A DNA stretch of 64,000 nucleotides, from assembly GCA_963700055.1 (NCBI GenBank), contig CAVOWH010000004.1, positions 369,468 to 433,467 on the forward strand, given 5' to 3'. The position numbers and the translations under genes were made by a program. Below, one piece after another: positions 1 to 64,000 of this stretch (within the stretch, counting starts at the first letter, position 1; the number at the start of each line of letters is the position of its first letter). The notes beneath the pieces are model-generated. The model ran no database searches, was not told the origin of the DNA, and saw only the letters and a list, made by a program, of their open reading frames with translations. This DNA comes from an uncultured delta proteobacterium. Lineage in GTDB: Bacteria > Desulfobacterota > Desulfobacteria > Desulfobacterales > SpSt-501.

Positions 1-335
1 AATAGATCGAAGGCAAACAAGAGAATCGATGCGATGGAAAGACGTTTTTAATGGTGAATAATGAAGACCTGACCCCATAACTTTTCCCAGGCGCTTTCGC
101 AGAGCAGCCGCAAGGCAACGGCTGCAACGGTGATGCGGCGTTTACACTTCATGAGCAGCCTTCGACGCTGGCACGTGAGTCATGGCGACACCGGCCCCCG
201 GCGGCCTTCAGTTGATTGCAAAAGGCCGTCCCGCTGCCCAATTTCAACGATGATGTCAATGCTTGATGCAGGCATTGACGCACTGAGGGATCTTGCCTAT
301 AAGTCACTCATGATCTGCCAATCAGCGAGGTTGAA

Positions 336-1172
336 ATGGAGAAGCTGATCATCACCGCCGCGGTTACCGGATCCCTGCCCACCAAGAAGAAAACCCCCCA
401 TGTGCCGATCCGCCCGGCTGAAATCGTGGAGGCCGGAGTGCGCTGTGAACAGGCCGGGGCGGCCGTTATCCACGTTCATGCCCGCAACCCGCAGGACGAG
501 TCTCCGTCCACGGATTTTCATATTTTCAAAGAAATCTATGAGGGGCTCAGGGCGCGCACGAACCTCATCACCCAGATCTCAACCGGCGGCCGGGCCGGCA
601 TGGCCTACGAGCAGCGGAGTGCTCGGCTCACGCTCAAGCCCGAGATGGCAAGTCTGACCACCGGATCGGTGAACTTTCCGGACGCGGTCTATGCCAACAG
701 CCCCGAGCTGATCGAACGCCTGGCGCGGGATATGAAGACGCACGGCATCAAACCGGAGATGGAGATCTTCGACGTCAGCATGATCCGCAATGCCGTGGAA
801 TTGGTCGAGAAGGGTCTGGCCGAGGCTCCCCTGCACTTCGATTTCGTGATGGGTCTCAAGGGCGCCATCCCCGCCACGATCGAAAACCTGGTACACCTTA
901 AAAACAGCATCCCGGCCGGGTCCACCTGGACCGTGGCCGGCATCGGGCCGGCCCAGCTGATCATGAACACCCACGCGATTCTGATGGGGGGGCACGTGCG
1001 CATCGGCCTGGAGGACAACATCTATTTCCACAAGGGCGAGCTCGCCCCGAACGAGCGCTTTGTCGAACGGATGGTGAGGCTGGCGGCCGAGTTCGGGCGT
1101 CCGGTGGCCACCCCGGACGAGGCGCGGCGGATCATGCACTTGAAAGAGGAGACAGGCAAAAGCAGGAAGTGA
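336..1172 (+). CDS. 3-keto-5-aminohexanoate cleavage enzyme family protein (BKACE / DUF849)
   Basis: 278-aa ORF. Motifs IITAAVTG, VIHVHARNP and GGHVRIGLEDN are typical of DUF849/BKACE TIM-barrel enzymes. Confidence 0.8.
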   Translation: MEKLIITAAVTGSLPTKKKTPHVPIRPAEIVEAGVRCEQAGAAVIHVHARNPQDESPSTDFHIFKEIYEGLRARTNLITQISTGGRAGMAYEQRSARLTLKPEMASLTTGSVNFPDAVYANSPELIERLARDMKTHGIKPEMEIFDVSMIRNAVELVEKGLAEAPLHFDFVMGLKGAIPATIENLVHLKNSIPAGSTWTVAGIGPAQLIMNTHAILMGGHVRIGLEDNIYFHKGELAPNERFVERMVRLAAEFGRPVATPDEARRIMHLKEETGKSRK

Positions 1173-1535
1173 GGATACAGGAGACTGCGTAATACCCACC
1201 CCCGATATCCCATGCGTTGCGCTCATCCCATATAATCGAAGTGTCATATTTTTGACTCGCTTTCCCGGTTGCCGGTAAATTCAAAAATAAATAAATCCAG
1301 ATAATTAAGGAAAAGCCCCTTCCTTGGTTCATTGGCCGGCTTACGGCCAATTTTACCGTCCGGCAGCTGGTTACGAAATCCGGAAAAATTGCTTTTATAA
1401 ACTATTTTAAATTGTTGTAGAAAAAAATCAGAACTGTGCCGTCTCTGAAGGCGTCCATTCAAAGAGCTATGGTATATTTATTGCTGCCTTACTGGATATG
1501 CCAAAAAAAATGATGTGTTGAGAGGACTCAGAACG

Positions 1536-1769
1536 ATGCACGAAGTGGATTTTTCATTCGGCTCCGGATACAACCACCATGAATGCGACTCGGTTACCGA
1601 CGGAGATTGGGTCATTTTTCGATGCCCTATCTGCGAAGACTATGAACGGAAAATCAACGTGGTCACCGGCGAAACCATCGCCAAGAACATCAGTTCCATC
1701 GTAAGTCATTCGGGGCGTCATTTACCCTCGCAGCATAGGGCCATGGGACTCAAAGCGGAATTAAACTAG
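1536..1769 (+). CDS. small Cys-rich hypothetical protein (zinc-ribbon-like, CPIC motif)
   Basis: ATG at 1536 is preceded by GAGAGGA. It lies in an AT-rich gap. I recognise no family. Confidence 0.3.
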   Translation: MHEVDFSFGSGYNHHECDSVTDGDWVIFRCPICEDYERKINVVTGETIAKNISSIVSHSGRHLPSQHRAMGLKAELN

Positions 1770-1849
1770 GAATTAGGCTGGGCCGAACCCCAACCCGGAG
1801 AAAACGGCCATAAATCGCAGCTCGATCAGCTGGGCGGCCGCAAGCGAAT

Positions 1850-2605
1850 TCAAGCGACATGGATCAGACTGCTGTTACGGCATGCGCTGCTCCAGTCGGC
1901 CTTTTTTGACTTTAAACTGAACTTGGCATCCGCTTCGAGGCGATAGGTGCCAGGAGGCAGAGGTTCTGAGTGAATGCATGCGGTTAAAACCTCCGTGCAG
2001 TCGATATCGCCTTCAATTTCACCCAACACCTCGCGGTTTCCACTTGCAAGTTTTTTCCGGCAAATGCGGACCTTGTATTTCAAATGCTCTCCCCGGGCGA
2101 CAAAACTCGTTGGTGGTTCGAAACACCATTGGAGCTGAAAAGGTTGCCCTTGCTGCAGTATTTCCGTGGGCCGGGCAGCGCCTGCCGGGATTACGCTGAA
2201 GCTTCGCGTCCGAATGTCCTTGGATGGGAAATCCTTTTCCTCTCTCTCTAAATCCTGAACAACGATCGATGGAAGTGGCTCCCTCTCCGAAGTTTTTACG
2301 ACACCCTTCTCCAGCCGGGACAGATATTTCTTAATAAATTGAGTGATCGCCGTCTGATCGAGGCCGGCGAACTCCGTTTGCTTATGGGTCAGGCGATGTG
2401 TGATTTTCCCCTGGATTTGCCCTTCCGCAAGTGAAAAATCGATGAGAAACGAAATGCGCGCAGTCGTATCCTCATCCGCGGCGAGCTGATGGTGGTCTTC
2501 AGAATTAAAGCTATCCGTGAAGCCGCCATTGCCTGGTTCTCTTTTTCGGTCCCGATCTTCCTCTATGCCGGATGTTTCTTTATGGCGCTTTTCATGGCTT
2601 TTCAT
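1850..2605 (-). CDS. hypothetical protein
   Basis: 251-aa ORF with a charged N-terminus and a C-terminal beta-rich region ending in LPPGTYRLEADAKF. No known family recognised. Confidence 0.5.
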   Translation of the reverse strand: MKSHEKRHKETSGIEEDRDRKREPGNGGFTDSFNSEDHHQLAADEDTTARISFLIDFSLAEGQIQGKITHRLTHKQTEFAGLDQTAITQFIKKYLSRLEKGVVKTSEREPLPSIVVQDLEREEKDFPSKDIRTRSFSVIPAGAARPTEILQQGQPFQLQWCFEPPTSFVARGEHLKYKVRICRKKLASGNREVLGEIEGDIDCTEVLTACIHSEPLPPGTYRLEADAKFSLKSKKADWSSACRNSSLIHVA

Positions 2606-2726
2606 GGGATCGCTCTCTAGTTTCTGAGAATGGCGGAGTCCATGGATATTTCCATGGGCCCCGCGCTCTCTTCAGGGTGTTTTCCCTGTGCTTGAATTAC
2701 GGCTCGGAATCATTCCTTAACCGCCA

Positions 2727-3191
2727 TCAGGGATTGTAGATTTCGATCATGGGCCCCTCCGCGAACCCGACGACATGGAACGGGAACCCCCCGCTGCCAC
2801 CTCCACGCGGCGACATTTTCACGACGCACGTGATGCGGTATGTTCCAGGCGTTAGACTCATCGCCGGCACCGTGAAACTGGTCTGCGGGGCATCGTAGGT
2901 GTAATTTCCGACAAGGCAGGATACCGCCGGCGGGGACCCGCTCCACTCCGAACCCGGACCGATGCTTTCTGCGAAGTAGCTCACGTTGTACTCAAATACC
3001 GGCAGGCCACCAACGACCAAGTCGTTTAGCCCTTTTCCAAACACATAATCAATGACGAATCTTGCGCTCAGCACAAAGGAACCCGTGCGTGGAATGATCG
3101 TCCTTGGAGCGAGCGATGGGGGTGGTTCAGAAACGGTTAACCCAGTGACGTCGAATGTGATCCATGGTACAGCTTGTGGTTGTCCGCTCAT
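2727..3191 (-). CDS. hypothetical protein (beta-sandwich-like)
   Basis: ATG at 3191 has GGGAGG 8 nt upstream. It contains LTPGTYRITCVVKM, resembling the C-terminus of the neighbouring ORF. Confidence 0.5.
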   Translation of the reverse strand: MSGQPQAVPWITFDVTGLTVSEPPPSLAPRTIIPRTGSFVLSARFVIDYVFGKGLNDLVVGGLPVFEYNVSYFAESIGPGSEWSGSPPAVSCLVGNYTYDAPQTSFTVPAMSLTPGTYRITCVVKMSPRGGGSGGFPFHVVGFAEGPMIEIYNP

Positions 3192-3399
3192 ACGATACCT
3201 CCCTTGCATGTGACTCTAATCAGAACGGGCTCGCATCCGTATAAAACGGGTCCCAATTAGCAATCGGTTTGATGAAGTTTGACGAACCTGACAGTAACAT
3301 AATTATGCGTAATTATATGACACTTATAATAAAATTATTTATAGATTATTTATTAATTAAATTTTTCTGGGGGTCCAATCGTATCTTTTGGGGTACTAC

Positions 3400-4833
3400 T
3401 CAAGCAGTGTCCGGATCGGGAATTCTACACAGAGAGGATGCATCGGATTTAATTTTTTTATACAGCTCGAGCGTGGCGACGGATGGTTCGACATCCAATT
3501 CAGCCCGTAAAGCCTGCGCACATTTGCGATAGGCCTTCAACGCCCGGTCACGGCGTCCGACACATTGGTAACAGCACATCAACCGCCGGTATATTTCCTC
3601 ACGGCAGTTGTCTTTTTCCAGAATGGCTTTGCAAATGCTAATAGCTTCTGAAAAGCGGCCTAATTGAAATCGGTTTTCACTGATTTTTTCGAGAGTGACC
3701 ATGAAAATTTCTTTCAAGTTTTCTCTTTCGAGAGTGGACCAATCTTCATAAGGTTCATCCGACAAAAAATCGTCGTGGTAGATGGCGGCTATCTGATCGT
3801 AGAATTCCGCAGCTGCGCTGAGTCCAGTTCTGCGTTCGATGCTCTGGGCTTTCCGCCAGAGGACCTGGAGCTCCCACACATCGCTCCAAATTTCTATTTC
3901 CGGATTGATGGAATAGCATTCGTCCTTGAAGACAATGTATTCTCTTGATGGGTCAAGTTGCTGAAACCGTTTTCTCAAACCGTGAATGGCGACGTTTAAG
4001 CTGTTGCGCGCGGATTCAGGTATCGATTTGGGCCAAAAAACATCAATCAGGACATCGCGATAAATGGGTTTATTGGAGTGATAGGAAATGTAAGCAAAAA
4101 TAGATTTACCCTTTTTGCTGGGCCATTCATCAACCATTCGGTCATTGATCATGGTCTGAAAACGTCCCAAGAAAAAGACGCACATCCATGCTGCATCTCG
4201 TCGCTTGCGGGTATGATCTGTATCATTCCAGGTCGCCCGCTCTACCTTTGAGGAGGCATTCGTGAGGGAATCAGTCGAGGCAGAAGCGTCTGGCTCTGCT
4301 TCGCTTATCGAAGAACCCCTTTCGGGGTCAGCCGGAAATCCAACCTTGATATAGCCCTGGCTGCTCGACCGAAGCTGCAACCAAAGATTTTTCAGATTGA
4401 ACCGGGGGGCAAGTGCCGGCGGATTGTCGGATATTCGCTTGGTTCCCATCAGCGAAACAATTCTCTCCGTGATATCCAGCAACTCTTCCGGGTCAGTTCG
4501 ATCGGTAACGATATCCCGGGCCCCGGCCCTAAAGGCTGACAGAATAAGATCGGCAGTAGGCTTTTTAACACAGTAGATCACCGGAATGGAGGGATAGTCT
4601 GATTTAAGAGTGCGAATGAGCGAAATACTGCGGTGGCTATCCGATGTCTGTCCAACAAAGACCAAGGCGACCGGAAAACAAGTGATGATCCGTCGAGACA
4701 AGAATTCGTTCTGAGTAAAAACAAGTTGATACTGCGAACTCAACACGTCACGCAAGCTTTTACCGAAGGTGTCATCTGGATCCACCATTAGAATTATGGT
4801 GACATTAGAGGGAGTTGAAGAGAAAGGATCCAT
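3400..4833 (-). CDS. SARP/BTAD-family transcriptional regulator with N-terminal receiver-like domain
   Basis: N-terminal CheY-like fold (ILMVDPDD...). Central winged-helix signature VFWPKSIPESARNSLNVAIHGLRKRF. C-terminal BTAD/TPR-like region (YEDWSTLERENL...RALKAYRKCAQALRAELDVEPS). Confidence 0.75.
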   Translation of the reverse strand: MDPFSSTPSNVTIILMVDPDDTFGKSLRDVLSSQYQLVFTQNEFLSRRIITCFPVALVFVGQTSDSHRSISLIRTLKSDYPSIPVIYCVKKPTADLILSAFRAGARDIVTDRTDPEELLDITERIVSLMGTKRISDNPPALAPRFNLKNLWLQLRSSSQGYIKVGFPADPERGSSISEAEPDASASTDSLTNASSKVERATWNDTDHTRKRRDAAWMCVFFLGRFQTMINDRMVDEWPSKKGKSIFAYISYHSNKPIYRDVLIDVFWPKSIPESARNSLNVAIHGLRKRFQQLDPSREYIVFKDECYSINPEIEIWSDVWELQVLWRKAQSIERRTGLSAAAEFYDQIAAIYHDDFLSDEPYEDWSTLERENLKEIFMVTLEKISENRFQLGRFSEAISICKAILEKDNCREEIYRRLMCCYQCVGRRDRALKAYRKCAQALRAELDVEPSVATLELYKKIKSDASSLCRIPDPDTA

Positions 4834-5526
4834 AACGTTAACCGTTTGAAGCCTTCATTCGCAACATGGCCAAGAAACAGGCACGGATTTCATGAGCCTG
4901 CTTTTCTCTAAGTTGGCGACAGTCGCACCTTGGAAAATTGGAGGAGAAGGAGAAGGAGAATAGAAAGAATGCTTATTTCATCCGTATTGAACGAAATGAA
5001 TCTCTGGACATCAGGCGTTCACCGACCATGCGCTGCTCAATTGGCTGTCGCTCAATCATACTCCCTCCTAAAAAAGGGCCCTTGGAGCGGACTGCTGACG
5101 TCCTTCGGTAAATCGAATTGCTCAAACGCTAAGTATTGTCGCAAATCGTGTAACGCTTCAGGTTTAGGCTTGGTTTAAGACGGGGAGGTGAGGACGTTAC
5201 GGTGAATTCTTGGCAACCCTGTGCGACACCTCCGAAACCGTAAAATGGAGGAAAGACCTCCGCTCGATTCCGAAGGTTTTCCTCGTCGACGCCTGCGAGG
5301 TTAGCTGAAGGGCTAGGGCCGAAGAGGTTACCCCTTGCCGTCTGGCGATTCGCCCCAAAAACTTGGGTCCCCCGCTCCCGGCGGGCGGCCGGGATTAAGC
5401 GATGCCACCTTTTTAGTCTACTCGTTGATTTTTGTCAAGCAGCTTTGAGAATCTGGGCGTGGTTGAGATTAGTTGCCAATCAGATCCGCAACGCGGCCGA
5501 TTGCAGCGGGCGAGCGCGTTCAAACG

Positions 5527-5958
5527 TCATGTGCCGGTTGGCAACATCAGCTGATAATATTGAACCAGCCGGTGGCCCAAAATCCCGGCCAGTTTCTTGT
5601 AAAAAACTAAGCCGCTCTCGGGGTGGTTCTGCAGAAGGGTTTCAAGCTTTTTTCCTTCCAGCTTCGAGCAACGCGTCGGCTCCATGCATTCTGCAGCGGC
5701 CGAATAGTAGTTGCGGTCCACCAGGCTCGACCACCCGAAAGCCTCCCCGGCCCGGTCGACCGTATAGACTTCTTTAAGCGGCTCGCCGATGGATAAACGG
5801 ACTTTTCCTTCGATCAGCGTATAGAAATAATCGGCTGGGTCGCCTTCGCGAAAAACCACGTCTCCTTTCTCAAAGTGCACGCTGGTGCTGATTCCCATGA
5901 ATTCCCGCACAAACAGCATGTCCATTCCCCACAAGAGGTCGGCCTGATCGATCAGCAT
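5527..5958 (-). CDS. cyclic nucleotide-binding domain protein (stand-alone)
   Basis: 143 aa. FEKGDVVFREGDPADYFYTLIEGKVRL and the later GE.FGWSSL are typical of a cNMP-binding beta-barrel. Confidence 0.8.
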   Translation of the reverse strand: MLIDQADLLWGMDMLFVREFMGISTSVHFEKGDVVFREGDPADYFYTLIEGKVRLSIGEPLKEVYTVDRAGEAFGWSSLVDRNYYSAAAECMEPTRCSKLEGKKLETLLQNHPESGLVFYKKLAGILGHRLVQYYQLMLPTGT

Positions 5959-5973
5959 GGTAGTGCCTCCTTA

Positions 5974-7833
5974 TTATTTTAGTTCGAAAGGAATTGTCAG
6001 ATGATACACCCCGCTTTCGAGGTGCGCCTGCACGGGCAATTCCCCTTTATGGAACACGTTCATCATTGCCACATTGTTGAAGAGCACATCCGCCGCAAAT
6101 CCCTTAATACCCCTTTCCCGCGCCAAACGGATGAGCATTGTATAAAGGTAGGTGGCGATGCCTCTGCCGTGATAGTGTTCATCCACCACAAAGACCAATT
6201 CGGCCAGCCCGCTTCCAGGGGTTCGCAGGTAGCGGCCTTCGGCGATGAGGCGGCCTTTGCCTTCCTCGCCCACCAGACCGACAATGGACATGTCCTTGCT
6301 CCAGTCCACATTCACATATTCCTGCATCTTGGCATGGGGCATGCTCCTTATAGAATGAAAGTAGCGCGAATAGTTGTTTTCGTCCGAAAATCGGTAGAAC
6401 AGGTGGCGCATACCCTCCTCGTCGGAGGGTTTGATGGGCCGGAAGCGAACCGTCAGATTTTCTTTGAAAATTTGCGTGGTGCTGATTTCCATGGGATAGA
6501 GCCGAGCGCTTCCCTCCAGAAAAATCTGGTCGGGATAAAGTATTTTGCGGGCTTTGGCTTCCCGCACCAGCCAGGCCCGGTCATCGGGGTGCGCGATCTC
6601 GATCAGCGCCTGGGCGCGTTCGCGTACGGTGCGGCCTTCCAAGTAGGCGACGCCATGCTCCGTAACTACCGTGCTGACCGCTTCGAACAGACCGAACTGG
6701 TTCGGCAAATCGGCGATGGTCGGCCGGATGTTGGAATGCCCCTTGAGATCGCGGCTGGTCAGCGCAAAGACGGAACGCCCTTTTTCAGACAGGGCCGAGC
6801 CGGCGAAAAAATCAACGATCTCGGAAGGCCCGGTCGCCACGTTGCCCTTGCCCACATGCAGCCCCACCCGTCCGTACAAGTCGATCCTGCGGGCCGCGAT
6901 GACGGTCACGAACTGGCGATTGCGTCCGATGATCAGCGGGTTGAACACCTTGTCGATGCGCTGGAACTCGACCAAGGGGTTTTGGTCGAGCCATGCAAAA
7001 AGCTCCGGCGTGCCGAAGGCGTAGGAGGTGAGGGATTTGCCCCGGTAGCTTTCCTTGCGGCGGTTGCTGACGGCACCGGCCTGGATCAGTTCCATCAAGG
7101 GGTCGGTAAAGAAAGGGGAGTGGATGCCGAGGTGCTTCTTGGTTTTCAAGTGACGGCCCAAGGCCTCGTAGAGCGGCCCGATGGAAAAGGCGATGCAGCT
7201 GCCGTCTTCGATCAAGGCGGCGGTATTCTGCGCCACGCGATCCAGGGCCTCGTCTACGGCCCAGCGCTCGAAATACAAGGGGTCGTCTTCCGCCAGGACC
7301 AGATGGTCAAATTCCGAGAGGGGGATAAACGTGTCGCCGAAGGTCCGCGGAATTTTAGGATTGACCTCCCCGACCGTGACGGATGCCTTCTCCATGGCCT
7401 CCCAGGCCACATCCACGGCCACTCCCAGGCTGCAGTAACCGGCTTCGTTCGGAGGGGTGACCTGAATGATCGCCATGTCCAACGGTATTTGCCCGGATGA
7501 AATCAGTTCGGCGATCTTCTGAAATCGGCTGGGTACAAGGTCGACCTGGCCGTTTTCAATGGCTCTGTCCGCCGCCCATCCCGTGAAAAAGGTTTTCAAC
7601 CGAAAGTTCTGAGACTTGAGGGCCTCCAGTGAGATCGCATCGCCGAAACTGACCAGCTGGATCAATTCGAGGTCTTCCAGGTTTTTCTCCCGCGAGCGCA
7701 TAATGTGCCGAACCATGGTGCGCGGTTCGGCCACTCCCGTGCTCAAAAAAATGCTCATCCCGGGCTTGATTTTTTTAAGCACGACACCGGGAGAAACGGT
7801 CAATGAGCTCAAATGGGGCGCGTTGGTTTTCAT
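5974..7833 (-). CDS. acetyl-CoA hydrolase/transferase family domain fused to C-terminal GNAT acetyltransferase
   Basis: 619 aa. The N-terminal ~450 aa are acetyl-CoA hydrolase/transferase-like. The C-terminus carries the GNAT core (VFVVDEHYHGRGIATYLYTMLIRLARERGIKGF). Confidence 0.85.
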   Translation of the reverse strand: MKTNAPHLSSLTVSPGVVLKKIKPGMSIFLSTGVAEPRTMVRHIMRSREKNLEDLELIQLVSFGDAISLEALKSQNFRLKTFFTGWAADRAIENGQVDLVPSRFQKIAELISSGQIPLDMAIIQVTPPNEAGYCSLGVAVDVAWEAMEKASVTVGEVNPKIPRTFGDTFIPLSEFDHLVLAEDDPLYFERWAVDEALDRVAQNTAALIEDGSCIAFSIGPLYEALGRHLKTKKHLGIHSPFFTDPLMELIQAGAVSNRRKESYRGKSLTSYAFGTPELFAWLDQNPLVEFQRIDKVFNPLIIGRNRQFVTVIAARRIDLYGRVGLHVGKGNVATGPSEIVDFFAGSALSEKGRSVFALTSRDLKGHSNIRPTIADLPNQFGLFEAVSTVVTEHGVAYLEGRTVRERAQALIEIAHPDDRAWLVREAKARKILYPDQIFLEGSARLYPMEISTTQIFKENLTVRFRPIKPSDEEGMRHLFYRFSDENNYSRYFHSIRSMPHAKMQEYVNVDWSKDMSIVGLVGEEGKGRLIAEGRYLRTPGSGLAELVFVVDEHYHGRGIATYLYTMLIRLARERGIKGFAADVLFNNVAMMNVFHKGELPVQAHLESGVYHLTIPFELK

Positions 7834-8159
7834 GGGGCATTGTCCGGTGCGTCACCCACACAAACCATGGTCGTCTCGGCAATGAAAGCGCTGCGATGCC
7901 GGAAACAAGGTCAGATCGAGAATGAGGTGGAGGGCCGCTGAGCGAAAGAAAATCGATATCAGGTCCGGCAGAGCGGAGGGTGTGCGGCTTTCATTCGAAA
8001 ATATACATCCTTCGGCTTCGAAAAATCAAATCAATTCGAAGGCCTTAAAAAATCTCTGCCAAACGAACAAAGCGATCGAGCGGCTAGAGCAGGCCTAGTT
8101 GTCTGAGCTTCGCCTCCGACGGCACGCCTTCCCGGCTCCAGCCCCGCAGCGCGGTTGCG

Positions 8160-8345
8160 GTCGTTCATGATGACGGCGAAAAGCACGCGTTTCTCTCCGG
8201 CGGGATCGACCTCGTTGCGCCGGTAATAGATCCCGAAACCCCAGGCTCCGATGTAATTTCTGGCCACCGTGGGGTCAAGGGTCTCCGCCTTGATTTTACC
8301 GCTGCTCCAATCGCCCCTCAGAATCTTGCCGAACCAGCCATGCAT
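8160..8345 (-). pseudogene. remnant of the aldehyde:ferredoxin oxidoreductase (AOR family) N-terminus
   Basis: MHGWFGKILRGDWSSGKIKAETLDPTVARNYIGAWGFGIYY..EVDP follows the canonical AOR N-terminal pattern (M.G..GK.LRV.LS.G.I..E). Similarity stops after about 60 aa. Confidence 0.4.
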
Positions 8346-8961
8346 GTCCCGCCTCCTGTTGAAAACGTTTAATCCACTATCAGGATGTGGCGCCAAAGAA
8401 AAGGTTGATAAAAAGGATGCGCCAAGACCAATCACCTGACATCGGTCTTGAGTTCTGTCGAGGCATGTCCGAATAAGGGGAGGCGGCTGCTTGGGATCGG
8501 AAGTCAAGTAGAACGATATCCGCACTGTTCTGGAAATCGATTGGTTTATGATTTATTGACCAACTCCAGAAAAGATCAACAGAATCTCAGAGGTTCTATA
8601 AATCGCAGTCATTTATTGCTTGATTCGGATTGCCATTTCGTTTGGGTATCACTCACTCTAATATTGTAGATAAGTAAGATCGTATGCTGTCACAACCACA
8701 TCGTCGTTGTAATTCGATTTTGCGGTGATATTCTCAACGTCCGGCTTTCTTAGTTCTCTCCTTTATTTCCCTTCTTTTAGTCCAAAAATCTCATTGTAGC
8801 GTACCGACCTGATAGAAAAACAGGCAGCTGTTTTTGAGATGGCCGAGAGGGCAAGGTCCGGTCGAAGGCGCGGCATGTTTTCGCTACGGGGGGATGGCTG
8901 GTCAGAAAACGGGAACATGTGGTAGCTCCGGGGTGCCGAATCCCAACAATGGAGGTTGCCC

Positions 8962-9714
8962 ATGTCCCCGTTCTCCTGGATGAGCACATTACCGGTGTGC
9001 GTTGAAAATGCCAAGAACAACCTTGAGCCTGACATCCGCTGTCCGCAGTGCCATGAGCGCTGGCGTATTGTGCGCTACGGCCGCTACTGGAGCTATCGCT
9101 ACGAGAGCCACGAGCGGCTGGCCGTTGCACGCTACGCCGGCCGCAACCCCAGCTGCCCGCGGCGCACCTTCTCGCTTTTGCCCCATGCCTACCTGCCATG
9201 GGTACGCACTCCGTTGTGCCGGCTTTTAGCCCTCTACCAGCAGCACATCCATGAGGGGCAGGCCATCAACCACCTGGCCCGCAAGCTTCGGCAGGCTCGG
9301 AACACGCTTCGGCGAGCGCTGAACTTGGCCCGGCGTATCCTCAATTGGTGCGGCCGCGAGCTGGCCGCCGACGCCCTGCTCCTGGTCGGTGACGATACCT
9401 TACGCCAACGCCTTCAGCTCACCACCATGGCACCGATCGCCTCACGATTGACCGCTATCTTTACCCTCGATGCCTTCGACGATAAAAAAACTCTGCAGTT
9501 TATCGCTCACCGCCTCAAACAGGCCGAGACCCCCGAGCACCTGTTTGAACCCGCCGCCTTGGATCTGATCGCCGCCCACTGCCGCGGCAACAGACGACAG
9601 ATCATCAACTGCGCCACCCTGCTGCTCGATGAGGCCTACTTCCGACAGGAAAATACCGTCAGTGCCCAGACCATGCTCCAATGCGATTTGCTGCAAACCA
9701 ATGACCTCAGCTGA
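8962..9714 (+). CDS. mobile-element-associated chimeric protein (zinc-ribbon N-terminus plus C-terminal fragment of an ExeA/TniB-like AAA+ protein)
   Basis: ATG at 8962 with a GGAGG SD. The N-terminus is CPQCH...SCPRRTF...LP. The C-terminal ~70 aa (FIAHRLKQAETPEHLFEPAALDLIAAHCRGNRRQIINCATLLLDEA) look like the lid/C-terminus of ExeA-type ATPases. There is no Walker A/B. Confidence 0.4.
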   Translation: MSPFSWMSTLPVCVENAKNNLEPDIRCPQCHERWRIVRYGRYWSYRYESHERLAVARYAGRNPSCPRRTFSLLPHAYLPWVRTPLCRLLALYQQHIHEGQAINHLARKLRQARNTLRRALNLARRILNWCGRELAADALLLVGDDTLRQRLQLTTMAPIASRLTAIFTLDAFDDKKTLQFIAHRLKQAETPEHLFEPAALDLIAAHCRGNRRQIINCATLLLDEAYFRQENTVSAQTMLQCDLLQTNDLS

Positions 9715-10089
9715 CCACCCGCTTTACTTGTCCTCTGCTCAACTGCCCGGCGTTACCCTCTACGCCGGGCAATCCGCTGGGGTTATATTGCGTGAGACTT
9801 TGAAGGTAAAATAGCGTGAGAATCAACACGGCTTCAGGCGCGAGCCGCCGCCGGCGCGTCGCTCTGCAAGCCGCTGTCTGGTGGCACATTCACTCGAAAC
9901 GCTTTGTCTTGAATGGCTGCTTTCGGGCTACGAGCCGACGATCGCGGACCCCACTGAATTACCTCGTTGTCGCGCAGCAGTAGCGGCTGCGCCGTCGGCC
10001 CCGGTGTGACGGCGCGCAATGGAACTTATGTCGTCCCGCGAGCCGCTGTTGGCAAAAAAACACCCAGGCCAGCAGGCAGAGATTGACGA

Positions 10090-10737
10090 TCAAGGCCCTG
10101 CCCCAGCAGGGGGCGAAATCCGGCCTACGACGGACAATCCGTCATGCGCATGGCCCACCACGATGCCTTCACCTGAACTCGGCGAGACCCCGGTGAGGGC
10201 GGCGATGTTGACCTGGTGCGTTATCACCGCCAGCACGCCGGGGCCACGCCATCCCTGAAGCAAGGCCCGCGCTTGCGTCGTCTGCCCGTCCGCTTTGGAT
10301 CGATCGTCGAAGAAGGAGTTGAATGCCGGCTGCTCGACAACCTTCAGCCGCGGAAAGGCCAGCGCAGCCGTTTCCTTGGTCCGGCACCACTGCGAGGCCC
10401 ACACCGCGGTGACCGGAACGCCCTTCCAGCGCAGCTGCTCGCCAATGCGGCGCGCCTGCTCGCGGCCCTGCGTGTCGAGGTTGCGCTGGGTAGCACAGTC
10501 GCCGAGCCGGAAGCCAGCTGGATCCCCGCCGCCCGGCGCGATGGCATGGCGGAACAGGATGACCGCACCGTCCGGCACCGCATCGCTTGCGACCTGCCGT
10601 GGCGAGTCGGCTGTCGATGCGGCCAACAACCAACTTGCCGCCAACTGCAGGAGTGCGAAGGAGATGGAAAGCGCGTACCCAAGCGGGAGTGCTCGGCGTC
10701 GGTTCGTGTCCCCGTCGTCGATGCGGATGCCCTTCAT
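10090..10737 (-). CDS. histidine phosphatase family protein (secreted or membrane-anchored)
   Basis: Start at MKGIRIDD. Hydrophobic N-terminus, RHA motif (VILFRHAIAPGGGDP) and a distal THQVNI. The start overlaps the upstream FGE remnant in an ATGA. Confidence 0.75.
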   Translation of the reverse strand: MKGIRIDDGDTNRRRALPLGYALSISFALLQLAASWLLAASTADSPRQVASDAVPDGAVILFRHAIAPGGGDPAGFRLGDCATQRNLDTQGREQARRIGEQLRWKGVPVTAVWASQWCRTKETAALAFPRLKVVEQPAFNSFFDDRSKADGQTTQARALLQGWRGPGVLAVITHQVNIAALTGVSPSSGEGIVVGHAHDGLSVVGRISPPAGAGP

Positions 10738-11270
10738 GGCTGCCTCACGCAACGAAAGCCAATGTAGACCAAGGTCGTCTCGCCGGGCTTGCCTTGGAGA
10801 TGGTCCGCACGCATCTGCGCCGCGCCGTACCACCGCGAACCACCACGGGTGCGTCGTTCAGCGTTGCCGCCGGCGCCCACCGGCTCGTCCACCCACTCCC
10901 AGACGTTGTCGCCCATGTCGTGCAATCCATTGACGCCGGCTGGAGTGGTGCCGGCGCGCGCGTGGCCATCGTCACGCGACAAGCGGTCGCCGTGGTTGAC
11001 CGCGCGTGTTTTGGCCGACGGGCCGCAATCGCCCAGGCATTGAGCGCCGATAGCGCTGTCGCCGGTGGGGAAAGCATATGTGCGTCCAGTCACGAACGGC
11101 GCCGGCGGCGCCGCGCGACGTTCCGTGTAGGCCGCTTCAAGCCGCTGCGCATCGTTAAGCAGACGGCCACCCGCCCAGCGGCAGAAGGCCTAGGCTTCGT
11201 CGTAGGTGATGTGCACGGCCGGCTCGTCATTGGCGGCGGTCTCGCTGCCTCTCAACCAGATCAGAAATGA
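10734..11270 (-). pseudogene. formylglycine-generating-enzyme (FGE/SUMF1) family gene, N-terminally truncated with an in-frame TAG
   Basis: C-terminal motifs GLHDMGDNVWEWV, RGGS.WY and IGFRCV. Upstream in the same frame ..VHITYDEA*AFCRWAGGRL.. carries TAG at 11190-11192 inside a conserved motif. The reading frame fades into AT-rich DNA near 11270. Confidence 0.65.
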
Positions 11271-11325
11271 TTTTTTTATTTCTACTTTTACTTGGATCGC
11301 CGAAACCTTGCAACATTCCCTCAGA

Positions 11326-11449
11326 CTGTTTCAGGGGTAAAAGTCACTGAATGCAAAATCTCAAAATCACGGCTTAAGGATTTAACACCAATCTATCCCT
11401 TCGGTGATTAGTCGGATGGTATTTTAATTATACAACAATTTAAAATTAT
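11326..11449. repeat. non-coding repeat, copy A (paired with 15505-15622)
   Basis: Manual alignment of the core 11347-11449 with 15521-15622 shows roughly three quarters of positions identical. Both contain CCTTCGGTGATT and AATTTAAAATTAT. Confidence 0.8.
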
Positions 11450-11491
11450 TGCAGATTAGTTCCGGATATTAAACTCTTCCCGCCGATCGTT

Positions 11492-11683
11492 TTACATCGA
11501 CCACATCCGCATATGCCAACCGCCCATGAGTGCCGTGATAAGCCAAAATATTATCGATCCAATCACACTCAAGATGATCAGGGCAGGCATGGTTGCAACT
11601 GCCCATTTGACCATAAGGATCACCATGGACCTAAATGGAACCTTGATGTCAGTGACTACGACCTTGCTGTATTCATCCGACAT
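11492..11683 (-). CDS. small membrane protein, hypothetical
   Basis: ATG at 11683 with GGAGG 9 nt upstream. Two hydrophobic segments. It starts 26 nt (ATG 11683) downstream of the IHF-like gene stop at 11709. Confidence 0.45.
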   Translation of the reverse strand: MSDEYSKVVVTDIKVPFRSMVILMVKWAVATMPALIILSVIGSIIFWLITALMGGWHMRMWSM

Positions 11684-11708
11684 GTTGATATCCTCCAACT
11701 AATCCATT

Positions 11709-11990
11709 TTATTGGTTGATCTTATCCCTTAGCTGCCCCGAGCATTTGAAGTTCACCACGCGCCTTGCAGCCAGCATAATATCCTCGCCGGTTGCTGGAT
11801 TCCTGCCTCTTCTTTCTCGCTTATTCTTGACACAGAACTTCCCGAAGCCACTGATTAGGACATCCTCACCGGTTGCGAGAGCGGATTTGATGAGTTCCAG
11901 TAGGGTCTCGATCAACTCGCCGGATTGCTTGAGCTGGTATCCGTTTTCCTTGGCGAGAGCTTTTACAATGTCGTCCTTGGTAAGGGTCAT
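11709..11990 (-). CDS. HU/IHF-family DNA-binding protein (IHF-alpha-like)
   Basis: 93 aa. GFGKF..K.R..R.GRNPATGEDI.L.ARRVV.FK matches the IHF-alpha arm region. Confidence 0.85.
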   Translation of the reverse strand: MTLTKDDIVKALAKENGYQLKQSGELIETLLELIKSALATGEDVLISGFGKFCVKNKRERRGRNPATGEDIMLAARRVVNFKCSGQLRDKINQ

Positions 11991-12191
11991 TGGCCGGAAT
12001 CCCTTGCTTTTTAGATGGAGCCTTTATGACGTGATTGGTGAAGTGTGGTACAGTTGAACGGCAACTTACTGTTTTCAAGACATTATTGTCAAGCATATCA
12101 GGCAACTGAAAAGGCAGTCTGCGAAGACAATTTGAAAACCTTCGTGGATGAAAATAAACTTTATGCCGGTTCTGTGGCAGGCATCTTTTTT

Positions 12192-13355
12192 TTACAACAG
12201 CCGCCATAAGGAATCGGTCGGTCGGCTTTGCTTGAATCGCCCGTACCATAGGCACAGTGGATATAGGATCAACAGGCCCGCAATCCAAACGAGGAGCATT
12301 TGTACCAGGCCCATACCGTGCGGAAACGCCCAGCCTATAAGGGTATAGAGGTATAGGTGGGTGATGTAAAAAAGCAGCGGCGAGCTACCGAAGACAACCA
12401 TGGTTTGTCCTCCATAAAGGTTTCGGCTTTGAAACCATATCCATGACCGCAAAAGCAGCAGATCAAGCCCCATTGTCAGCAACAGAAAGCTCAGGTCGGG
12501 CGGGTATTTGGTCATGTTGAAAAAACCGATCCATCCCGGCTCTGCCAAGTGGAAATTGCCGAAGCCGTGGAACAGACGAATGATGACAAAAAGCACGAGC
12601 GCACCAGCGCCCGATATCCATAAGCCGCGGGCAACACCAGCATTGTGGCCTTGAAGCAGGCGGCCCAGAACCATTCCCAATCCGGTAATTCCCATCCACG
12701 GTATCGTTGGATAAAATACCATCCATTCGTCGGTGTGCCCGGGGATGAGGAGCATTCGCAAAAAGGGAGGATACACTGTTCGAGGATCTGCAAATTCGGA
12801 AACCACAACCTGTGTCAAACCGATTGCTGCAATGCTGACTGCAATGACAGCGAATGTCGGCAATCGAAATAAAAGCCCCCAGACGACCATGGTGCTCCCC
12901 AGCCCGTACAAAACACCCAAATAGAACTTAGAGGAAGCACCGCCTCCAGGTATCGGGCCACCCCTGAAAATAAAGGCGCCGGGTGCAGTGCCAAGCGACC
13001 CCAGATACCAGGCAGGGTTTTCCAAGAACTGCTGAAAGGCGATAAGCAACACTCCACGGATCAAGAAAAACCTGGCAACTCTCCAGTTGCCCCATCCTTC
13101 CCTGATACGTCCCGCAATGAAAAGCGCCATGCCAACACCCATCAGCAGAAAGAACCCGGGAGCACACAGATGGGTCACCGCCCGCAAAAGGAACGGCATG
13201 GCACTGTCGTACCGAGGCATTGCGGTTCCCCAAAATTCACTGGAATGGGTCTTCGCGATAAAGAAAGAGGCATGATCCAGTGCCATCAGCACCATGATCA
13301 GGCCCCGCATCGCGTCCAGGGAGAGCAGACGTTTATTTCTGGGAGAGGAGTCCAT
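12192..13355 (-). CDS. DUF1624 / heparan-alpha-glucosaminide N-acetyltransferase-like polytopic membrane protein
   Basis: 387 aa with about 10 TM segments. The N-terminal RLLSLDAMRGLIMVLMALDH motif is typical of this acyltransferase-like family. Confidence 0.7.
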   Translation of the reverse strand: MDSSPRNKRLLSLDAMRGLIMVLMALDHASFFIAKTHSSEFWGTAMPRYDSAMPFLLRAVTHLCAPGFFLLMGVGMALFIAGRIREGWGNWRVARFFLIRGVLLIAFQQFLENPAWYLGSLGTAPGAFIFRGGPIPGGGASSKFYLGVLYGLGSTMVVWGLLFRLPTFAVIAVSIAAIGLTQVVVSEFADPRTVYPPFLRMLLIPGHTDEWMVFYPTIPWMGITGLGMVLGRLLQGHNAGVARGLWISGAGALVLFVIIRLFHGFGNFHLAEPGWIGFFNMTKYPPDLSFLLLTMGLDLLLLRSWIWFQSRNLYGGQTMVVFGSSPLLFYITHLYLYTLIGWAFPHGMGLVQMLLVWIAGLLILYPLCLWYGRFKQSRPTDSLWRLL

Positions 13356-13673
13356 TGAGCCGGAATGTAAGGACTATGATGCGCCGACTCAATATCCCGT
13401 CTAAATGATGAACTGTAAAACCGTTGGGTTTGGTCGATATCACAGATCTGGCTTGCATGATTCAGGGACATGTCGGATGGTATCACCGAAACATTGGCCA
13501 TCTGTGATTATAGTATTAGGCTGGTCGATATCTGTAGCCTTTGCTGTGCTCAATTTACGCGCTTTGAAAGCTGTCAGTATCACCAGCTTTCTCGGGAGTT
13601 GAGTTTACTGTGATATTTCCGACGTCCCGCTTCAGGGGCACGCCGTTCGCGGCGTGTTCTTTGCAATCGGTCG

Positions 13674-14270
13674 TTAGATCGGACGCTTCTCTTTCGCGTC
13701 CTCGCTGCTTAGGCGGTTCAAAATATTAGGTACGAATCTTTCGGAGAACCCTGCAATAAATCCCCAGACAATCGCCTTCGCATTTGCAGCGGGACCACTT
13801 GGACTCCAGTATGCGACGAACCCGTGGAAGTCGGAGCACGTCTGCCCCGTGGCGCAATGAAATTCCGGAAACAAATCTCCCTTTAACAGGCCCGCCTGAA
13901 ATATAAGGTAGACAATTACAGCAGCGATCATACCTACCACCGCGGGGACTAATGAATAGGCGATTACATAGAAATTCAACTTGCTAAACAACTGAACGTA
14001 TTCGCGCCGTGGGAAGACGTCTTCAAAGCTGTATAGGCGTCGCAAGCTGCTGACGAAGCCTCCTCCAGCCCCCGCGACAATCACGGCGATCATGATGGTT
14101 AATCCCCCACGGCCTGTCACGTCGAAATAGAGGACTAAGGCGAGAAACCCTAGCCCGATGGTTATGGTTGAGATGAATAGCCACATGACCAGGAGGCGAT
14201 GGGCATCGAGGGTGCTTTGATTGGGTGTTTGTAATGCTGCACGCGCGTTTTCGTTGTGCAATTCTTCCAT
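13674..14270 (-). CDS. small integral membrane protein (3-4 TM), unknown function
   Basis: 198 aa. ATG with GGAGG 8 nt upstream. Hydrophobic helices at about residues 25-48, 56-76 and 100-125, plus an amphipathic C-terminus. It lies 111 nt downstream of the TIR gene on the same strand. Confidence 0.6.
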   Translation of the reverse strand: MEELHNENARAALQTPNQSTLDAHRLLVMWLFISTITIGLGFLALVLYFDVTGRGGLTIMIAVIVAGAGGGFVSSLRRLYSFEDVFPRREYVQLFSKLNFYVIAYSLVPAVVGMIAAVIVYLIFQAGLLKGDLFPEFHCATGQTCSDFHGFVAYWSPSGPAANAKAIVWGFIAGFSERFVPNILNRLSSEDAKEKRPI

Positions 14271-14381
14271 TGCATGCCTCCGAGAGATCTAACGCTGGGC
14301 GTCAGGCGCCGCGGTTCAGCGGCAGCGGAACCTCCGTCGCCTGTACGCCTTGGTTAGCCGCCCCAGTGAGAGCCCGTCCTC

Positions 14382-15254
14382 TCAACCCACTATAAGCGTT
14401 GACTTGTCGATTGTCACCGGAAGCGCTACCGCGTTGTGTGGGTCGTGGAGCCACTCCCACATTGAGTTTGACGCCTGTGCCCAGCTGTTGAGGTCGAGCG
14501 ACTCTCTATGACTAATCTCCACCCGAAATTTGGTTCTCAGATCCGCCTCCAGCTCCCGAGGTCCCCGGTTCACCCACCCCAGAATTACGAACTCGTATTC
14601 GCCTGCCGACCACAGCAACTCCCAGTCCAGACGCGGCCCTACAAACTGCACACCGAGCAATCGGCTCTCCTCCGGCCCCAACTCCAGCACCGCCGCATCG
14701 GATATCTTCTCCATCACTTGGCCTCCAGGCAGGAACTCGTAGAAGAGGTTCCACGTAAACTGGATGCCCCGTTTGCCGGACGGCGTCACCATCACCTCCA
14801 GCCGCTGGATGCGTCCGGGTTTCCGACTTTCGTTGATCAGATGGCCGTCCAGATTAAACGCCGGTGTTTTCACATTGTCCTTCTGCACCACGATGCCCAG
14901 GAAGTTCCGCGGGTGCATGCGGACGATGATGTCTTCCAGTTGCCGTTTCACGAGCTGCACCGCGGCGAGACGCGGAGGCCGCAGAATCCGTTTCAGCGAT
15001 TCGAATATCTGTTCCATGTTGGTCCAGGGCTTCTTCAGGTAGTGCTTGGAGACCAATATCACGCAGAACCGGGACTGCTTCCCGTAAACCTCGTGAAGCT
15101 TGACCGAAAGGTCTTCCCCCCAGAGCTCCTCGAATTCGTCGTAGAAGATCGAGTAGCCCGCCGTCTGAATCCGCGTCGCCAGTTCCCTGGCATGTACTCG
15201 GTCCTCCCCTGCATAGGACAGTGCAACATCGTACTGCCAACCCCATGACCCCAT
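14382..15254 (-). CDS. TIR-domain protein with an unknown ~170-aa C-terminal domain
   Basis: ATG at 15254 with a GAGGAG SD. YDVALSYAGEDR, SIFYDE, WGEDL, RFCVILVS and KPWTNME fit a bacterial TIR domain. I recognise nothing in the remainder. Confidence 0.75.
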   Translation of the reverse strand: MGSWGWQYDVALSYAGEDRVHARELATRIQTAGYSIFYDEFEELWGEDLSVKLHEVYGKQSRFCVILVSKHYLKKPWTNMEQIFESLKRILRPPRLAAVQLVKRQLEDIIVRMHPRNFLGIVVQKDNVKTPAFNLDGHLINESRKPGRIQRLEVMVTPSGKRGIQFTWNLFYEFLPGGQVMEKISDAAVLELGPEESRLLGVQFVGPRLDWELLWSAGEYEFVILGWVNRGPRELEADLRTKFRVEISHRESLDLNSWAQASNSMWEWLHDPHNAVALPVTIDKSTLIVG

Positions 15255-15504
15255 CTCAATCTCCTCGGAAACCGATTCTGCATTTCGATTCCACAACTCC
15301 CCCGGCCCCTACTACTATGGAACAAACGTCAGTGCTTTTCTTTCTGGACGAGTGTTAAGGTAGAACAAGCGGGGGCTAACGCAATTAGATTGACCCGCAT
15401 ATTTCAATGTGTTGCCCTCCAGTTATCTTGGCATGTTATGCGGATCGGCATAAGAAGCTCCTTTTCAAAGCCCGTCCACGTGGCTGCTGACGCCTCCTGG
15501 GCCC

Positions 15505-15622
15505 CTGTTTCATAATGTCGCTGAATGCAAGATTTCAAAATCGCGGCATTAGGCAGTATCACCGATTTGGCCTTCGGTGATTTGTCGGATGATATTTAAT
15601 GTACGCAATAATTTAAAATTAT
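15505..15622. repeat. non-coding repeat, copy B (paired with 11326-11449)
   Basis: Same element as copy A, in direct orientation. It contains a perfect 8-bp hairpin ATCACCGA (15558-15565) / TCGGTGAT (15574-15581). Confidence 0.8.
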
Positions 15623-15815
15623 AGTATATATTTCCCTTCCACCTCACGTTTTCTGAAGGCTAATATGGTGCACGCTCCCGTGTATCCTCTTATTCAGCGT
15701 CAGGATGCGGTTCCGGGTTTTCTCCTGAACGAGAGGCGAGACTTTCCGCCCTCCGGAATGAGGTGAATAGATCCAGTGGCGTTTCATCGTCATCACTCCT
15801 GTTTCAAGCGGGTTC

Positions 15816-15844
15816 TTGACAGGTAGGATTACCATAGGTATCAT
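15816..15844 (+). promoter_or_regulatory. sigma-70-type promoter of mazEF (TTGACA-17 nt-TATCAT), probably giving a leaderless mRNA
   Basis: TTGACA at 15816-15821, a 17-nt spacer and TATCAT at 15839-15844. The ATG at 15851 is only 6 nt after the -10 box and has no SD. Confidence 0.45.
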
Positions 15845-15850
15845 CGTAGT

Positions 15851-16081
15851 ATGAAAAAAAAGACATCTATAACCTTGTCAGAGGATGTCCTGGAGGCTAT
15901 CGATCAGCGGTCGGGGGATGCAAAAAATCGCTCCGATTTTATCGAAACGGCCATTCGTTCTTACATCGCAAAGCTGATTCGCGATGAGCAAAACAAGAAA
16001 GATCTCGATATCATCAACCGGCATGCGGATCGCCTAAACATCGAGGCGGCCGATGTCTTGGCATTTCAGGTGATCCCTTGA
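15851..16081 (+). CDS. mazE: ribbon-helix-helix (CopG/MazE-like) antitoxin
   Basis: 76 aa. The N-terminus [14 protein letters not shown]....[11 protein letters not shown] is an RHH motif. Its stop overlaps the toxin start by 4 nt. Confidence 0.8.
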
Positions 16082-16407
16082 AACGCGGGGATCTCTACCG
16101 GGTTGCACATCCCTCGAGCAGAGACCCGAAAAAGCAGCGCGTCTTTGTAATTGTCAGCCGCTTGGTTCTTATCGGATCCCGCTTCTCGACGGTCATATGC
16201 GCCCCGGTTTATTCAATGCATGACGGGTTGTCAACACAGGTCTTGATCGGCGTCGAGGAAGGGTTGAAACACGAGAGCGGCATTCACTGCGATGAGCTGG
16301 TCAGCCTGCCCAAGTCGATGCTGACCAATTATGTGGGCAGTCTCTCCCCGAAAAAGATTGACCTGCTGAATCACGCCCTACAGATGGCTCTGGATATTCC
16401 GAAATAA
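16078..16407 (+). CDS. mazF: MazF/PemK-family type II toxin endoribonuclease
   Basis: 109 aa. KRGDLY.V......[12 protein letters not shown]....I......VICAPV.S shows typical PemK/MazF fold signatures. Confidence 0.85.
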
Positions 16408-16569
16408 GTAAATGCCGGGGCCACACCTTCCGCTTAGCGTTTTTGGACGCCGGCCGCTACAAATAGTGCTTTCAATCAGCCGCGGACATCTACAGACAAG
16501 CGCGTTTAGATGAGTTCGTGCGTGCAGTTGCGCCGTCGGTGATCCCTTGGGGGAGGAGGGCGCGAAACG

Positions 16570-16965
16570 ATGAACGATTGGATTCCGTTTGAGAAAGGTC
16601 GATATCTTGCGCAGCGCGCCGTCCTGATATCTGTCGACGAGCGAGCAGTCGACCTCGAGGAGACCATCATTGAGATTTCCGAGGGGCCCGGCGGGAGGCG
16701 GCGGCTCAGCGGCCGCGGTCGGGCACCGAACGCGTTGATGGTGGAACTTCTCGACGAAGGCCATGAGCTGGATCTGTTGCTCGATCTGGGCGAAGAGTTC
16801 AAGTATCGGCTGCGGGCTCCCGTTATTCAAGGCGGCAAGGTGTTTGCGCCGGGTGTCAAGGCTTTCGTTCAGTTCGTCCCGCAATCCCCTTGGGAGGCGG
16901 TCACGGAAGCCGACTTCAATTCTTTAATGTCCCGGGTCCGAATCCTGCCCGATGAGCCGAGCTGA
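16570..16965 (+). CDS. hypothetical protein (ambiguous with antisense ORF 16378..16884)
   Basis: ATG with GGAGGAGGG 9 nt upstream. A same-register ORF on the opposite strand looks equally coding, so this call is weak. Confidence 0.3.
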   Translation: MNDWIPFEKGRYLAQRAVLISVDERAVDLEETIIEISEGPGGRRRLSGRGRAPNALMVELLDEGHELDLLLDLGEEFKYRLRAPVIQGGKVFAPGVKAFVQFVPQSPWEAVTEADFNSLMSRVRILPDEPS

Positions 16966-17443
16966 GCAGCGTCCCTTTGGCGCGATCGAACTCTTCGCGG
17001 GTGATGAGGTCTTTCTCGTACAGCTGGGCCAGATAGGCCAGCTCGCGCAGCCGCTGGGTTTCCGGATCCTCGAGCAGGGGGGGGGCGGAAGGAGCCGCGA
17101 GCTCGGCGATGGATGCGGCCGCCGGCCGCGCGAATTTGACCGATGCCAGCCCGCCCAGAAAGCGGACTTCGAGCGTACTGCCCGAAGGCACCGTCACCCC
17201 ATGCAGGTCGCGCATCAGGTTGCGGCCCTGGGCTTTCAGCTGGCGGTAGACGAAGAAGGCGCCAGCCGCGGTCAGGCCGAGCCCCCCCAAGAAAATCCAG
17301 GCCCAGTAGCGCGCGATGCCGCCAAAGAAGATCACGATGAGCCCGATCAGGCAGATGAGGACGACGTGCAGGCCCAGGATCATATGAGCCAGCAAGACGC
17401 CTTGGAATAATTCCCAGCCGGGTTTTTCAGGCTTCATTTTCAT
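16916..17443 (-). CDS. membrane protein with C-terminal SHOCT domain
   Basis: Two N-terminal TM helices. The C-terminus LAQLYEKDLITREEFDRAKGTLL matches the SHOCT pattern. Confidence 0.65.
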   Translation of the reverse strand: MKMKPEKPGWELFQGVLLAHMILGLHVVLICLIGLIVIFFGGIARYWAWIFLGGLGLTAAGAFFVYRQLKAQGRNLMRDLHGVTVPSGSTLEVRFLGGLASVKFARPAAASIAELAAPSAPPLLEDPETQRLRELAYLAQLYEKDLITREEFDRAKGTLLSSAHRAGFGPGTLKN

Positions 17444-17575
17444 CGAATGGATACACCCGCAGGGCGCGATCCCCTGGCCGGGTGATAGTTGCCGTCGGGC
17501 CGCAAAAACCGCTCAGGGCACGAATGATACTAACTCAATCCGCCGGATTTGTCACCACCGGCGTTGTGACCAGGG

Positions 17576-18877
17576 ATGACACCCATGCGATATCCGGCCT
17601 TCATCGAAGCTGATCTCGATTTCCCGGAATTTTACCTCGTCCGCATGAACTTCAGCCGCCAGACGATCGACGACGTGGCGGCGGCGGTCAGCCGTGAACT
17701 TGACCGCCTGCTCCCTCAGAGTGGAATCCGCGCCGGCGATCGAGTGGCCGTGGGGGTGGGCAGCCGGGGGATCGACCAGTTGGAGATCATTGTTCGCACG
17801 GTGTGTGCGCGGCTGCGGCAGGCGGGCGCCCGACCGGTGATCCTCCCCGCCATGGGCAGTCATGGGGGTGCCACGGCCGAGGGCCAGACTGCTGTCCTGC
17901 GGCGGCTGAACGTGAGCGAGGCGTCCTGCGGCGCGCCGGTCGTCTCTACGATGGAGGTCGAGCAGGTCGGCACCGTGTTCGGCGAAGTGCCGGTGTACTT
18001 CAGCCGTGACGCCCTGGCGATGGAACACTCCATCGTTATCAATCGCGTCAAACCCCATACCAAGTTCATCGGCCCGGCCGAGAGCGGGATCCTGAAGATG
18101 TTGTGCGTCGGCATGGGCAAGCACCGCGGAGCCATCGCCTATCATACCTGGGCCATGAAGCACGGCTTCTTCGCTCTTTGCAAGGCCATGGGGCAGGCGA
18201 TCGCCGCAGCCGCCAATTTCCGTTTTGCACTGGCTGTCGTGGAAAATGCTTGCGACCGCACGCTGGCCGTCGCCGGGGTTCCGGCCGCGCGGATCCTGGA
18301 AGAGGAAACCCGCCTGAACACGCTGGCCAAGGCCCACATTCCGCGGCTGCCGTTCCGAGAGCTGGATGCCCTGGTGGTAGGTCAGATCGGCAAGGAAATC
18401 AGCGGCGCCGGCATGGACCCGAACGTGACCGGCCGGGCCTTCGATCTGATGGAAAGCGACTTCTCCGGGATTCTCAAGGTCAAACGCGTTGCGGTGTTAA
18501 ACCTGTCCGCCAAAACGGCCGGCAATGCCATCGGACTGGGAAATGCCGACATCATCACGGAGAAGGTCTTTCAGGCACTGGATTATGAGGCTACCCTCAT
18601 GAACGCCCTCACCAGCCTCTCGCTGCGCAAGGCCTTCATCCCCGTGCGGATGCCGAATGACCGCAAGGCGATTCAGGCCTGCTTCGCCACGATCGGGCCC
18701 GTGCCGGCGGCCGCGGTGCGGGCGGTGGTGATCCGCGATACCATGCACCTGTCCGACTTCTGGGCCAGCCGGGCCTTGCGGGAGGAGATCGATGAGATGG
18801 CCGCTGCCGAAATCGTCGTCGCCGCGCCGTTGAGCTTCGATGCGGACGGCAACCTGTGCATGCCCGCCGGAGCGTAA
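17576..18877 (+). CDS. DUF2088 / LarA-N-terminal-like domain protein
   Basis: 433 aa. GSRGI...ILPAMGSHGGAT..GQ...L and VKPHT.F.GP.ESGILKM resemble the lactate-racemase-like DUF2088 family. Assignment is from memory of the family pattern only. Confidence 0.55.
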   Translation: MTPMRYPAFIEADLDFPEFYLVRMNFSRQTIDDVAAAVSRELDRLLPQSGIRAGDRVAVGVGSRGIDQLEIIVRTVCARLRQAGARPVILPAMGSHGGATAEGQTAVLRRLNVSEASCGAPVVSTMEVEQVGTVFGEVPVYFSRDALAMEHSIVINRVKPHTKFIGPAESGILKMLCVGMGKHRGAIAYHTWAMKHGFFALCKAMGQAIAAAANFRFALAVVENACDRTLAVAGVPAARILEEETRLNTLAKAHIPRLPFRELDALVVGQIGKEISGAGMDPNVTGRAFDLMESDFSGILKVKRVAVLNLSAKTAGNAIGLGNADIITEKVFQALDYEATLMNALTSLSLRKAFIPVRMPNDRKAIQACFATIGPVPAAAVRAVVIRDTMHLSDFWASRALREEIDEMAAAEIVVAAPLSFDADGNLCMPAGA

Positions 18878-18910
18878 GAAAATTCCGGGCCGCTGCGGGA
18901 GCGCATGGTG

Positions 18911-19489
18911 CTAGTAGTTAAAAAGCTCCAAGAGCTCGACCGCTTCTTTCTGCCGGATGGGGCTGAGAGGAAAGAGCGGCTCGGGCGGCTCCTCGTCCAT
19001 CTCTTTCTGCATTTCGGCGTTGGCCCGGGCGGCCAGGGGCATGTAGTAGAAGGAGAGCTTCATCGCCCCTGAGGTCCCGGCGTACTTCATTTTGATACGG
19101 GTGTCACCGACCATCCAGGAATGGGTGGTCAGCGCGCCGCGCGACTCCATGCTGATCTTGGGGATTCCGAAGCGCTGCTGGATGCGCTGCTTGATGGCGC
19201 TGTAGGTGTCGATGGCCTCCAGGCCGGTGTACACCGCGAAGAACTTCTCGTCATAGAAGCCGTAGACCAGGTTCGTCACCTGGGCATCGAAAAGGGTGTA
19301 GGCCTGTTTCGGATGCACGTAATAAGCGATCTTGCCGCTGCCGCCCACGCGGACATGCTCCGAGAATTCGGAAAGCGGCGCGCCCCACGGCTTGTTGAGG
19401 AACTCCTTGTCGAGATCCGCCGCCTGCGAGACGCCACAGCATAAAAACAACCATGTCAGGATTACAGGGAAATATGCTCCGGCTTTCAT
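18911..19489 (-). CDS. secreted hypothetical protein
   Basis: 192 aa with an N-terminal signal peptide (MKAGAYFPVILTWLFLCCGVSQA). Confidence 0.55.
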   Translation of the reverse strand: MKAGAYFPVILTWLFLCCGVSQAADLDKEFLNKPWGAPLSEFSEHVRVGGSGKIAYYVHPKQAYTLFDAQVTNLVYGFYDEKFFAVYTGLEAIDTYSAIKQRIQQRFGIPKISMESRGALTTHSWMVGDTRIKMKYAGTSGAMKLSFYYMPLAARANAEMQKEMDEEPPEPLFPLSPIRQKEAVELLELFNY

Positions 19490-19506
19490 GGATTCGTCTC
19501 CTATTG

Positions 19507-20436
19507 TCAGTAGCCCCGCGTTAAGTCGACGACGTGCTGTGGGGGCTGCCCCGCGCGCACGCGGTGGTAGTTCGCGATGATCTGGGGGGCCACGTCCCTG
19601 GGGAAGGTGAGGCTGGCGATATGCGGAGTGATGGTCACCTGCGGGTGGCGCCAGAACGGATGCGATTCGGGCAGCGGCTCCTGTCGGAGGACATCGAGGC
19701 AGGCCCCTGACAGGTGGCCGCTTTCGAGGGACGCGAGCAGATCTTCCTCGACCAGGTGCTCCCCGCGGGCCACATTGATCACGTAGGCTCCAGCCGGAAG
19801 CATGGATAGCGTCCGGCGGTTTATAATCCCCTGGGTCGCCGGAGTGAGCGGCAGCAGGCAGATCAGAATGTCCGCATGGGATAGAAATTCTTCCAAGCCT
19901 TCATCCCCCGCGAAGCCGGTGACCCCAGCGATCGTTTTTGCACGGCGGCTCCAGCCGAACACCGGAAATCCCAACGAGCGGAGCTTCTGAGCGGCATCCG
20001 ACCCCAGATGCCCCAGCCCCATGATACCCACCCGCACTTCCTGCGGATGCTTCGGTATGCGCGGTGTCCATTTCTTCTGCGCCTGGTCCTGGCGGTACAG
20101 ATCGAACTGGCGGGTGTAATTGAGCACCGCCGTGAGGACATACGCGCTCATCGCCGCGACCATTCCGGCATCGACGATGCGGGTGACCGGCACGCCGGCC
20201 GGCAGATCCGGGTCCCGCAAGACATGGTCGACGCCGAATCCCAGCGAGGCGATGCACTTGAGCCGCGGAAACTTTTTCATTGCGCCGAGCGGGTGTTTCC
20301 AGCTGAGCACGAACAGCACTTCGTCCGGAGGTCCCACGTCGGGCCATACCCGCAGGTCCACATCGGGGTCCTGGCGGCGAAGCTGTTTGACCCAGGATTG
20401 CGCGTTGAGTTTCGGTGCCAGGAAAAGCAGGCTCAT
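19507..20436 (-). CDS. D-2-hydroxyacid dehydrogenase (glyoxylate/hydroxypyruvate reductase A-like)
   Basis: NAD-binding GIMGLGHLGSDAA and the catalytic-region motifs ARGEHLVEEDL and PHIAS. Confidence 0.8.
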   Translation of the reverse strand: MSLLFLAPKLNAQSWVKQLRRQDPDVDLRVWPDVGPPDEVLFVLSWKHPLGAMKKFPRLKCIASLGFGVDHVLRDPDLPAGVPVTRIVDAGMVAAMSAYVLTAVLNYTRQFDLYRQDQAQKKWTPRIPKHPQEVRVGIMGLGHLGSDAAQKLRSLGFPVFGWSRRAKTIAGVTGFAGDEGLEEFLSHADILICLLPLTPATQGIINRRTLSMLPAGAYVINVARGEHLVEEDLLASLESGHLSGACLDVLRQEPLPESHPFWRHPQVTITPHIASLTFPRDVAPQIIANYHRVRAGQPPQHVVDLTRGY

Positions 20437-20600
20437 TTCAGTCTGATCGTCTCCGCTGGCGAAGTGCACCCAGGAAACGCGAAAAAGGGGATCTCTGCAG
20501 CGCCATGACCCAACAGCGCCGCATGGATTCGCTGCCTGTCGGCTTTATAACACGGAAGGCACGCCGGGGCAAAGGAAGATTCGGTTGTGCGCCACAAAGG

Positions 20601-21698
20601 TCACACGATCCGGGTATCTCCGTGCTTCCAGTCCACCAGGCGGTGCAGCAGACCAGCCTGCTTCATTTCATCGCGCAGGTGCTGCGGCGGTAGGTGCACG
20701 GGTTCATCGCCGAGTTGGAAGGTGCCCCAATGCATGATCATCAGCTGCTTGGCGTTCAGCTCCCGGAAGGCCTGCACGGTCTCGCGCGGGTCGATATGGC
20801 TTTGCGCCATGAACCAGCGCGGCTCGTAGGCTCCCAGGTTGAATATCGCCAGGTCGATCTCGAATTCGTTCCCGATCTGGTCGAACCCGTCGAAATAAGC
20901 CGTGTCGCCGGAAATGTAGAGCGTGGGGCCGGTGGCGGTGCGGATCAGATAGGACCCCCACAGGCCCAGGTTCGGCCCGGCCACCGGATTTCGCATCGTC
21001 CAGTGGTTGCACGGCAGGAGGAGGATCTCGCGCTCTCCGTCCCGGAAGCTCTCGTACCAGTCGAGGGTGGTGCGGCGGCGCAGACCCACCTCATCCAGGA
21101 GGTCGGCATATCCCGGTGGAGAGATGATGTGAGTGTCGGAGGGCAGCTGGGCCAGTGAAGATGTGTCGAGGTGGTCGTAGTGGCCGTGGGTGAGGAGCAC
21201 ATGTTCGGGCGCTGGCATTTGGGACGGAGCGAAGTTCAACGGCGTAAAATCGCGCATGAACCAGAAGGGGCTCGAGAACACGGGATCGATCAGCAGCCGG
21301 CTGCCCGCGTCTTGGATCATCAGGCTGGCATGCTTGAGGTAGGTGAGGGAAAGCGCCCCCGGCCGACGGAGCGGTTCCCAATCGATGGACACGGGCATCA
21401 CCGGCTGCTGGTCCAGGACGTGCTCGAAACGGTTGCGATGAAACAGCTTCCAGGACAGGACCTTGAGCAGGCGCCCCGATCGATCGAATCCGAACGGGTT
21501 GAGAAAGCGGCCGTCACCATGGTGCTCCCTGCGGCGGGCGATCTCCCGCAGGCTCCTTCCATTGAGGGGCTTATAGTGAATCGGCGGGGCTTCTTTGACC
21601 TCCCCGACAGAGGCATAGGCCCATGGCGGCAATGCGCTCGCCGCAAGCGAAGCCTTCATCAGGGTGAAAAACGTATTTAGAAATCGACGCCGGTTCAT
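20601..21698 (-). CDS. MBL-fold metallo-hydrolase with Tat signal (NAPE-PLD-like)
   Basis: Start at MNRRRFLNTFF (twin-arginine signal). Metal motif LLTHGHYDHLD. Confidence 0.75.
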   Translation of the reverse strand: MNRRRFLNTFFTLMKASLAASALPPWAYASVGEVKEAPPIHYKPLNGRSLREIARRREHHGDGRFLNPFGFDRSGRLLKVLSWKLFHRNRFEHVLDQQPVMPVSIDWEPLRRPGALSLTYLKHASLMIQDAGSRLLIDPVFSSPFWFMRDFTPLNFAPSQMPAPEHVLLTHGHYDHLDTSSLAQLPSDTHIISPPGYADLLDEVGLRRRTTLDWYESFRDGEREILLLPCNHWTMRNPVAGPNLGLWGSYLIRTATGPTLYISGDTAYFDGFDQIGNEFEIDLAIFNLGAYEPRWFMAQSHIDPRETVQAFRELNAKQLMIMHWGTFQLGDEPVHLPPQHLRDEMKQAGLLHRLVDWKHGDTRIV

Positions 21699-21874
21699 CG
21701 TTGCCAACTCGGTTTGAGAGGATAGCGGAATCCGCACCGCGGCCTTCGATGCTCCATGATAAGCATTTCGGATGAAATGCCAAGCGGGGCCGAAGCCCCG
21801 CCTGCAAGTGGATCATGCCCGAAACCAAAATGCTTTCTGATACGAAATCGCCGCCGCGTTGCGCGGCGATTTCA

Positions 21875-22660
21875 TCACCATTCGGAGGTGAGTTTCCGGG
21901 AGAGTTTATTCCAGTTGGCGCTCAGCTTAGTGACCGCGTCGATCCCGATGTCCAGGTGGGTGTCCATGAACTTGGAATAAATTTCTTCGGATAGCTTTTT
22001 GTCCTTGATCCCCCGGCGCTTGAGCGGCATGTCGGACACGAGCATGATGGAGCCGATCGGGACCTCGTAGCGGTAGGCGACGGTGAAGATCGTGGCCAGT
22101 TCCATTTCGATGGCGAGAATCCGGCGGCGGCGGAGATAGTCGACGAACTCCTCGTCGAATTCCCACAGCCGGCGGTCGGTGGTGTAGACGATGCCGCAAT
22201 AGGGAGTGAGGCCAAGCTTGCGCACGGCGCCGATGCAGTACAAATTGACGGCAGAAGCGGGGATGGCCGGAAACTCGGGCGGCATGTAGTGGCGGCTGGT
22301 GCCTTCCCCGCGGATGGCGGCGGACGGCACCAGGAAATCGCCCGTATTCAGAATGTCGTCGATCCCGCCGCACATGCCCAGCATGATGACAGATTTCAGG
22401 TTGTCGAGATAGGCCAGGCAATTGATCACCAGGGCCGCCTGGGGAGAGCCGATTCCGAAATCGATCATGCTGCAGTTGATGTCCCTGGCGTTGACGATCC
22501 GGAAGTTTCCCTCGGAGAGCTGGCCCTGGGTTTTTTCATGGAAGCGCGTGAGATATCGCCTGAAATTGGTGATGAGGATGCAGTCGCAGATTTGGTCCAG
22601 CGAGCAATTGGTGTAGCGCTCCAGCGTCTGGCGAACGTATTCATGCTCTTTGAGTGACAT
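21875..22660 (-). CDS. nucleoside phosphorylase-I family protein (short AMP nucleosidase-like)
   Basis: 261 aa. MLGMCGG, AIRGEGTS.HY and AIEMELATIF are typical of PNP/UDP_1 and AMP nucleosidase catalytic domains. Confidence 0.7.
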   Translation of the reverse strand: MSLKEHEYVRQTLERYTNCSLDQICDCILITNFRRYLTRFHEKTQGQLSEGNFRIVNARDINCSMIDFGIGSPQAALVINCLAYLDNLKSVIMLGMCGGIDDILNTGDFLVPSAAIRGEGTSRHYMPPEFPAIPASAVNLYCIGAVRKLGLTPYCGIVYTTDRRLWEFDEEFVDYLRRRRILAIEMELATIFTVAYRYEVPIGSIMLVSDMPLKRRGIKDKKLSEEIYSKFMDTHLDIGIDAVTKLSANWNKLSRKLTSEW

Positions 22661-22690
22661 GCTCTTCTCCCTCGGCGGCCCTGGCCGAAT

Positions 22691-23593
22691 TCACCCTTGT
22701 GCGGGATACTTGCGGGCCAGCCGCTCCAGCTCCGCCAAATACTGTTTTTGGTAGGCCAGGCCTGTCTGGCTGCGGAGATCCCTGGCGGTGCCCGCGATCA
22801 GCGGTCGGATGTCGATCCCGTTCGGATTCATTTTCTGGTCGTTGGCCCGGTCCAGGACCTGGATGCAGTAATAAGTGGACAACAGCCGGATCTTGGAGTC
22901 GCGCCGCAGGAGATAGCTTCGGCCTCCGAAGGTGTCCACCAGAAAGCTGGCACAGGCGTACATCGTCTTGAGCGAGGGTTTACCCCGCAGCGTATCCAGG
23001 GGTCCCGTGTACCACTGGAAGAACACCCGCATGGCGGACTCCATAATCTCCGGTTCTCTTTTGAGGATCTCAGCCGCCAGTTGGACGCGTTTTCGGCCCA
23101 TGGCTCTGAAAAAGTAAGAGACATTTTTCAGCATCTCGTAGAGAGACTCGGTTTCGCCCGCCACCTTCGGCGGGTGGGCCGACAGCGCTTCCGCCGCCTG
23201 CACGTATTCGTCATATACCCCGCCCGGCAGCTCGTAGGCCTTCACGTAGTCCCGGCTGTCGAGATAAGTGAAGAACGCCTTCACCCGCCGCTCGATTTCC
23301 TCGGCGGGCATAAGCTTTTCCCGCGCCGGAGGTTCGGCGGCTGGCGGCCCGAAGACCTCCGCGATCTTTTCCTCCAGAGGCGCTTCACCGCGCGCGGCTT
23401 TCAGTTCTTGCTCCAAATCCGTGAGCTTCTGGGTCAGAACTTCGGTCCGCTGCTGCCACTCCTGACTCTCCTGCTGGCGTGCGGTTTCGATGCGGGTGGC
23501 ATACCAATCCTTCAACAGGATCCAGAGGAAAACACCGATGATCATCAACACCAAGACCACCATGACCGGTTGGTAATTGCGTTCCGCTTTCAT
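22691..23593 (-). CDS. membrane-anchored coiled-coil hypothetical protein
   Basis: 300 aa. One N-terminal TM helix followed by a heptad-like charged region. No family recognised. Confidence 0.5.
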   Translation of the reverse strand: MKAERNYQPVMVVLVLMIIGVFLWILLKDWYATRIETARQQESQEWQQRTEVLTQKLTDLEQELKAARGEAPLEEKIAEVFGPPAAEPPAREKLMPAEEIERRVKAFFTYLDSRDYVKAYELPGGVYDEYVQAAEALSAHPPKVAGETESLYEMLKNVSYFFRAMGRKRVQLAAEILKREPEIMESAMRVFFQWYTGPLDTLRGKPSLKTMYACASFLVDTFGGRSYLLRRDSKIRLLSTYYCIQVLDRANDQKMNPNGIDIRPLIAGTARDLRSQTGLAYQKQYLAELERLARKYPAQG

Positions 23594-23633
23594 GCGCCAC
23601 CTCCTCTGTTAAGAACCTGCCGTTTCTGAATCC

Positions 23634-24602
23634 TCACCGTTGGCAATCCTCCGGGAGCGCTTCCTCGGGGGGTTCCACATGTACGATGACATCGACGATC
23701 TCCTCGATTTCGTCAATGAGCCGGGACTCGACTTCCTTGGCGATGTCGTGGCCTTCGCGGACGGTGAGGCCGCCGTCGACGATGATGTGCAAGTCGGCCT
23801 GGATGCTCGTGCCGATATAGCGCGTGCGGATGTCGTGGACCTGGAGAACGCCGCGGTTGGTGCAGGCGATGTCCCGTATCCGGCGGCGAACCTCGGCGGG
23901 GGCCCCTGCGTCGATGAGCTCCTTGAGGCTCGGCCAGGTAATCTTGAATGCCGCGTGCAGGATGAACATCGAGACCACCACGGCGCCCAGGTGATCGAGA
24001 AACGTCCAGGATGGAAGCAGGATGGCGCCGGTCACGGCAATGACCACCGGTATGGAGCTGAAGGCGTCCGAACGATAGTGCCAGGCGGTGGCGATCACCG
24101 CAACGCTTTTGATCCGGCGTCCGATCCCCAGCGTCCAGCGGTAGAGGATCTCCTTGCCGATGACGGAGACCAGGGCCGCAGCGGCGGCGATCCAACCCGG
24201 CGGCGTCGCGTGCTGCTCATGCAGGGTTGAAATCGACTCCCATCCTATCCCGAAAGCAGCCCCCACCAGCGACAGGCCGATGCATACCGCCACCAGGGTT
24301 TCCATCCGCCCGTGTCCGAACGGATGGGTGTCGTCCGGGGGGCGGGACCAGAACCGCGATCCGGCATACACCAGGACGACGGTGAACACATCCAGAAGCG
24401 CTTCGATGCCATCGGCGATAACCGCCCGGCTGTCGCCGTAAATGCCGGCCGCCAGCTTGAAGATCGCCAGCACGAGATTGATCGCGATTCCAATCCAGGT
24501 GACCTTCCGGATCAGCTGCTCCGGCAGGGCATGGAATTGCGGCGAACCCACATCATTAATCCGCAGACGATCCATCATCAGGCCTCTTGAATGCGCGGGC
24601 AT
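23634..24602 (-). CDS. cation diffusion facilitator (CDF) family metal efflux transporter
   Basis: 322 aa. Six TM segments and a C-terminal cytoplasmic domain. Motifs AVIADGIEALLD and HYRSDAFSS. Confidence 0.85.
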   Translation of the reverse strand: MPAHSRGLMMDRLRINDVGSPQFHALPEQLIRKVTWIGIAINLVLAIFKLAAGIYGDSRAVIADGIEALLDVFTVVLVYAGSRFWSRPPDDTHPFGHGRMETLVAVCIGLSLVGAAFGIGWESISTLHEQHATPPGWIAAAAALVSVIGKEILYRWTLGIGRRIKSVAVIATAWHYRSDAFSSIPVVIAVTGAILLPSWTFLDHLGAVVVSMFILHAAFKITWPSLKELIDAGAPAEVRRRIRDIACTNRGVLQVHDIRTRYIGTSIQADLHIIVDGGLTVREGHDIAKEVESRLIDEIEEIVDVIVHVEPPEEALPEDCQR

Positions 24603-24862
24603 TTTTATTGTTTCCTGAATTGATCGATTTGGTGCGCCGTGAAGTATGGAGCCCGATCATAGGAATCGCTCAACTCAAGTGTTTACTATAACCGACGTTC
24701 TTCGTTGCTTCAATGCTTTTCGGCCTTGCCAACGGCCGCCGGCGCCGCACGCTTGACACTGCATGGCTTCTATTGTAGCACCGAAGCCAGGCGGCGGGTT
24801 TCCCGCCGCGCGGCGATTGCATCGGCAGCCAAGAGCGCACGAAAATGGAGCAGCGGCCGGGA

Positions 24863-25342
24863 ATGCGGATTTCTTTGATTGTCGCCATGGCCGAGAACCG
24901 GGTCATCGGCCGGGGCGGGACGATCCCCTGGAAAATTCCAGGGGAGCAGAAGATCTTCCGGCGCATCACTCGGGGCCACACCCTGATCATGGGGCGCAAG
25001 ACCCATGAGGACATCGGGCGGCCGCTGCCCGACCGCCTCAACATCGTCATCAGCCGGCGTCCAGGGTATGCGCCGGCAGGGTGCCTGAAGGCGGACAGCC
25101 TGGAGAACGCCTTGGCGCTTTGCCCGCCGGAGGAAACCGAGGCGTTCATCATCGGCGGGGGGGGGCTGTTCCGGGAATCCATGCCCCTTGCCGATCGCAT
25201 CTACCTCACGGTGGTTCCGGTGTCGGTGGCAGGCGATACGTTTTTCCCCGAGATTCCGGAGACGTTTGCGGTCGCTTCCAGTGAATCCATGGCGGGTCCG
25301 CCGCCATACGTCCTGCACATCTACGAGCGGGTTTGCTGCTGA
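24863..25342 (+). CDS. folA: dihydrofolate reductase
   Basis: MRISLIVAMAENRVIGRGGTIPWKIPGEQKIFRRIT.GHTLIMGRKT is a canonical DHFR N-terminus. Confidence 0.85.
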   Translation: MRISLIVAMAENRVIGRGGTIPWKIPGEQKIFRRITRGHTLIMGRKTHEDIGRPLPDRLNIVISRRPGYAPAGCLKADSLENALALCPPEETEAFIIGGGGLFRESMPLADRIYLTVVPVSVAGDTFFPEIPETFAVASSESMAGPPPYVLHIYERVCC

Positions 25343-25514
25343 CTTTCACGGGAAGTCGATTCCAAAACCCCCTTAGTCCTCTTTGGCAAGAGGGAAAAGG
25401 GTTGCAGTGGTGCCGATCGATTTCGTCAGCGCGAGGAGGGCGCGGCGCCCCAGCCAGTTCAGCAAGCTTCATGAAAGGAAACCCGTGCATCCGGAAGAAG
25501 CCAAAATCTACCAC

Positions 25515-26933
<1,419 letters not shown>

Positions 26934-26990
26934 GCGCGGACACTCGACGTGAACGTGTCTGTCCGTTTCGAACCGGAGGAGTTGAATTCA

Positions 26991-27482
26991 ATGACCACGA
27001 CCCCATCCGCCCACGGCTGGAACCCGGATTTGCCGCTGTCCCTGCCGGACAAGCTCAAGGAGGACCTGAAACTGGCGCTGCGCTCCAAGCAAGATGGGTT
27101 GAAGAACACGATCCGCCAGATCATGTCGGAGTTCTTCCGGCTGACGGTGCCGGTCACCCTGGAAGGCGGCAAGAAATCCACGCGGCCCAAGAAGCCCGAG
27201 GAGATCACCAACGAGGATGTCATCGGGATCATCCAGGGCCTGATCAAGTCCGAACGCATCGTGCTCGAAGCCAAGAAGGAGGCCACTTCCGAATACCTTC
27301 AGATCCTTGAAGCCTACCTGCCCCGGCAGGTGTCGCGGGAGGAGATCGCTGCCTGGATCAAGGCCAATCTCGACCTTGGGCAGTATAAAAATAAAATGCA
27401 GGCGATGGGCGTTATCATGAAACACTTCGGAAAGACCGCCGACGGCAAGCTCGTCAACCAGATCCTGAAGGACGGATTCTGA
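26991..27482 (+). CDS. GatB/YqeY domain protein
   Basis: ATG at 26991 with a GGAGGAG SD. LE.YLP.Q.S.EEI..WI and KNKMQAMGVIMKHFGKTADGKLVNQILK match the YqeY pattern. Confidence 0.7.
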   Translation: MTTTPSAHGWNPDLPLSLPDKLKEDLKLALRSKQDGLKNTIRQIMSEFFRLTVPVTLEGGKKSTRPKKPEEITNEDVIGIIQGLIKSERIVLEAKKEATSEYLQILEAYLPRQVSREEIAAWIKANLDLGQYKNKMQAMGVIMKHFGKTADGKLVNQILKDGF

Positions 27483-27617
27483 GCCCGCGGCCGAAGAGAA
27501 GACCGCATGCGTCCCGCCGCGGCAGCAAATTTCTTCTGAGGCGTCTGGACAAACTGCGGCCAAACGACTAAGATGGCCGTCGGTTGCGATCCCAACGCGG
27601 GCAAGAAAGGCAGCGTA

Positions 27618-28016
27618 ATGATCTACATCGGCAAATTCCTTTACACCACCAACCAGCAGGCGAAGGATGAGGCCCAACGGCGTCACGGCGAATTCAATCT
27701 GCTCATTTCCGCCAAGGACAAGAACGCCGCTGTTGAAAATTTCAAGCAGCGCATCGACGACGCCCGAACAACGACCGGTTTCTTTGAGGGGGATTCCTAC
27801 GTATACATGTTGCACATCCTGGAGATGAAGGAGATGCCCGCGGACCGCGCCAAGATGTTCAACTTCCAGTCCGTGGCCGGCGATCCCGTCATGCCGTTCA
27901 TCAGTTGTCAGGCGCCCTCCGGCGAAGGCGACGGATGCCGGATTCTAAATTGGCAGAAAAACAGGCCCGGAGTCGACGGTCAGGCCGCCACGCCATTCAT
28001 GCAGTTCAGCACATGA
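27618..28016 (+). CDS. hypothetical protein
   Basis: ORF from MIYIGKF. No recognisable family. Confidence 0.4.
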   Translation: MIYIGKFLYTTNQQAKDEAQRRHGEFNLLISAKDKNAAVENFKQRIDDARTTTGFFEGDSYVYMLHILEMKEMPADRAKMFNFQSVAGDPVMPFISCQAPSGEGDGCRILNWQKNRPGVDGQAATPFMQFST

Positions 28017-28241
28017 GTGTAAGAGCAACCTGTTTACATATACGCAACCGTTAATTTACATACGTTAACTCGTATTAGCATTTTTGCATTTTCATCCGCG
28101 CCCACGGCTGATCGTTTTTTGATATCCCCCACTTCGCCCGTCGTTGAGACTTAAATTTTAATAATTTTAATAGATAGTTGAATGACGTTTTGCGTTGCGG
28201 AGAGCCGCACCTTGCGGCCTGCCCATCAGCTTCTATACAAC

Positions 28242-28256
28242 TGGTATGCTCCTTGC
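28242..28256 (+). promoter_or_regulatory. candidate sigma-54 (-24/-12) promoter TGGTAT-N5-TTGC upstream of the octahaem cytochrome
   Basis: TGG at 28242-28244 and TTGC at 28253-28256 have canonical spacing. The site is about 110 nt before the ATG at 28367. A palindrome TGCGG-AGAG-CCGCA lies at 28196-28209 upstream. Confidence 0.4.
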
Positions 28257-28366
28257 TCACCCATCTTACGGCACGGCTCGGTGGTTTAGGTCGGCTGCCT
28301 CCAGTCATGCAATTTATTCATCAACTGCAGATCGGTTGACCATTATATCCATTATCGGAGGGTAGC

Positions 28367-30016
28367 ATGAAGAGAGTGAAATCTGCGGGTACCATTCTTT
28401 TGGTCCTGTGGCTGCTCGTTTTTATTGCCCACCCCACAGGGGCCAGCCCCGGTCCGGCCGAGGGTGAGCAGGCTCCGGGGAGAGAAATGGCGCAGCAGGC
28501 CACCAAAGGAGCCAAGCGCTGGATCACGACGGATCATTCCAAGCACGAGACCCTGAAGCAGACGTTCGCATCGGGGCCGGAGGTGACCAAGGCCTGCCTG
28601 AGCTGCCATTCGGAGGCGGCCGCCCAGATCCACAAGACCATCCACTGGACCTGGGTCGACCCGGCCTCCCCCAAGGACAAACCCATGGGCAAAGGAGCGC
28701 TCACGGTCAATAATTACTGAGTGAGCATCCACAGCAACGAGGCTCGTTGCACCTCCTGCCACATCGGATACGGATGGAAGGACAAAAGTTTCGATTTCAG
28801 CGATGCGAGCAAGGTGGACTGCCTCGTCTGCCACGAGCAGACGGGCACCTACAAGAAGTTCCCGGCCGGCGCCGGCAACCCCGTTAAGGAACCCATCCTT
28901 TTCCCAGGCGACGGCATCACCTATCTGCCGCCGGAATGGAACAAGGTGGCCCAGAGCGTGGGACGGCCCAGCCGGGAGAACTGCGGCGTCTGCCATTTCT
29001 ACGGCGGCGGCGGCGACATGATAAAGCACGGCGACCTGGACTCTTCGATGACCAAGCCGAATAAGGCCCTCGACGTCCACATGGGCGTCGACGGCAAGAA
29101 CTTCGACTGCACGCGCTGCCACACCACGAGCGCCCATCAGGTGGCCGGCCGCATCTACTCGACCCCGGCCGCCACCGAGCGCAGGACTCTGGTGCAGGAC
29201 GACCTGACACCCCGCATCACCTGCGAGTCATGCCACACCGCCACCCCGCACAAGCCGGGTGTGAAGGCCAACGACCACACCGACAAGGTGGCCTGCCAGA
29301 CCTGCCACATCCCGGAATTCGCGCGCGCGTTGCCCACCAAGATGCGCTGGGACTGGTCCACGGCCGGCCAGAAGAAGGACGGCAAGCCTTACAAAGAGAA
29401 GGGCCCGCTGGGCACCACGGTGTACGACACCCAGAAGGGCAATTTTACGTGGGATAAGAACGTCAAGCCCCAGTACTTCTGGTACAGCGGCCGCATCGAC
29501 GCCGTGTCCCTGAAGGACCCGGTCGACCCGACCAAGCCCGTGGCGCTCAACTGGCCGGTGGGCCATCCCGAGGACCCCAACGCCCGCATCGCGCCCTTCA
29601 AGGTCCACACCGGCAGGCAGCCTTACGACACGGTCAACAAGACCATGCTGGTCCCGCACCTCTTCGGGCCGCCCGACTCCGCCGCCTACTGGGCGAAGTA
29701 TGATTGGCAGATCGCTCTCGAAAGCGGCATGAAGAAGGCGGGGCTGCCCTTCAGCGGCCAGTTCGATTTCGTCGAAACCAGCTATGTGTTCCCGACCACC
29801 CACATGGTCGCCCCGAAGGAAAAATCGGTCAGCTGCAACGAGTGCCATACCAAAGAAAACAGCCGCATGGCCAACATCAAGGGCGTCTACCTGCCGGGCC
29901 GCGACGGCAACAAGGTGATCGAAGTCCTGGGCTGGGCGGCGGTGCTCGGCTCGCTCGCCGGCGTTCTGCTGCATGCGTTCGGTCGTGCGGTCAGCCGCCG
30001 CAAGAAGGAGGGTTGA
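28367..30016 (+). CDS. octahaem c-type cytochrome, tetrathionate-reductase (Otr) family, with in-frame UGA (candidate selenocysteine) at 28718-28720
   Basis: Two contiguous same-frame ORFs (28367..28720 and 28721..30016). Signal peptide only on the first. Eight CxxCH motifs in total (CLSCH, CTSCH, CLVCH, CGVCH, CTRCH, CESCH, CQTCH, CNECH). C-terminal TM anchor. A cytochrome b gene follows. Confidence 0.7.
28734..28750 (+). promoter_or_regulatory. SECIS-like hairpin GCAACGA-GGC-TCGTTGC, 13 nt downstream of the UGA
   Basis: A perfect 7-bp stem (or 6 bp with an AGGCU loop) and a G-rich apical loop. The 17-nt size and the spacing resemble the minimal bacterial SECIS. Confidence 0.4.
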
Positions 30017-30019
30017 TCG

Positions 30020-30691
30020 ATGAACGCAAACGACACCTGCAAGATGGTGAATATCTATCTTTACACCCGCTACGAGCGGTTCTGGCACTGGCTGCAGAGT
30101 GCCCTGATCGTGGTCCTGCTCGTGACCGGGTTCGAGGCCAACGGCCTGTACACGCTCTTCGGTTTCAAGATCGCTTTCGACATCCACAACTTCGTGGGCA
30201 TCACCTGGCTCATCGCGTTCGCCTTCTTCGTCTTCTGGGTGTTCACTACCGGCGAATGGCGCCAGTACATCCCCACCACCAAGAAGATGCTGCTGGTGGT
30301 GCGCTATTACATGTACGGGATTTTCCGCGGCGAACCCCACCCGGTCCCGAAGCGCAAGGACGCCAAGCACAACCCTCTGCAGCGCCTGGTCTACTTGAGC
30401 CTGGCGGCGTTCCTGCTGCCGGTGCAGATGCTGAGCGGGCTGCTGTACTGGACCTACAACTCCTGGGGTGCCTGGGGCCTCGGCTGGATGTCGCTGAAGG
30501 TCGTGGCGGCCGTGCATTTGGCCGGCGGCTTCGCCATCCTCTCGTTCCTCGTCGTGCACATCTACATGATCACCACCGGCCACAGCCTCAGCGCCCACAC
30601 CCGGGCCATGATCTGCGGCTGGGAGGAAGTCGAGGAAAGGGAAGCGATCGAGGATTGGGAAATCAAATCGCGCGTCAAGACCCCGGTCTGA
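30020..30691 (+). CDS. membrane cytochrome b (PhsC / FdhC-like di-haem b subunit)
   Basis: 223 aa. RYERFWHWLQ at the start of TM1, four to five TM segments and conserved His in TM helices. It starts 4 nt after the cytochrome c stop. Confidence 0.75.
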   Translation: MNANDTCKMVNIYLYTRYERFWHWLQSALIVVLLVTGFEANGLYTLFGFKIAFDIHNFVGITWLIAFAFFVFWVFTTGEWRQYIPTTKKMLLVVRYYMYGIFRGEPHPVPKRKDAKHNPLQRLVYLSLAAFLLPVQMLSGLLYWTYNSWGAWGLGWMSLKVVAAVHLAGGFAILSFLVVHIYMITTGHSLSAHTRAMICGWEEVEEREAIEDWEIKSRVKTPV

Positions 30692-30702
30692 TGGAAAGAA
30701 GC

Positions 30703-30728
30703 GGGGAAGCCGCGTCCGCGGCTTCCCC
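30703..30728. terminator. GC-rich hairpin between convergent genes (possible bidirectional terminator)
   Basis: GGGGAAGCCGC / GCGGCTTCCCC form an 11-bp stem with a 4-nt loop. A weak U-tract exists only on the minus-strand side. Confidence 0.45.
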
Positions 30729-30805
30729 AAGATTGATCCTTGCTAAGCCGCCTCTCCCTCCCACCGTCCGAGGCTTCTCGCGGTTCTTCAGAATCTGCCC
30801 GCTGG

Positions 30806-31171
30806 CTATTGAGGTTTTGCTGATTTCCGGGCAGTTTCTTTCAGGCAGTCCACGAACGATTCGGATGCTTCTTTTTGTTGAAGGTCGCCGCTCTTTTTAA
30901 GATAGTTCAAAAATATTTCCAGGACCTGATCCGGGGTCATCTCAAAAGTGGTATCAAGTACAGGAGCCATCGAACAGACTTCTTTCTTGGTCTCCAGGTG
31001 ATCCAGACAGGTCGAATACATGCCTCTAACGAACCCGTTGACGAATCCGTTCTGGTAGGATTGAGGCGCTTGTAGGAAATCCGCTCCGGTCATGGCCGAA
31101 TGGGCAACCGTCCCGCATGACAACGCCCAACCCAGTAGGGTGATGCTCAGCAGACGCTCTCTCCATTGCAT
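30806..31171 (-). CDS. secreted hypothetical protein
   Basis: Start at MQWRERLLSITLLGWALSCGTVAHSA (signal peptide). No family recognised. Confidence 0.4.
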   Translation of the reverse strand: MQWRERLLSITLLGWALSCGTVAHSAMTGADFLQAPQSYQNGFVNGFVRGMYSTCLDHLETKKEVCSMAPVLDTTFEMTPDQVLEIFLNYLKKSGDLQQKEASESFVDCLKETARKSAKPQ

Positions 31172-31352
31172 TGATAATCTCCTCTGTTGAGGGCTTTCAG
31201 CCAAACTATCGAGTTGGTCCATCGAGTGTCAGTATCCCAACTTCCAAGGCACCACCCTGCCTGACCCTACCTTCCGGATTCGGAGTGTCCCCATCCATCC
31301 CAGCGAGATTCTTTTGGAATGCAGGAACCGTGTCTTGATTGCTGATTTAATA

Positions 31353-33118
31353 CCTGAATTTTGCACGCAAATCACCGTTATGATCGGCGGAGGGAAAATT
31401 TTCTTTCAACCCCGCTGATCGTGGGTGGGGAACCAGCAGCCCTTCAGCCGGGGCTATCGCTGGGTATCCAGCAGCTAAAAGTCGTCTTCAACATAATGAT
31501 TTTGCGTTCCTTTTTGGTCGTGCAAGAAAATTCTTGCCTACACCGGCAGGGCAAAACGCTGCGGCCAGCCGCCAGGGGCAAGCCAGGGTTTTGTTTGGCC
31601 GCGTCGGTTGTCTAAAAAACGGAGAAAGGAAAGCATCTCCGGGGTTCTGGCATCGTGAACCGAGTACTTGATTTTGTCTCGATTGCCGTCTTGGACCACC
31701 TTGGCGGCGATAAACAGCAACTTCAGCCGAGCGATCCGAACGGTGTTGGCCACGATGCCCTTCATGACGCCGACCTTTTTCGAGGCGGCCGACACACTTT
31801 TCTGGGCCAGCATCTTCATGTAACGCCAGATGTTGTAGGCCAGCATCACGATCTGGAAAAAGGCGTAGTTGTTTTTAAACTTGACCGAGGGGATCATGTC
31901 CAGACCCTCACGCTTGGCTTCGCCCACCAGGTTTTCGACATCGGCGCGCTGGTCGTATTCGACAATGATGTGGTGGGCAGCGCCGGCCAGGTTCGTGCAG
32001 AAGATCCGATAGGTGTATTGGTCATCTTCGAACAGCACGCACTGCTGGGGTTGCGTCGATGGCGGTTTGTGCTCCTTTGCAATGCGCATGGCCACAAAAC
32101 GGCAGGCGTGGTCCCAACCGCCTGGCCGATAAAAGCAGCTATTGAATTCAACCGCCTTTCGCTTCCAGGGGCGATACCAACTGCCGGGATCAAAGACCGG
32201 GGTACATCCGCGATTGGCAATGATAAAATCAAAACCGGCCGCCAGCGCCGCCTGGACACTTTCCCAGGATAGGAATTCGCCGTCGGCCCGAAGCAGCACC
32301 TCCCGAACGCAGCCGGGCAGATGGTTTTGGATATCGGCAATAAAGGCAGCGGCTTCTTGTCCGGAAACGGTGACGCCTTTTCGCAGTTTGCCGACCAGAT
32401 ACTCACGGGTTTCTTCGATGAAACCCAATAGCGGTCGCAGCCCAAGCTTGCCCCGGTGCTGGGTGTTGTGGCCCTTGCGGGCGCCCTGCTGGTTGCCAAA
32501 AACCGTTTTGACGGTGGTGTCGATGTTGATTCGGATCCGGGCATATTGCAAACCGCACAATTGCCAGACCCGCTCGCGCAGCATATCGGCGAGCTTCAAG
32601 ACCGATGTGGCCTGATTGATTCCCAGGCTGTCCAGGTAACGCCAATAGGTGCTGGCCGCCGGAAGCCGGCTGACTCTGAAAAAGCCGCAGAGCATCGCGT
32701 CCAAGCGAACGTATACGAAATGCCAGATCCGGTTGAACCCGATAAACAGTAGCATCAAAATGCCTGCCATCATCGAATAGTGGCCCAGCTTGGGCTGCCG
32801 GCAGGGCGGCTGGTAAGCAAAGTGAAAAATTTCCCGAAAACCGACCAGATCGAAAAATTTAATCAGCGCCAACAGCCCGCCAAATGGGCTCAATTGCTCG
32901 CTGCAGGTCTCAAATTCGGTGGAAGCGTTGATTCTTCTGGCCCTGGCGCGATGTGCACAAGATCCTTTACCACCGCGGCTTTTCCTGCTAACCTTTTTTC
33001 GTCGTTTTACCATCTGGGTACCTCCTGTTATAGCTGTTTAGGTTTGGCCAAACCGTTGCTATGACAGGATCCCAGATGGTATTTTATTTTTCAACCCTTA
33101 TGCCGTGCAAAATTCAGG
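31353..33118 (-). mobile_element. intact IS1380-family insertion sequence (1766 bp) with 15-17 bp terminal inverted repeats and a 5-bp TAATA target duplication
   Basis: IRL CCTGAATTTTGCACG at 31353-31367 is the exact reverse complement of IRR at 33104-33118. TAATA sits at 31348-31352 and again at 33119-33123. A single transposase ORF lies inside. Confidence 0.8.
31538..33013 (-). CDS. IS1380-family DDE transposase
   Basis: 491-aa uninterrupted ORF. The basic N-terminus, the SPFGGLLALIKFFD motif, and the element size, CC-starting IRs and 5-bp TSD all fit IS1380. Confidence 0.8.
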   Translation of the reverse strand: MVKRRKKVSRKSRGGKGSCAHRARARRINASTEFETCSEQLSPFGGLLALIKFFDLVGFREIFHFAYQPPCRQPKLGHYSMMAGILMLLFIGFNRIWHFVYVRLDAMLCGFFRVSRLPAASTYWRYLDSLGINQATSVLKLADMLRERVWQLCGLQYARIRINIDTTVKTVFGNQQGARKGHNTQHRGKLGLRPLLGFIEETREYLVGKLRKGVTVSGQEAAAFIADIQNHLPGCVREVLLRADGEFLSWESVQAALAAGFDFIIANRGCTPVFDPGSWYRPWKRKAVEFNSCFYRPGGWDHACRFVAMRIAKEHKPPSTQPQQCVLFEDDQYTYRIFCTNLAGAAHHIIVEYDQRADVENLVGEAKREGLDMIPSVKFKNNYAFFQIVMLAYNIWRYMKMLAQKSVSAASKKVGVMKGIVANTVRIARLKLLFIAAKVVQDGNRDKIKYSVHDARTPEMLSFLRFLDNRRGQTKPWLAPGGWPQRFALPV

Positions 33119-33137
33119 TAATAATCAAAAAAAAGAG

Positions 33138-33191
33138 AGGTGTCATATCTCGATTATTGATTTAATAGTCGATAATCGAGATATGACACCT
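33138..33191. repeat. perfect 20-bp inverted repeat (hairpin) with a 14-nt spacer
   Basis: AGGTGTCATATCTCGATTAT at 33138-33157 and its exact reverse complement at 33172-33191. It directly abuts the truncated IS630 transposase remnant. Confidence 0.7.
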
Positions 33192-33201
33192 ATTACTTGG
33201 C

Positions 33202-33802
33202 GAGGAGGAGTTTGTTCTGAGCGCCGATGAAAAGACCAGCATCCAGGCACGACGCCGCAAGCACCTCAGCTATCCGCCTCAACCGAATTCGGTGATGAAA
33301 GTCGAGCACGAGTACACCCGCTGCGGGGCGTGGGCCTACATGGCTGCCATCGATGTGCACCATGCAAAATTGTTCGGCCGCTGCGAGACACGCAATGGCA
33401 TCGCCAGTTTTGATCGACTCGTCGAACAGGTGATGACCCAGGCGCCCTATCGCCGGGCCAAGCGTGTCTTTTGGATTCTCGACAACGGCTCCGCCCACCG
33501 GGGGCAACGCTGCATTACCCGGCTTCAAGGCCGGTACCCCAAACTTGATTGTCGTTCATGCGCCCGTGCATGCGAGTTGGCTGAACCAAATTGAAATTTA
33601 CTTCTCGATCCTGCAGCGCAAGCTGCTGACCCCGAATGATTTTAAATCGCTAAAGGATCTTCAACAGCATCTGATGGAGTTTCAGAACTACTATGAGCAG
33701 ATCGCCAAGCCCTTTGAATGGAAATTCACCCGCCAGGATTTGACAGCTCTGCTCAACAAGCTAAAACCGGCGTCACTCACTATCGAACGCCTCGCAGCAT
33801 AA
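33202..33802 (+). pseudogene. IS630-family (DDE_3) transposase, N-terminally truncated and frameshifted
   Basis: It begins at ..EEEFVLSADEKTSIQAR (the start of the catalytic domain, so the HTH part is missing). Frame A reads ..ILDNGSAHRG..RYP and frame B continues NLIVVHAPVHASWLNQIEIYFS. The shift lies in the CCCCAAAC run near 33536-33543. Confidence 0.75.
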
Positions 33803-33833
33803 AAATACGTGAGCGAATTGATGAAATGATGTA

Positions 33834-34567
33834 CTAAGCCCCGCGAGCAGAAGTTATCGTTCCCACCCGATCTTCAAATTCTTTATAGGCCGCTGTCAGC
33901 ATGCCGAGGAAGTAATTCCACCACGGTCGAAGGTCGTGCCTGCCTTTATGCCAGCCCTGAGAACTCTTGTATAAAGCATCGTAATACGTTTCCTTGCTCT
34001 CCTCGACGATACGTTCGAGGCTTATGTACCTTCCAGCTTCATACCCTGTTTGATAAAGCAGCAGCAGGGAGAGAAGGCGCCCTATGCGGCCGTTGCCGTC
34101 TTTGAAAGGGTGAACACATTCAAAATCGAGTACGAAAGTGGCAATCAGCAACAAGGGGTCTGCTTCTTTTCTTTCCACTTTCTACCCTTTTCGTCAGTGA
34201 AGCGGTAAAGCGCACGATGCCAGTCCAGGATGAGCTCAGTCGAAAGTTAAAGGCGGGCATGATTGGCGTGCACAGATGCAAGAACATCCCGGTACCCCGC
34301 CACTTCCTGTTCAGAGCGGTCACGCGGTTTGGCTTTCTTTGAAACAAGGGCTTCGACTCTCCCTGGGGCGACTGTTATTCCCTCGATTCTGTTCGATGAT
34401 TCAGTGCTCTGCACTATGGCAACGCGGCGCAATGTAGTAAGGACTTCAGGGAACTGGTCGGCATAAAGGGTCTGACGGCCCCTGAACTCACCCAATAGCC
34501 GCATTGCCATCAGAAGCGCATGAGAGAGCGGCGTTTCAAGATAATAGCCATATTCAAATGATTTCAT
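33834..34567 (-). pseudogene. Fic/DOC-family protein, disrupted by frameshifts and a short internal deletion
   Basis: An N-terminal fragment ORF ends at ..HANHARL*. A middle piece (LSTELILDWHRALYRFTDEKG) sits in another frame. The C-terminal ORF carries the Fic motif HPFKDGNGRIGR. Confidence 0.75.
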
Positions 34568-34617
34568 GATTTATGCTTCCCATAAGGTCACTTGGCCTGC
34601 CCTCACCATTATTGGCC

Positions 34618-35115
34618 TCATGAGCGAAGGTTGCCTGGCATTTTCCCCAGCAGCTTGCGGATATCCTCCTCGTGCAGGCGCACGTGTTCGTAGGCCCAGC
34701 GGATGAAGCGGTCGAGTTTGCCCTGGCCGTGAAAGGCGTGCAGGCCTTCGCGGTCGAGGTCTTCCTCCTTCATCTCGCGGACGATGCGGATGGTCTCCCG
34801 GCGCACGGCTTTGAAGCGTTCGATCAGCTCATCCAGGGTCAGGCCGTCGAACTTGGGTGTCTGGGAGCGGTTGAAGCGCTCGAAGTCGAAGTCCGGCGGC
34901 GCGCCCGGGCCGCCGGACAGCAGGTTTTTGAAAAGCCACTGCATGGAGCCCTCGATGGCGACGAAGTGGGCCAGCACCTGCCGCACCGTCCACTGCGCCC
35001 CGTCCGAGTAAAGTTGGGTGCGCAGCTCCTGCGCGCTCAGCGACTGGAAAAGCGATACGGTTTCAGAAAGGTTATTATCAAGCTCGGCTGCGATTGCATT
35101 CCGGCGGTCTGTCAC
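34618..35115 (-). CDS. DinB-family (DinB_2) protein
   Basis: 165 aa. Four-helix-bundle His triad context (QVLAHFVAIE ... YEHVRLHEEDI). Confidence 0.75.
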   Translation of the reverse strand: MTDRRNAIAAELDNNLSETVSLFQSLSAQELRTQLYSDGAQWTVRQVLAHFVAIEGSMQWLFKNLLSGGPGAPPDFDFERFNRSQTPKFDGLTLDELIERFKAVRRETIRIVREMKEEDLDREGLHAFHGQGKLDRFIRWAYEHVRLHEEDIRKLLGKMPGNLRS

Positions 35116-35220
35116 AGCACCCCCCGAAGTATAGAAGGTTCTGGCCCGGCCCGGGGCCGGATCCAGCTATCCTCTTGAATATTCATTGGCGTATCTGCTC
35201 GCCCCTGTGTCTTTGACGAT

Positions 35221-35457
35221 CTATTTTAAAGATTTGATTTCTTCAAATGGCTTGTTTTCGTTTTTTTCGTCAACGAATTTCACGACACCGGTTACGGTGT
35301 CAATTACATAAACATATACCCAGTCACGTTTGAGGCAGGTGGAGATTTGGTATCGTCCGACCAGCGTGCTATTCGGGCCGCTCCCCACTATAAAAACCAG
35401 GCCAAGCATAATTAAGGCGCCAAGAACCAAATAAAAAATGGGCCGGCTCATTTTCAT
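35221..35457 (-). CDS. small membrane-anchored hypothetical protein
   Basis: ATG at 35457 with a GGAGG SD. One N-terminal TM helix. Confidence 0.4.
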   Translation of the reverse strand: MKMSRPIFYLVLGALIMLGLVFIVGSGPNSTLVGRYQISTCLKRDWVYVYVIDTVTGVVKFVDEKNENKPFEEIKSLK

Positions 35458-35473
35458 CGCGGTCCTCCCCTTG

Positions 35474-35770
35474 CTAATCCGCAAGACCGTATTGGTAGAC
35501 TTCGTAAGTGGTTTCACGCCCCAGCAGGATATCGATCTTGGATTGGAGCTCCTTTCTCTGACTGCTGTTCAACCAGTTCTCCCAATCCTTGAAAGACTGC
35601 CAATTGCTGATAACCAGAAACTCCTCGGGGTTATCTATTCTCCGCAACGTCTCACCGGAAATATAGCCCTCTTGCTGCATGGCGAGAATCCGCAGCTGGC
35701 GTGAAAGTGCGACCATGGTCTGAGCCATGTCCAGGGGTAAACGCCGTTTGATCAAAATCTTGACTGCCAT
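35474..35770 (-). CDS. antibiotic-biosynthesis-monooxygenase (ABM) domain protein
   Basis: ATG at 35770 with a strong AAAGGAGG SD. EGYISGETLR....PEEFLVISNWQS.KDWENW fits the ABM ferredoxin-like fold pattern. Confidence 0.7.
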   Translation of the reverse strand: MAVKILIKRRLPLDMAQTMVALSRQLRILAMQQEGYISGETLRRIDNPEEFLVISNWQSFKDWENWLNSSQRKELQSKIDILLGRETTYEVYQYGLAD

Positions 35771-36107
35771 TATGACCTCCTTTCGAATGCGCATACGCTT
35801 CAACCGAAATTCCCCATGGAAACAAAAAACCCCATATCCCGGTAAGATATGGGGGCGTAGCTTCTTGGCTCATTGCCGCCTCGCTTGAAGGTTCTATGCC
35901 TGGCTGCTGGTTATCATCGTATCTCTGCTGGAGTCGGAGGTCAAGGATCGATTTGGCGTGAAGGCTTCAGCTCCATCCTGACGCGCCGGTGCTGGGCCAC
36001 CAAAGCCCCGGCAACGACGCTCCTTCAAAGCCCGCACGCACATCGACGGGCCCTTTGGGACGCACAGGCAAGGAGGGGCGCGAATGGGGCAGGGCTCGGG
36101 TCGGGAT

Positions 36108-38310
36108 TCAGCTGAAGCCGAGCAGGCGGCCGCCCTGGTAAACCAAGCCGGCGGCCACCCAGGCCACCGAGGTGCTGTAGCCGATGCTGAAGAACATCCA
36201 GCGGAAGGAACCGGTCTCCCTGCGGATGGCGGTCGTGGTGGCGAGACAGGGCAGATAAAGCAGTACGAAGACCATCATGGACAGGGCCGAGAGCGGCCGC
36301 ATGCCAGATTCCAGCAATGCTTTTTGGAGGGCGCTTTCCTCCTCGCGGTCGCCCACCGCGTGCAGAACTCCCAGGGTGCTAAGCACGATTTCCTTGGCTA
36401 CGAAGCCGGAGAGCAGCGCCACCCCGCCGCGCCAGTCGATCCCCAGCGGCGTAAACGCCGGCTCAACGAAGCGGCCGAATCGGCCGATGAAGGAATTCGT
36501 CGTCTGTTCGGCTTTTTCCGCGCGACGGAGCGCGGCGGCGGCTTCCTCGTACCTTTCCTCGATCTCGCGGCTCTCTGCGTCGCCGGCCGCTGCCTTGCGG
36601 CTCTCTGCGACCGCCGCCGCTTGTCGGATTTCCGCTGCGTAATCCCGACTCAGGGAAACGTCGCGCGGGAACGAGGACAAAGCCCAAATGATCACCGACC
36701 CGAGGCAGAATGATCTTGCCCATCTTGCGCAGGAAAATTTTGCTGCGGTCCCACATGTGGATCAGAAGGCTCTTGGCCATGGGCATGCGGTAGGGGGGCA
36801 GCTCCATGACGAAGGGGGCGTCCGCGCCCTTGAGCAGCGTGGAGCGGAAAAGCCGTCCGGTGAGGATGGAAAGCACGATCCCCATCAGGTAAAGGCCGAA
36901 GATCACCGTCCCGGCGCGCGTGCCGAAAAAAGCGCCGGCCAGCACGACATAAACCGGCAGTTTGGCCGAACAGGACATGAAGGGGGTGATCAGGATGGTA
37001 AGGATGCGGTCCTTCTCGCTTTCCAGGGTGCGCGCGGCCATGATGGCCGGCACGTTGCAGCCGAACCCCATGAGCATGGGAATGAAGGACTTGCCGTGCA
37101 GCCCGATCAAATGCATGATCCGGTCCATCAGGAAGGCCGAGCGCGCCATGTAGCCGGTGTCTTCGAAAATGGCGATGCACAGGAATAGGATCAGAATGTT
37201 GGGCAGGAAGACGATCACGCTGCCGACGCCCCCGATGATCCCGTCGAGAATCAGGCCGCGCAAGGCGCCCTGCGGCAGCAGGCCACCGGCCGCTTCGGAG
37301 AGCAGTTTCACGCCGGCCTCGATCCACTGCACGGGGTATTCGCCCAGGGTGAAGGTCAGCTGAAACATGGCCCAGATGAAAAAAATGAAAATCGGGAAAC
37401 CGAAGAAGCGGTGCGTCAGCACCAGGTCGATCGTGCGCGAAAGGTCCACCCGCTGGCGGGTGCCGGCGGTCTGGACTTCGCGCACGATGCCGGCGATGAA
37501 ACCGTAGCGCTCGTCGGTCATGACGATCTGCGGGTCCTCGTCGTAGCGCGCGGCGAGCTGCTGGCGCAGCGCCTGGCCGGCCTGCAGAATCGCGCGCCCG
37601 GCGTCGCCGGGCACTGCGGCGATCAGGCGCGCCTTGACGATCTGGTCGTCTTCGATCAGCTTGATGGCCATCCAGCGCGAAGGGTAGGGCAGGGCGCCGT
37701 TGCTCTTGGTCACCATGAAGTTGCGCAGGCGTCCCACGGCCTCTTCGATGTCGTGGGTGTACTTCACCCGCCGGCTGCGCGGCAGCGGGACGGGGGACTC
37801 CGCCAACTCGATCGCCGCCTGGAGCAGATCGTCCATGCCCTCATTGCGGTTGCCGACCGTGAACATCACCGGCAGATCCAGAAGTTCGGACATCTTGCGG
37901 GTATCGATCTTCATGCCACGGGCCTGGGCCAGGTCCGCCATGTTGAGGGCGAAGAGCACCTTGCAGTCCAGCTCGCGGATCTGGGTGGCCAGGTAGAGGC
38001 TGCGTTCCAGGTTCGAGGCGTCGATGATGTCGATGACGACGTCGGGGGTCTCGTCCAGAAGAAAGTTGCGCGCGATCACCTCTTCGATGGAGAAGGGCGT
38101 CAGGCTGTAGGTGCCCGGCAGGTCCACCACCGTGAGGTCGTAGCCGAAACGGTGGATGCGGCCCTCTTTTTTCTCGACGGTGACCCCCGGCCAATTGCCG
38201 ACCTTCTGACGCGTACCGGTCAGGTTATTGAAAATGGTGGTCTTGCCCGAGTTGGGATTGCCCGCCAGGGCGATGGTGAGGTGTTTTGGCGTCATGGGGA
38301 TTTCAGGCAT
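36108..38310 (-). pseudogene. feoB: ferrous iron transporter FeoB carrying a +1 frameshift near 36704-36706 (genuine or sequencing error)
   Basis: G-domain [10 protein letters not shown] and DLPGTYSL plus the full TM core in ORF 36463..38346. The FeoB sequence continues ([15 protein letters not shown]...) in ORF 36108..36695. Removing one C from CTGCCTCGGG restores GKIILLGSVIIW. The start is 38310 or 38295. Confidence 0.8.
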
Positions 38311-38333
38311 GGAAGGCAGCGCTCCATCGGAGT

Positions 38334-38561
38334 TCAGGTCACGCACTCCACATCGATCTGGGAAGCCTCTTCCACTCGCAGGGAGACGTGATATCCCTTG
38401 ACGATCAGCTCCAAGGGATCCTTCAAAGGGGCATACTTTTCGACGTAAACCTCGGATCCCTTGACGATGCCCATTTCCAGAATCCGGCGGCGCAGAAGCC
38501 CTGCGCCGCCGACCCGCACAATCGTGGCGGTCTGGCCTTGCCTCAAATCACTGAGACGCAT
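38334..38561 (-). CDS. feoA: FeoA family protein
   Basis: 75 aa. The SH3-like pattern L.DL..G....I......G..RRRL.EMG...G..V. Confidence 0.85.
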
Positions 38562-38806
38562 GGTTCCTCGCTTTCAAAAAATGTCTATAAATCAACAAGT
38601 TCCGAGGTTCGGTCATGGCGAATTGGAATCTAAGCTCAGCGCCCGGGATTGTCAACCAAGCGCAGCAGGAGCGCAAACGATCTCCGGCACGGCCATTGGC
38701 AGGCTGCCGCATGCGGCGGCCTGTGCACCTGTGTCTTCCTGCGCAGGGTCGGGTGGATAACCGGCGGGCGGCACTATCCGAGCGAGGATAAAGGGGATGG
38801 CCGGGG

Positions 38807-39070
38807 TCAGCGGGCGCTCTGGATGTGCTGAATCATGGTTTGCAGTTTTTCGGAGAACACCGCGGGCACCGTCTGACGGCCGGCCTGTTTGCACAGGGCA
38901 ATGGTCTTTCTGAGCGATTGCAGGCACCCGAAACAGGCGACGCACTGGGCGATATGGGTTTCGATCTCGCGACGCTTCGCCTCATCCATCTCCCCGTCGA
39001 TGTACTCCGATAGCTTGTCAAAAAGCTCCAGGCAATGCGAGGGGTCGTGGGGGTCACACATCATGGCCAA
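38807..39070 (-). CDS. zinc-finger (HxxxCxxC) anti-sigma factor
   Basis: 87 aa. HIAQCVACFGC follows the ZAS motif. It overlaps the end of the ECF sigma gene by 17 nt. Confidence 0.7.
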   Translation of the reverse strand: MAMMCDPHDPSHCLELFDKLSEYIDGEMDEAKRREIETHIAQCVACFGCLQSLRKTIALCKQAGRQTVPAVFSEKLQTMIQHIQSAR

Positions 39071-39674
39071 AATATCCTTTTAGCTTGTCTCTCAGGAACA
39101 GCCGTGCTCGATGCAGGCGCACCTTGACGTTGGCAGGGGACAGGTTCAGGATCTGCGCAGTGTCCTCGGTGCTGAATTCTTCGATATCGCGCAGGATCAT
39201 CACAATCCGGTATTTTTCGGGAAGCGACCAGATGGCCTGACGCAGGATTCCCAGCAGCTCCTCGTTGAGCAGCTGCTCCAGCGGCATCCGCGCCCACTTC
39301 GCGACCTCGGCAGGAGCGGCGATCTGCTCGCGCTCGGCCAATTCCTCGAGCGGCAGCTCCGGCTCACGCGCGAACTTGGAACGCCTGCGTTTCTTGAGCG
39401 CCGTGTTGGCCGCCACCCGGTAGAGCCAGTTCTTGAACTTGGTTTCGTAGCGGAAATCCTTGAGATAGCGGTAGACGTTCAGAAAGGTGTCCTGGACCAG
39501 ATCCTCCGCATCGGATTCGTCCCGGCACATGCGCCGTCCGAAGGTGTAGAGCTTCTGCTCATAGCGCTGGACCAACTCCTGGAAGCGTTGCGTGTCTCCG
39601 GCATTGATCGCTTGGACCAGTTCGGTGTCGTCATCAAGGACGTTTTTGCGATTCGGATCCGGTTCCGCCGTCAT
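39054..39674 (-). CDS. ECF-type RNA polymerase sigma-70 factor
   Basis: Region 2 (AEDLVQDTFLNVYR, FKNWLYRVAANT) and region 4 (MILRDIEEFSTEDTAQILNLSPANVKVRLHRAR). Confidence 0.85.
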   Translation of the reverse strand: MTAEPDPNRKNVLDDDTELVQAINAGDTQRFQELVQRYEQKLYTFGRRMCRDESDAEDLVQDTFLNVYRYLKDFRYETKFKNWLYRVAANTALKKRRRSKFAREPELPLEELAEREQIAAPAEVAKWARMPLEQLLNEELLGILRQAIWSLPEKYRIVMILRDIEEFSTEDTAQILNLSPANVKVRLHRARLFLRDKLKGYFGHDV

Positions 39675-39705
39675 TTTTTCTTGTCACCTGACAAGCGTCG
39701 CGCAG

Positions 39706-39795
39706 TCAGGTGTTGACTCCCAGTTTCGGCAGCAGGTAGGCCTGGAGAAACACCCAAACGGCCACCACGGCCAGGAGGATGAAAAGCTCTTTCAT
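39706..39795 (-). CDS. possible 29-aa hydrophobic peptide (MKELFILLAVVAVWVFLQAYLLPKLGVNT)
   Basis: Below the ORF-track cut-off. ATG with GGAG 9 nt upstream and a single TM-like helix. It lies between copA and the ECF sigma gene. Confidence 0.25.
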   Translation of the reverse strand: MKELFILLAVVAVWVFLQAYLLPKLGVNT

Positions 39796-39958
39796 TTCGA
39801 TCTCCGAGAGAGGTTATAGTGAAGTGAAGTGAAGTTGTCCACTTATTTTTGGCTGCCGGTCAGTGGCTCGGGCGCGTCGAGCCGGAAGCAAGGCCCCGGC
39901 GCTCGGCGAAACACGCATAATGACCCGTTCGGCCGATTTCGGTTACAAGACCCAACGG

Positions 39959-42409
39959 TCAAGGCAACGGCGTTCGATAGAGGCGCAAGCTGTTGGTGAC
40001 GACCGAGACGCTGCTGAAGGCCATGGCCAACGCCGCCAGGATCGGATGGAGCTGGCGCAACATGTCCGGCAGGGATTCGAAGGGATACAAGGCGCCGGCC
40101 GCAATCGGCACCAAGACCAGGTTGTAGCCGAAGGCCCAGAAGAGATTCTGGGCGATGGTGCGCAGGGTCGCGCGGCTGAGCCGGATGGCGCGGGGGATTC
40201 CGTTCAAGCTGCCGCTGGAAAGGATCACGCCGGCGCTCTCGATGGCGACATCGGTGCCCGTGCCGATGGCCAGACCGACATCGGCCTGCGCCAAGGCCGG
40301 GGCGTCGTTGATGCCGTCGCCCACCATCCCGACCTTTTCGCCGGTGGTTTGAAGTTCTTTGACTTTGGCGGCTTTTTCATCCGGGCGAACCTCGGCGAAG
40401 ATGCGATCGATCGCCACGCTCGCGGCGATATGGCGGGCCGTTTCGAGGTTGTCGCCGGTCAGCATGACGACCCTCAGTCCCAGTTCGCGCAGGCCCGCGA
40501 TCGCCTCGGAGGAATCGGGCTTGAGCGGGTCGGAGACGGCGATCAAGCCGGCCAGGGCGTTGTCTCGGGCCACCGCCATCACCGTTTTGCCCGCCGACTG
40601 AAGCGCATGGATGCGCTCGGTCGCGTCTGCCATGGAGATCCCGAATTCATTTTCGATCCACTCGGCCTTGCCGACCGCGATTTTGGCGCCGTCTACGCGG
40701 CCCTGGACCCCTCGTCCGCCTGCGGATTGAAACTCCGATGGGACCTGAAGTGCCAGGCCTCTGTTTTCGGCCGCTTTTACGACGGCTCTGCCCAGCGGGT
40801 GTTCCGAACCCTTTTCGACGGCGGCCGCCAGGCGCAGCAGCTCGCCTTCTGCGAGGCCGCCGGGTTCTGTCGCAACCAGGTCTGTAACGGTCGGCTTGCC
40901 GCTGGTGATGGTTCCGGTCTTGTCGAGCACGATGGTGGTCAGCTTGCTCGCCAGTTCCAGTGCTTCACTGGATTTGAACAGAATGCCGCGCTCGGCGCCC
41001 TTGCCGGTGCCGGCCATGATGGCCGTGGGCGTGGCGAGCCCCAGGGCGCAGGGGCAGGCGATGACCAAAACCGCCACCAAGCGTATCATGGCGGCGACCC
41101 AGTCGCCGCCCAGCATCCACCACAGGATGAAAACCCCCAGCGCCAGCGCGATGATGGCCGGCACGAACACCGCCGCCACGCGGTCGGCCAACGCCTGGAT
41201 CGGCGCCTTGCTGCCCTGGGCCTCCTGGACCAAACGGATGATCTGGGCCAGGACCGTATCGCGTCCCACCGCTTTGGCCTCGAAGGTGAGCAGTCCTTCG
41301 CCGTTGATGCTGCCTCCGACCAGCGGGTCGCCCGGCCGCTTGTCGACGGGGATGGGTTCGCCGCTCAACATGGATTCGTCCACGGCGGACTCGCCTTGCC
41401 GGATGATCCCGTCCACCGGGATGCGTTCCCCCGGCCGCACGATGATGGCATCCCCCACGCGGACCCGGGAGAGGGGGATTTCGGTTTCAACGCCGTTCGC
41501 GAGCACGCTGGCCGTCTGGGGACGCAGTCCGATCAGCTTACGGATGGCGCCGCCGGTGCGGCCCTTGCTCCGCGACTCGAGCATCTTGCCGAGTTTGATG
41601 AGCGTGATGATGAGGGCTGAGGTTTCGAAGTAGACATGCTGTCCCAGGCCCGGGCCGACGAGGACCGCGCACGAATAGAGGTAGGCCACCGAGGAGCCCA
41701 TGGCCACGAGCACGTCCATGTTGGCGCTGCGGTTGCGCAGGCTCTTGAATCCGCCGGTGTAGTAATCCCAGCCGGTGTAAAACTGGACCGGGGTCGCCAA
41801 GGCCCAGAACAGCCAGTTCACCCAAGGCGCGTGGCTCCAGGCCCCGGTCAAGCCGAAATCGCGGCCCATGCTCAACCCGAAAAGCGGCAGCGCGCACAGC
41901 AGGCCGACGATGAACTTGCGGGTCTGCTCGGCGATGTCGCGCCGCCGGGCAGCCGCTTCGGCATCCTCGGCCGCCGGGGATTCGCTTGGCGCTGCCGCGC
42001 CGAAGCCGGCGCCGGCCACGGCGGCGATCAAGTCGTCCACGGAGACCGTGCCGGGCAGATATTCGACGGCCGCTCGTTCCGAGGCGAAATTCACAGCGGC
42101 CTGGATGACACCCGGGACCTTCCGGTTGAGCGTGCGCTCGATGGTGGCGGCGCAGTTGGCGCAGCTCATTCCGGTGAGTCCCAAATCGATGTGAGCGGTC
42201 GGGACGTCAAAACCGGCGCCGCGGACCTGCGCGACGATCTGGGCAAGACGCGTCTCCCGGGGATCGAAGCTGACGGCGGCCTGTTCGCTCGCAAAATTGA
42301 CTCTGGCCGCGGACACCCCGCCGAGCTTTTTCAAAACCCGCTCGACGGTGGCGGCGCAGTTGGCGCACGTCATGCCGGCGATGGGGATCTGGAGGGTTTG
42401 GGTGGACAT
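39959..42409 (-). CDS. copA: copper-translocating P1B-type ATPase
   Basis: 816 aa. Two N-terminal HMA domains ([16 protein letters not shown]), the CPC motif ([11 protein letters not shown]), DKTGT and GDGINDAP. Confidence 0.9.
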
Positions 42410-42503
42410 ATCCGTTTCAAATAAGGAATGGCATAACGCATGGGGCAGAGGGCATGGGGTAGAAGAAAGTGGGTCTTTTGCCCTTTGCGCTATGCTCTCT
42501 GCC

Positions 42504-43349
42504 CTATGCGGGTTTTCGGGTTACGACATGCCAGGGATTCAGCAGATCCTCCTTGTTGTAAAGCAGCGGCCGCCCGGTGTCGTGCCGCGCGACGCGGGCG
42601 CCGGCGGCCTCGGCGATTACCTGGCCGGCGGCCGTATCCCACTCCATGGTCGGTCCCAGCCGCGGGTATACGTCGGCGCGGCCCTCGGCCACCAGACAGT
42701 ATTTGAGCGAACTGCCGGCGGAGATGAAGGCCACCGCACCCAGTTCGCGGCGTTTCTGGTCGACGTAGGCGTGCAGTTCAGGCGTCGCATGCGAGCGGCT
42801 GCCGACGATGACGAAAGGCACGTGCGCGTCCCGGTCGACGGGCAGTTGGTGGGAGTGCTCTCGGAGCTGCTTCAAGATGGTCCCCGCCTCGCGGTCGCGG
42901 GCACCCGCGGCCAAATCCGCAATGGCAACGGGATTCTCCAGGCGAAAGGACCCGTCTTCGATCCGACCGAAATAAAGCAGGTTTTTCACCGGCACGAAGA
43001 CAGCCCCCAGCGTCGGGCGCCGGTCTTCGACCAGGGCCACGTTGATCGTGAACTCGCCCAGACGCTTGACGAACTCTTTGGTTCCGTCCAGGGGGTCGAC
43101 GATCCACAACCGGCGCCACCGGCCGCGCTGCGCGTGCGGGATGTCCCTGCCTTCTTCGCTCAGGATGGGGATCTGTGTTTCTTCCAAACAGCCGACGATG
43201 ATCTCGTGGGAACGCCGGTCGGCCACAGTGAGCGGCGAGCGGTCCTTTTTGTATTCCACTTCGATCTCGGATCGGTACACTTCGAGCGTGGCCTGCCCCG
43301 CCAGGACCGACGCCCGGGCCGCCGTCACGAGCAGATCGTCGCGTTCCAT
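42504..43349 (-). CDS. cysQ: 3'(2'),5'-bisphosphate nucleotidase
   Basis: Start at MERDD. Inositol-monophosphatase-fold motifs [16 protein letters not shown] and the CysQ-type C-terminus (WDTAAGQVI). Confidence 0.8.
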
Positions 43350-43351
43350 GG

Positions 43352-43555
43352 TCACGCCGCCGGAAAATTGATCTCGTTCAGGGCGGCGCGGATCTGCGCC
43401 TCGGTCGCCGGAGCGTCCCACGCGACATCCACGGTCTTGAACTGCGGGTTGCCCTCCACTTGGCGGATGCCTTTCAGTCCTTTCAATTCCTTGGTGATGG
43501 TCATCACGCAGTGACCGCATGAGATCTTGGGGACTGAAAACGTCTTGCGCTCCAT
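43352..43555 (-). CDS. copZ: heavy-metal-associated (HMA) copper chaperone
   Basis: 67 aa. ISCGHCV metal-binding motif in a ferredoxin-like fold. Its stop is adjacent to the cysQ start. Confidence 0.8.
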   Translation of the reverse strand: MERKTFSVPKISCGHCVMTITKELKGLKGIRQVEGNPQFKTVDVAWDAPATEAQIRAALNEINFPAA

Positions 43556-43618
43556 GGTCGAAAGCCCCTTTCATTCTTTTAGGGAGATAGATGAATGCTA
43601 ACGCCGAATCGCGATGTG

Positions 43619-44428
43619 TCAAATGCCGGCGCCGCAGAACCGGCGTGAAAAATCCTCGAAGTCGCTGTCCTGGAATAGATGGGCAAAACGTTCACCGTGC
43701 CGGCTGCGCGTCTTGTAGAGATCCAGGCAGGCCTGCACGATCTCGATCACCTGGTCCTCGCTGAAGATCCCCGGCAGTTCGCGCGCCAGGCGCGGGCGGC
43801 GACCGAGCCGCCCGCCGAGTTGCACCCGGAATCCCCGCCAGGCTTCGGCGATGGTCCCGGTGGGGCAGTCCCGGATGCATGCGCCGCAATTCAGGCAGCG
43901 CTCCGAATCGATGCGGAGCGGGTCGCCGGCCCCCGCCAGCGCGATGGCCTGCTCGGCGCAGGACGCGGTGCAGGCCGCGCATGAGGAACAAGCTTCCCTG
44001 GTGGTTTCCGGCACGGCGGCGCCGATGATGCCGATGTCCTTGATCTGCGGCTGGGAGCAAGCATTCGGGCAGTCGGCCAGCGTGGCACGGAATTCGTGAT
44101 GAAACTTGAGATCGCCCTGAACCCGGGATTTGAGAAAGCCGAGAAGATCGGCGCCCTGGATCAGTTTTTCGACGCGTGCGAGCAACGAATCGCTGATCAC
44201 GGCCCGGTTCGGGCAGCCGCTGGGACCGAAGCAGGTGTCGAGCTGGTAGCCCTTGATTTCGGAGTGCATGCCGGACAGGTAGCGGGCTTGGGTGGCCTTG
44301 ACGTCGGCCAGGGCGACGCGGTCTTTGCCGGCATCGTTTGCCTCCTTCTCCACCCGCGCGCGAACGCGCTTGCGGACGAAGAAAGGAACGCGCTTCAAGG
44401 CAGATTCGGCTTCGGCGCTCCATTCCAT
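43619..44428 (-). CDS. Fe-S protein: PCP-reductase-like N-terminal domain plus sulfite/nitrite-reductase-type ferredoxin half-domain with an inserted 2x[4Fe-4S] motif
   Basis: EWSAEAESALKRVPFFVRKRVRARVE (PF08369-like), then CPNACSQPQIKDIGIIG, then CSSCAACTASC and CLNCGACIRDCP. Confidence 0.6.
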   Translation of the reverse strand: MEWSAEAESALKRVPFFVRKRVRARVEKEANDAGKDRVALADVKATQARYLSGMHSEIKGYQLDTCFGPSGCPNRAVISDSLLARVEKLIQGADLLGFLKSRVQGDLKFHHEFRATLADCPNACSQPQIKDIGIIGAAVPETTREACSSCAACTASCAEQAIALAGAGDPLRIDSERCLNCGACIRDCPTGTIAEAWRGFRVQLGGRLGRRPRLARELPGIFSEDQVIEIVQACLDLYKTRSRHGERFAHLFQDSDFEDFSRRFCGAGI

Positions 44429-44435
44429 GCCAAGC

Positions 44436-45146
44436 TCACCTTTCCACAGCACCCGTTCGTATCCATCGCAGCGCCTGCGCAGCCAGCGCACCCACCGAAC
44501 AGGTTTCCAGACGATTCCCGCGATAGAGGCGGATAGCGGCGTTGTCGGCCGCCAGCATTTCCAGCCGCGGTGTCAGGCTCGCATCGGCCAGGGGTCCGCA
44601 GGCCCAGGCGGCGAGCCCCCGCAGGGCCTCCTCGGACGATCCCAGGAAGGGCCCAAGGAGGTCGGCGCATTCGGCCATCCGCGCGCCGCGGGCATGGGCC
44701 AGGCGCCCGAGCCCCCACAACACCCCTGCCTGCAAGGCAGGGTGCTCGATGAAATTGCGCTCCGGGTGGAGATAGGACCACAGGATACAGCCGTATTCAT
44801 CGGCCAGCCGGTCGCTGCGAGCCATGCACTCGCCCATGGCCTCCGGACAGCCCCAGCCGATGCCGCCGGATTCCTCGTTGAGGTTCCACATGAGGCGGCG
44901 CATGACCACCCGCGCGGATTCCAGGTTCTCATCCGCCAGCCGGGACACGACCAGCCCCATCGCGGACACGGCCCGCCAGCGCCGCAACACATCCGCGTCA
45001 CAGAAAAACGCGAACAAGGGGTTGACGACCTTCCGGCCCGGCAGGTGGCGGATGGCGTCCAAGGACGACGGAAAGGCGTCGGCGACCAGGAGGGGGGCGA
45101 CGATCTTTTTGAGTTCGCGCCCGCCGATGGGGCGATACGGTTTCAT
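44436..45146 (-). CDS. HEAT-repeat-like hypothetical protein (resembles the 'DVU0298 family')
   Basis: Start at MKPYRPIGG. Alpha-helical repeats with GGIGWGCPEAMGE. The family name is from memory only. Confidence 0.45.
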   Translation of the reverse strand: MKPYRPIGGRELKKIVAPLLVADAFPSSLDAIRHLPGRKVVNPLFAFFCDADVLRRWRAVSAMGLVVSRLADENLESARVVMRRLMWNLNEESGGIGWGCPEAMGECMARSDRLADEYGCILWSYLHPERNFIEHPALQAGVLWGLGRLAHARGARMAECADLLGPFLGSSEEALRGLAAWACGPLADASLTPRLEMLAADNAAIRLYRGNRLETCSVGALAAQALRWIRTGAVER

Positions 45147-45177
45147 GGTCGTTAGGATCGCGGTCGCTGTCCTGGTT

Positions 45178-45291
45178 CTAAAACGTGCTGATCTCGAAGC
45201 CCTGGGGCCGGCAACCGCACATGCCGGGATGACCGGACATGTCTTCCCGGAGAGCAAGGTGTTGGGCCCGGGCGGATACAATGGTCTGCAT
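45178..45291 (-). CDS. possible 37-aa Cys-containing peptide (MQTIVSARAQHLALREDMSGHPGMCGCRPQGFEISTF)
   Basis: Not in the ORF track. An ATG-to-TAG frame of 114 nt lies 13 nt after the ferredoxin stop and 31 nt before the next gene. The SD is weak. Confidence 0.2.
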   Translation of the reverse strand: MQTIVSARAQHLALREDMSGHPGMCGCRPQGFEISTF

Positions 45292-45303
45292 TTTTCCCAA
45301 GCG

Positions 45304-45495
45304 CTAATCTTCTTCCCAGCAGATGCAGTCAGTGGGGCAGTTCTTGATGGCCTCGTCGACCTGATCGACCGGGTAGGGGTCGAGATCGGACGCCTCGATG
45401 AAGCCGGCATCGTTCACCCGAAAGACCGCGGGGCAGACCGCCACACAGCCCTCGCAGAGGGTGCAATCGCCGAGTTCGATGACGGGACGTTTCAT
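45304..45495 (-). CDS. small ferredoxin (single [3Fe/4Fe-4S] cluster type)
   Basis: 63 aa. CTLCEGCVAVCP ... CPTDCI. Confidence 0.75.
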   Translation of the reverse strand: MKRPVIELGDCTLCEGCVAVCPAVFRVNDAGFIEASDLDPYPVDQVDEAIKNCPTDCICWEED

Positions 45496-45542
45496 GGTTT
45501 CTAACTCGTGCGCTACGCGACGCGTTGCTCTTTCGGAAAGCG

Positions 45543-46787
45543 TTACCGTGGCGTTCCGATTTCCGCCGACGATCCGGCGGCGGTCCGCGTTCCGGCACCG
45601 GCCGCTGCCGCCACGGCTTGGCCGATCTTGCGGCCGAATTCATGGCAGCTGTCGAGGATCGGTTTTTCGGGAACGAACTGGGTGCGCAGCCCCGGCTGGG
45701 CGAGTTCGATTTTCATCTCCGTCAACTCGCTTTCGATCTGCTTGACCGCCTCTCCGCTCCACCCGTAAGAACCGAACGCCGCCCCGAGCTTGTTTTTCGG
45801 TTTGAGCCCTTTCATGTAGCAGAGAAAATCCGCAACCGTGGGAAACAGGCCGTTGTTGAGGGTGGGGGAGCCCACGACCACGGCGCGGGCGTCGAAAACC
45901 TCGGTCATCACTTCGCTGCGATGCCAGGCGCGCAGGTTCATCGGCTTTGACGGCACGCCGGCCGCCATGATCCCGGCATTGATGGCCTCGGCCATCTTCC
46001 CGGTGCTGTGCCACATGGTATCGTAGATCACGACCGCCTTTTTTTCCGGATCCTGGCGGCACCAGTCCAGATAGGCCTGGACGATCTTGCCGGGCGCTTG
46101 GCGCCAGATGACGCCGTGATCCGGGCAGATCATGCGCAGATCGAGTTTCATCTCCGCCACTTGCCGGATCAATTTTTCGATGTGCGTCGCATAGAGCAGC
46201 AGGATGTTGGCGAAGTATTTCTTGGCGTGGACCATGATCCGGTCACCGATCTCGTCGTCGAAGGTCTCGGGACCGGCGTAGTGCTGGCCGAAGCCGTCGC
46301 TTGAAAAGAGAATGCCGTCCTCCTTGAGATAGGAGAACATGCTGTCCGGCCAGTGAATCATGCGGGTTTCCAGGAAGGCCAGGGTGCGTTGGCCGAGTTT
46401 AAGCTCGTCGCCCGAGCCGACCGCCTGGTAGTTCCACTTTTGGGGGAAATGGCGCGCCAGGTTCTTAACCCCCATTTTCGAGCAATACAGAGGCTTGTCG
46501 TCGCCGACTCGGTGCATGATGCGGGCGAGGCTTCCGGAGTGGTCGAGCTCGGTGTGATTGCTGATCACCAGGTCGATTTTACGCGGATCCACGATGCGGG
46601 CGATGTGGTCGATCAGCTGGTCGGCGAATTCCTTTTTGACCGAGTCGATCAACGCGATTTTGTCATCCAGCACTAAAAACGCGTTGTAAGTGGTACCCAC
46701 ATCGGTGGAGTAGCCGTGGAAGTCCCTGACATTCCAATCTCTGACACCCACGCTGTAAACTCCGGGAGCAATCTTTACAGGATCCAT
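45543..46787 (-). CDS. roo: flavodiiron protein (rubredoxin:oxygen oxidoreductase / FprA type)
   Basis: 414 aa. Metallo-beta-lactamase-like domain with SNHTELDHSGSL, followed by a flavodoxin domain (KAVVIYDTMWHSTGKMA). Confidence 0.9.
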   Translation of the reverse strand: MDPVKIAPGVYSVGVRDWNVRDFHGYSTDVGTTYNAFLVLDDKIALIDSVKKEFADQLIDHIARIVDPRKIDLVISNHTELDHSGSLARIMHRVGDDKPLYCSKMGVKNLARHFPQKWNYQAVGSGDELKLGQRTLAFLETRMIHWPDSMFSYLKEDGILFSSDGFGQHYAGPETFDDEIGDRIMVHAKKYFANILLLYATHIEKLIRQVAEMKLDLRMICPDHGVIWRQAPGKIVQAYLDWCRQDPEKKAVVIYDTMWHSTGKMAEAINAGIMAAGVPSKPMNLRAWHRSEVMTEVFDARAVVVGSPTLNNGLFPTVADFLCYMKGLKPKNKLGAAFGSYGWSGEAVKQIESELTEMKIELAQPGLRTQFVPEKPILDSCHEFGRKIGQAVAAAAGAGTRTAAGSSAEIGTPR

Positions 46788-46957
46788 TTTCTACCTCTTT
46801 CGGTGCATCCGATTTTTCATCCATGCCGATTCTAATCATCAAAGGAGGGAAGGCAACCGGCGGTTGCCATAGATCCGCCGCGATCTTCAAACTGCCGGTC
46901 TGCGCCGGCCGACCGGACCTTGCTCCATAAGCTGGAGGATCGACAAAGCCAAAAGGC

Positions 46958-47000
46958 GATGCCCTTTTTTTCAGCCCCGCGGCTGAAAGCAAAGGGCATC
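46958..47000 (-). terminator. long hairpin after the rubredoxin gene (intrinsic terminator or attenuator on the minus strand)
   Basis: Outer stem GATGCCCTTT (46958-46967) / AAAGGGCATC (46991-47000). Inner stem TCAGCC/GGCTGA. On the minus strand it is followed by GCCUUUUGGCUUUG. Confidence 0.45.
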
Positions 47001-47027
47001 CATTGTGGGCGGGATGAGACGGCCGCT

Positions 47028-47189
47028 TCAGGCTTCTTTGGCGAAGTCCGCCTTGGAAGCGCCGCAGACCGGGCATTCCCAGCTGTCCGGAACTTTTTCG
47101 AAAGGGGTTCCGGCGGGGACCCCATTGTCGGGGTCGCCCTGGGCGGGATCGTAAACGTAACCGCACACCTGGCAAACATATCTGGTCAT
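47028..47189 (-). CDS. rubredoxin (53 aa, classic CxxC...CPxC)
   Basis: Not in the ORF track because it is under 60 aa. Manual translation gives [53 protein letters not shown]. Confidence 0.85.
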
Positions 47190-47394
47190 GTTCTCTCTCC
47201 TCCTTTTTTTGGGTTGGACTGGGGTTTTTAAGCTCTATTTCTTATGGGTTTGGAAAAAGTCCTTCGCCCCGAAGGCTTCGTGAAAAGTTTAAGGTCGAGG
47301 CGCGCGCGTCCCGTGGAACGAGGCGCACATACAGCACGCCGCCAGTGACTGCGGGGCGGGGCGCAACGCCGAGACGGGGCTCTTGGCGGAGCCG

Positions 47395-47604
47395 TCACGC
47401 CTGCTCGTCTCGGACCGACCCCGGCCCGACCAGCGGCTTGAATATTTTTTTGCCGGCCCCGCACACCGGGCAGACCCAGTGGTCGGGAAGATCCTTGAAC
47501 TGGACCCCCTTGGGTATCTTGCCTCGGCGATCCCCGCGGTCCGGGTCGTAAAGGCAGCCGCAGTTAACGGTTTGGCACTGATGCATGTCTTCGGGTTTGG
47601 ACAT
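47395..47604 (-). CDS. rubredoxin-like protein with atypical first Cys motif
   Basis: CQTVNCGCLYDP...FKDLPDHWVCPVCGAGK. The second knuckle is canonical and the first has non-canonical spacing. Confidence 0.7.
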   Translation of the reverse strand: MSKPEDMHQCQTVNCGCLYDPDRGDRRGKIPKGVQFKDLPDHWVCPVCGAGKKIFKPLVGPGSVRDEQA

Positions 47605-47634
47605 GGGGGTACCCCTTAACGTACGAGGTTCATA

Positions 47635-48609
47635 TCATCCGCACAGCGTTGTGATCAACTGTTTTACACGGGATTCGAGCTCGTCCCGGACCTGGCGCAC
47701 GGTTTCTAACGGCTGGTCGGCAGGATCCGGCACGTCCCAATCCTGGTGCAGCGCGCCGGGAACCACCGGGCATTCTTCGCCGCACCCCATGGTGACGATC
47801 GCATCGGGTCGACCGTTGGCCAGCGCCGCCTCGATCCCTTGAGGGGCGCGAAAGGCCAGGTCGATCTTTTTCTCGGCCATGGCGGACACCATATCGGGAT
47901 TCAGTTTCTCCGCCGGCCGGCTGCCGCCGGTCGCTACATCCAGTTGGCCACCGGCGAGGTGCTGGGCAAAGGCGCCCGCCATCTGGCTGCGGCCGGCATT
48001 CTGGCGGCAAAGGAAAAGCACTTTTTTCCGTGCGGCCAAGGGAGTCATGAGGGCTTCGACCGCCTGCTCAATTTCCTCCCGTGCGGTGGGGTGGGTGGCA
48101 AGGTCCTTGGGGCCTTCGATCCCCCGATAGAAAAGACTGCCTTCGTAGCGGGCGTCGATGGCGTCGAAAAAATACTTGGCGGTCAGCTGCAGCCCCTCGA
48201 AGAGGTTCTTGCCCTTGGTCGCACCGACGCTGAGGAGAAACCCCCGGCGCGTTTGCTTGAGGGGGTCGCTGAGCTTGAGCCGGTATTTGCGCGCCCAGAA
48301 GGTCTGGCAGCGATCCACCAGGGCCTTGAGCTGCGAGGTCATGTTGTAGAAAAAAATGGGCGAGGCCAGCACGACGACCTCCGCCCGGCGCAACAGCCCG
48401 TAGATCTCGCTGGCCATGTCGTCGTCGATGGGGCAGTATCCTTTTTTCTCGCAGACCACATACTCCTTGCAGGGCAGAATGTTGCGTTCCACCACCTGGA
48501 TGGTCCGTGTCACGGCGCCCCGCCGCTCGGCCGCCTGCAGGAAGGCGGAAAGCAGAAAATTCGTGTTGCCTTTCTTGCGCGGACTTCCTTGTAAACCGAG
48601 GATCAGCAT
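47635..48609 (-). CDS. fusion of an Isf/NAD(P)H-FMN-reductase-like flavodoxin-fold domain with an LMW-PTP/ArsC-type arsenate reductase domain
   Basis: N-terminus: LGLQGSPRKKGNT...VLASPIFFYNMTSQLKALVDR. C-terminus: VLFLCRQNAGRSQMA (CX5R P-loop) ...TMGCGEECP...DWDVPDP. Confidence 0.75.
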   Translation of the reverse strand: MLILGLQGSPRKKGNTNFLLSAFLQAAERRGAVTRTIQVVERNILPCKEYVVCEKKGYCPIDDDMASEIYGLLRRAEVVVLASPIFFYNMTSQLKALVDRCQTFWARKYRLKLSDPLKQTRRGFLLSVGATKGKNLFEGLQLTAKYFFDAIDARYEGSLFYRGIEGPKDLATHPTAREEIEQAVEALMTPLAARKKVLFLCRQNAGRSQMAGAFAQHLAGGQLDVATGGSRPAEKLNPDMVSAMAEKKIDLAFRAPQGIEAALANGRPDAIVTMGCGEECPVVPGALHQDWDVPDPADQPLETVRQVRDELESRVKQLITTLCG

Positions 48610-48622
48610 GGCCCGGGTCCGA

Positions 48623-48979
48623 TCATGGTTTGGCGTGGCAGGAGGTACAGGTCGTCGGGCCGGCCTTCTCGCCGGCCTGCTTTTTTTCCTTGTGGCACTT
48701 GGTGCACTGTTCGTTCATGATTTGCTTCTTGGCGAGCTTGCCCTGGGACTTGAGTTCCTCGATGGCGCCGGCCTTCTGGGGGAAGGCCAAGTGGCAGATC
48801 GTGCAGTCCGCGAGTTTCGCCTGGTGGCGCTGGTGCGGGAAAGCGACATTCCCGCTGGTGCCCCCTTCCAGGATGATCTCGGCGGCGCCGGTGTTTTGAG
48901 TTTGAGCAAAAACGGCCCCGAACCAAAAGGAAAAAGCAGCCGTGAGAAGCAGCCCGATCAGCAGCTTCCGAACCCGCAT
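48623..48979 (-). CDS. periplasmic trihaem cytochrome c (c7/c3 family)
   Basis: Start at MRVRKLL (signal peptide). Three CxxCH motifs (CTICH, CTKCH, CTSCH) in about 90 mature residues. Confidence 0.75.
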   Translation of the reverse strand: MRVRKLLIGLLLTAAFSFWFGAVFAQTQNTGAAEIILEGGTSGNVAFPHQRHQAKLADCTICHLAFPQKAGAIEELKSQGKLAKKQIMNEQCTKCHKEKKQAGEKAGPTTCTSCHAKP

Positions 48980-49062
48980 CTTGCCCGGAGCCTCAAATGA
49001 CGACACGTATTCCCTCCGCCGCGGCAGACGTTCGTTGCCCAAAAGGCGCCCCGCCGTGAGCC

Positions 49063-49278
49063 TCACCGCGGGGCCACGCTCTTGCCTTCGCCGGCGAGCG
49101 TGCAGGTCGTGAAATCAATCAGCGCTCCGCATTTGCCGCATTTGTGGGAACGGTCGAATTCGTCGGAGAAAATCTCCTTTTCAGCCCCGCACTTCTGGCA
49201 GTTGCAGGTAAAGGATTTCAGGGTTTTGAAATTGGCGTAGCCGGGACAATGCTGGGGGGTGGTCTCATTTGGGGCCAT
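49063..49278 (-). CDS. zinc-ribbon protein, paralogous to the N-terminus of 52297..53031
   Basis: 71 aa. The pattern CPG-x..-C-x2-CG-x3-E-F-D...KC-x2-CG is shared with the HD-like protein's N-terminus. Confidence 0.45.
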   Translation of the reverse strand: MAPNETTPQHCPGYANFKTLKSFTCNCQKCGAEKEIFSDEFDRSHKCGKCGALIDFTTCTLAGEGKSVAPR

Positions 49279-49305
49279 AGCGTCCTCCTTTTTTGATGCA
49301 ACCGT

Positions 49306-49743
49306 CTATCCGTTTAATTTTTGAGCCAATTGGCGGCCGTATTCCTGAGCCATCTGGACGCCGCCACCGAGGAGGCTCGACTTCAGCCGCAGGCAGTCGG
49401 CGACCATGTCCATCTTGAAGATGTTTTTCATGGTCTGGTAAATGCGGTCGTTGGCCTCTCCGCTCCAACCGAAGGATCCGAAGGCGCCTCCGGTCTTGCC
49501 ATCCAGCGAGGCTTTTTCCGCGATGAATAGAAAGGTCTTCATCGCCTGGAGCATGTCGCCGTGGTAGGTGGCGGATCCGAACACATATCCGTCATAACCG
49601 GCCAGGTCGGCCTCGCTCTTGACGTTCTTCACGTTGACCACCTCGGCCTGGTGACCGGCCATGCGGACCCCCTCGCCGATCAAATCGGCCATATTCTGGG
49701 TCTCACCGGTCCGGGTGGCAAAAACAATCAACACTTTTCCCAT
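49306..49743 (-). CDS. flavodoxin-domain protein
   Basis: 145 aa. VLIVFATRTGETQNMA and GSFGWSGEA are typical FMN-binding loops. Confidence 0.8.
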   Translation of the reverse strand: MGKVLIVFATRTGETQNMADLIGEGVRMAGHQAEVVNVKNVKSEADLAGYDGYVFGSATYHGDMLQAMKTFLFIAEKASLDGKTGGAFGSFGWSGEANDRIYQTMKNIFKMDMVADCLRLKSSLLGGGVQMAQEYGRQLAQKLNG

Positions 49744-49817
49744 AACGACGGGTCTCCCTTGTGGCAGAAGTCATACGGACAACACCCAAACTGCTCCGGC
49801 GACGGGCCGGTCTCCGG

Positions 49818-49985
49818 TCAGGGCTTGGGTTTGGCGATGCGCTGGTCAATTCCCTCGGCGGTGCAGTCCGGCGTGTAGCAAGTGTTGTCCAGGAATTCGC
49901 ATTTTTCCTTACAGGACGGGCACTGGTTGGGATATGCATCCGCCTCGAAGGTGTAGCCGCATTTGGAACATTTCCAGCTTGGCAT
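49818..49985 (-). CDS. small rubredoxin-like zinc-ribbon protein (55 aa)
   Basis: ATG at 49985 with an AGGAG SD. WKCSKCGY...CPSCKEKCEF. Confidence 0.5.
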   Translation of the reverse strand: MPSWKCSKCGYTFEADAYPNQCPSCKEKCEFLDNTCYTPDCTAEGIDQRIAKPKP

Positions 49986-50153
49986 GGCATTTTCTCCTAT
50001 CCGGGCGACCCCCATCGTCCTGAGCGCTGAGCCGCGGCTCGCCGGACGTCGGACTTCCCGGAATTCCTCCCTTGCCGCCGCGGGGCTTTCGCGCCAGGCA
50101 TTGGAAGGAGTGGTTTGGCGGCGCGAGGCGCGCGCCAGGAACAAAGGGACCGC

Positions 50154-50528
50154 TTAGGCTTTCCACAGGCCGTGAAGGTTGCAGTACTCGCGCGCGGCGA
50201 CCTTGTCGGCCTTGATGCAGAAGATCGCTTCCGGCGGTTGGCCGGGGTTCAGGAACTGGCGGTACACCTTGCCGTCGGCGATCAGCTCGACCCACTCGAT
50301 CCAGTGTTTTTCCTCCATGGGGTGCGCGACGCTGCCGACCTTGACCTTGAATCCCTCGGCGGTTTTTTCAACCACGGGCACATGCTTCTCCTTGGCGGCA
50401 TCAACGGTGTTTTCCTTGAAGTGTTTCATGGGCTGGCCGCAGCACACCAGCTCGCCCCCTCCGCCGTGCAGCACCTCGACAATGTTTCCGCACAGATCGC
50501 ATTTGTAGACCTGAAGCTGTTCAGCCAT
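50154..50528 (-). CDS. dfx: desulfoferrodoxin (2Fe superoxide reductase)
   Basis: 124 aa. N-terminal desulforedoxin motif [16 protein letters not shown]...CCG. C-terminal SOR centre residues ([22 protein letters not shown]). Confidence 0.9.
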
Positions 50529-50567
50529 GACGCGTCTCCTTTCGATCGAAAAGGTTGATTAGATGGA

Positions 50568-50973
50568 TTACCAGTTTTCCCCCAGCAGCTCGAAATGGGC
50601 CTGCGGATGCACGCAGGCCGGGCAAAGCTCGGGTGCGCTCACGCCCATGTGCAGATAGCCGCAGTTGCGGCAGCGCCAGGCCACCTGCGCGTCGCGCTTG
50701 AACACGCGGCCGGTTTCGATGTTGGCCGCCAGATCGAGATAGCGCTTTTCATGCTGTTTTTCGGCTACGGAGATGGCCCGAAAGGCCGCGGCTACCTCAT
50801 TCAAGATTCAAGCCCTCGTCTTCGGCGGTTTCGACAAAAATGTCGGCGATCTGCACCAGGCCGTCCTTGCGGGCCTGGCCGGCGAAATAGGTGTAGCGGT
50901 TGCGCGCCTGAGATTCCCCGGCGAAAGCGGTCAACAGATTCTTCTCAGTGCGCGTACCCTTGAGCTTGGCCAT
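50568..50973 (-). pseudogene. rbr: rubrerythrin, disrupted by a 7-bp tandem duplication causing a frameshift and an internal deletion of ~60 codons
   Basis: The N-part MAKLKGTRTEKNLLTAFAGESQARNRYTYFAGQARKDGLVQIADIFVETAEDE and the C-part ..VAAAFRAISVAEKQHEKRYL...WRCRNCGY...CPACVHP..HFE are both rubrerythrin. ATTCAAG is duplicated at 50799-50812. The middle of the four-helix bundle is absent. Confidence 0.75.
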
Positions 50974-51006
50974 GGGTTGCTGTCCTCCTGGTGACACGGA
51001 TGGTTG

Positions 51007-51288
51007 TCAGGGGCGATCGGCTGCGTTGTCTTCTCCGGCCCACCAGCCCTTGCGCATATGGTTGCGCTTTTCCTCTTCCGCCAACTTCCTGAGCTTGTAA
51101 GCCGAGTCCCGCAGGACGCCGTAAAGAATCCCGCAGCCGTTGTCTTTGCGGTCCGCCTCGCCGCGGTCCGCCAGGTGGATCATTTCTTCCGTCAACTTCA
51201 GGGTCTTGACGATGTGAAGGTTGCAGGGTCTCACGGCGTTTCCTTCCGGCGAAGTGCTTAACGTCAAGCTGCCTTTAACAAATATCAT
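51007..51288 (-). CDS. hypothetical protein
   Basis: 93-aa ORF upstream of rbr on the same strand. The start is uncertain and I recognise no family. Confidence 0.35.
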   Translation of the reverse strand: MIFVKGSLTLSTSPEGNAVRPCNLHIVKTLKLTEEMIHLADRGEADRKDNGCGILYGVLRDSAYKLRKLAEEEKRNHMRKGWWAGEDNAADRP

Positions 51289-51536
51289 GCCAGAAGAGAA
51301 CAGAAGCGGCGGGTGCCTGTAACAGCCTGATATTCAGTTAGATAGGTCTTGCTTTCGCTATCTGGCTGCAAGACTGTAATGCGTTCCCGCCACGCGAACC
51401 CGATACAGAGCCCGATCGATCCAGGTGGGCGGTGACCATGCGCCACTTCGAATAGTGGCTGAATATCATACCGAAAATCACATTGCAATCTAGTCTCGGA
51501 TTGATTTGTGAAACAGGCGTGTCTCACAAGACAGAA

Positions 51537-52292
51537 TCAGGCCGCCTCCCCCTGGCGACGTTGCAGGATTTTCCCGCGCACGCTGATGACCACCTCCTCC
51601 AGCGGCAGCTTGACGCCGGAACGCTGCATGCCCTTTTGGACGATCACCGGCAGGGCCGCACAGCACGGCACCTCCATGACCACCGAGGTGATGCTGCGGA
51701 TGCCGGACTGTTTGCAGATTTGAGCAAACTTGTCGATATAGGCCTCAACGTTGTCGAATTTGGGGCAGCCCAGCATCACGCGTTTGCCCGGCAGGAAATC
51801 GCGGTGCAGGGTCGGGAAGGCAACGGGCACACAGTCGGCCATCACCAGGAGATCGGCCCCTTTCAAAAACGGGGCCGTCGGCGGCACCAGCATGATTTGT
51901 ATCGGCCAATGGCTGAGAGCCGATTCGGCAGGCTCTCCGGCGGAACCGGCGGCCGCCGGGGCGGGCCCGAAACTCTGCACCATGCGGGCCGACGGGCAGC
52001 CGCCGGCAGCCATGGGCAGGACCTTGGAAGCCTGCGGTGCCTTTTCTTTTTCGGCCAGCAGCTTCTCCACGGCGTGCTCGTCGAACTCCTCGGCGGTCCG
52101 CTCCTCGATCGAAAGGGCGCCGGTGGGGCATTCGCCCAGGCAGGCGCCTAGGCCGTCGCAGTAGATGTCGGCGATCACCCGCGCCTTGCCGTCGATGATT
52201 TCCAGCGCCCCTTCAGCGCAGGCCGGCGCGCAGTTGCCGCACCCGTTGCAGAGGTCTTCGTCGATTTTGATGATTTTGCGGATGACTTTCAT
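51537..52292 (-). CDS. 2x[4Fe-4S] ferredoxin-domain protein (frdX-like, hcp-associated)
   Basis: CNGCGNCAPAC and CDGLGACLGECP at the N-terminus, and a Cys-rich C-terminus (VPCCAALP). It sits in an hcp operon context. Confidence 0.7.
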   Translation of the reverse strand: MKVIRKIIKIDEDLCNGCGNCAPACAEGALEIIDGKARVIADIYCDGLGACLGECPTGALSIEERTAEEFDEHAVEKLLAEKEKAPQASKVLPMAAGGCPSARMVQSFGPAPAAAGSAGEPAESALSHWPIQIMLVPPTAPFLKGADLLVMADCVPVAFPTLHRDFLPGKRVMLGCPKFDNVEAYIDKFAQICKQSGIRSITSVVMEVPCCAALPVIVQKGMQRSGVKLPLEEVVISVRGKILQRRQGEAA

Positions 52293-52296
52293 GGGA

Positions 52297-53031
52297 TCAC
52301 CTCGAAGTAAACAGCGTTTCCCGCGCGGCCTGGCGGCCGGACGCGGTCAGAAATGAATCTTCGATACGCGCGGCCAGTTCGCCGGCGTCCAGGGACTGGT
52401 TTTTTTGTTCTGCTTCCAGGCGCTCAAGGGCATCGGCGTCGCAAACCGCCTGGAAATTGATGGAATCGCCGGCTTGCGGCGGTCGGTGTTGGGCGATGAT
52501 GCCGCACACCTCGGCGATCAATTCCTCGCGGGCGCCGAGTTTGGTTAGGATCTCTCGCGCCACGATCGGCCCGCCGGCCTCTGTGCGGCCTGCGGCGTCG
52601 CTCCCAGGCGCGTTTTCCGGGGAAAGGCGGCCGATGTCCAGCAGGTAGGCGGCCATCAGGATCACTGCCAGATTGCCTTTCTCGGCCTTGCCGATGCGTT
52701 CGGCGTAGCGGGCCAGGCGGCCGGCGCGGCCGATGCGCTTGAAGTCCTTGCCGAAGTAGCGCTTCATCTCGACGGCGACGCGGTCTTTGAGCAGGGTTTC
52801 CTTCTGGGCCGCGAGCCCCTCCGGCAGCGTGCCGAGACACTGCTCGGCATAGGGGCAATAGGCCGCGCAGCCGAAGTCCATCTGCGGATTGACGAAGCGG
52901 TGGCCGCACCGGTTGCATTTGCGCGCCGTATCGTCCTTAAAGAACTCCACGGACTGCCCGCACTGCGGGCAGTTGGACTCGAAGATGGCGCCCGGTTTCC
53001 AGTATTGCATGTCTTGGCCAGGGCATCGCAT
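52297..53031 (-). CDS. zinc-ribbon plus degenerate HD-like domain protein
   Basis: ATG at 53031 with an AAGGAG SD. The N-terminus has a CPG..C..CG..KC..CG ribbon. The helical C-terminus has LLDIGR where HD proteins carry HDIGK. Confidence 0.45.
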   Translation of the reverse strand: MRCPGQDMQYWKPGAIFESNCPQCGQSVEFFKDDTARKCNRCGHRFVNPQMDFGCAAYCPYAEQCLGTLPEGLAAQKETLLKDRVAVEMKRYFGKDFKRIGRAGRLARYAERIGKAEKGNLAVILMAAYLLDIGRLSPENAPGSDAAGRTEAGGPIVAREILTKLGAREELIAEVCGIIAQHRPPQAGDSINFQAVCDADALERLEAEQKNQSLDAGELAARIEDSFLTASGRQAARETLFTSR

Positions 53032-53283
53032 GGTGACATCTCCTTGAGACAGGTTGAACTCGTTGACGCCGATTCTATCGCAGCCCTTCTCAATTCGTCT
53101 TTGACCTAGAACAAGAGACAACTCCTCCGGCAATAAAATATGGGTCTGATTCGGCCATATCCCCCATCGGCGCGCCGGACTCCGGCTTAAGGTGCACTGG
53201 CCGGAGGACGGATCTCTTTCCCTCGCAAAATAAGCCGGGGCTCCTCCGCAGGAGCCCCGGCGGTCTCCCTCGCGCGGAAGGTG

Positions 53284-54915
53284 CTACTTCAGAATGGCCT
53301 TGAGGTCCTCGTCCGGGGTCTTGATGGGAGCGATGTTGAACTTCTCCACCAGGACGTTGAGCACATTGGGGGTCACGAAGGCCGGCAGGCTCGGACCGAG
53401 CCGGATGTTCTTGATGCCAAGATAAAGCAGCGTCAGCAGGATCGCCACCGCCTTCTGCTCGTACCAGGAAAGGATCATCGACAGGGGCAGGTCGTTGACC
53501 CCGCAGTTGAAGGCCTTGGACAGCGCCACGGCGATCTGAATGGCCGAATAGGCGTCGTTGCACTGGCCGACGTCGAGCAGCCGCGGGATGCCCTCGATGG
53601 CGCCGAGGTCCTGGTCGAAGAACCGGAACTTGCCGCAGGCGAGCGTCAGCACGACGCAGTCCTGGGGCACCTTTTCGACGAACTCGGTGTAGTAGCTGCG
53701 GCCGGGCTTGGCGCCGTCGCAGCCGCCCACCAGGAAGAAGTGTTTGATCTTGCCGGCTTTGACCAGCTCGATCACCTTGCCGGCCACGCTCATCACGGTG
53801 TTGCGGGCGAATCCCACCATGACCTCCTTGCCGGCGGCATCAGCGGTGAAGCCGGGCAGGGCCAAGGCCTTGTCGATGACGGGTTTGAAGTTTCCGTCGC
53901 CAAGGTGCTGCACGCCGGGCCAGCCTACGAGGCCGGCGGTGAAGATGTTGTCCCGGTAGGTGTCCGTAGGCTTCTGGATGCAGTTGGTGGTCATGAGGAT
54001 GGCGCCCGGGAACTTGCCGAATTCCTTGGCCTGGTTCTGCCAGGCCGTTCCGTAGTGGCCGAAGAAATGCGGGTATTTCTGCTTCAGCTCCGGATAGCCG
54101 TGGCAGGGCAGCATCTCGCCGTGGGTGTACACGTTGATCCCCTTGCCCGCGCTCTGCTTGAGAATTTCCTCCAGGTCCTTGAGGTCGTGGCCGGACACCA
54201 GGATGGCCTTGCCTTTCTTTTGGCCGAGCGGGACCTTGGTCGGCACCGGGTGTCCGTACGCGCCGGTATTGCCGGCGTCAAGAAGCTCCATGGCCTTCAG
54301 GTTGGTCTCGCCGCACTTGAGTACCAGGCCGAGATAGTCGTTCACGCCCAGGGATTTGTTCAGGGTGGCGGCGAGGGCCTCGTGAATGAATGCGTAGACG
54401 CTGTCGTCCTTTTTGCCCAGGATCCAGGCGTGGTCGGCATACGCCGCGGTGCCTTTGAGGCCGTAAATCAGAAGTTCCCGCAGGGCCTGGGTGTCGGCGT
54501 CCGCCGCCGGCGCCTTGGTCCCGCCGGTTTTTTCGGCCTGGGCCACCAGGGCGTCCACCGAAGCGGCCGGGGCGAAGGCGGCCGCCTCATGCCCGAAATC
54601 GGCCTTGCCGCCGGCTTGTTTGACCTTCTTTTTCAGGTCTTCGCGCAACGCCGCGCAGCGGCCGATCAATTCCGCAAACCGGGCCGGGTCGAAATCGACA
54701 TTGGTCAGGGTCGAGAACGTGGCCTGCAGGGTGAAGCGGTTCACCTCGGCGAGATCGAGCTTTTGCTTGCGGGCTTCTACGGCCACCAAGGAAAGGCCTT
54801 TCAGGCCGTAGATGAGCAGATCCTGAAGGGCAGCGACCTCGGCGGTCTTGCCACAAACGCCGATCTTGGTGCAGCCTTCGCCTTTGGAAGTTTGTTCGCA
54901 CTGGTAACAAAACAT
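53284..54915 (-). CDS. hcp: hybrid cluster protein (hydroxylamine/NO reductase)
   Basis: Start MFCYQCEQTSKGEGCTKIGVCGK with an AAAGGAG SD. 543 aa, with a conserved C-terminal hybrid-cluster region. Confidence 0.9.
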   Translation of the reverse strand: MFCYQCEQTSKGEGCTKIGVCGKTAEVAALQDLLIYGLKGLSLVAVEARKQKLDLAEVNRFTLQATFSTLTNVDFDPARFAELIGRCAALREDLKKKVKQAGGKADFGHEAAAFAPAASVDALVAQAEKTGGTKAPAADADTQALRELLIYGLKGTAAYADHAWILGKKDDSVYAFIHEALAATLNKSLGVNDYLGLVLKCGETNLKAMELLDAGNTGAYGHPVPTKVPLGQKKGKAILVSGHDLKDLEEILKQSAGKGINVYTHGEMLPCHGYPELKQKYPHFFGHYGTAWQNQAKEFGKFPGAILMTTNCIQKPTDTYRDNIFTAGLVGWPGVQHLGDGNFKPVIDKALALPGFTADAAGKEVMVGFARNTVMSVAGKVIELVKAGKIKHFFLVGGCDGAKPGRSYYTEFVEKVPQDCVVLTLACGKFRFFDQDLGAIEGIPRLLDVGQCNDAYSAIQIAVALSKAFNCGVNDLPLSMILSWYEQKAVAILLTLLYLGIKNIRLGPSLPAFVTPNVLNVLVEKFNIAPIKTPDEDLKAILK

Positions 54916-55019
54916 GATGCAGCTCCTTTCGTTGTATGATTCAGTTTCCGGGTTCAGAGAAGTAGGCTTTCTCTTTTTCAAGCGTGGCAGGATCTTATTC
55001 GCAGCCGGCGGTTGGCGCC

Positions 55020-55033
55020 TTGACCTAAATCAA
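55020..55033. promoter_or_regulatory. CRP/FNR-type palindrome TTGACCTAAATCAA in the hcp / regulator divergent intergenic region (candidate HcpR box)
   Basis: Matches TTGA-N6-TCAA. It lies 105 nt upstream of the hcp ATG (54915) and 187 nt upstream of the regulator ATG (55220). Confidence 0.45.
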
Positions 55034-55219
55034 AAAAGAATTTTTTTTTAAAGGTGAACTGCCGTGAGGTTTTTTTGCACCCGGTCTCAGCCGGGTTCGA
55101 AGGGGTTGGCGGATGATAAGGCCTTATGCCCAAGGTGTCGACCCCCTCGGACACGCCCGCCCGGCCTTTTTAGCGCCAACGCCTTGACTTGCGTTTCAAA
55201 TGCTGACAAACAAGGCGGC

Positions 55220-55906
55220 ATGGAAAAAGCGGCCGATGTCATTGCGCGTATCCCGCTCTTCAGCGGTCTAAGCCGCACACAGCTGGCCCAGTTGATAGGC
55301 ATCGCTCTGGAAAAGAACTTCGGCCGGGGCGAGTTGATCTTCTCCGAAGGCGATGAAGGCAACGGCTTTTACGTCATCCTCGTAGGGACCGTGAAGATTT
55401 TCAAGGTTTCCCCCGACGGCAAGGAGCACATTCTGCACATCTTTAGCGCCGGTCAGACCTTCGGAGAAGTGCCCGTGTTCGCCGGCGAGCATTTCCCGGC
55501 GAATGCCGAAGTCCTGCAGGACACGCGCGTGCTGTTCTTCCCGCGCTCGGCGTTCGTGGCCCTGCTCGAAAAGAACCCGGCCTTGTCCCTCAAGCTGCTG
55601 GCCGATCTTTCGCTCAAACTGCGGCAGTTCACCGTCCAGATCGAAAACCTTTCGTTGAAAGAAATCCCCGCACGGCTGGCGACCTATCTTCTGTACCTCT
55701 CCGAAGAGCAGGGGCATGAGGATCATGTAACCCTGAGCATATCCAAGGGCCAGCTGGCCAGCCTACTCGGCACGATCCCCGAAACGCTTTCGCGTATGTT
55801 TGCCAAGCTATCCTCGCAGCAGCTCATTCAGGTCGAAGGCCGCAAAATCACACTGCTGGACAGCGACGGGCTAAAGAACCTGGCTCAGTCGGGAAAAAGC
55901 CCCTAA
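55220..55906 (+). CDS. hcpR: CRP/FNR-family transcriptional regulator (HcpR-like)
   Basis: cNMP-binding-type beta-barrel (IFSEGDEGNGFYVILVGTVKIFK) and a C-terminal HTH (LSISKGQLASLLGTIPETLSRMFAKL). It is divergent from hcp. Confidence 0.75.
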   Translation: MEKAADVIARIPLFSGLSRTQLAQLIGIALEKNFGRGELIFSEGDEGNGFYVILVGTVKIFKVSPDGKEHILHIFSAGQTFGEVPVFAGEHFPANAEVLQDTRVLFFPRSAFVALLEKNPALSLKLLADLSLKLRQFTVQIENLSLKEIPARLATYLLYLSEEQGHEDHVTLSISKGQLASLLGTIPETLSRMFAKLSSQQLIQVEGRKITLLDSDGLKNLAQSGKSP

Positions 55907-56115
55907 TATTAGTCAGGTAGCGATGGTTCGGGGTTCAGGAGAGAAGCAGCTGTCTGAATCCGATCCCCGCCTTCCTCAGATGCGATTGGGTAACGGTATT
56001 CTGCCCCCTCACCCCGTTGTATGTGTCTCCTCTCTTGCGGATAGACTAAATCCCACTGCGAGTGTATTAACGTGCATCAGAAAATACTCGCTTGTATTTT
56101 CCGATGGACCTCAAA

Positions 56116-57255
56116 ATGCCCAACTACCTTCCCAGATACATCGAAGAACCGGTTCGCAACGACCTCAACCGCAAGATGGTTTTCATTGCAGGCCCCCGGC
56201 AGTCAGGAAAAACCACGCTCGCCAAATACCTTTGCCGGCAGCGGGGCTTTGATGTCGACAAGTGGTATTTCAACTGGGATGCGTCCGAAGATCGCGAGAA
56301 CATCATGCGGGAGAGATTCCCGGGAGGCACCGGTCTTCTGGTCTTAGATGAGATACACAAATATTCACGCTGGCGCCAGGTCGTCAAGGGCCTTTTCGAC
56401 AAACGCAAAGACAACCTGCAGATCCTGTTCACCGGCAGCGCACGCTTGGATTATTATCGCCGCGGCGGAGATTCGTTACAGGGGCGGTATCATTTCTACC
56501 GCCTGCTTCCCCTTTCGTGCGCCGAGCTTTCAGCTCCTACTATTTCCACCCTCCAGGACTTGCTGGTCTACGGCGGATTCCCTGAGTCTTTCTCACTGCA
56601 GTCCGAGAAAGAAAGCCGGCGATGGAGTCGAGAGTATCGCTCCCGGGTTGTTCTAGGCGATCTTAAGGACCTCGAAAACGTGCAGGATGTGGGAATCATC
56701 GAAAAAATGGCCATGCGTCTGCCGGATTTGGTCGGCTTCCCGCTGTCCTTGAATGCGCTGGGCGAAGATTTGCAGGTTTCGCACCAGTCCATCTCGCGCT
56801 GGATCAGCATACTGGAAAATCTCTACATGATCTTTCGAATCTACCCCTTTGGCGCCCCTTCGATACGTGCCGTCAAGAAGGAGGCCAAACATTATCACAT
56901 GGATTGGACGGTAGTTGATGACATGGCGGCGCGTTTTGAGAACCTTGTCGCCTGCCACTTACTGAAATGGGTATTTTATCAGCAGGATGTCGAGGGAAGA
57001 GACGCCGAGCTTCGCTATTTTAGGGACGTCGACAAGAGGGAAGTCGATTTCGTTCTCATGGACGGCAAAAACCCGCTGCACTTCATCGAATGCAAGACCT
57101 CATCCCGAGAAATCAGCCAGGCCCTGCGCTATCTAAAAATTCGCTTTCCGGATGTTAAGGCCACCCAGGTTGTTATGGATAAAAATATTGCTCTAGTGAC
57201 AAAGGATGATATCCGGCTCTGCGCGGCCCAGTTGTTTCTGAAGGATTTGGTTTAG
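56116..57255 (+). CDS. AAA+ ATPase with C-terminal DUF4143-type domain
   Basis: Walker A GPRQSGKTT and Walker B LLVLDEIH. The C-terminal EVDFVL... restriction-endonuclease-like tail is typical of the AAA_14/DUF4143 family. Confidence 0.8.
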   Translation: MPNYLPRYIEEPVRNDLNRKMVFIAGPRQSGKTTLAKYLCRQRGFDVDKWYFNWDASEDRENIMRERFPGGTGLLVLDEIHKYSRWRQVVKGLFDKRKDNLQILFTGSARLDYYRRGGDSLQGRYHFYRLLPLSCAELSAPTISTLQDLLVYGGFPESFSLQSEKESRRWSREYRSRVVLGDLKDLENVQDVGIIEKMAMRLPDLVGFPLSLNALGEDLQVSHQSISRWISILENLYMIFRIYPFGAPSIRAVKKEAKHYHMDWTVVDDMAARFENLVACHLLKWVFYQQDVEGRDAELRYFRDVDKREVDFVLMDGKNPLHFIECKTSSREISQALRYLKIRFPDVKATQVVMDKNIALVTKDDIRLCAAQLFLKDLV

Positions 57256-57542
57256 TCCATCCTATTGTTGCAAATGAGGATGTGATGGCGTCCATCGCGG
57301 CAAAGATGCGCATCTCGATCGCGAGAAAAGGATTAGTCTTTGGGGGGGTATAAGCGGTTAATCGCAGGTTAGAAAAACTTCGATATGTTTCCTTTTGCTG
57401 TCAGTAACACAGGTATTACAAGGGTCAATTTTCCTGTGATATAACACCTTACGCTGCGGTTGAGGGGCGCGCGCGTAGACCCTCGCAAACGACAACGTCA
57501 ATCGCACACCGAGCATGCTTCCACGCGTCCCCTCGAACTGCT

Positions 57543-58676
57543 TGATACTGGTTATGGCCTTCCAATGGATGAAGGGTTAAGAATGTAGATGCCACTCTTC
57601 ATCCAACCCATTCACCCAAAGGAGGCCACGCCATGAGATTCTACAAACAGCAGCACCAATTTTACTGCGGCATCGATCTGCACGCACGCAAAATGTACGT
57701 CTGCATCATCGACCAAAAAGGCAAAACCCGACTGCATAAAAACATCCCCACCGAGGCCGAGGTTTTTTTTGAATTAATCTTCCCCTTCCTGGAAGACATC
57801 GTCATCGGTGTCGAATGCGTCTTTTGCTGGTACTGGATCGCCGATCTGTGCGCTCAGCACAGCGGTCCCTTCGTCCTGGGTCACGCGCTGTACATGAAGG
57901 CCATCCATGGCGGCAAAACCAAAAACGACAAAATCGACTCCTTCAAGATCGCCGCGCTGCTGCGAGGCGGCAACTTCCCGCTGGCCTATACCTATCCGGC
58001 CCCTATGCGCGCCACCCGGGACCTGCTGCGACGGCGCATGTATCTCTCGCGCCGCTGCGGGGAACTGGTGGCTCACATCCAGAATACCAACACCCAATAC
58101 AACCTGCCCGAGTTCGCCAAAAAAATCTCACGCAAATACAACCGCGAAGGGGTCGCCGAGCGCTTCGAGAATCCCGTCGTGCGCAAAAACGTCGAGGTGG
58201 ACTTGAGCATGATCGACGCCCTCAATCAAACCCTCCGGCAACTGGAATGGTACATCGAAAAGACCGCCCGGGAGCAAGATTACCAAACCCTATACCTGCT
58301 GCGCTCGATCCCCGGCGTGGGCCAGATCCTGGCGCTCGTGATCCTGTATGAAATCTGCGATATCAAGCGCTTTGCCACGGTCCAGGATTTCTCCTCTTAT
58401 GCCCGGCTGATCCGCCCCGTCAAAGAATCCGACGGCAAATGGGCCGGAAAGGGCAACAAAAAGATCGGCAACCACCACCTCAAATGGGCGATCAACGAAG
58501 CGGTCATCCTGATGCTCCGAGAATCCGACCAGGCCAAGCACTTCGTCGAGCGGCTGACCAAAAAGCACAACAAAGGCAAGGCGCTGGGCATTTTGACCCA
58601 CAAACTCGGCCGAGCCATATTCTTTATGCTCAAAAACAACGAGGCTTTCAATATGAACCGATTCTTCAGTTCCTGA
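57543..58676 (+). mobile_element. IS110-family insertion sequence (left end defined by the repeat, right end not determined)
   Basis: The left boundary is inferred from where identity with the second copy (62099) starts. A sub-terminal hairpin GGATGAAG...CTTCATCC is present. The element probably extends some tens of nt past 58676. Confidence 0.7.
57633..58676 (+). CDS. IS110-family (DEDD) transposase
   Basis: 347 aa. GIDLHARKMYVCIID (first Asp) and C-terminal LRSIPGVGQILALVILYEICDIKRF (Transposase_20 HhH). Confidence 0.9.
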   Translation: MRFYKQQHQFYCGIDLHARKMYVCIIDQKGKTRLHKNIPTEAEVFFELIFPFLEDIVIGVECVFCWYWIADLCAQHSGPFVLGHALYMKAIHGGKTKNDKIDSFKIAALLRGGNFPLAYTYPAPMRATRDLLRRRMYLSRRCGELVAHIQNTNTQYNLPEFAKKISRKYNREGVAERFENPVVRKNVEVDLSMIDALNQTLRQLEWYIEKTAREQDYQTLYLLRSIPGVGQILALVILYEICDIKRFATVQDFSSYARLIRPVKESDGKWAGKGNKKIGNHHLKWAINEAVILMLRESDQAKHFVERLTKKHNKGKALGILTHKLGRAIFFMLKNNEAFNMNRFFSS

Positions 58677-59428
58677 CCGCTTTGGGCTGGAGGGCGATAG
58701 CCCGCTGCCTAACTGAGATCAACCGGGCGGATCTGATCCTCTCGATACGTGCCATGTAGCCTGACTACCGAAAACGAGAGTGGACCTCATGCCCGAAGCT
58801 CGTTGCGCTTGATTGGCGCTACCCTCCAGGCCCATACCCTGTAAAGAAGGTTCTTTGCCATGCGACCGACGTGCTCTGCCCCTTGCCCGAACGACGCCCT
58901 AACTGGATGCCCGCCTACGGCGGACAAGCCAACCCGCTTTGAATGCGCCGGGATAAGGGAACCGACCAGATTCTAGTGCCGACCCAAGTCGGCAAGCCGT
59001 TTGCCCGTGCTCCTGCCGGATAAACGGTCAGGCTCGGTAGATGTTTGGTGCAGACGCGTTATGCGCTGACTCTCCAGGTCGAAAACGAAAGACAGACCCA
59101 CAAAGTCGCCTGTCAAAGTACCGGCTAAAAAGACGGAATGATAGAAGACTTCAAATTCCGATCTGAAGGAGAAGTTTTTACTTGACAAGCGAAGGCCATA
59201 TAGATGTTTGGCCGGGATGACAGCCACACGAGCGCTACCCTTTGCGCACCCACGGCCCCAACCACGCAACGCGAACGATGGCAAACCCTAGCACGGCGAG
59301 CTTCAACAGGCCACCCGAGGACGCGAGCGCCGCGCCCCGATCCTCGGCCAAGACTCGCAGCGTGGGCTACGTGTCAAGAGGAACTCAAATTTCTCCAGTT
59401 ATGGGAATCGAAATTTTCCCCACCCGGT

Positions 59429-59590
59429 TCAAGATTCAGTCGTTTCTGCAGCGCGCACCAGACCGGCTTCCAGTTTCTCTTTCAGCCGGTAGGAATTGCC
59501 GCGGATGTTTAGTGTCACGGCGTGATGCAGTAGCCGGTCCAAGATCGCGGTGGCGATCACACCTATAATGTTCAACAACTCAAACGCGTC
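59429..59590 (-). pseudogene. C-terminal remnant of an IS21-family IstB helper ATPase
   Basis: ..IATAILDRLLHHAVTLNIRGNSYRLKEKLEAG matches the IstB C-terminal signature. Nothing upstream of it is IstB-like. Confidence 0.6.
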
Positions 59591-59688
59591 GCCCCGATCG
59601 ACGTTGGGACATTGCTGATGAAGAGTCACAACGAAACGGAATGTGATAATCAAAGATTTGACCCCGCACCCACTTCTCCCTGCGAGAC

Positions 59689-61434
59689 CTACGGTGGTGG
59701 TGCCGGGATAAGCTGTGAAGGAGACGCTGCGGCGCCGGAGAGCGCGGCGATGACCCGCTCGCACACGTCTCCGGCGCGGGGTTCATCCGATACGAACAGG
59801 AGGTCCGTGCCCCCTTGGCTCTCTCCGACGGAAGCCGGTGGGGTTGCCCGGGCCCAGGACTCTTCGACAAAGCCTCGATCTGTAACCTTGTCGACGAGGA
59901 AGGCGACTCGACAGGGCGCCGTCGACTGGGCCAGGCGTTGAATCTCGAACACACAGCCGGCCCGGTGCCGGTTGAAGCTCCGCAGGTCCATGAGGACACA
60001 ATCGGAGCTCTTCAACAGGCGATCGACGGCGTACTGCCAGACAGCGTCGACGCAGTACATGTCGTTGACACGGAAACACCCGTCGGGATCGCGCTGGTAG
60101 TCGAGAGCTCCGATCCGCGCATCGACGTCGGCTTGACTATGAACGAAGTAGCGACCGGCGCGACCCCTGAGGAAGTCGAGCAACTCATGGGGTTCCAGGG
60201 TCGAGAGGGCGAGGTCGGCGCCGCCAATGAGTTGGACGCTTCCAATACCTCGCCAAAGAGTCTCGAATTCCTGAACGAACCGGTCACTTCGCCCGCCGAG
60301 GGTGAAGGATCGCAGGAGTAGCATACGAACTCCCGGCTGCTCGTCCCGACGCAGTCGCCTCCATCCAAGTCTCACGACAATTCCAAACACCGCTACGGAT
60401 ACCAAGTTCGTCACCACGCTGAGTGGCCACGAGTCTGGATTGCTGCTGGCCATCGCAACGACTAACCAACTCGATAGGATCACAAGCCACTGCGCGCTCG
60501 TGCGCTTTCGGCCGTAGTTCCTTGCCACCACAAAGAGCACGAGGCCACCCAGCACCAGCGAGACCAGCAGGCCCACGACAGACAAGGCAGCGATCGTTCC
60601 GAGCGTTGCGACGATGTGATCCATGAAGAACGAACTGAGTTCCGCCAAGGGTTCGAGAAATGAGGTGGCCGAAGTGAGCACCTCCCGAAGATGAGGGGTT
60701 CGGGGGTCGGCAAAGATGTCCGAGAGGATCGACTGGCGGTATAGGTAGATCGTCGTCAAGATGGCCGCGAACGTGCCCAGGCTGACCACACCGAAGAACG
60801 CTAAGGCCATCGATGCCATGGCCCGGAGGCGGGGATGCAACAGAAGAGCGAGAACGATAACAATTTGCGTCAGAAACGCCAGGGGATCACCGTGGTCATC
60901 CGAAAAAAGGAAGAGCGCGAAAATCAGCAACCCGACGAGCCAGGGCCCCGGCCTCCAGCGCCCGTACAACAAAAGCAGGTTCAGCCCCACGGGTGCACCG
61001 CAGAGTACTGCCGCGTGCCAGAACCGGAGGTCCGACGGCCAGCCGTGACCGGCGGCGAAGGCAAGCGCAAGCCCCAGGCCTGCGAACGAGTATAGCCGCG
61101 CCAGATTCCTGCGGTGCCGACGCGCCTCTGCGCCGAGATCATGCCGGAGCTCGCGTCTGACGCCGATCGTTTCTTGTGCAGGGCCCACGGAGGACTCAAC
61201 CGTTAACCGCGCGCCTCCGTGTGGTGCTGGAGACTCGGTATCACGTGCGGCAGCATCCGTGGCTGCAGGCGAGATCGCACTGGTCTCCAGAGAGCGAACG
61301 ATCCGCCGCCGGTACACCCAGAGCGTGACAACCGAAACAGGCACAACGACGAGGCCTGTGACGTACAAGAGCTGTAGCGTGACGAACGCGCTGAACACCT
61401 CGACCAGCAGGTCAACCCACTCGCCGTCCGTCAT
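59689..61434 (-). CDS. large polytopic membrane protein (~10 TM) with a ~230-aa cytoplasmic C-terminal domain of unknown function
   Basis: 581 aa from MTDGEW. The C-terminal domain begins MLLLRSFTLGGRSDRF. The gene is visibly more GC-rich than its flanks. No family recognised. Confidence 0.6.
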   Translation of the reverse strand: MTDGEWVDLLVEVFSAFVTLQLLYVTGLVVVPVSVVTLWVYRRRIVRSLETSAISPAATDAAARDTESPAPHGGARLTVESSVGPAQETIGVRRELRHDLGAEARRHRRNLARLYSFAGLGLALAFAAGHGWPSDLRFWHAAVLCGAPVGLNLLLLYGRWRPGPWLVGLLIFALFLFSDDHGDPLAFLTQIVIVLALLLHPRLRAMASMALAFFGVVSLGTFAAILTTIYLYRQSILSDIFADPRTPHLREVLTSATSFLEPLAELSSFFMDHIVATLGTIAALSVVGLLVSLVLGGLVLFVVARNYGRKRTSAQWLVILSSWLVVAMASSNPDSWPLSVVTNLVSVAVFGIVVRLGWRRLRRDEQPGVRMLLLRSFTLGGRSDRFVQEFETLWRGIGSVQLIGGADLALSTLEPHELLDFLRGRAGRYFVHSQADVDARIGALDYQRDPDGCFRVNDMYCVDAVWQYAVDRLLKSSDCVLMDLRSFNRHRAGCVFEIQRLAQSTAPCRVAFLVDKVTDRGFVEESWARATPPASVGESQGGTDLLFVSDEPRAGDVCERVIAALSGAAASPSQLIPAPPP

Positions 61435-61708
61435 GACCGGTCCCCTACTCTCGCGACACTTTGACGCGGAAGGAATGCCTCGCCGCATTCATCAGCAAAA
61501 GCAGCGCGCGACGCTCAATTCCTGTGTATCCATAGCTGAACCACGATTGTATTCGTGCCTTATAACGAGTCTGTAGAAAAACCCGCTTATAGGTTTCTCT
61601 TTGCTGCTCGCGATTGAGATGCAAGTTGGCGCGTTCAGCTATGGTGTTGGTTGGTTGTTGCGCTCACGGTTGCTTCATTCATTATTGGCAGGTCTTGCTG
61701 GCGCCTCG

Positions 61709-61993
61709 TCATCCGCATCCGAATCCATAGCGATGGATCTTGGCCAAGTTATGGACGATGCAATAGAGCTTCCACTGAATGTCGGTCTTGACGCGTTCGC
61801 GCAAGCTGAAGCGATTAAGCCTGAGAACACTGCAGATATGCGTGAACACCGGTTCGACGATGCCTATCCTACGGATGTATTGCGCGCGTCCCTCGGGCGT
61901 ATCGATTTTCTTTTTCATCTTCTCGGTGTAGGTTTCTTGGGCACTCGGCGCCCTACCCTTGAAGATCGCGGGCCAACGGGGGCCGAACGCCAA
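61709..61993 (-). pseudogene. C-terminal fragment of an IS5/IS1182-type DDE transposase
   Basis: TPEGRAQYIRRIGIVEPVFTHI....LNRFSLRERVKTDIQWKLYCIVHNLAKI follows the C-terminal pattern of the DDE_Tnp_1 families. Confidence 0.55.
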
Positions 61994-62098
61994 GGCTAAG
62001 CTGCCCGGCCTCCCACTGCGGTGGGGGCGGAGATGACTCTGAAAGAGTCTACCGCAGTTTCCAAAAAGAACGCGCAGGCCGCGTCAGCTTGAGCCGCA

Positions 62099-62315
62099 TG
62101 ATACTGGTTATGGCCTTCCAATGGATGAAGGGTTAAGAATGTAGATGCCACTCTTCATCCAACCCATTCACCCAAAGGAGGCCACGCCATGAGATTCTAC
62201 AAACAGCAGCACCAATTTTACTGCGGCATCGATCTGCACGCACGCAAAATGTACGTCTGCATCCTCGACCAAAAAGGCAAAACCAGGCTGCATAAAAATA
62301 TCCCCACCGAGGCCG
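62099..62315 (+). mobile_element. truncated second copy of the IS110-family element (left end plus the first 42 codons only)
   Basis: 217 bp matching 57543-57759 with about 4 mismatches by eye. Identity stops abruptly after CCCCACCGAGGCCG. Confidence 0.85.
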
Positions 62316-62355
62316 TCGCAGCTTCACTCCGGGCAGCTTTCCAACAATCTGGCCG

Positions 62356-62733
62356 CTATGGCGCTTTCTGCACTTTGATCCATTCAGCCGGTTTGCTCCG
62401 CGCATTGTCGACAAACTTTACTTCGATCGAGTCGCCGACTTTGCAATCGGCCAGTGCTCCCTGGGAATTGGGCAAGCCTGCTTTGCTCTTATCCAGGTAG
62501 ATCAGGGTGCTCGGCACCATCGCCACGGAATACGTCCCGGCGGTATCCGCCATCGTGATGGTGTTGTTCAGCGCATTGACCTGAACGATATTACCGATGA
62601 GGGTGTGTTTGCCGGACAAACCGGGAGATTGGCCTAAGGGAATGAATAATTCGGAGGTTTTTTGCGCGAAGCCTGAAGCCTGGGTTGCCAGCAGAATTGC
62701 TATAATGCCGATGATGGTCCAATTTTTTTTCAT
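62356..62733 (-). CDS. small secreted hypothetical protein
   Basis: 125 aa with signal peptide MKKNWTIIGIIAILLATQASGFA. Confidence 0.55.
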   Translation of the reverse strand: MKKNWTIIGIIAILLATQASGFAQKTSELFIPLGQSPGLSGKHTLIGNIVQVNALNNTITMADTAGTYSVAMVPSTLIYLDKSKAGLPNSQGALADCKVGDSIEVKFVDNARSKPAEWIKVQKAP

Positions 62734-62836
62734 AGTTCATCTCCTGCTTTCGGGCCGACTCAAACAAGGGTGCTCGCGTCCGATGCCCCCGGCGGAAAGG
62801 TTTCCATCCGATCCTCAGAACACAGCGTCACTAGGG

Positions 62837-64000
62837 TCAGGAGGTTGCGACTAATTCGGCCCGCGCCTTTTCCTGCTGCCTGATCGCTTCCTCGGCCTGC
62901 TTGCTCCGGAATAACACGCCGTGTTCGGCCTTTCGTATCTGCCGAAGGGCTTCCTCTAAATGCTGAACCGCCTGCGGATGGAGCCCCCCCCCGGACAGGA
63001 CCCGGATGCTGTCTTGCGTTTCCTGAGCCGCCTGTCCGACTAACCGCTTGATCTGCTCCTCGCTTCGGCTCGCCTTGTGCGCGACCGGCTCCAAGAGTTC
63101 GATGCTCTGCCGGATATTTTCCAGGGCATTGATCACCCGCAGGAAGGCCGCTATGGCCACGACCTGGGTGCCATCGATCTCGATGCCGCTGCCCGTGGCC
63201 TGCCGCAAGAGCTTTCCAGCCGGGGAGTTATTGAAGGATTCACCGTCATAGAAGGCAACCGCCCCCTCGATGGTTTCAATTGAATTGTTGTGGAAAAAGG
63301 GCCCCGAATCGGCAGACTCCACGAGAGACGGGGTATTGAAGGTGCCGTCGCCGGGCGTGCCGAAACCGTCATCGGGAGGGACTAACTCGTTGGTCAGGTC
63401 CTGGGGCTGGTCGGGGAGATCCTCAACTCCCGTGTTAAAGTTGAGATTACCGGCGTTGGGGCCGAAAGTGCCCGGGTCTGCATTGGCTCCCGCATTCGAG
63501 TGGCAGAAAAAGCACTTACCCTCCGTCGGGCTTAAGAACAGTTCCTGCCCGCGCTTGGCGACAGTGCCCTTCAAAGGCAGCGGCAATGCGAGTTCCTTTT
63601 GCCGGCCCAGAGAAAGCTGAAAGGCCTCCAGCGCATCGAGTTCTGCCGGCGTGGGAAGGCGGAAGTCGACGCCCGGAATGCGATTCAAGGTCTTGGTAAA
63701 GTGCTGAATCACGGCGCCGGTGGCAAAGGATCGGAGTGACCCATCGCCGGGGGCTCCGTCGCCTGACCAGCCGGTACGCGGGCCTTGGGCGCTGTTCACG
63801 GTGTTCCGGAGTCCGAGTGTGGGTGGGACCCCCCGCATGGTGAATTTATTCGCCAGGTCGCCAAAGCCATCCAGGTTTTCCTGGATCAAGCCGAATTCGC
63901 GCATCAACCGCGGATTTTCGAAATTCTTCTTCAAATGCGGATTGAATTCGGCCACGAACAACGGGTTGTCCTTCGGCAGAGAAGCGATGAAGGTCGGGTC
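62837..64000 (-). CDS. cytochrome c peroxidase / MauG-family haem protein (5' end outside the window)
   Basis: CFFCHSNAG haem motif, then FNTPSLVESADSGPFFHNNS..TIEGAV. The reading frame stays open to the window edge. Confidence 0.75.
   Translation of the reverse strand, partial: DPTFIASLPKDNPLFVAEFNPHLKKNFENPRLMREFGLIQENLDGFGDLANKFTMRGVPPTLGLRNTVNSAQGPRTGWSGDGAPGDGSLRSFATGAVIQHFTKTLNRIPGVDFRLPTPAELDALEAFQLSLGRQKELALPLPLKGTVAKRGQELFLSPTEGKCFFCHSNAGANADPGTFGPNAGNLNFNTGVEDLPDQPQDLTNELVPPDDGFGTPGDGTFNTPSLVESADSGPFFHNNSIETIEGAVAFYDGESFNNSPAGKLLRQATGSGIEIDGTQVVAIAAFLRVINALENIRQSIELLEPVAHKASRSEEQIKRLVGQAAQETQDSIRVLSGGGLHPQAVQHLEEALRQIRKAEHGVLFRSKQAEEAIRQQEKARAELVATS

Follow-up and report, generated by a model that had tools for sequence, protein, structure and literature searches.

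An in-frame UGA codon (28718-28720) in a gene for an octahaem cytochrome c of the tetrathionate reductase (OTR) family is very probably recoded to selenocysteine (Sec), a reading to which we assign a probability of about 0.93. The gene lies in the 64,000-nucleotide stretch of DNA that was analysed, here called the window, and the predicted Sec takes the place of the family's invariant non-haem cysteine, Cys64 of OTR. Recoding of this UGA to Sec had been proposed in a first-pass annotation of the same DNA, and the comparisons described below bear the proposal out, in that the column is Cys in homologues, TGA recurs at it, and a downstream hairpin is strictly tied to the TGA form.

A single reading frame interrupted by UGA

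As the first-pass annotation had described and the sequence itself confirms, positions 28367-30016 form one frame, read by mechanical ORF calling as two ORFs that are parted by nothing other than the TGA (Table 1). The signal peptide (identified by eye) and the CLSCH haem motif are confined to the upstream 117 codons, and the downstream 431 codons, which open at GTG 28721, have neither a Shine-Dalgarno sequence nor a signal peptide and carry seven CxxCH motifs. The description of a 549-residue readthrough product with eight CxxCH motifs and a C-terminal anchor, followed by a cytochrome b gene, likewise stands: the motifs begin at residues 77, 128, 152, 206, 248, 286, 310 and 490, one before the TGA and seven after it, and a C-terminal hydrophobic helix spans approximately residues 517-539 and is followed by RRKKEG. 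The first Cys of CTSCH, the second haem motif, is 10 residues past the UGA, again as annotated, and its codon doubles as the last codon of the candidate SECIS stem.

Table 1. Predicted features of the otr locus, with positions numbered from the first nucleotide of the window
Feature	Position	Strand	Description and basis
Candidate Sec-containing OTR-family octahaem cytochrome c, CDS	28367..30016	+	549 residues with U118; stop TGA 30014-30016; translation, TIGR04315, 1SP3
Shine-Dalgarno sequence GGAGG	28357..28361	+	5 nt 5' of ATG 28367; read from sequence
Sec-type (export) signal peptide (MKRVKSAGTILLVLWLLVFIAHPTGAS), the sole one of the gene	28367..28447	+	By eye from translation; extent approximate
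Haem motif 1, CLSCH, residues 77-81	28595..28609	+	Motif scan
Lys109 of GK motif, presumed counterpart of OTR Lys56	28691..28693	+	GK invariant in all homologues
UGA, predicted to be read as selenocysteine U118, at the OTR Cys64 column	28718..28720	+	Homologue alignments
Candidate type-1 SECIS hairpin GCAACGA-GGC-UCGUUGC	28734..28750	+	7-bp stem, GGC loop, 13 nt past UGA; fold and comparison
Haem motif 2, CTSCH, counterpart of OTR C74xxC77H78	28748..28762	+	Alignment to 1SP3
Haem motifs 3-8: CLVCH 28820, CGVCH 28982, CTRCH 29108, CESCH 29222, CQTCH 29294, CNECH 29834	28820..29848	+	
C-terminal transmembrane anchor (VIEVLGWAAVLGSLAGVLLHAFG), then basic tail	29915..29983	+	Inferred from hydrophobicity
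Cytochrome b subunit	30020..30691	+	PF01292, 93.8 bits

The cytochrome b gene starts 3 nt past the otr stop codon, with a GGAGG sequence inside the end of otr, and its best NCBIfam match is to a thiosulfate reductase cytochrome b subunit, at a score below the cutoff of that model. The otr-cytochrome b pair is also present at six related loci (L121-L125 and L134).

TGA is an ordinary stop codon in the window, where it ends 9 of the 15 Pfam-supported genes, including the otr and cytochrome b genes themselves; the standard genetic code is therefore in use and the recoding would be local. Genome-wide reassignment of UGA was considered as an explanation and rejected, because TGA terminates most of the Pfam-supported genes in the window. 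A mechanical listing of TGA-joined ORF pairs across the window gave too much noise in this DNA of 58% GC.

The UGA occupies the position of an invariant cysteine

With Cys put in place of Sec in the query, the product scores 624.5 bits against the TIGR04315 profile (cutoff 375), with positions 1-440 of its 440 covered, and over residues 61-497 it matches Shewanella oneidensis OTR (SO4144, PDB 1SP3) with an E value of 9.4e-129. All eight CxxCH motifs align to those of 1SP3, with the OTR order kept. The earlier assignment to the tetrathionate-reductase-family octahaem cytochromes is thus upheld, and the predicted protein of 549 residues clearly belongs to the OTR family.

By residue count in the 1SP3 chain, the UGA column corresponds to Cys64, which lies between Lys56 and C74-x-x-C77-H78. 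In OTR, Lys56 is the ligand of haem II, C74xxC77H78 is the attachment site of the same haem, and haem II is the presumed active site (PMC3769277). The GK motif that contains Lys109 of the window protein is invariant in all of the homologues examined, and Lys109 is very likely the equivalent of Lys56, the axial ligand of haem 2 in OTR, on the basis of the alignments; the spacing from Lys to Cys/Sec is one residue longer here (9 residues) than in OTR (8 residues), and the HMMER alignment to 1SP3 is accordingly one residue out of register.

Comparison with homologues, which the first-pass annotation had put forward as a check on its reading, gave a consistent picture. The residue in the UGA column is Cys wherever it is visible among the best 120 full-length homologues, and 70 metagenome loci, with identities down to 41%, have TGC or TGT there; the closest full-length relatives, which are 79-90% identical, all have TGC or TGT. 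These observations imply that the candidate Sec replaces the invariant non-haem cysteine of the family.

Recurrence of the in-frame TGA

Species genomes were searched with a DNA pattern in which TGA was forced at the column, NN[FY]-TGA-(8 codons)-RCTxCH. Matches were found in at least 120 species genomes, against a chance expectation of approximately 0.25 as estimated from information content. All of the matches listed are OTR homologues, with an open frame on both flanks in nearly all of them, and three or four look truncated. The carriers among the matches listed are nearly all Desulfobacterota, and they include the isolates Desulfosarcina cetonica, D. alkanivorans, Desulforhopalus vacuolatus, Thermodesulfatator autotrophicus, Pseudodesulfovibrio pelocollis and NaphS2.

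A second sample, of metagenome genes, was drawn by protein similarity and is unbiased with respect to the codon; it comprises 8 genes with TGA and 70 with TGY. Together with the species genomes, the 8 metagenome contigs bring the number of independent genes with TGA at this column to at least 128. One of these contigs, L124, comes from a different metagenome and is syntenic with the window; its gene is 95% identical in protein and 94% identical in DNA, and has the same TGA and the same hairpin, which rules out a sequencing error. Among the OTR homologues examined, none is genuinely split at this point with a second signal peptide, and they are continuous at the UGA position.

Two types of candidate SECIS hairpin follow the UGA

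The perfect 17-nt hairpin that the first-pass annotation had placed at 28734-28750, 13 nt past the UGA, is present and forms the core of the minimum-free-energy fold of the region. In comparison with shuffled sequences the fold is only modestly better (z = -2.18), and the significance of the hairpin therefore rests on comparison across genomes. Among the matches listed, the Sec-type genes always have one of two types of hairpin after the TGA, and the existence of two candidate SECIS types in Sec-type OTR genes is an addition of the present analysis. The proposed link between hairpin and UGA proved to be one of strict co-occurrence in the codon-unbiased metagenome sample, in which all 8 TGA genes carry a hairpin and none of the 70 TGY genes does (Fisher p = 4e-11).

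Type 1, the form in the window, is found with an identical 17-nt sequence in 79 other species among the matches listed. The entropy at its wobble positions is 0 at five of six and 0.1 at the sixth, compared with 0.3-1.7 bits in the flanks, the codons with zero wobble entropy being AAC GAG GCT CGT TGC; one compensatory variant (L055) changes an A-U pair to G-C. Type 2, CUGGUGC-AGGU-GCACCAG, lies 17 nt past the UGA in 36 species among the matches listed; when 33 distinct sequences are aligned, pairing holds in 99.1% of cells, with one compensatory pair and two with G-U changes. Covariation is thus sparse, at one compensatory pair in each hairpin type, because the joint constraint from protein and RNA forces much of the hairpin to be invariant in nucleotides. 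The type-1 hairpin is made of the codons for a conserved peptide, S-N-E-A-R-C, which in the Cys types reads NEPRC and in the Sec types NEARC. The change from Pro to Ala is explained by the RNA, the loop of which becomes GGC instead of GCC.

A small apical loop that contains G, in a stem-loop directly after the UGA, is a hallmark of bacterial SECIS elements (PMC1088965). The hairpins described here fit this definition, each being a downstream stem-loop with a small G-containing apical loop that occurs in UGA forms only. A scan of the window against Rfam at the gathering threshold gave no match, nor did one of 28600-28900 at E <= 10; bacterial SECIS elements are too short for Rfam models. The minimal SECIS of E. 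coli fdhF is a 17-nt upper stem-loop approximately 11 nt past the UGA. The hairpins here are similar in size (17-18 nt), in distance from the UGA (13 nt for type 1, 17 nt for type 2) and in the G-rich 5' positions of their loops, and the type-2 apex, UGC-AGGU-GCA, resembles the fdhF apex, UGC-AGGUC-UGCA. They differ from the fdhF element in that the stem is perfect, without a bulged U, and in that the type-1 loop has 3 nt (GGC).

Alternatives to selenocysteine insertion

A gene of the Cys type could in principle have acquired the TGA by nonsense mutation, or the TGA could be an assembly or sequencing error, such that the locus would be a pseudogene or an artefact. A single base change converts TGC to TGA, the nearest full-length relatives all have a Cys codon, and the exact 431-residue downstream product is absent from the gene collection; each of these facts would fit such an origin. 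The independent contig L124 with its TGA does not, nor does the finding that the TGA is joined by three specific changes which complete the 7-bp hairpin, a structure shared with the other TGA-type genes and lacking in the Cys-type genes sampled. The 431 codons downstream of the TGA are, moreover, intact with all seven haem motifs. Taken together, these observations make error or decay very improbable. Even less probable, in our view, is the presence of two real genes, one for a 117-residue monohaem protein and the other for a separate 431-residue heptahaem protein that starts at GTG 28721. Such a downstream protein would have no Shine-Dalgarno sequence and no signal peptide, yet haem attachment needs export; the break would also cut the conserved stretch that runs from the presumed Lys ligand to its haem motif, at a point where homologues are continuous. 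What speaks for two genes is that mechanical ORF calling yields exactly these two ORFs and that GTG is a legal start codon.

Readthrough without selenium, by a near-cognate Cys or Trp tRNA or with Cys delivered by SelB, the hairpin then being a readthrough or pausing signal, has a similarly slight probability. Sequence comparison does not distinguish Sec from other amino acids at a recoded codon, and no trace of the machinery for Sec was seen in the window: a tRNA scan of the 64 kb returned no tRNA-Sec (and no tRNAs at all), and selA, selB and selD are absent from the 32 ORFs scanned against Pfam. The ability of the host to insert Sec is assumed from that of its relatives. Against selenium-free readthrough, the listed carriers of the TGA are nearly all Desulfobacterota, a classic Sec-rich group, and the type-2 loop resembles the UGC-AGGU of E. 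coli fdhF. RefSeq annotates members of TIGR04315 as Sec proteins, and the hairpins bear the hallmarks of bacterial SECIS elements (PMC1088965). Insertion of Sec at the UGA is the reading that we adopt in what follows.

A probable recent Cys-to-Sec conversion

The gene in the window and that of L124 form a Sec pair that is nested in Cys-type clades, with bootstrap values of 196, 198 and 200 of 200. Gene order matches that of the Cys-type loci across more than 20 kb, and the syntenic Sec and Cys orthologues are approximately 87% identical in nucleotides; the nearest other Sec-type gene among the listed species genomes is 62-67% identical. The tree thus supports a recent gain of the Sec form in this lineage from a Cys-type orthologue, a single gain being far more parsimonious than the alternative of at least four losses. 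Past otr-cytochrome b, L124, the closest Sec-type relative, and the selenium-cluster locus L123 do not align.

The closest Cys orthologues read GC AAC GAG CCG CGC TGC and already have 5 of the 7 stem pairs. In line with the tree, the conversion would have needed roughly four point mutations, TGC to TGA, CCG to GCT (both the Pro-to-Ala step and the wobble base) and CGC to CGT, i.e. two synonymous changes and one Pro-to-Ala change in addition to the new UGA. Some Cys-type genes, such as L156, encode NEARC and have a 6-bp stem, and these may be intermediates or relics. We also considered gene conversion from a Sec-type paralogue and rejected it: the 90-nt core around the UGA is closest to the Cys orthologues (87%), with other Sec-type genes at no more than 83%, and therefore shows no sign of being an imported patch.

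Comparison with known systems

TIGR04315 is listed as a selenoprotein family, with the source given as 'GenBank annotated', in a 2026 review in AEM (PMC13188914), which gives no motif, SECIS description or primary reference for it. Our full-text literature search found no primary description of Sec-type TIGR04315 proteins and no OTR paper that names Sec, and in the OTR literature searched we found no statement on Cys64. The Sec-type OTR family is thus catalogued but uncharacterized, and the gene in the window is a further, unannotated member. As compared by listing, the RefSeq/GenBank Sec-type members of TIGR04315 (e.g. WP_331457571.1) and the window protein share the family model and have one Sec per protein; the lineage of the window differs in being a separate, recent Cys-to-Sec gain.

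The window protein and S. oneidensis OTR have in common the eight CxxCH motifs in order, the GK motif with the presumed Lys ligand and the NNF/Y-C block that precedes haem motif 2, with Cys64 in OTR where Sec is predicted here. The crystallized OTR chain (443 residues) lacks the C-terminal membrane helix, and the alignment to 1SP3 ends at OTR residue 418 (residue 497 of the query), before the anchor; the window gene, in a further difference, has a cytochrome b gene as its partner. OTR itself is active in vitro with tetrathionate, nitrite and hydroxylamine.

The nearest precedent is MccSep/ExtKL (GSU2937-2936), a selenoenzyme of Geobacter sulfurreducens that has five haems and reduces polysulfide. 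Its Sec occupies the distal pocket of a haem with His/Cys ligation, and polysulfide reduction requires this residue (PMC13510729). MccSep and, as predicted, the window protein are periplasmic multihaem cytochromes c with one Sec, a UGA and a downstream SECIS-like hairpin, and both have Sec- and Cys-type homologues that are mainly from Desulfobacterota. Despite these similarities, the window protein gave no match to NF040886, the MccSep/ExtKL model, among the NCBIfam results at E <= 0.001, and it therefore belongs to another family. MccSep has five haems rather than eight, its catalytic haem is His/Cys-ligated whereas that of OTR is Lys-ligated, and its Sec lies in a C-terminal Ig-like domain. 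The direction of change also differs, with Cys types emerging from Sec clades in MccSep and the Sec type emerging from a Cys clade here.

A possible catalytic mechanism

We envisage that SelB, carrying Sec-tRNA(Sec), would bind the 17-nt hairpin 13 nt past the UGA, and that the completed protein would be exported by its signal peptide and anchored by its C-terminal helix so as to face the periplasm. Electrons from menaquinol would enter through the co-transcribed cytochrome b, the presumed quinol-oxidizing partner, and travel along the haem chain to the Lys-ligated haem 2, where a small compound of sulfur, selenium or nitrogen would be reduced. Beside haem 2, the selenolate would act as a nucleophile or redox partner, and the most likely chemistry would be cleavage of the S-S bond in tetrathionate, thiosulfate or polysulfide. 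Along the chain, the Sec position is 9 residues past the conserved Lys and 10 before the haem-2 CxxCH; because that Lys matches the haem-2 ligand Lys56, it is plausible that the Sec adjoins the active-site haem. As for a role of the selenolate as the catalytic nucleophile, we consider the chances to be about even.

A broader proposal, which we advance tentatively and regard as somewhat less likely than the nucleophile role itself, is that the residue at the Cys64 position is the catalytic nucleophile beside the Lys-ligated haem in OTR-family cytochromes, and that the Sec forms, which are widespread among sulfate reducers and linked to the quinone pool by a cytochrome b, may constitute a second, mechanistically distinct class of multihaem selenoenzyme for reduction of S-S bonds or selenium oxyanions. 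On the same proposal, the S-N-E-P-R-C coding sequence, with 5 of 7 stem pairs in place, might prime the family for repeated de novo conversion from Cys to Sec, one instance of which would be caught here almost in the act.

Implications

Automatic gene callers split the gene into ORFs of 117 and 431 residues, so that Sec-type OTR genes can readily be misannotated or missed in metagenomic data from sulfate-reducing communities. The pair of syntenic Sec and Cys orthologues provides a clean natural experiment on the birth of a SECIS element within coding sequence, the lineage of the window recording a recent such birth in a family whose Sec type is widespread and unstudied biochemically. The work on MccSep (Sci Adv 2026) established that Sec beside a catalytic haem can define new respiratory chemistry; the OTR Sec family, which is spread far beyond a single organism, is an obvious next candidate. 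The existence of a Cys/Sec pair at this column would single out Cys64 of OTR as a residue with a redox function, probably in catalysis, and offers a concrete handle on the physiological substrate of the OTR-family enzymes.

Diversity among Sec-type OTR homologues

At least three architectures occur among the Sec-type OTR homologues in species genomes (L001-L120), which include those of Desulfosarcina alkanivorans (L048), NaphS2 (L037) and Thermodesulfatator (L017). These are an 8-haem form bearing a membrane helix at its C-terminus, to which the window gene belongs, a 'GPSPYT' form with about five additional N-terminal CxxCH motifs and no anchor, and a shorter form that likewise lacks an anchor. 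The 'NWCRC' motif, which carries the second SECIS type, was found in anchored and short forms alike.

In the window gene, the type-1 SECIS hairpin is extended by a lower stem in which the UGA region pairs with the CxxCH codons. The same lower stem is present in several other type-1 genes (L035, L050, L057, L097, L103 and L112); it is not conserved family-wide.

Genomic surroundings

The small ORF immediately upstream of otr has no Pfam match. An unannotated ORF of like size occupies the same position in the loci L121, L122 and L123, and its DNA is conserved in L124, the close Sec-type relative; it may be part of the otr operon. Just downstream of otr-cytochrome b lies a DDE transposase gene, and the region at about 30730-36100 of the window does not align to L125 and L134, relatives that are syntenic elsewhere.

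The otr-cytochrome b pair of L123, whose OTR is a Cys-type orthologue 87% identical to the window gene, is directly adjoined by a selenium-handling cluster encoding a SelD-like AIRS protein, a YedE-like Sulf_transp protein, two TusA proteins and Se_S_carrier. The SelD-like protein, at 316 residues, may itself have been ended early at a Sec codon. Locus comparison revealed no such selenium neighbourhood beside otr in the Sec-type window or in L124.

Elsewhere in the window, the first sizeable ORF downstream of a c-di-AMP riboswitch on the same strand encodes a BTAD/Trans_reg_C regulator-like protein, a gene not known to be typical of this position. The TIR-domain protein is possibly a defence or signalling gene product.

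Coordinates of features in the window and in L123
Feature	Locus	Position	Strand	Detail
BTAD/Trans_reg_C regulator-like	window	3400-4833	-	
c-di-AMP riboswitch	window	5275-5411	-	RF00379, 81.9 bits
TIR-domain protein	window	14382-15296	-	304 residues
Small upstream ORF	window	27573-28016	+	147 residues
Lower stem	window	28712-28775		
DDE transposase	window	31538-33013	-	
Selenium-handling cluster	L123	4184-9275		

NEARC in Cys-type genes

Despite their Cys-type state, the metagenome locus L156 (about 1083-1140) and the genes P0036, P0040, P0061, P0092 and P0093 carry NEARC. In this region of L156, the codons GAG GCC CGT TGC give a 6-bp stem. Such NEARC-bearing Cys-type genes could represent either intermediates that precede a SECIS or remnants left by a Sec-to-Cys reversion.
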